Below, in pieces: positions 1 to 32,258 of a stretch of 32,258 nt of DNA. Source of the stretch: Octopus bimaculoides (lineage: Eukaryota); contig NC_069000.1 in assembly GCF_001194135.2 (NCBI RefSeq), positions 14,484,903 to 14,517,160 of the forward strand, in the 5' to 3' direction. The number at the start of each line of letters is the position of its first letter. Within the stretch, counting starts at the first letter, position 1. A program made the position numbers and the translations under genes. The notes below the pieces were generated by a model, which ran no database searches, was not told the origin of the DNA, and saw only the letters and a list, made by a program, of their open reading frames with translations.

Positions 1-225
1 TTGTGAGACGCTGCGTTCAATCATGTAAAAACAAATAGTAAATGAGTATATGCATATATACGTACAGGTATATATATATATGAAGTAGTTTTCGTAAACT
101 TATCCTCCGACGCTACTCTATCTCTTTCTCTTTCCTTTCTCCCCCCCTCGTTCTTCCTCTGTACTACTACGTATCTCGCCTTACCCCTCTTGTTCCTCCT
201 CTGTTACTACTACGTATCTCCTTTT

Positions 226-993
226 CCCCGGATGCTCACACCTTTTCAGAAGCAGGAACAAGTTGGTTGCTCCCAGGCTCTTTTTGCAATGTGCCAAGAA
301 AACGAGGACTTTTTCAGCAGACTAATCATACAGGATGAAACACGGGTCCATCACTATGATCCTGAGACTAAAGTCCAGTCGAAGCAATGGAAGCATGATA
401 ACTCACCACCTCCAAAGAAGACTCATACCCAACCCTCGGCAAGCAAGATGATGTTTTTACAGTCTTTTGGGACTAGAGAGGAGTTGTGATGATAGATTTT
501 CTGGCAAAGGGCACCACAATTAACAGGACATATTGTACTTCTCTGCTGCAGAAATTGCGGGATGCCATCAAAGCAGAGAGGCGTGGAATGCTGACCAAAG
601 GGGTTCAGTTTCTCAAGACAGCGTTCCATCCAGTTCACAATGAGCATGTTGGTCAGATGAAAGCACACTTCTGCAGCTATGAAATCCTTCCTCATCCTCC
701 TTACTTTCCCGACCTCACACCATATGACTTCCACCTCTTTCCAATCAAGATGTCTTTTTTGAAGGGGAAGCACTTTTCAGATGATGATGAACCTATTTCC
801 GAGGTAAAATCTTAGCTCCCGACGCAACCTACCATCTTCTACAGACGAGGCCTTCACAGCTGCATCAAGCGATGGGGGAAGTGTGTCACCATTGGTGCTG
901 GCTATGGAGAGAAGGACTAATAATTATGCCAAGTTTCGTTTATCCCAGTCCTTGGGAAGTGGGTCAAGGGAAATCTTTAATGAATGCCACTCG
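226..993 (+). pseudogene. 5'-truncated, frameshifted mariner (DD34D-type) transposase remnant with right TIR
   Basis: Across frames it reads PRML...QDETRVHHYDPETKVQSKQW...QDSVP...HPPYFPDLTPYDFHLF...FYRRGLHSCIKRWGKCVTIGAGYGEKD* (stop 918-920), matching the mariner DETW, QDNA and YSPDLAPSD motifs. It ends in a TIR-like ...TAATGAATGCCACTCG followed by TA (994-995). Confidence 0.92.
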
Positions 994-1269
994 TATTATT
1001 AATAATCGACAGAAGTTACAAAGTGAAGGGCCGAGAGTTTCGTACCAACATGCGAAACACACGACTGTTGAGTGTTTGTGTGTGTGTGTGTGTGTGTGTA
1101 TGCGCGTGCGTATGTTAGAAGCCTGTCGTCACCTGCAAACAAGTACTTCTTAGTAGCATGTACCATGCTTTCGCTAGTTTTAGGTGCCTGTGAAGTCGCA
1201 AAAAGATATAGACACCCCATTAGACTCTCTCACCCTCTGACCCAGCTGTTACATGAAGGGTGCGACATC

Positions 1270-1341
<72 letters not shown>

Positions 1342-1345
<4 letters not shown>

Positions 1346-1514
1346 TGCATCAGTACAAGGGTAGAACTCACTTTTCAGCTGATTAAAGTGGGGCAGTGTA
1401 GTGTCATGAAGTGCTTTGCTCAAGGACACAACGCGTCGCCGTGTTCAGGTCTTCGAACCCACGACGTCATGACAGTGAGTCGAACATTCTAACCACTAGG
1501 CCATGTGCCTTCAC
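1342..1514 (-). mobile_element. tRNA-derived SINE (family D), 5' part, interrupted by (GA)n
   Basis: Minus strand has A-box-like TGGCCTAGTGG and B-box-like GGTTCGAAGACC, followed by GTGTCCTTGAGCAAAGCACTT, which resembles CORE/V-type SINE bodies. Confidence 0.7.
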
Positions 1515-1839
1515 TTATATTTACACACACACACACGCATGCACGCACACAAGCGTGCGAAGACACTCCTACAGGCATCGTTTGCAGTCCACTCCTGAAT
1601 CATCAGATATAACTGATAGCTAAGCAGGTGACTGAAGTCATCTTCTTTGGTATGTTTCTCAACATCCCACACACGACCAAAACAAGTCATCCTACCCCCA
1701 TTTTCTGCAAGTGAAACACTCGTGACTGAAGTAAATTAGATTAAGCTAAGAACACGTCCGACAACGTTTGAAAGAAAAAAAAAACACTTCCATCTTTATA
1801 AACTGGACAGCTTTAACCCACCACTGTAATTCCAATATT

Positions 1840-2760
1840 CGAAATGCAGATGATGCTTTCATTCCTTACACAGCCCTCAAACACTCTCATCTCCCAAACT
1901 GCAAGCGATCCTTTTGGTTCCTTGTCGAAAGGGTCTCTACCAATTTTGCGGTGTTCTTTTATTACTCTCAGCTTTTCAAAAATGACGCCTCATTAATCAA
2001 TACTCTCGTAGAGAAAGCTTCCACTCGTTATCTACTTTGCATTCAACTCCACACTACACACGCAGTAAAACTGTTCCAATACTTACCTCCTCCATTCTAT
2101 TAGATCCATCACCACGTACACATACTCACCGAGTACAAAAACACTTCCAGGCACTTTAAACCAGAAAAACCATTAGCTATGACAGTGTCCCATCCAGTGT
2201 CCCATTACCTTCAAACAACACGTTCCAGAGTTAACCGCTATCTTCGCCAAGTTATTTAATCCTCCATTCTCTCACCCTCTTTACATGCATGGATCTTGAT
2301 CTTTGGTAACATTACTGTGTCTCTCCCAATAAGGGCAACCTTTGCGAACCCTCTTAACTAACAAACTATCGTTCTCACTTCCACCATCTCAAATGGAGTG
2401 GAGACAATCGAGTCGTTAATACCTTCTCCGACGGTTTCAATTTCCTTTTGTTTTCTCTGATCATCAATACGGTTTCTGTGGAGCGAGATCTATTAAAGAT
2501 ATTGTTTATCAATATCACTCAAGAATGGACCTTCGCTCTAAAGAGTTTGGTCGACGACTTTCCACGCGCAAGCGTCATCCATACGCAACCTCGCCAAAAC
2601 TTGCACTGTCTCTCTGAACAGAGACATCGAAGACATTCTCCAGTTGGGGTGCCATCTCAATATTATCTCCTTCAACAGCACAAAGATGCAGTCACTGCTC
2701 ATATTGAGACATGGTTGTACTTACTCACCCCCGTCACGGACAACACGTTACTAAAACTTT
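1840..2760 (+). pseudogene. Decayed non-LTR (Jockey/CR1-group) ORF2 reverse transcriptase fragment
   Basis: Collinear degenerate RT motifs in shifting frames: RSFWFLVERVSTNF (1906), VPELTAIFAKLFN (2222), PNKGNLCEPS-N*QTIVLTSTIS (~NYRPISLTS, 2325), SDHQYGF (2456), VDD (2550, in place of YADD) and NIISFNSTKMQSLLI (2659). There is a large internal deletion. Confidence 0.8.
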
Positions 2761-2799
2761 CAAAGTCGCTATAAATGTTACGTCATAACTACTAACGAA

Positions 2800-2888
2800 C
2801 TCTCTTTGCTTGACTAAAGGCGGTGCTCCAGCATGGCTGCAGTCAAATAACTGAAACAAGTAAAAGAGTAAAAGAGTAAAAAGAGAGT
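2800..2888 (+). mobile_element. 3' tail fragment of SINE family B
   Basis: GACTAAAGGCGGTGCTCCAGCATGGCTGCAGTCAAATAACTGAAACAA followed by (GTAAAAGA)n; the same tail occurs on the full-length copy at 31783-32170. Confidence 0.8.
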
Positions 2889-3022
2889 AATTTTTGTTTC
2901 CGCCGGAGATTATATATATATGGCCATCCATGTATCATACTGCATGTAAATACATCGTTGAAAGGAAGATTTAGTGTGGTAGTCGTCCAGAGATAATATC
3001 TCATATAGACGTGTTGTGTTTA

Positions 3023-3070
<48 letters not shown>

Positions 3071-3170
3071 CTGTGGGAATACACACATTTATCTCACGAA
3101 CACAAACACACATATATATATAAGAAAGAGAGATGACAAAGGAATAAACGATTATCTTATGCACTTCATT

Positions 3171-3254
3171 AGCTTACTGCTGTTTCTGCTATATAAGATG
3201 CAGTGAACTCATAGTTGAGTGCCTGAATAACGTCTTATAAGCTTCATCGGAACC
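3171..3254 (-). ncRNA. Hammerhead-ribozyme-like motif 1 (type I, Penelope-like minimal form, degenerate)
   Basis: Minus strand: GGTT-CCGATGA-A-[GCTTATAAGA...TCTTATATAGC stem II]-A-GAAA-C-AGCA-GTA-AGCT. Stem III is one substitution from the palindrome ACAGCTGT. Core has U4 changed to C. Confidence 0.5.
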
Positions 3255-3379
3255 TCGTATATGAAGTGCAGTTTATTTGGGAAAGAATTACATTTGTGCC
3301 TAATATGGGGAATGGCATCAACAATGAGAAAAATTACCGGTTTTTGGTCTCGCCATGCCTAAGCGAAATATATATATAT

Positions 3380-3665
3380 TCTATTATTCTGTCATGTGTT
3401 TCAGCCCTAAGGTTGTGGCCATGCTGGGGCACCACCAGTGTAATCACCTTTCAATTGGCCAATTCTATGTGATTGCCTTTTGGTGAAGGAGGGAGTTCGA
3501 CACTGCTGCCCTCTTTAGAGGTTCTTGCCTTGATATTGGTTCATCTGGGATCTTGGTCAGCAAGATATCAAGCCCCCACTCCACGGAGATCTCTCAAATA
3601 TTTTGGCAAGGCATCAAATAAGTGTGGGCCCTTGAATCCCAAGTTATTGCAGTACATGGTCCTCA
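3380..3665 (-). mobile_element. 3' end of a CR1/L2-group LINE (ORF2 C-terminus plus 3' UTR tail)
   Basis: Minus strand encodes YCNNLGFKGPHLFDALPKYLRDL...LDILLTKIPDEP...AAVSNSLLHQ, resembling the GPxLFNxLP...PDEP...NSL end of this LINE group. It is followed by the tail GGTGGTGCCCCAGCATGGCCACAACCTTAGGGCTGAAACA. Confidence 0.7.
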
Positions 3666-3671
3666 CCTATA

Positions 3672-3720
3672 TGGTGTTCCAGCATGTCCACAGCCTTGGG
3701 GGCTGAAACGTATTAAAGAA
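3672..3720 (+). mobile_element. Second copy of the same LINE/SINE 3' tail, inverted relative to 3388-3434
   Basis: TGGTGTTCCAGCATGTCCACAGCCTTGGGGGCTGAAAC aligns with the reverse complement of 3388-3434. Confidence 0.7.
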
Positions 3721-3835
3721 TATATATNNNNNNNNNNNNNNNNNNNNNNNNNNNNNNNNNNNNNNNNNNNNNNNNNNNNNNNNNNNNNNNNNNNNNNNNN
3801 NNNNNNNNNNNNNNNNNNNNNNNNNNNNNNNNNNN

Positions 3836-3883
<48 letters not shown>

Positions 3884-3917
3884 GAGAATAGTCCTCGAGG
3901 TGACACTGCAAGGTTCT

Positions 3918-3986
3918 CCCAGCAGAATTAGTCGAAGAACACCTCGACTAGTTTCGCTTGGTACTTACCGGCTCATCGGGTGGGGT
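3918..3986 (-). ncRNA. Hammerhead-ribozyme-like motif 2 (type I, Penelope-like, degenerate)
   Basis: Minus strand: CCGATGA-GC[CGGTAAGTACCAA]GC-GAAA-CTA-GTC, giving a palindromic stem III ACTAGT and a GUC site. An alternative 7-bp stem TAGTCGA/TCGACTA is also possible. Confidence 0.5.
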
Positions 3987-4374
3987 GGCCAATGTTTGGT
4001 TCCTTTGTTCTAGTCACACACAGCCTTACAACTACTTTTCTCGTTTATAAAAAACGTGAAGAGTAGCAGGCACTGCTTTTACTTACACACAATACATTCG
4101 CTGTTGGCGCGTAGCGTATTTAAGTTAAAGCCTAACAAAGGTATGTATAGATAAATTGTAAATCGGAATTTACAAACGTGCGTTGCGTTCAATAAACTCA
4201 CATTTAGCCTCGCTATATATATATATATATCTCAAGCAGGGGTATAACGAAAGTTTTCCATTAAAATTTATAATTAAATTGATAAGTAAGGTTAATATTT
4301 GGTTATGATTTTACCTTTTTCGATGAGTGTGCAGTGTACACCTCGCACACCTGGAATATACGTCCTTGACATAC

Positions 4375-4597
4375 ATAGGAAAGTTGGTTATACATCATTA
4401 GATGTATACCTGACTTTCCTATATAAAATTACGAATATAACGGAACGCTGAACTCCAGACCATCAACTTATACAACATTTATTCAGGTGGTAAATATATA
4501 CATTTTTAGCTCTTGTTGACAGTTGTTACAGCTTCTGTGTGTGTGAGCATAGTTGTTGGGACGTTGTTATGTAGATGTAAGCGAGTTGTCTAGCGTA
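4375..4597 (-). repeat. Left arm of long inverted repeat (LTR-like or TIR-like)
   Basis: Reverse complement of 5759-5974, differing by 4 substitutions and one 7-bp indel (ACAGTTG). Confidence 0.92.
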
Positions 4598-5758
4598 AGT
4601 CCGAAAGATGGAGAGTGACAGCTATACACGTAAAGAGACTGTCTCCAGAGTTGGAATGTTGGAGACACTGCTTGACACGTCCATGCTCATGGCCGGCCGA
4701 CCGAGAAAGAAATAGAATTAAGNNNNNNNNNNNNNNNNNNNNNNNNNNNNNNNNNNNNNNNNNNNNNNNNNNNNNNNNNNNNNNNNNNNNNNNNNNNNNN
4801 NNNNNNNNNNNNNNNNNNNNNNNNNNNNNNNNNNNNNNNNNNNNNNNNNNNNNNNNNNNNNNNNNNNNNNNNNNNNNNNNNNNNNNNNNNNNNNNNNNNN
4901 NNNNNNNNNNNNNNNNNNNNNNNNNNNNNNNNNNNNNNNNNNNNNNNNNNNNNNNNNNNNNNNNNNNNNNNNNNNNNNNNNNNNNNNNNNNNNNNNNNNN
5001 NNNNNNNNNNNNNNNNNNNNNNNNNNNNNNNNNNNNNNNNNNNNNNNNNNNNNNNNNNNNNNNNNNNNNNNNNNNNNNNNNNNNNNNNNNNNNNNNNNNN
5101 NNNNNNNNNNNNNNNNNNNNNNNNNNNNNNNNNNNNNNNNNNNNNNNNNNNNNNNNNNNNNNNNNNNNNNNNNNNNNNNNNNNNNNNNNNNNNNNNNNNN
5201 NNNNNNNNNNNNNNNNNNNNNNNNNNNNNNNNNNNNNNNNNNNNNNNNNNAGTGTCTGTAGAGAAAAAATCCAGTTCGTACAAGAGTCCCACAAGGAGAT
5301 AGAATGTCCTGTTGAAACTTGGCGACGTCGGGGGGAATGCTTGTAGTTAGTTGGTAGTAGTAATTGTTGTCGTCACGGTGGTAATCTTGGTTGAACGAAG
5401 CTGGTGGCGAAAAGGTCACTCGGTGATGGTGTTTGAAGAGGCGCGCTTTTACAGACAATCGACAGACAAATCTCTGTACGACCATTAGCGAAAACCTCGA
5501 AGAAAAATTTTCTTAACCCAAGATGAAAAAACGACCGTGCGAACTCAAAAAGGAGAAATGGTGACGAATGGAAAAACAGAGGACTCCTTTTATTTAAACG
5601 TGTCACACGGTCGAACACAAAAATAATTTATCAATGATGATATACAAATATGTCATCCTACGATAACATAGATTTCGTAAATACCAGTAATGAGACGATA
5701 AAAGATGACAACCGTATGAAATGAATAACAAGAGATATTTAGTGTGGCATAAAAGATG

Positions 5759-5974
5759 TACGCTCGACAGCTCGCTTACATCTACATAACAACGTCCCAA
5801 CAACTATGCTCACACACACAGAAGCTGTAACAACAAGAGCTAAAGATGTATATATTTACTACCTGAATAAATGTTGTATAAGTTGATGGTCTGGAGTTCA
5901 GCGTTCCGTTATATTCGTAATTTTATATAGGAAAGTCAGGTATACATCTAATGATGTATAACCAACTTTCCTAT
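5759..5974 (+). repeat. Right arm of long inverted repeat; LTR-like features
   Basis: 216-bp copy with TATA-like TATATATTT (5849-5857), AATAAA (5866-5871) and a terminal ~50-nt hairpin (5926-5975). It is followed almost directly by a tRNA-Trp-complementary sequence. Confidence 0.92.
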
Positions 5975-5976
5975 AC

Positions 5977-6020
5977 TGGTGACCCCGACGTGATTCGAAC
6001 ACGCAGCCCGCTGAGCTGCA
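5977..6020 (-). other. 3' portion of mature tRNA-Trp(CCA) including CCA tail; on the + strand a primer-binding-site-like sequence
   Basis: TGGTGACCCCGACGTGATTCGAACACGCAGCC is the reverse complement of GGCTGCGTGTTCGAATCACGTCGGGGTCA-CCA, the metazoan tRNA-Trp 3' end as I recall it (32 nt). Partial similarity continues to 6020. It is not a full tRNA gene. Confidence 0.85.
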
Positions 6021-6635
6021 ATAACCCACTTTCTTATAANNNNNNNNNNNNNNNNNNNNNNNNNNNNNNNNNNNNNNNNNNNNNNNNNNNNNNNNNNNNN
6101 NNNNNNNNNNNNNNNNNNNNNNNNNNNNNNNNNNNNNNNNNNNNNNNNNNNNNNNNNNNNNNNNNNNNNNNNNNNNNNNNNNNNNNNNNNNNNNNNNNNN
6201 NNNNNNNNNNNNNNNNNNNNNNNNNNNNNNNNNNNNNNNNNNNNNNNNNNNNNNNNNNNNNNNNNNNNNNNNNNNNNNNNNNNNNNNNNNNNNNNNNNNN
6301 NNNNNNNNNNNNNNNNNNNNNNNNNNNNNNNNNNNNNNNNNNNNNNNNNNNNNNNNNNNNNNNNNNNNNNNNNNNNNNNNNNNNNNNNNNNNNNNNNNNN
6401 NNNNNNNNNNNNNNNNNNNNNNNNNNNNNNNNNNNNNNNNNNNNNNNNNNNNNNNNNNNNNNNNNNNNNNNNNNNNNNNNNNNNNNNNNNNNNNNNNNNN
6501 NNNNNNNNNNNNNNNNNNNNNNNNNNNNNNNNNNNNNNNNNNNNNNNNNNNNNNNNNNNNNNNNNNNNNNNNNNNNNNNNNNNNNNNNNNNNNNNNNNNN
6601 NNNNNNNNNNNATATATATATATATATATATATAA

Positions 6636-6765
6636 GCCGCTACGCTATGAGTTCAAATTCAGCCGAGGTCGACTTTGCTTTCCTTTCATCTCTTTCGAGG
6701 TCGATAAATTAAGTACCAGTTGAGTACTGAAGTCGATGTAATCGACTTCCCCCTTGTGCCTATAG
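6636..6765 (+). mobile_element. SINE family A, partial
   Basis: GAGTTCAAATTC-GCCGAGGTCGACTTTGC...TTTCATC...GGTCGATAAATTAAGTACCAG body shared with the full copies at 14606 and 22289. Confidence 0.8.
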
Positions 6766-6818
6766 CATATAGATAGATACAGGCATACATAGACCCACGT
6801 ATTCAACGAATTTCTTTG

Positions 6819-6996
6819 CGGTCACTCGACTTGCCAGAAATAGCAGCCAAAATCTCTCCCAACTCAAATCGTACCCTTTAGATAGGGTAGAATATATTGC
6901 ATAATGTACAGTTATGGACACTCTTAAAAAGACAGACGTAATGGTTTTTGATCATAGTTTTTCTCGATCTGGGTTTCCTCGGGGCTAAACCACATC
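6819..6996 (+). mobile_element. Interspersed repeat family E (second copy on the minus strand at 9304-9510)
   Basis: GTCACTCGACTTGCCAGAAATAGCAGCCA...CTCGATC..GG...C..GGGGCTAAA matches the reverse complement of 9304-9510. Confidence 0.65.
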
Positions 6997-7124
6997 TATA
7001 GGGATTTTTATCACACGGTCATACATTTGTGTGTGTGTATGCATGCATACAAGGTTATGGAACGCTTATCAATTTGCAACAATGTTAATTTGAAAAGGAG
7101 TATTATTTTATTGGCAGAAAGTAC

Positions 7125-7145
7125 TTATGTATGTATGTATGTATG

Positions 7146-7191
<46 letters not shown>

Positions 7192-7192
7192 C

Positions 7193-7228
<36 letters not shown>

Positions 7229-7480
7229 TATTCTATATACCTTATCAATCATTCTATACACCTTATGTATGTATCTATCTATTTATCTATATACCTTATC
7301 TATCTATCTATATACCTTATCTATCTATCTATCTATCTATATATCTATCTATCTATCTATCTATTATTCTATATTCCTTATCAGTCATTCTATATACCTT
7401 ATCTATCTATCTATCTATTATTCTATATTCCTTATCAGTCATTCTATATACCTTATCTATCTATCTATCTACATACATAC
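7125..7480. repeat. (ATGT)n/(ATCT)n microsatellite with an embedded 54-bp higher-order unit
   Basis: Unit TATTATTCTATATTCCTTATCAGTCATTCTATATACCTTATCT... starts at 7362 and 7416, with a diverged copy at 7226. Confidence 0.9.
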
Positions 7481-8182
7481 ATGTATATATAACATATTTA
7501 CATGTATATATAACGTATACATGTGCAATGTATGTGTGCATGTGTGAAAGGTCACGTATGCACCTATTCCTGTCAGTGCAAATATACTTCAATATATAAA
7601 TGCTTAGAATATGCATGGTAGCTCGGTAATATATTTTAATCGTTTCATTGTACGTTTGTGTACACGAAAACACGTGCCTGCTTATATTCATACAAACAGC
7701 TTTTTTTTTTTTGCGAAATAATAACGGCTATTTTCGTTTTCTAAATAAAAAGTATGCGATATTTCAAAATAAAACATCCGCTAAATCAGTCGTGAATACG
7801 TAAATAAGCAAGCCGAAAGCCGACCACTATGGAAAACGAAATCATCATTTTCATATCTGTGGGGTCATGGCAATAATTATAACACTATCACATCACAAAC
7901 GTGAGAAGAAATCGTTGGTGGCAATATCCTGCTTGTGCCTTCCTCTTCCTCCTTTGCCATCTTCTAACTCCTGTCATTTCGTAATACGAAAGAAAGATGT
8001 AATTTGAAATCACACCCCATCAGTGCTCGCTCTAACCCGGCACTATTTTTAGTCGGCCACAAACAGCTGATCGTTTCGCGACTGCTGTTGTTGCTAAGAA
8101 CTGTAATTTTGTTGTCCTGACGTTAAATATAACTGACTATCTCAGAATTATTAAGTGTCTAAAAGTCCAACTAGTTATATAT

Positions 8183-8234
8183 ATGGATGAAGACTGTCAC
8201 TGGAACTCCCTCGACGCAATCCGCATCTCAGAAG
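8183..8234 (+). CDS. Candidate first coding exon (MDEDCHWNSLDAIRISE, phase-1 donor), product unknown
   Basis: ATG in a CpG-rich, non-repetitive segment; open frame up to AAG|GTAAAT. No homology recognised. Confidence 0.2.
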
Positions 8235-10719
8235 GTAAATCAAATCAAATTATACTGAAAAATCCACGGTGTTCTCTCTGTGCGCCCTTTAACTTCTCAC
8301 AATCTGTTTTTGTTTCTATTACTGATACATGCAGTCTTAACTAATATTGCCCACTACTCGTTTTTCCTTTTTTTCTTCTCCCCCCTTTTCTTTTCTTAAA
8401 TAAAAAAAACACTAACATTTCCAGCTTCCCCTTTTAAGCATTCGTTATAATTTCCCGAAAATTACGTATATTATAAAGAATTAGCAAATATCAGATTTTT
8501 TTTTTTTTAAAGAATTTACTTCAACCTCTCAATACAGTTCTTCTGTAGTAACCTGCTGCATCTGGAAACATAGCTATGCATTACGTTTTGCTATCACACC
8601 GTCACATCGAGCAACAATTTAAATATTGTAATAAGTCACTAGAATTGTTTTAATCAAATCGATATGGATGGACAGAATCACTGTAGTGTGGCAAGTAATT
8701 AAATGATTTTTATTCCAGTTTAAACTATTACATATACAGCTATGATATTTTAATTAACTGTTATAAATTATACTAATTTTCCCTCTTTTATTCTATTGTT
8801 GCTATTTTTAAAAAATTAACTTTTTATTATATTTTATTTTCGATCTTGAAGTATTGTTAAAATGCTTTTACTACAAAAATTTGATGGAATGATTATTATA
8901 TTTTCTACGCTTTCATATATATATATATATATATATATACATATGCATATGTATACACACACACACACACACACACACACATTATTCCATGTGCTTGTAA
9001 CGGATAGAACTGAATACGAAGCAAAGGTCAATTATATCGTCACATATATATTATTACATAAAATAGCTAACTAAAGTATCTGTTATTTTGTTTTGATTGG
9101 TGTGAGCGCATAAACTACTGGATTACACGATTACATGAGGGTTTCTGCATATTATGTATCCTCTTTACGAAAGTGGAGTTAGAGAGGCACATCATATATT
9201 TCAATGTAGCTCAACATTTTATGCGATATTTTTGACATTTATTCTTCTCATCTTTCGAAAAGTTTACTTCCTTGCCTCCCTTCTTAACAAACTAATTCAT
9301 CATTGTCGTTGCTGTCGATGTTTTAGTCCCAGGTTAGATCCGATCGAGCAAGGGCGTTCCAACCATGACTATCTCATCTTTTATTCAGGCACTACACATT
9401 TAGGACTATGTTACATAACTTCATGCGTACTTCCATTAAAAAAAAGAAAATCCCAGCAGAGTTCAATTTAAAGGGAAACATGGCTGCTATTTCTAGCGTG
9501 TCGAGCGACCATTTAAAGGCGCTATCGTTTTACTCGTGGTGGGAATGCGTGTGTAGAATAAGTATGACATAATTCGCCTCCAGAGTTGAAATCTATTCGT
9601 TTTGTTCGACCCATCAGTGACTGTTCTCATTGCCTATTGTTGCTGAATTGGGCTGCCTCAGAACAGTGTAATCTCTCTCTCTCTCTCTCTTTATATAACT
9701 CATTAGTTTACAAAACAACAATCGAAATACTGCACACTTAAAAGGTAATATAAGTAAACCAATAACTGACCGAATTCTTTTGTTACATTTATAATTTGAT
9801 GATAACAGATTACTCTTGCGAAAAACAGCAACAACCGAAAAAAAAAAAATACAAGAAAAACAAAAACGAAAATATGTAATAAAAGAGGAATCATCGCAAC
9901 ATCAAAATACCAAAGATTTTATGCTACGAATTTCTTAAATTGTTTTCAGTTTTATTTCCCCAAGTTCGTTGCCATTTTTATAAGAATTAATATGTGTTGT
10001 GTTGAGTCAAAGGAAGTAGCTACGTCATATGTTTATTTCATTTGTTATTAATCTGTTGGACAACCTTAAAAGTACTATTAACCCCGACTATATATCGTTA
10101 CCGCTTCGCGAAGACATCAATAGAAAGGCATATTAATCAACTACTGAAAATAAAAAATAAATAAATAAAAACCCATATGGTATGTTATAATTCAAACGGC
10201 TCGGTGTTGCTGCTTTAGTTAAAGCTTCTGTCAAACCCTGAGTTGTATATAAACATATTAAAATAATAAAAGTTGACTAAGTATAAGCGCCCGAATACGA
10301 ATGTTTTTTTATGGTGTACAGTTTTTTTTACTAGTGGCTACAGAAGGATCAATGACATCAGTTTGTACTTTACCTTGCATAAACAACAATCTTAGCATAA
10401 ACATCACCGTCCCCGCCCCACCACGATCTGGAACGGCGGCAGCCGCAGCGGCAATAAGACAGTATGAGGCTTCTAATTGATAAGGGACTATGAGTGCTCG
10501 ATACGAAAAATATTTATATTATTAATATTATATTACGTTAGCAGAACGAGAGAAAGGCTACGGAATATTATTATCTTGCGGTATTTAGTGCTTCCTTCTT
10601 TTTACGTTCTGCTTTCAAATTCTGCCGAAGACGATAAAATAACAACCAGTCAACTTACTGGTTCGAGTAGAGTACACACAAATCTGTGGCTTTCTTCTAC
10701 CCACGGTAGAGAAGAATGT

Positions 10720-11440
10720 TTTCTGTTTTTTAAACTCAAGGTCAGATAATTTGAGGGAATCAGGTACTTTATTTTATCGACCCTGGAAGGATGAAAAGCA
10801 ATGTTGACCACAGCGGGTGTTTTAACTCAGAATGTAAAGAGCCGGAACAGCTAGCGCAAGGCATTTTCCCGACTCTCAACCATTTAGCCAATTATTGGTT
10901 TCAAATTTTGGCACAAGGCCGGCAAGTTCGCGGGTAGGTGCAAATCGATTACATCGACCCCAGTGTTCAACTGGTTGTTATTTTATCGACCTCGAAAGAA
11001 TGAACGGCAAAGTCGACCTTGGCGGAATTTGAACTCAGAACATAAAGACGGACGAAATACAGCTAAGCATTTTGCCGGGTGTGCTAACGTTTCTGCCAGC
11101 TCACCGCCCTCCAATGCATAAAAATATTAAAAATAGAAATTATAATTCTTTCTGCTATAGGCACAGGGCTTGAAATCTGTGGGGGAAAACTAGGCTAGTC
11201 GATTACATCGATCCCAGGGCTCAACTAGTACTTTATCGACCCTGAAAGGATGAAATGCAAAGTCGACCTTGTTAGCATTTGAACTCAGAACGTAAAGAGA
11301 AATACCACTAAGCATTTTGTCCAACACACTTATGATTCTGCCAGCTTACCACCTATACAATAAAAAAATTTTCTACTACAGGCTCAAGGCCTCAACTTTT
11401 GTGAGAGGGCTTTAGTTGATTACATCAACCCCAGTACAGA
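10720..11440 (-). mobile_element. Head-to-tail cluster of four SINE family A copies (two near full-length)
   Basis: Repeated reverse complement of the family A body at ~10720-10890, 10890-11110, 11140-11355 and a tail fragment at 11365-11437. Confidence 0.85.
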
Positions 11441-11661
11441 AAATTTACAATGAATTATAGCTTTTATCTGCTGAGCTGACAAACTAGCATATTATATAAC
11501 ACTGAAAACAACATGTCAAAAATCTCAAATTATAATCTTGGACTAATATAAACCCTTACTGAAATATTGTTATCGTATTTCTGTTAAAATACATTGCCCC
11601 TCAATTAATTTTAAAACAATGAAAAGGTTTATAATATAACCACATCCTTATTAACCTAAAA

Positions 11662-11780
11662 GAGTGGTTCTCAACCAGGGTCCATATGATCTTTGGAGGT
11701 CCATATATGATTTTGTTGTTAAATTGTATGTGCAACAAATTGGTTGTACTTCTACAATACACAAAATATTTTAGCAACTT
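11662..11780 (-). mobile_element. Partial hAT-type MITE, same family as 16887-17073
   Basis: AGTGGTTCTCAACC terminus; internal sequence matches the reverse complement of ~16975-17073. Confidence 0.7.
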
Positions 11781-11809
11781 TTTTTTATTCAATTCCTAAT
11801 AATCATCAC

Positions 11810-12232
11810 CATCATCATCATTTAACGTCTGCTTTCCATGCTAGCATGGGTTGGACGATTAGACTTAGGACTGGCGAGCCAGATGGCTACGCCAGGCTCC
11901 AATCTGATTTGGTAGAGTTTCTACAGCTGGATGCCTTTCCTAATGCCAACCACTCCGAGAGAGTAGTGGGTGCTTTTACGTGCCACTGGCACGATGGCCA
12001 GTCAGGCAGTACTGGCAACGGCCATGCTCAAAATGGTGTATTTTATGTGCCACCTGCATGGATTCCACAACTGGATGCCCTTCTTAACACCAACCACTCC
12101 AAGGGTGTAATGGGTGCTTTTTATGTACCACTGGCACAGGTGCTTTTATGTGCCACTAGCATAGGTACCTTTACATACCACCTGCACAAGTGCCAGTTAT
12201 GTGACACTGGCATCGGCTACGACTGATTTCAC
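11810..12232 (-). mobile_element. SINE family C (GGAAGGGCATCCAGCTGTAGAAAC domain, (GAT)n-ending RTE-like tail) with internal duplications
   Basis: Shares body and the CCAACCCATGCTAGCATGGAAAGCRGACGTTAAA(YGAT)n tail with copies at 12735-12892, 13135-13356, 24315-24545, 28655-28775 and 30000-30120. Resemblance to Ceph-SINEs is an inference. Confidence 0.8.
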
Positions 12233-12265
12233 TTCATATATATCATGTATATATGTATATATATA

Positions 12266-12715
12266 CAGGATGCGGTGAATAAATTGTTGTCTAAATAACG
12301 CAAAAATGAAAATAACACTGACATCTCATTTTAACAGATATATTTACCAAAATTACATAATATCTTGAAATACTAAAGAGTAAATTTATTCAATAAAACC
12401 ATCAGTGGTGTCAACCATGGCCTCCCTCCAGACGACTTTGGAAACTCCTATGATGCCATAATCCTTGCCTTCAGTTTGTTGGCCTCTCACTCAACTGCAC
12501 CCCCCACATGATAATCAAAGGGTTGCAGTCTGGGGAGTTAGGTGGCCAGATGTTAGAGATGATGTGGTCACAGAAATTGTCTGACAGCCATGACTGCTTT
12601 TGTGTCATGGTGCAGAACCCTGTTGCCAGACAGTCTTGCAGCAGCCACCCTCTTGACCAGGGCAGCACTACCTCCTACAGGCACTTGATGTAGTCCTCCA
12701 TGTTGACTCTGACCC
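12266..12715 (-). pseudogene. Tc1/mariner transposase 3' remnant (maT/DD37D-like) with terminal end
   Basis: Minus strand: YIKCL*EVVLPW...WLSDNFCDHIISNIWPPNSPDCNP(DY in shifted frame)...EAMVDTTDGFIE* (stop 12386-12388). Terminus TA|CAGGATG at 12264-12272. Confidence 0.85.
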
Positions 12716-12734
12716 TACTATACTGTGTAGGTAA

Positions 12735-13356
12735 GTAAAAGAACCCACTACACACTCGGAGTGGTTAGCGTTAGGAAGGGCATCCAGCTGCAGAAACTCT
12801 GCCAGATGATCAGATTGGAGCTCACCAGTCCCCAGTCAAACCGTCCAACCCATGCCAGCTTGGAAAGCGGACGTTAAATGATAATGATGATATATATATA
12901 TATATATATATATANNNNNNNNNNNNNNNNNNNNNNNNNNNNNNNNNNNNNNNNNNNNNNNNNNNNNNNNNNNNNNNNNNNNNNNNNNNNNNNNNNNNNN
13001 NNNNNNNNNNNNNNNNNNNNNNNNNNNNNNNNNNNNNNNNNNNNNNNNNNNNNNNNNNNNNNNNNNNNNNNNNNNNNNNNNNNNNNNNNNNNNNNNNNNN
13101 NNNNNNNNNNNNNNNNNNNNNNNNNNNNNNNNNNTAAAAGACACCATTTCGAGCGTGGCCGTTTTCGTGCGGGTGACACGTAAAAGCACCCACTACACTC
13201 TCTGAGTGGTTGGCATTAGGAAGGGCATCCAGCTGTAGAAACTCTGCCAAATTAGATTGGAGCCTGGTGTTGCCATCCGGTTTCACCAGTCCTCAGTCAA
13301 ATCGTCCAACCCATGCTAGCATGGAAAGCGGACGTTAAACGATGATGATGATGATA
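12735..13356 (+). mobile_element. Two SINE family C copies flanking a gap (12735-12892; 13135-13356)
   Basis: Both contain TAGGAAGGGCATCCAGCTG and end in GGAAAGCGGACGTTAAA(YGAT)n. Confidence 0.85.
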
Positions 13357-14390
13357 TGTATATATATATATATATAAAATACAAAAATGGGACAAGAACG
13401 CAAAACATCCAGACAGGTGATACAAAAAAGGGATAACAAACATCCAGACAGACGATACAAAGAAAACAAAGACTGGTCATTCAAAGTTTTCTTTCCTCAG
13501 TCGAGTTCCAGATTATCTTTGCAATTTCAGCTGGTTATATCTATATATATGATGGGCTTCCATATTATTGCTGTCCTACATATTACACTTACAAGCTATT
13601 GGATGGCTCTTGGCTATAGTAGAAGACACTTGCACAAGGTACCACATAATGTGACTGAAGTGGAAACAACATGCTTGTGAAGCAAACTTCTTAACCGCCT
13701 GGCTAACCCTATATGGATGTTATGAAACGTTCCTGTCTTATTGTTTGATCAAACAGGTGTCATGTTTTGCTTGCTTCACTTATCTCTTACTGTCCTGATT
13801 ACTCCCATTACCAATATCTTGACTAATAGTTAATGATCAATAAAAAGAATTAGCTCATAGCTTGAATGTAGCAATACTAATCTCTCCAATAATATAATAT
13901 TTATTGGAGAGATCTGAATTCAGAATCTTGTAACATCAGATAAGATATGTAGGACTTAACTGTTGTCATCAATAGTTTACTTTTAGGTAGGTTATTAATT
14001 AACTCACTTCAACTCTGGCCATCAGTTAACATCACTTTATCTATTATAAATTATCTTCCTTACATCACAGCTGTTTCTCTTCCAGTGAGTGTTTTGTCTA
14101 ATGCTTAGTTACATTGTTCAGGCACCCAAGAAGAGGCTGAGAATTTCTTACACTGAAACCATGGTTTCAGGTTCAGTTCCTCTGCATGGTACCTCGGACA
14201 AATGTTTTCTAATTTTGCCTGTAGCTGACCAAAGCCTTGTGAGTGGATTTGGTGGATGGAAGCTAAAAGAAGCCCATCATGTTCTTTAACTTGTTTGAGT
14301 CATTGGACTGTGGTCATGCTGAAGCACTGCATTGAAACATCTAGTTGAACAAATCCACCCCAGTACTTGCGTTTTTTTCAAAGCCTGGTA

Positions 14391-15095
14391 CCGTATATAT
14401 TCGTGGATAGGTCGCACTTTTTTGTACCAAAAATTTCAATGGAAGTCATGGGCGTGACTTATCCACTCAGCATCACAGTGATGTAAAGTAAACAGCAGTG
14501 TATCGGTAATCCAGGTTCAAGTGTACCCTGGGCCTGGGCTTTTCAGTTTTCAAGTTGTTATGGAAACATTTTTGTGACATCTATTTGATAGAAACTGGAA
14601 ACCAGGGGCAATGAGCTGGCAGAACCGTTAGCACGCTGGGCGAAATGCTTAGCGGTATTTTGTCTGTCGTTACGTTCTGAGTTCAAATTCCACCGAGGTC
14701 GACTTTGCCTTTCATCCTTTCGGGGTCGATAAATTAAGTACCAGTTATGCACTGGGGTCAATATAATCGACTTAATCCCTTTGTCTGTCCTTATTTGTCC
14801 CCTCTGTGTTTAGCCCCTTGTAGGCAATAAAGAAATATGAAACTGGAAACCAGAAGTCTGCATATTGGTCTTTTTGACAACATCGATTCACTCCAATTTT
14901 TAATTTAATAATTTTAATAATTGCAAACCCTAATCATGAGTAAGAGAAAAAGTTATGAAGCAAGTTTTAAGTTGAAAGTGGTGGATTATGCAGATGAACA
15001 TGGAATATTTGATATTTAACACATATTAGTTATATTTACATTAAAAAAGAGCCATGTGACTCCCCAGATTATAGTGTGACCTATCTACTGGACAG
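14391..15095 (+). mobile_element. Tc2/pogo-like non-autonomous derivative carrying a transposase N-terminus, with a nested SINE
   Basis: Left end TA|CCGTATATATTCG...GGTCGCAC is typical of Tc2-like TIRs. 14936-15004 encodes MSKRKSYEASFKLKVVDYADEHG, like the Brinker-type DNA-binding N-terminus of pogo/Tc2 transposases. The right end is decayed and approximate. Confidence 0.65.
14606..14838 (+). mobile_element. Full-length SINE family A with 15-bp TSD
   Basis: TSD GAAACTGGAAACCAG at 14591-14605 and 14839-14853; tail ...GGCAATAAAGAAATA. Confidence 0.92.
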
Positions 15096-16629
15096 TTGCC
15101 CACAGTCCTCATGAAACTAGAGGCCCAATTCTGATCTTTGTATGCTATAACTGTTGTCAATAAATACTATAAGGCTCAGTGCATTGATTTTCTCAGGGAC
15201 CCATAATGTTGCTAAGACAGCCCTGGTTGAGGGTCAGACTAAACATTGCTATGGGTTGTATGTGCTACTCCTTTGTGTTATAGGGTAGTGGTTCCAACAT
15301 TTTCGTGATTCAAGTACAAACTTCCACTGATATTCCAAAACAATGTTTCCAGTTTGTTCAATCTGCACTTTTTGTAGGAATTGATCCCTTGCAAGGGATA
15401 CTATTTGTAGGTAGGAACATTTGTTATTTTGTTGTATCTCTGGAGGGTCATTGTGCCAATAATAAACACACACTGGTTCAGTTTCACTTCCATAGTGTCA
15501 TTTATTAATTGGTTGGTTATTTAACCAAATAACTAATTGATCTTTTGATTAATTGTTTTGTTAATCAAGTGATATTGTTTGCCAAAGTCCTTTCTTCCCT
15601 ATTCAATGACCTCTCTGCTTCAGGTTAGCTGACCTGGCATAAAGAATGCTTAATCAAACAACTGATTAGCTAGTTGGTTTAATAGTTAACCAATTGATGA
15701 ATAATAATTATAAAGAAGTGAAACAGAACCAGTGTGTGTGTGTGTGTGTGTTCATTATTGGTATAACGAGCCTCCAAAGATTCAACAAAACCTGTTTCAG
15801 CGAACGAGTTCACATCAAGAATCTTGCAAGCCAAATGCAAAAAATGAATCTTTGCCATTGTTTGTCTGTTGTTATTGATGTGAGCTGAGAGCAGATATAG
15901 CAGCAGTTTACTAGTGGAACGACAGCATGAGGAAAACGAACATCAATGGAGTAAGAAAACACATGGAGATATGAATAAGAGAAAAACAACAACAACAGTA
16001 GCAGCAGCAGCAGCTGCAGCAGTAATAGTAGTAGTAGTAATGCCGGAGATGAAAACACATGGTGTGTGTGTGACAGTAAGATAACATTTACAAAATAAAT
16101 ATGATTTATTAATATGATGTTGCCATCACATGAGGACGTAGATAGGTTTCATATGATAGTCAAAGAAATTTTAGTTGAAAGAAACACAAACTTCTTTATT
16201 TCGTATCAGTTTTCCTTTAAACAGTTTTGAGCAACTTAAGGTTTTCCGTTTTCTTCTTTTCTTCTGTTTTTTTTTTTGTTTGTTTTATTTGGTTTAAATA
16301 ACAATACTTATTTATTTATTTATTTTTTTTCTAAAAGTTTTACCCAACTTCCATTTTGGAGGTAAAGTCTTTTAGTGAAGATGAATTGTAAAATAAATAC
16401 CCAGCTAGGTATGTCTTTTGGAAGATTGGTTTTGTTGAAGCTTCTAATTCAATGCATATGTGTAAGAACATTCAAACAATATACCTCTCATATTGGAGAT
16501 ATGACCAACCCATTTCAGGCATGGGAGTATGGTTTAATTAAAAAGATATAAAAACAATATTTTAATTCAGAAGTAGTGTTTTTTTTTTTATTAAAAAAAA
16601 AAAAATTTTTGTATTTGTAATATTACATA

Positions 16630-16846
16630 TGAAGGGGTGCTGAAAAATTCCTGGCTTTGGGTAAAAGAAAATACAAGACGCTCAGTTAATTATGATTTTG
16701 TTTAATGTACTCCCCTCTCAGATTCACACACTTATTGCAGTAGTCCTTCAGTTTTTCTAAACCCTGTAAAAGAACTCAGAAGGTTGTGTCTCCAACTCAG
16801 CCTTTTGTGTTACCCTTAAAGCCAGGAACTTTTCAGCACCCCCTCG
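16630..16846. mobile_element. Mariner-derived MITE (family M1) with TA TSD
   Basis: 29-bp TIRs (Y)GAGGGGGTGCTGAAAAGTTCCTGGCTTT with 3 mismatches; TA at 16628-29 and 16847-48. Second copy at 24594-24806. Confidence 0.92.
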
Positions 16847-16886
16847 TATAACTTATTCATGCCCCATGTGTTTTCTTACTTTGTGG

Positions 16887-17073
16887 CAGTGGTTCTCAAC
16901 CATTCTTTACCTATGGATCCCTTTGATTCCTATTTTATTCTACTGAACATACAAAAGTCCCATTATATTGTTAAAATATTTTATGTATTGTAAAAATATA
17001 ACCAGTTTATTGCCTATAAATTTTAACAACAAAATCTTATAAGGGTCATATGGACCACCATTGAGAATCACTG
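16887..17073. mobile_element. hAT (Charlie-like) MITE with degenerate 8-bp TSD
   Basis: Ends CAGTGGTTCTCAA.../...TTGAGAATCACTG; flanks CTTTGTGG (16879-86) and CTTTATAG (17074-81), 6/8 identical. Confidence 0.8.
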
Positions 17074-17080
17074 CTTTATA

Positions 17081-17925
17081 GGCGCAGGTGTGACTATGGT
17101 TGAGAAGCTTGCTCTCCAACCATATGGTTTTGGGTTCAGTCCCACTACATGACACCTTGGGAAAGTGTCTTCTACTGTAACCTCAGGCTAGCCAAAGCCT
17201 TTCATCCATTAGTGGTGGACAATAATCCTCCCCCTGCACCCAAAAAATCCAATGTAAGATAGTAGATTTGCAGAACTGTAATAATGTCAGACAAGATACC
17301 TTTGCAGCATTTGTTCCAGCTCTTAGTGTTCTGAGTCAAATTCCACCAAGATGTTCAAAAGATGCATTCCTGTCGACTTGCAGGACTAGAATGGGAATTA
17401 ATACAAAATCCTCAAACCAAAAAGGCCAGCATGCACCAAATAGATGGTGCTGGGTAGGAGTTGAGAGAGCGGGATGGTTCCTCTTTCTGGAAAGATATAT
17501 GTCCCAGTGTATGAATTAAATAAAGAAACTTACAAACTCAATATAACTGTACAACTAGCAAATACTACACAGGCACGGATGTATGGTTAAGATCTTGCTT
17601 TGTAATCAAATGGTCTTGGGTTCAATCCTAATGTGCAACACTTTGGGCAAGTGTCTTCTTCCATAACCCCAGACAGACTAAAACCTTGTGAGTGGATTTA
17701 GTAGACATAAACTGTGTGGAAACTCATCATATAATGTATGTATGTGTGTGTGCATGTACATATGTTTGTTTGTACATGTGTTTGTGTGTGTGTGTATGTA
17801 TACATGTGTTTTCAGTTTGTGTTTGTTTCCTCATTGCTCGACAACTGTTGTTCGTTTGTTTACATCTCTGTAACTTAGTGATTCGACAAGAGAGACTGAT
17901 GAAATAGATAACTCCCAGACTTCAA
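17081..17925 (+). mobile_element. Two SINE family B copies (17081-17200 head only; 17569-17925 near full-length)
   Basis: tRNA-like head (GGTTCAGTCCCACT / GGTTCAATCC B-box) followed by CCTTGGGMAAGTGTCTTCT and GTGAGTGGATTT.GTAGA. Confidence 0.8.
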
Positions 17926-18011
17926 AAATAAAGTTAGGTTCTAACACTGGTTTCATAGTATGATATATGTATGTATGTATGTATGCACACACGTGCATAT
18001 GTGTGTTTGTA

Positions 18012-18048
<37 letters not shown>

Positions 18049-18603
18049 TGATATTTTAAAATCAAGAAAAATGATGATAAATTTCTTTTTATAAAAGTGA
18101 GGGAGGAACTAAACTAAACATTGCTATGTGCCAAATCTAGCTTGTGGGCCACGTTTGATACCTCCCTCCCTGCCCTAATCTTTATGAAGGCCAGAAATCT
18201 TCACAAAACAATTCGTACAACTTCAATATGTCCCTCTAGAATCTTGGAATAAAGAAGAAAAAAACTAACTATTACATAAAACTGAAATACCAATTAATTT
18301 TCTATCTTCTTTCTCATCAATCTTGAATTCACTTAAAAAAAGACAAAGACAAAGGCAAAAATAAAATATATGTAAAAACCTAAAAGAATAACAGTTAATT
18401 GGACAAATTATTTGCCTAATTTATTGTGCCATTTGTTTCCTTCTCAACTCTCATATTTAACCCCACTCCAAGATTTTTCTTTATAGTCTAACAGTGTAGC
18501 TAGTCTATAGATCAAGTTAAATTCTTCTATAATCAGTGAACTTCCCCACTTAAAAATAACTGCAAAAGTTTTTCATCTCACCTTTACTTCTTTGCACTAT
18601 TAG

Positions 18604-18678
18604 GTCAAGAATTTGAGAATTTCCATCATTGTTTCTTACCCTTGCCCATCAACACAAAGGGCAGACTTACACACACAA
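18604..18678 (+). CDS. Candidate internal coding exon (GQEFENFHHCFLPLPINTKGRLTHT), phase 1/1, product unknown
   Basis: Pyrimidine-rich acceptor CTTTACTTCTTTGCACTATTAG|G, 75-nt open frame, donor AA|GTATGT. The donor overlaps a microsatellite, which weakens it. Confidence 0.25.
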
Positions 18679-19359
18679 GTATGTATGTATGTATGTATGT
18701 GTCTGTACGTGTGTGTGTATGCATGCATGTGTGTGTGTGTAAATATAAAAAGGAATTTAGAAGTCAGATGTTACGAAGTTCTAGGATGTCAAGTTAAATG
18801 TCAGATGAATAAGTTTCATGGCAATGAAAGGAAAATTTTTTCTTGGAAGATGTCAGTTCCCAAAAATTCTTTAACACTAAGAGCTTAACTTTGATAGTTA
18901 ACTTTTCATTCCTCTGTCTATAATAAAGTCATTAACAACAAACAAATATACTTTGAACTCTCACAGCTGACTTATAACATAATTGTTTTACGAGCATTGT
19001 TATATTTTCTATTCTTTAAAAAAAATTTTTTTTATATAAATGTTTTTAATTTCTGTGACACATAAAACTAATTTTCCTGAAATATCAAAGTTAAATCAGT
19101 TATTCTCTCTACTTTTTGTATCCCTGCATTATCAGATATGAATGCATTTATTCCCTGTAAATCTTACTCTTGAATATTTAGGGAGTCATTTCCCAGTTTG
19201 CTCTGAATGTTATTCTACATTTATTAGTCCCTTAAAGAAAAAAAAATGGTCTATAGTCTCCAAGTAGTTAGAGATATGGAATTAAGACCCGACTTTAAGC
19301 TATGATTTCATTCCAAGGTGAAGAATCTTTTAAATTTTACATTAGACCACCGTTTTCAT

Positions 19360-20010
19360 TATCATTATCATCATTTTAACTTTTACTTACTTCACTTTTC
19401 CATGCTTGAGATTTGTTAGGCAAGTTTTCTAAACCAACCCTCATCAGTATCAAAGCAGGTTAATTTATATTTTTCCCTTAATCTGGACATGTTTTCCATG
19501 GAACATTACAAATGAACGACACTGCTTGTATGACGATGAAATTTGTTTACAATTTACACATGATGTTAAGACAAGGAGAAAAACACAGACACAGACACAC
19601 ACGCTAACACACATGCTCAGGGAAAACACTGCGACAGGGAGAAAATTCCAGAAAGATGAAAGTCTGGAAAGGAAGGATTTGGTGAAATGCTTCATGTGGA
19701 ACACAGGAGGTGATGTGTAGAAAGCATGATTGGAGAAGAAGAGATTAACAGTTTGATCATCATCATCATCATCATCATTGTCATACTTCTACTTTTCCAT
19801 GCTTTCATTGAGTCAGATACAATTTGCCAAGGCAGATTTGTCTATGGCTGCATGCTTTTCCTGTTGCCAACCCAAGCAAGGTAATATTTCCCTATAGTTA
19901 GGCATATTTTACTCAGAAGACTGGAAACTGAAAATGCACAACATTGCTTATATGATGATGATGCTCATTTACAGCCATCACGTGATGTTAAGACAAGGGA
20001 ACACACAACC
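19360..20010 (-). mobile_element. Two related decayed SINE-like repeats (19360-19630; 19755-20010) with (GAT)n-type tails
   Basis: Both contain CATCATC...TTTTCCATGC... and ...TGATGTTAAGACAAGG; the tail resembles family C. Confidence 0.6.
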
Positions 20011-20989
20011 ACACACACACACACACACACACACGTGTATGTGTGTATGTGTGATGACCGTCCACATAGTTTCTGTCTACCAAATCTACTCATAAGGCTT
20101 TGATTACCATGGGGCTATAGTAGAAGACAACACTTACTCATTACAATAATAATATTAAAAAAAAAGACACCCAATAAACTTGCAAATATTTACCATTTCC
20201 CTGTTGCTAACCAATCTCTATAAGAACTGAAACATCTGGCGAGTCTCTTTATAGATTTGTTTCTAAGATAGCTTCCCTACACAATGTACAACAAAAACTA
20301 AGAATTATTCATCTTTCTTTTTCTTTTTTTGGTTTCATTTTCGGTCAGTAGGGTTTCCAGATCAAGCTTCATGCTACCTTCTTTTCATCGAATATAGAAC
20401 TAAATCTATCAAGTAATTCTATTTAGGTTAAATAATTTATGTATTCAGTTCAGCACTATCAACTGATGACTAATGGGTGGTATTTCCGTGTGAATACAAA
20501 GAGATCCAATAGTTACTGATATCTCATAGCTATTGCTCGGAGAACTAAATTATTTTGGAATAAGTAATATATTATTTCAACTAAATTCTTTTGGTCCTAC
20601 TGTCTTGTGATTAGGAGATAAATCTTCCCAACAAGAAATCAAAATGTCAAATGGACTTAGCAGGAAATGAAAATGTTCTACAGTCTTCAGTTAATCTGTA
20701 TTCTCCAATCTTTTAAAAGAACACAATTATCACAGTAATATATATTGTCAAAATACTTCTTGGCAGATTTATTGGAAACAAGTACTAATGAGATCAGCGT
20801 CATCGTCATCATCATCATCATAATTCCCCAAAACACTATTATCTCTGCTGCCACTACCAAAATGACCACTGTCACCACCACCACCACCACCATCTCACCA
20901 CCATCATCGTCTCACCATTTTTAGCACACTTATATATAATCATATTGGAATAGGATGGACAGGCCTACTTAATAATTTATCCCCAATCA

Positions 20990-21310
20990 AGGCAATGAAC
21001 TGGCAGAATCGGGAGCATGCCAGGCAAAATGCTTAGCGGCATTTTATCCGTCCTTACATTCTGAGTTCAAATTCCACCAAAGTCGACTTTGCCCTTAAGG
21101 GTAGTGAGCTGGCAGAATCATTAGCACGCCGGACAAACTGTTTAGTGGCATTTTGTCAGTCTTTACATCCTGAGTTCAAATTCTGCTGGGGTTAACTTTG
21201 CCTTTCATCCTTTTGGGGTTGATAAAATAAGTACCGGATGAACACTGGGGACAATGTAATCAACTTAGCCCCTTTCCTGAGATTGTGGGCCTTGTGCTAA
21301 AATTTGAAAC
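20990..21310 (+). mobile_element. Tandem SINE family A copies (3'-truncated copy followed by a near full-length copy)
   Basis: Two GAGCTGGCAGAATC heads (~20997 and ~21106), each followed by the GAGTTCAAATTC body. Confidence 0.85.
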
Positions 21311-21620
21311 CAATGTATCTCCAATCAGCTCTTTTATGCCGTTTTCCTCTTATTTTTCTTGTAAGTTCTACCAGACCAATTATTACACCTCCAAATCTCC
21401 CCAAACATCTTTATAGCTATTCCCCATCAACACGAGCAACACATTTTGATCAACCCATATTATCTGTATGCAATGCATGTTCATATCAGTAGAACCATGT
21501 CCTTGCATATACAAATTAATAATTCTAATGTCCAGTCTCTCTTTCAGCTCACTCACACTCAAGCCTCCCCACTCTCTCCTATTGTTAGGTAACTTATGAG
21601 TCATACTCAATTCTTTCCCT
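21310..21620 (-). pseudogene. Highly decayed RTE-type LINE ORF 3' end
   Basis: Minus strand SELKERLDIR..., shifted-frame *YEHALHTD (~WYGHVLRMD) and RGKRHKRADW (~RGRPRKTW). Confidence 0.4.
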
Positions 21621-21988
21621 TCTTTTGGTCTAGATCCTCTTATCACACTGTCTCATATGCAGGGTCACACTAACGGCATGCACATTTTACAGTTTATGCT
21701 CAGGAGCAAATCACTTTGTCTTCAACCAATTATACGCTATAAATACCATGTTATCAGTGACCCTGCCCCTAGTAGCAAGTTTTCTAAGAAACGGATATAT
21801 CTGCTAATTATTTAGGAAGTTATCTGAATTTTTAGTATTTGCAATAAATGTGACATGTATATATTTAATGTAATATCTCAGAGCTTGCGCTATCTCTTCT
21901 TAACCATCTGACTAATATAGTATCAAGTTCTTACCTAATTCATTCCCTAAATGTCACTTGAACTTATCAGTAATGGTTCATTCAAGAC

Positions 21989-22087
21989 TGATTTTCATGT
22001 ACTGATAGGTGTAATATCTCAGAGCTTGATTTTCATGTACTGATAGGTGTAATATCTCAGAGCTGATTTTCATGTATTGATAGGTGT
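21989..22087. repeat. 37-38-bp tandem repeat, ~2.6 copies
   Basis: TGATTTTCATGTACTGATAGGTGTAATATCTCAGAGC(T) repeated; a partial copy lies at 21869-21887. Confidence 0.92.
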
Positions 22088-22288
22088 TGTTAGATGATTT
22101 GTAAGAAACAGGGTTCACTTGATATTCAAGAGCTTAGAGTTAGCCACAAAGCAGAGAAGAAAAAAAACTGTTGACTGACAATTGCCAGAAGTTTCTTAGA
22201 AAGCAAGCCACTATATCTGGCTCAAAAAAGTGAATGAATGGTGCAGCAAGAACAAGCATTGAGGATGATAGAAACATCTGGCTCAAAG

Positions 22289-22518
22289 GCGGCGAGCTGG
22301 CAGAAACATTAGCACGCCGGGCGAAATGCTTAGCGGTATTTCGTCTGCCGCTATGTTCTGAGTTCAAATTCCTCCGAGGTCGACTTTGCCTTTCATCCTT
22401 TCGGGGTCGATTAAGTAAGTACCAGTTACCCACTGGGGTCGGTGTAATCGACTTAATCCCTTTGTCTGTCCTTGTTTGTCCCCTCTATGTTTGGCCTCTT
22501 GTGGGCAATAAAGAAATA
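22289..22518 (+). mobile_element. Full-length young SINE family A with ~19-bp TSD
   Basis: AGAAACATCTGGCTCAAAG at 22270-22288 and 22519-22537; CpGs largely intact. Confidence 0.93.
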
Positions 22519-23384
22519 AGAAACATCTGGCTCAAAGTTGCAATATTTGACTCTCCAAAAAGGCCCATCACCAAACTTTGGTGCCTTGGGGTGCTGCAGA
22601 ATATTCTGGGTAGGCACTAATTTGTAATAATGCTAAAGTGGAGTTTTTAAATAAACGTATCACTGTGAATCAAAGGGTGCACTATTGAATAGTGAGGGGG
22701 CAGTGCCACCCCCTTAGTGATGGACATGTCTACAAAGCTCATATTGTTGTGTGGGAGTTTTGTCACCTACATCAGCAGGTAGGCCTGGGCAGCTCTGGTT
22801 TTGGGGTGGAAGGCACTGAAATACCTACAGAGCTGCTTCCAGTGTCTGATGGGACACTGACTTCAGAATTTGGTGATAGAGTGCAGCAGCACCCACAACA
22901 CATAGACAGTTTACTATAGACAGTCGAGGTGACATGAAATTGAGATCTGGAAATTGATATTCAATATATAACAAATGTTGACTGAAAAATGTTGGACTTG
23001 AGTGACTAAATTTACTTGTAGTTATTTCTTCCTTGTCACCACATCACTGCAACAATAACAGTTTATAATGTAGGGGTATCCAATGTTCTCCAGTTCAGTT
23101 TGCTATTAGCAAATTTTAAGCTTGATTCCATTAAGTACTTCACAAAAACCAGCCATTAGTAAAATCAATAATTGATTGTATTTCGGATGTTACTGTAGTG
23201 AGTATTATGGAATATTAGGTAAAGTCTCAGAGGGATAAGGTCATCATGGATTCATTCTCAATTCTTGGTTGAAGTCAGTTACCTTAGTTAATGCTGCTTA
23301 TTCTTGAGAAAAGGTTCAACATAACTTTTGATTCTTCGTGGGACTTTTGTGAAGATATATATATATAACATCACATTGATATGA

Positions 23385-23549
23385 CTTAGTCATGCATTAT
23401 CTTGTAGCTTTGAGACTTCAATGATGTGATTGTTTATTTTTAGAATAATATTGTAGGGTAAGTGTGAGAGGCCGGATCTGGCCAGTTTGAACATAATACA
23501 AGTAGAATATTTTGGCTGGATATGGTCGGTTCAAATGCTAAAGGGTTAA
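23385..23549 (+). mobile_element. Right end of a piggyBac-like non-autonomous element
   Basis: Ends ...GCTAAAGGG|TTAA (reverse complement TTAA|CCCTTTAGC). No matching left end seen; the start coordinate is approximate. Confidence 0.5.
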
Positions 23550-24593
23550 ACACTTTCTCTCTTCTCATACGCATAGAGAGATATACTCACAGACATTAAG
23601 AGAGAAAGAGAGAGAGGGGGACAGACAGACAGACAGACAGAGCAAGAGTGTTGAAGAGAACAAGAAAAGCCTTAAATACGTCAGTGTTGAACGTGCAACA
23701 TTAAATAGGTTGTGTCAGATAGACTGAAAGCCATCTTACAGATTTTGTGGATTTTATAGTTTGAAAGTGGTATTTTTGGGTTTCAGTTATTTTCTGAATT
23801 TGATAACTGGCAGCACCATACTGATAATATTTAATATACTATATCATGTCACTAACAAAACAGTCCTTGTGTTTACTCAAAGGATGAAATTAAGATATTT
23901 TAATTGAAGAGTGGAGGCTTATATAATTTTTAAAAAACAAAAAAAGACAAAATTTGCTAACTGGCAAATTTCTGTGCTGACCCACAGCAAAAATAATTAG
24001 AAGGAACATTGTTCAAGATTAATTACTGTAAAATGAGAACCAGTTGTTGCACTGTGGTGGCTTGTGCACCTCAATGGCCCTTAGAGCTTTGTCAGTCGAG
24101 TGCAAGCTCCTGGTAGGACTTCCTATGCTGGACAGGTCAAAGGACTGAGGCCAGACTAATATGTATCACCTCTTCCCAGAGGTAAAAAAAAATTGAATTT
24201 GTATTGGGCTTAGGCAAAATTATAGAAGCAACAATGACAATTCAGAACCAACTAGACCTGGGAGAGGAACATATTAACTCGTCATCATAATCATCTTCAC
24301 CACCACCACCACCACCATCATCATCATTTAACATCTGTTTTCTGTGCAGGCATGGGTGGAAGGTTTGACTGGGACTGGTAAGGCTGGGAGCCACACCAGG
24401 TTCCATTGTCTGGTTTGGCTTTGTTTCTACAGCTGGATGCCCTTCCTAATGCCAACCACTTTACAAAGTGTACCGGGTGCTTTTTACATGGCACCAGCAC
24501 CTGCACCTGCACTAATGCTTTTTGTGTGGCCCCTAAAAAGCACTCCATCAGGGAATCATATAACACAGTGCAGGAAAATCCAAAGGGAAATTA

Positions 24594-24806
24594 CGAGGGG
24601 GGGGTACTGAAAAGTTCCTGGCTTTCGGTAAAAGAAAACATAGGAGTATCAGTTAATTATGATTTTATTCAACATATTTCCCCTCTCAGATTCACACACT
24701 TATTGCAGCAGTCCTTCAGTTTTTGTAAGCCCTGTAAATGAATTCAGAAAGTTGGGCATCCAACTAGGACTTTCACAATGCCCTTAAAGCCAGGAACTTT
24801 TCAGCA
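24594..24806. mobile_element. Mariner MITE family M1, second copy (right TIR clipped)
   Basis: TA|CGAGGGGGGGGTACTGAAAAGTTCCTGGCTTT...AAAGCCAGGAACTTTTCAGCA; collinear with 16630-16846. Confidence 0.9.
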
Positions 24807-25672
24807 TTCTCTTGCACAAGGAATTAACAGGGATCCAGCTAGAGAGAAGAAGTAAAGAGACCCCAGAGTGAAGAACACTGATGGTGAGTTGTTGACGGCT
24901 TATGCTCGATAGAGAGCAAAGATTTTCAATAAGTTAGTAAATCTGGTGAGGCTTAAGAAAGAAGCATGAAGAAATAGTGTTTCATCTATTAACTATCCTG
25001 TCCTTTTTGTGTATTGTCTATTCAACACGTTTATCGTTATTCAAGACAGTAAGCTGTGATATTAGGGAAATACAGTTACTATTTCTAGCAAGCTGACACA
25101 CCACATTAGCCAAGGTAAACACCAGTAACAGTCTGCAATTTATTCAATTGATTATACACCTTTGTTTTAGAGGAGAAACAAAAAAGCTATCATTATTGTT
25201 GAAATGTTTTTAATCTTTGTTTTTCTTGAATGTGGTCAGATGTGTTTCTATCATGGACATATATCTCCTTATCCAATTACAAGCTATATAATCTTACCTG
25301 ATTCACCGTGTTATCATCCTGTCACCTCTGACAGACAGTGCCTTATCCAATTATTGTATACTTTTCAATCTGCAATCAGTGTTTACGATATCAATTTATC
25401 TACTTAGTTCTTTCAGTATTAATGTTTGTTTGTTTTATAGAGTTAGTTTTAGTGTTTTGTGAGATTTCTTTCTTGAGAAATATGTAATATATTAAAAGAT
25501 TACAATTGCCCCTACAAACCACTGTAAGGTAAGACACATTACTTTGACTCCAGTAAAGTCTGAAGAACCTATTAGATACATGTTTTACAAGTTTTTCTTT
25601 CTTTTTCAATTAATTTACTCTATATCTCTATCATTAGTCTTCAGATACTCTATTTAAAAATGATATGTATGA

Positions 25673-25713
<41 letters not shown>

Positions 25714-26512
25714 GAATNNNNNNNNNNNNNNNNNNNNNNNNNNNNNNNNNNNNNNNNNNNNNNNNNNNNNNNNNNNNNNNNNNNNNNNNNNNNNNNNNNN
25801 NNNNNNNNNNNNNNNNNNNNNNNNNNNNNNNNNNNNNNNNNNNNNNNNNNNNNNNNNNNNNNNNNNNNNNNNNNNNNNNNNNNNNNNNNNNNNNNNNNNN
25901 NNNNNNNNNNNNNNNNNNNNNNNNNNNNNNNNNNNNNNNNNNNNNNNNNNNNNNNNNNNNNNNNNNNNNNNNNNNNNNNNNNNNNNNNNNNNNNNNNNNN
26001 NNNNNNNNNNNNNNNNNNNNNNNNNNNNNNNNNNNNNNNNNNNNNNNNNNNNNNNNNNNNNNNNNNNNNNNNNNNNNNNNNNNNNNNNNNNNNNNNNNNN
26101 NNNNNNNNNNNNNNNNNNNNNNNNNNNNNNNNNNNNNNNNNNNNNNNNNNNNNNNNNNNNNNNNNNNNNNNNNNNNNNNNNNNNNNNNNNNNNNNNNNNN
26201 NNNNNNNNNNNNNNNNNNNNNNNNNNNNNNNNNNNNNNNNNNNNNNNNNNNNNNNNNNNNNNNNNNNNNNNNNNNNNNNNNNNNNNNNNNNNNNNNNNNN
26301 NNNNNNNNNNNNNNNNNNNNNNNNNNNNNNNNNNNNNNNNNNNNNNNNNNNNNNNNNNNNNNNNNNNNNNNNNNNNNNNNNNNNNNNNNNNNNNNNNNNN
26401 NNNNNNNNNNNNNNNNNNNNNNNNNNNNNNNNNNNNNNNNNNNNNNNNNNNNNNNNNNNNNNNNNNNNNNNNNNNNNNNNNNNNNNNNNNNNNNNNNNNN
26501 NNNNNNNNNNNN

Positions 26513-26579
<67 letters not shown>

Positions 26580-27188
26580 AGATATATATATCTATGCCTA
26601 TGCATGTATGTATACAAACACACATACACACAGAAATCACACTTATACACATCTTCGAGGTTCTCATCGATGGTACCGCTCTTGTAGCTACAAGTAGTCA
26701 CATGCATTTCTCTCACTGCGGAACAGAGCATGCTATTATAAATACCATTTTGACAACTTAGTCCATTATATTTCCAGTACTTATTAAATGAGGTAAATAG
26801 CCGTGGCCTCAGTGACTCGAAGTCCCTGTCCTATATCTCTGTCAAGTGAGCTATTGTTCTTTACTATGCAAATTATATTGTAAATTGTAAAATTAGGTCA
26901 ACCGAAATGTTTACTTAAAAAAAAAAATAAAAGCTATGATTGTTTCTATTAATTTAAGCATCACCTATTTTTAATATTATTAGAGAGAAAACGCATAATA
27001 TTTCTCTGTATCTCTGAAATAATTTTTTGGATAACGAATAACACTCACACTTCAAGTCATAAGGTAGCATGTGAATACGGTAACTGAGGAATAACAATTT
27101 TGATTTCAGTTGAATGACATTTAGCTTGGTGCAGTCTGAACCACACATATACACAAACTCTGTCGGTCAGATAGGTTATGCATACATA

Positions 27189-27226
<38 letters not shown>

Positions 27227-27432
27227 GTCAATACTCAGAATAAATTTTCCAGATGTGTAGGATTGGCAGTTAGTGTTGTGACATATTTTGCAACCTGCTT
27301 AAACGTATGAATTAATATTAAATTTACAGAATGACTCAGGAAACATAAATGGTTCCAACTGTACTGAGATTAAATGAACCTTCAATTTAAAAGCCATGAT
27401 CCTTTTGATATTTTCACCCAAGAGACCTCCCA

Positions 27433-27478
<46 letters not shown>

Positions 27479-27764
27479 CTGCACGTGTATGTTCATTTTT
27501 ATGTCTGTTTTTTTCCATGCTAGAATGGTTTGGATGAGGAACTTACTTAAAGTGGGATCTTACAGCCAAAATAGCTGCAGCAGATGTGGCTGTGTGATCA
27601 AGAGGTTTGCTTCCTAGCAATAAGGTTTCAACTTTGAGTTTTCTTACTGCATGGCTCCTGAGGCAAGTGTTTCTATATCATAGCCCTGAGCTGACTAAAT
27701 CTTTGTGAAAGTATTTGACAGATGGAAACTGAAAGAAGCCTGTATATGTACGTATGTATTTATA

Positions 27765-27860
27765 TCCTAGAAAAATTGGGCACCTACATCGAGAGCAAGC
27801 ATTGCAAGTTGTGTACGGCAGAACAGGCAAGGATTTTAGAGAACTCCCTCATCTTGGGGA
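27765..27860 (+). pseudogene. Possible decayed C-terminus of an R4/Dong-type non-LTR element
   Basis: LEKLGTYIE...LQVVYGRT-ARILENSL across frameshifts resembles the terminal LQKxxLLGTARILRKVL of R4/Dong/Rex6 ORFs. Confidence 0.3.
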
Positions 27861-28289
27861 ACATCTTAAATTCCAGGATGGAAGTCTTCAAACCCTGCTT
27901 ACATTTCAGGCAGTTCCTACTGAAATCCTGGGACCTGCAAGCTGACTGGGTGGATTCTGGATAGCGGTTGACCCTTCTCCTTTGTGTGTTCAGTAAGTAG
28001 CTACAAGGTCTTTTCTCCCTCCATTTTGAAGAGAGTTTATAGGCCACCGGCCATTAGGGTCTGACAAGATGTTGTAAAACTAAGCGTTTTATGGACACAA
28101 GATCCTGGATAACCCTATAGATTGGCCATAACTACCTTTATCTAAATATATATATATATATTATAAGATCTGGTAATTAGTCATATATTAATATATTAAT
28201 TAATATCGATCAATTATCAGGGGGCCAGCACATTTAAAGAATCAAAGAGATTCAGAAATATTATCTGCAATCTCAGGGGATTAAGGTAC

Positions 28290-28422
28290 ATTTTAAAAAA
28301 TAACGTCGACCACTAACGTGGACAATTAATGCACTAGAGAACTTTTGAGAACTTAATAGACACAAGATGTGATCTATTTCTAGCGCATTAATTGTCCACG
28401 TTAGTGGTCGACGTTATTTTTT

Positions 28423-28427
<5 letters not shown>
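28290..28427. repeat. Near-perfect palindrome: 49-bp arms (1 mismatch), 40-bp spacer; MITE-like
   Basis: ATTTTAAAAAATAACGTCGACCACTAACGTGGACAATTAATGCACTAGA (28290-28338) versus its reverse complement at 28379-28427. Confidence 0.95.
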
Positions 28428-28458
<31 letters not shown>

Positions 28459-28805
28459 CAAATTGAGGGAGTAGAACAGGCAAAATGCATGCTACATATG
28501 TTTCTTAGCTAACTGAATCTCAGATGTAAAAGTTATGCAACAAGAAGTGCTTAACATAACTAGTCATCACTTGACATAATGTGATGGCTGTTATACAGCA
28601 ATGTCCTCCATTCCCAATCTTTTTTGAAAATGTATCTGTCCATGGTGGACCTTCCTTGGAAATCGGTGAGTGTTAAGCACAGGAAGGGCATCTGGCTGTA
28701 GAAAATCTGCCTTGATACATTCCATCCAACCCATGCAAGCATGGAAAGTGGATATTAAAATGATAATGATGATATATATGTATGTGTGTGTGTGTGTGTG
28801 TGTGT

Positions 28806-29207
28806 AGGTGCAGGTATGGCTGTAGGCACAAGCGGGGTTGTGTAATAAACAACTTGCTTCCCAGCCTCATAGTTCAGGGTTCAGTCCCACTGTGCGGCCC
28901 CTTGGACAAGTGTCTTGTACTTTGCCTTGGGCTGACCAAAGCCTTGTGAGTGGATTTGGTAGATAAAAGCTGAAAGAAGCTCNNNNNNNNNNNNNNNNNN
29001 NNNNNNNNNNNNNNNNNNNNNNNNNNNNNNNNNNNNNNNNNNNNNNNNNNNNNNNATATATGTATGTGTATGCGTGTCTTTGTGTCGTCTGTGTTTGTCC
29101 CCCACCACCACTTAACAACTGGTGTTAGTGTGTTTGTACCTCCATAAATTGATGCTTTAGTGGTGCCCACCATGACTGCAGTCTACTGGCTGAAACAAGT
29201 AAAAGAT

Positions 29208-29252
<45 letters not shown>

Positions 29253-29985
29253 ATCCATGTATTGTATTTGATTGTGCATGATTAGAGAGAGCAATGTATC
29301 AGATAAAAGCAATAGAGCAACAGAGAAGTGTATGGAGAAGAGAAGTGACAGAATCTGAGACATTAAGAGAGAGAGAGAGAGAGAGAAAGAGAAAGCTGGA
29401 AGGAAGAAAAGTGTGATAGGAAAGCTTATAAAGAGTACTGAGATGAACTAACGTACAATAGTGACTCCGGTGTAAGTGACTTGAGAGAGTCTGAGATATT
29501 AGAGGTCAATGCCTTTTAGAGCAGCCAATTTGCAAGTTATTCTAAAGAACAGTCTGTGTCTGATATAAAGGTTAAACAAAGTAAGATTTATAATGGAAAG
29601 ATAAATTTAGTAAATTGTAATGTATAACATAGGCAAAACTAATAAACATTAATAGGAAGTTATGTTTTTGTGTCCTCATTGTATGAATATTCTCAAAAAA
29701 AGAATGTTTTGTTTGCATGATTTATTAAATGTTTGTCAGGGTAGTAACTAATTAGATTTAGTATTATAGGTGTAAAAGAAAGAATTGGGTGTAAAATTGT
29801 GCAGTTTATAGGCACAGGTATGGCTGCGTGGTTGTGAAGCTTGCTTCCCAACCATATGGTTTTAAGTTCAGTTCCACTGCACAGTACCTTGGGTAAGTGT
29901 TTTCTACTGTAACCCTAGGCAGACTAAAGCTTTGTGAATGAGTTTAGTAGACGGAAACTGAAAGAAGCCTGTCTTATGTGTGTGT
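28806..29985 (+). mobile_element. SINE family B copies (28806-29210 spanning a gap; 29813-29985 5' half)
   Basis: GGYRCAGGTATGGCTG head, B-box-like GTTCAGTYCCACTG, family B body; the first copy ends in CTGAAACAAGTAAAAGA. Confidence 0.8.
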
Positions 29986-30467
29986 GTGTGTGTGTGTATC
30001 ATCATCATCGTTTAATGTTCATTTTCCATGCTGGCATGGGTTGGACAGCTTCACAGGAACTGGCAAGGCCAGGGGCCACACCAAATAACATAGTCTGTTT
30101 TGACTTCTAATGCCAACTGTTAGGAAAGGTATCTGTGTGCGTGTGTGTGTATTTGTATATTTATATATATATTTATATATGCATTTGTAAATGTGTTTGT
30201 GTTTTTAAGTGTGTCACTGTTTCCTTGCCTGTTTCACGGCAGGGTAGATACAACTGGTGTCTTTTATTTCCAATCTTCAGTGAAAACTTGTCTGGTCACG
30301 GGGAAATATTACTCAACCGGGAAACAGGTGAGGGTTGGTGACAGGAAGGGCATCCGGCTTTAAAGATCTGCTTCAACAAATTCTATCAATCTATCAATCG
30401 ATCAATCCATCCATCCAGATAGATAGAAAGGTAGACAGATAGAAAGGTAGACAGACAGACAGGCAGG

Positions 30468-30499
<32 letters not shown>

Positions 30500-30502
30500 A
30501 TT

Positions 30503-31125
30503 GTCTGGTAAGAAGGTGAGGAGCTGGCAGAAACGTTAGCACACAGGACGAAATGCTTAGTGGTATTTCGTCTGTCTTGACGTTCTGAGTTCAAATTCCG
30601 TCGAGGTCGACTTTGCCTTTCATCCTTTTGGGGTCGATAAATTAAGTACCAGTTACACATTGGGGTCGATGTAATCGACTTAATCCGTTTGTCTGTCCTT
30701 GCTTGTCCCCTCTATGTTTAGCCCCTTGTGGGCAATAAAGAAATAAGAAGTTTGCTTCCCAACCAAATGGTTCCAGTTTTCAATTCCACTGCATGGTACC
30801 TTGGGCATGAGGCTGACCAAAATTATTGTGAGTGGATTTGGTAGATGGAACCTGAAAGAAGCCTGTCATACATATAGCTATATGTGTATCAGTGTGTGTT
30901 GTGTGTGTGTGTTTTTGAGTCTGTGTTTCTCCCCCATCATTGCTTGACAACCGATGTTGGTGTGTTTGTGTCTCCAGAACTTAATGCTTCAGCAAAAGTT
31001 TCTGATAAAATAAGCACCACAATATAAGTACTGGGGTTATTTCCTTTGACTAAAAGTCTTCAAATGAGTGCCCCAGCATGGCCACGGTTTAATCAGTGAA
31101 ACAAGTAAAAGATTAAAGACAAAAG
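30503..31125 (+). mobile_element. SINE family B interrupted in its head by a full-length family A copy (30516-30743)
   Basis: TAAGAAG duplicated at 30509-30515 and 30744-30750; the family B head resumes TTTGCTTCCCAACC right after. Confidence 0.85.
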
Positions 31126-31318
31126 ATGTGAATTCATGTGTTGAAACAGATATTATTATACTTTATGATGATGATGCTACCAATTAAATCATACACTCTG
31201 CTCGTATTTCTCATCAGTTTATTTTCAATTAATTAGACAATTAGCCATTTAATCAATTGATTAATTGGTTTGTTGAACTCCTTTCATCATGGTCTACAAC
31301 TTCATTCAGGACGATGTA

Positions 31319-31549
31319 TTGGGTTGTCCGGAAAGTTCGTGCCAATTTTTAAAGGAAAGAAAAAAAAGGTCAATAAATACTTGCCATTACATTTTTAATC
31401 AACCAAATATGAACCATTTTGTTGCACAATGCGTCTCCATCTTTCCTTTAACTTGAAAATACCCCATTCCCAGAATTGAGGAGGTTTCACGGCAAATAAG
31501 TCGAAAGGTAAGCTACTATAAATCGGCATGAACTTTCCGAACAACCCAA
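31319..31549. mobile_element. Mariner-derived MITE (family M2) with TA TSD
   Basis: 25-bp TIR TTGGGTTGTCCGGAAAGTTCGTGCC (2 mismatches), TA at 31317-18 and 31550-51. Minus strand keeps KPPQFWEWGIFKLKERWRRIVQQNGSYLVD*. Confidence 0.92.
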
Positions 31550-31782
31550 TACATTGCTTTACATCTTTGTCATACCCACTTCTTCTTTGCTCTTTGCTTT
31601 ATATGTGAAAGTGAATTTTGTTCACATTGTGTCATGTTCCCATTGTGCTTGTATGCTTGATTCGAAACTGGGCAGACGGTACTTTTTTATGTAATGGTTC
31701 ATGTGTGTGTATGTGTGGGTTTTGTTTTGTTCACCTTCAGCCTTCATTACACTCCCACATATTTGTGTGTGTGTGTATATTC

Positions 31783-32170
31783 TTTTATTCTTTTACTCAT
31801 TTCAGTCATTTCACTGCGGCCATACTGGAGCACTTCCTTAAAGGGTTTTTAGTTAAACAAATTGACACCAGGACTTTCTTTTTAAAGCTTAGTACTTATT
31901 CTATCAGTCTGTTTTGCTGAACTGTTAAGTTACAGGGATGTAAATACACCAACACCAGTTGTGAAGCAGTCATGGAGGGACAAACACAGACACATAGATA
32001 CACACACGACAGGCTTCTTTCAGTTTCTGTCTACCAAATCCACTCACAAGGCTTTGGTTGGCCTGAGGCTATGGTAGAAGACACTTGCCCAAGGTGCCAC
32101 ACAATGAGACTGAACCCGGAACCATTGGTTGGGATGCAAGCTTCTTACCACACAGTCACACCTGTGCCTA
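31783..32170 (-). mobile_element. Full-length SINE family B (~390 bp)
   Basis: tRNA-like head (GTGTGGTAAGAAGCTTG...GGTTCCGGGTTCAGTC), CCTTGGGCAAGTGTCTTCTAC body, central (TG)n, and tail GCTCCAGTATGGCCGCAGTGAAATGACTGAAATGAGTAAAAGA. Confidence 0.9.
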
Positions 32171-32258
32171 TTTATACACACACACACACACACACACATA
32201 CATATAAGTATGTATATGTGTATATCTATAGATGTACATATGTATATATGTATTCATA

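What the first reader, a model, noticed from the sequence alone, without database searches (positions are those of the whole stretch)
4375..6020. Young 1.6-kb unit bounded by ~220-bp inverted repeats and abutting a tRNA-Trp primer-site-like sequence
Seen: arms 4375-4597 and 5759-5974 are ~98% identical but inverted. The right arm has LTR-like TATA and AATAAA signals and is followed 2 nt later by TGGTGACCCCGACGTGAT. The ends can also be read as TA|GG..CC|TA or AT|AGG..CCT|AT target duplications. The interior has no recognisable ORF. Established: LTRs are direct repeats, and a tRNA-Trp PBS is typical of CsRn1-clade Ty3/Gypsy; long TIRs with TA or AT TSD fit Tc1/mariner or ISL2EU DNA transposons, which have no PBS. 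No single class explains all features. Inference: a non-autonomous tRNA-primed element with inverted terminal repeats, two nested LTR copies, or a scaffolding inversion across the gap.
Basis: partly seen in the sequence, partly recalled or inferred. Interest (0 to 1): 0.75.

Follow-up and report, generated by a model that had tools for sequence, protein, structure and literature searches.

The report
Two octopus retrotransposon LTR copies, inverted
The two inverted arms are most likely two copies of the long terminal repeat of an ordinary tRNA-Trp-primed (CsRn1-type gypsy-like) retrotransposon in a gap-ridden octopus scaffold, not the ends of a new kind of mobile element, and their inverted orientation rests on an unverified scaffolding join.

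Summary
Arms 4375-4597 and 5759-5974 are inverted copies with 212 matches, 4 mismatches and one 7-nt indel. The right arm is followed 2 nt later by a perfect 18-nt complement of the tRNA-Trp 3' end.

The interpretation as one inverted-repeat-bounded unit does not hold:
- The primer-binding site lies outside the pair, so as assembled the two LTR-like copies point away from each other.
- The right arm sits on a 789-bp contig with N gaps on both sides, so its orientation cannot be checked here.
- Flipping that contig gives 5'LTR-PBS...3'LTR with matching 4-bp flanks (ATGT), but no polypurine tract.
- No gag, pol, transposase or recombinase signal lies in the unit or in the 5 kb to its right.

The host is an octopus. 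The literature reports that CsRn1-clade gypsy elements use a tRNA-Trp PBS and are abundant in cephalopods.

One oddity remains. The tRNA-Trp complement runs on for about 46 nt, well past a normal PBS.

No other copies could be fetched, because no eukaryotic DNA database was available. Verdict: ordinary LTR-retrotransposon debris, low interest.

The parts
4375..4597 (-). Left LTR copy (223 nt), LTR sense on the minus strand. It has no PBS on its downstream (left) side and no polypurine tract on its upstream (right) side.
5759..5974 (+). Right LTR copy (216 nt), LTR sense on the plus strand, 98.1% identical to the left copy apart from a 7-nt indel.
5849..5871 (+). TATATA (5849-5854) and AATAAA (5866-5871) inside the right LTR, a promoter and poly(A)-signal-like layout (U3/R).
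   Evidence: Consensus matches only; function is inferred.
5926..5975 (+). About 50-nt hairpin at the U5 end of the LTR, directly abutting the PBS. The same hairpin is at 4374-4423 in the left copy.
   Evidence: Direct family D8. RNA fold of 5915-6039: -34.3 kcal/mol, z = -4.4, 0 of 200 shuffles as stable.
5977..5994 (+). Primer-binding site, an 18/18 complement of the tRNA-Trp 3' end including CCA. It lies 2 nt after the shared LTR end.
5995..6022 (+). Continuation of the tRNA-Trp complement through the T arm, variable loop and anticodon loop. Matches are 10/11 for positions 19-29 and 11/17 for positions 30-46. Similarity is lost after that (5/17).
   Evidence: P about 5e-5 for positions 19-46 against random window segments. 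Weak Rfam tRNA match on the minus strand at 5980-6039, 14.4 bits against a gathering score of 29.
4598..4722 (.). Non-coding stretch between the left LTR and the gap. It is purine-rich on the + strand next to the LTR, which is the wrong strand for a PPT of that LTR.
4723..5250 (.). Assembly gap (528 N) separating the contigs that carry the two arms.
5251..5758 (.). Non-coding stretch upstream of the right LTR, ending in a weak purine-rich run (AAAAGATG).
6040..6611 (.). Assembly gap (572 N) that swallows whatever follows the PBS region. After it come (AT)n and a SINE, not retroelement sequence.
5756..5759 (+). ATGT immediately upstream of the right LTR. Its reverse complement ACAT lies at 4373-4376 just outside the left LTR. 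This is a candidate 4-bp target-site duplication if contig 5251-6039 is flipped.
   Evidence: It is 1 of 6 boundary combinations, about 2-3% by chance.

Best explanation
The two arms are two copies of a short (216/223 bp) long terminal repeat of a tRNA-Trp-primed LTR retrotransposon family in an octopus genome. The family is most likely a CsRn1-clade Ty3/gypsy element or a non-autonomous derivative of one.

The right copy is a 5' LTR. It has a promoter and poly(A)-signal-like layout, a U5 hairpin, then a 2-nt spacer and the PBS. Its internal region is lost in gap 6040-6611 or was never assembled. The left copy is a second LTR of the same family.

The PBS lies outside the inverted pair, so the 1.6-kb 'unit' is not a transposable unit. 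The inverted arrangement has one of two origins:
(a) The 789-bp contig that carries the right arm, bounded by gaps on both sides, was put in backwards. In that case the locus is a single small or internally collapsed LTR element on the minus strand with 4-bp ATGT flanks.
(b) It is a true head-to-head juxtaposition of two LTR fragments from nested or adjacent insertions or a rearrangement.

The tRNA complement beyond 18 nt is best read as an inherited copy of part of the primer tRNA. Reverse transcriptase would have made it by reading past the usual stop at m1A58 during plus-strand strong-stop synthesis. The first ~29 nt have stayed complementary to the tRNA and the rest has drifted.

Shown: the repeat, the PBS, the extended tRNA similarity, the absence of coding signal, the contig layout and the host clade. 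Inferred: LTR identity, clade assignment, mis-orientation and the read-through origin.
For: - A repeat end, a 2-nt spacer and a perfect 18-nt tRNA-Trp 3' complement including CCA form the canonical LTR-PBS junction.
- The second copy ends at the same nucleotide but has unrelated flanks, so the repeat end is a true element terminus.
- The arm has TATA, AATAAA and a stable U5 hairpin in the right order.
- The host is Octopus.
- CsRn1-clade elements conserve a tRNA-Trp PBS and make 4-bp TSDs.
- That clade is well represented in cephalopods, with 15 families and about 2900 copies in O. bimaculoides.
- The right arm is on a 789-bp contig between two gaps. Flipping it gives direct LTRs, an internal PBS and matching ATGT flanks.
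- The m1A58 stop, and genome-tRNA complementarity a few nt beyond 18 nt, are documented for retroviruses.
Against: - No other copy of the family could be examined, so the LTR termini and the family's usual architecture are unverified.
- The shared repeat begins TACGCT and ends CCTAT, not the usual TG...CA.
- No polypurine tract precedes the left copy in its own sense, which weakens the flipped-contig, single-element version.
- No TSD flanks either copy as assembled.
- No gag or pol signal lies in the unit or in 5 kb to the right.
- The ATGT match has about a 2-3% chance expectation and was found post hoc.
- A nearly perfect 29-nt, and recognisable 46-nt, tRNA complement is unusual for a PBS region.
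Confidence: 0.75

Rival explanations
1. A genuine, new kind of non-autonomous tRNA-primed retroelement whose terminal repeats are inverted.
For: As assembled the arms are inverted and 98% identical. The interior is non-coding. A real PBS is adjacent.
Against: The PBS lies outside the inverted pair, so reverse transcription primed there would copy the right arm and the stretch upstream of it. No known tRNA-primed replication scheme regenerates terminal repeats in inverted orientation. The orientation depends on one small contig between gaps. Only one instance is available.
Confidence: 0.04
2. A non-autonomous DNA transposon with ~220-bp terminal inverted repeats and a 2-bp TSD (Tc1/mariner-like or similar) that happens to sit next to a tRNA-derived sequence.
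For: Long, near-identical inverted arms. TA or AT can be read on both sides. A mariner-type transposase fossil lies in the window at 190-815.
Against: - TA, AT and AC all 'work' as TSDs because the flanks are ATA/ACA-rich, so the TSD carries almost no information.
- The ends (AGGAAAGT...) do not resemble Tc1/mariner termini (from established knowledge, not tested against a library).
- A perfect 18-nt tRNA 3' complement with CCA exactly 2 nt from the repeat end would have to be coincidence.
- The unit contains no transposase.
- The mariner fossil is 3.5 kb away and shares no sequence with the arms.
Confidence: 0.04
3. A SINE-like retroposon read on the minus strand: a tRNA-Trp-derived head retaining CCA, followed by a body that is the complement of a retroelement's U5-R. 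This is the architecture predicted by the 'strong-stop DNA' model for the origin of tRNA-derived SINEs. The left arm would be a copy lacking the head.
For: - tRNA-Trp similarity extends about 46 nt with CCA retained.
- A B-box-like GTTCGAATC is present.
- A T4 run follows the arm 4 nt after its end on the minus strand.
- Both copies share the same distal end.
- Octopus genomes are SINE-rich.
Against: - The headless copy starts within 2 nt of the tRNA/body junction, which is expected for an LTR end but unlikely for a random 5' truncation.
- The two copies share no tail or A-rich end.
- Similarity to tRNA-Trp is lost in the D-arm region (5/17).
- The Rfam tRNA score is far below threshold.
- The head is unrelated to the window's abundant SINEs.
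Confidence: 0.08
4. A DIRS-like (tyrosine-recombinase) retroelement, the known retroelement class that carries inverted terminal repeats.
For: Inverted terminal repeats. No convincing TSD as assembled.
Against: - No tyrosine recombinase, RT or any other coding signal.
- The visible interior has no internal region complementary to the arm tips.
- DIRS elements are not known to use a tRNA PBS (established knowledge).
- At about 1.6 kb it is far too small, unless the gap is badly underestimated.
Confidence: 0.02

Closest known systems
CsRn1-clade Ty3/gypsy LTR retrotransposons (CsRn1, PwRn1, Kabuki; the Gypsy-n_OB CsRN1 families of Octopus bimaculoides)
   Same: A tRNA-Trp primer-binding site immediately after the 5' LTR. 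Young LTR pairs (>97% identical). A 4-bp TSD if the contig is flipped. The clade is abundant in cephalopods.
   Different: No gag (CHCC) or pol is visible. The LTR is shorter (216-223 bp against 381 bp for PwRn1). No clear PPT. The ends are not TG...CA. The tRNA complement is much longer than the roughly 12-18 nt reported. The copies are inverted as assembled.
Non-autonomous LTR elements (TRIM / LARD type)
   Same: Short LTRs of about 100-250 bp, a non-coding interior and a tRNA PBS next to the 5' LTR. The total size would be about 1.1-1.2 kb if the contig is flipped and the gap estimate holds.
   Different: The terminal repeats of TRIMs are direct. The PPT is not found. The family's copy number and structure are unknown.
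Retroviral PBS regions with complementarity beyond 18 nt (lentiviral second RT stop at tRNA position 54) and the RSV U5/PBS structure (Rfam RF00467)
   Same: An identical 18-nt tRNA-Trp PBS, a hairpin next to the PBS, and complementarity that continues past m1A58.
   Different: The Rfam score is 16.5 bits against a gathering score of 47, so it is not a member. Here the complementarity continues about 28 more nt, through the T arm into the anticodon loop, rather than about 4 nt.
DIRS1-like elements and Penelope-like elements (retroelements that can carry inverted terminal repeats)
   Same: Inverted terminal repeats.
   Different: No tyrosine recombinase, RT/GIY-YIG or internal complementary region. 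No hammerhead ribozyme or any other Rfam family at gathering score. Those classes are not tRNA-primed.

Membership tests
LTR retrotransposon (Ty3/gypsy, CsRn1 clade) | PBS complementary to the 3' end of tRNA-Trp directly downstream of the 5' LTR | tested here: met
   18/18 match at 5977-5994, 2 nt after the repeat end. The clade feature is reported in PMC2582038.
LTR retrotransposon (Ty3/gypsy, CsRn1 clade) | Two LTRs in direct orientation flanking the internal region | tested here: not met
   The copies are inverted as assembled. The orientation depends on a 789-bp contig between two gaps and cannot be verified.
LTR retrotransposon (Ty3/gypsy, CsRn1 clade) | gag (CHCC) and pol (PR-RT-RH-IN) coding region | tested here: not met
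   No Pfam or homologue signal in the visible interior or in 5 kb to the right. The internal region could lie in the gaps or be unassembled.
LTR retrotransposon (Ty3/gypsy, CsRn1 clade) | Polypurine tract directly upstream of the 3' LTR | tested here: inconclusive
   A weak AAAAGATG lies upstream of the right copy. The sequence upstream of the left copy in its own sense is pyrimidine-rich.
LTR retrotransposon (Ty3/gypsy, CsRn1 clade) | 4-bp target-site duplication | tested here: inconclusive
   None as assembled. ATGT/ATGT appears if contig 5251-6039 is flipped and the LTR is ACGCT...TTTCCT. It is 1 of 6 boundary choices, about 2-3% by chance.
LTR retrotransposon (Ty3/gypsy, CsRn1 clade) | LTR termini TG...CA | tested here: not met
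   The shared repeat runs TACGCT...TTTCCTAT. Non-canonical termini are known in some gypsy lineages (established knowledge).
Tc1/mariner or other TIR DNA transposon | TIRs with a TA (or family-specific) TSD and a DDE transposase, or clear derivation from an autonomous copy | tested here: not met
   The 2-bp 'TSD' is uninformative because TA, AT and AC all fit. The unit has no transposase. The mariner fossil at 190-815 is unrelated in sequence.
DIRS-like retroelement | Tyrosine recombinase and RT genes, plus an internal complementary region matching the ITR tips | tested here: not met
   No coding signal. No interior match to the arm tips in the visible sequence. 528 nt are hidden in the gap.
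tRNA-derived SINE | Complete tRNA-like head with A and B boxes, a body, and a 3' tail shared among copies | tested here: inconclusive
   A B-box-like motif is present and the A-box region is cut by the gap. The Rfam tRNA score is 14.4 bits, below the 29-bit threshold. The two copies share no tail.
Rfam RF00467 (RSV_PBS) | Score at or above the gathering threshold of 47 bits | tested here: not met
   16.5 bits, driven by the 18-nt PBS alone.

The most novel reading that the evidence does not exclude
The family carries, as a heritable feature, a ~46-nt antisense copy of its own primer tRNA-Trp fused to the LTR end. That would be a fossil of reverse transcriptase reading through the m1A58 stop, with an extended ~29-nt PBS kept complementary to the tRNA. 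The inverted LTR pair with a non-coding core might then be a real, mobilisable non-autonomous derivative, or an intermediate of the 'strong-stop DNA' route from retroelement to tRNA-headed SINE.
Probability: 0.07. Interest if true: 0.6.

Novelty: new member of a known kind. Interest (0 to 1): 0.15.

Why it matters
If the ordinary reading is right, the finding matters only as annotation. It marks a young, probably CsRn1-type LTR family in an octopus genome, and it flags a likely mis-oriented or collapsed retrotransposon in a draft scaffold.

The one point of wider interest is the long tRNA-Trp complement next to the PBS. If it is shared by the whole family, it would be a natural example of primer-tRNA read-through becoming fixed in a retroelement. 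That bears on how PBS length is set by tRNA modification, and on the old proposal that CCA-containing tRNA-derived SINEs arose from strong-stop DNA.

Tried and rejected
1. Bridging the gap or finding the same locus elsewhere. Exact look-ups of 12 window ORFs found nothing on record.
2. Fishing other copies through spurious ORFs. A six-frame translation of both contigs used as one protein query gave no hit at E <= 10.
3. Exact DNA pattern scans of metagenome, viral and prokaryotic genome collections for arm or LTR-PBS motifs all returned 0. This was expected, because none of them holds cephalopod genomes.
4. A full phmmer search with the 78-aa frame that runs into the gap (5252-5485, minus strand). 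The 4 hits are bacterial Ig-repeat proteins that score through many summed weak repeats, so they were rejected as spurious.
6. ARAGORN and Rfam at gathering thresholds found no tRNA, ribozyme or other RNA family in the window. That argues against an intact tRNA gene and against Penelope-type hammerhead repeats.
7. The tRNA-like piece was compared with the window's SINE families and showed no relation.
8. I looked for suffix-prefix overlaps of contig ends across the gaps in both orientations and found none.
No reliable sequence was at hand, and the search has no taxon filter.

Full report
**What is in the sequence**

The window is eukaryotic: 37% G+C, dense microsatellites, and six runs of N. 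Translating one of its abundant SINE-like repeats finds only hypothetical proteins of Octopus vulgaris and O. bimaculoides. The host is therefore an octopus or a close relative.

The reported inverted repeat is real. The arms are 4375-4597 and 5759-5974, with BLAST E about 1e-100, and they are the only two copies in 32 kb. The alignment has 212 matches, 4 mismatches and one 7-nt indel, which is 98.1%. It is much the youngest repeat pair in the window; the other repeat families there are 65-91% identical.

**Anatomy of the arm**

Read on the + strand, the right arm begins TACGCT and ends TTTCCTAT. It carries TATATA at 5849 and AATAAA at 5866. Its last ~50 nt form a stable hairpin (-34.3 kcal/mol for 5915-6039, z = -4.4).

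Both copies stop at the same nucleotides at both ends, and their flanks are unrelated. These are therefore true termini of a repeated element.

Two nucleotides after the right arm comes TGGTGACCCCGACGTGAT (5977-5994). This equals the tRNA-Trp complement used as the PBS by ALV-type retroviruses and the first 18 nt of a human tRNA-Trp antisense oligo. It also aligns perfectly to the PBS segment of Rfam RSV_PBS, although the family score of 16.5 bits is far below the 47-bit threshold.

A repeat end, a short spacer and an 18-nt tRNA 3' complement including CCA make the canonical 5' LTR-PBS junction of an LTR retroelement.

**Why the 1.6-kb 'unit' is not an element**

The PBS lies to the right of the right arm, outside the inverted pair. 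The element it belongs to therefore extends rightwards into gap 6040-6611, away from the left arm.

In its own sense (minus strand), the left arm has no PBS downstream and a pyrimidine-rich sequence instead of a polypurine tract upstream. As assembled, the two LTR copies point away from each other.

Neither copy has a target-site duplication as assembled.

The visible interior (4598-4722 and 5251-5758) has no coding signal:
- Pfam finds nothing.
- No homologue appears for any of six frames.
- A full phmmer search of the frame that runs into the gap returns only spurious repeat-summed hits to bacterial Ig-domain proteins.

Six frames of the 5 kb after the right-hand gap also give no Pfam hit. 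After that gap come (AT)n and a SINE, not retroelement sequence.

**The gap question**

The two arms are on different contigs. The right arm sits on a 789-bp contig (5251-6039) with N runs on both sides. Its orientation and distance therefore depend wholly on scaffolding.

Contig ends do not overlap in either orientation. ORFs that cross the gap are artefacts of N translating to X.

If that contig is flipped, the locus reads on the minus strand as 5' LTR, PBS, 45 nt, gap, 125 nt, 3' LTR. With the LTR taken as ACGCT...TTTCCT, the flanks then match as ATGT/ATGT. That fits the 4-bp TSD of CsRn1-clade elements.

This match is only suggestive. It is one of six boundary combinations, about 2-3% by chance, and it was found post hoc. 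The expected polypurine tract is also missing. I cannot decide between a mis-oriented contig and a real head-to-head pair.

**Family assignment**

The literature reports that CsRn1-clade Ty3/gypsy elements conserve a tRNA-Trp PBS, have LTR pairs >97% identical, and make 4-bp TSDs (PMC2582038). [quoted passage not shown] In O. bimaculoides it has 15 families and roughly 2900 copies.

A tRNA-Trp-primed LTR in an octopus is thus expected. Membership is still not demonstrated:
- No gag or pol is visible.
- The termini are not TG...CA.
- The arm could not be compared with the described Gypsy-n_OB LTRs.

**The residual oddity**

I aligned 5977-6039 without gaps to the tRNA-Trp antisense oligo of PMC6379413. 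The matches by position are:

| Positions | Matches |
|---|---|
| 1-18 | 18/18 |
| 19-29 | 10/11 |
| 30-46 | 11/17 |
| 47-63 | 5/17 |

Random window segments reach the 19-46 score with P about 5e-5. The tRNA-derived stretch therefore runs through the T arm and variable loop into the anticodon loop, where the anticodon reads GCA instead of CCA. That is far beyond a normal PBS.

Rfam's tRNA model aligns 5980-6039 on the minus strand, but at only 14.4 bits against a 29-bit threshold. ARAGORN finds no tRNA. The piece is unrelated to the window's SINE heads.

The established mechanism is that plus-strand strong-stop synthesis copies 18 nt of the primer and stops at m1A58. Some retroviral genomes keep complementarity a few nucleotides further as a second stop (PMC8599865).

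My inference is that an ancestor of this copy or family incorporated a read-through copy of the primer. The first ~29 nt have remained complementary and the rest has drifted. I rate the alternative, a tRNA-headed SINE-like retroposon of the strong-stop type, as unlikely. The headless copy begins exactly at the tRNA/body junction, and the two copies share no tail.

**Limits**

No eukaryotic DNA collection was available. Exact-pattern scans of metagenome, viral and prokaryotic collections were empty, and protein-based routes to other copies failed.

**Verdict**

The interpretation as a new IR-bounded, tRNA-primed element is not supported. The most likely explanation is ordinary LTR-retrotransposon debris, CsRn1-like, in a draft octopus scaffold, with a possibly mis-oriented contig. 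The long tRNA-Trp complement is a minor but genuine curiosity.

Noticed in passing
window 190-815 (+): Two adjacent ORFs with weak Pfam Transposase_1 (mariner-type DDE) matches (E 5e-3 and 5e-4, below the curated cut-off). This is a decayed mariner-like transposase, unrelated in sequence to the arms.
   Followed up: partly
window 6636-6755, 10894-11354, 14606-14843, 20989-21314, 22267-22524, 30494-30749: At least eight copies, 73-91% identical and on both strands, of a ~230-nt SINE-like repeat with a tRNA-like head (B-box-like GAGTTCAAATTCC). One copy starts right after gap 6040-6611.
   Followed up: partly
window 11804-11994, 12735-12914, 13165-13376, 24310-24500: A second repeat family, 73-90% identical. 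Its translation (..FLQLDALPNANHSE.VVGAFTCH..) matches hypothetical proteins annotated in Octopus vulgaris and O. bimaculoides. Repeat-derived sequence has apparently been annotated as protein in those genomes.
   Followed up: partly
window 1440-1490 (-) and 17575-17640 (+): Further tRNA-like heads with A-box and B-box-like motifs (GGCCTAGTGGTTAG...GTTCGACTC; GGGTTCAATCC). They probably belong to other SINE families.
   Followed up: no
window 28287-28430: A 144-nt stretch that matches its own reverse complement at 80%, i.e. a palindromic or foldback segment.
   Followed up: no
window 1272-1341, 3025-3075, 7126-7471, 8915-8981: Long microsatellites: (GA)35, (GT)25, about 85 units of (TATC) with 21/54/136-nt higher-order periodicity, and (AT)n(AC)n. 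Several assembly gaps abut (AT)n or (TA)n runs, which suggests the gaps are caused by simple repeats.
   Followed up: no
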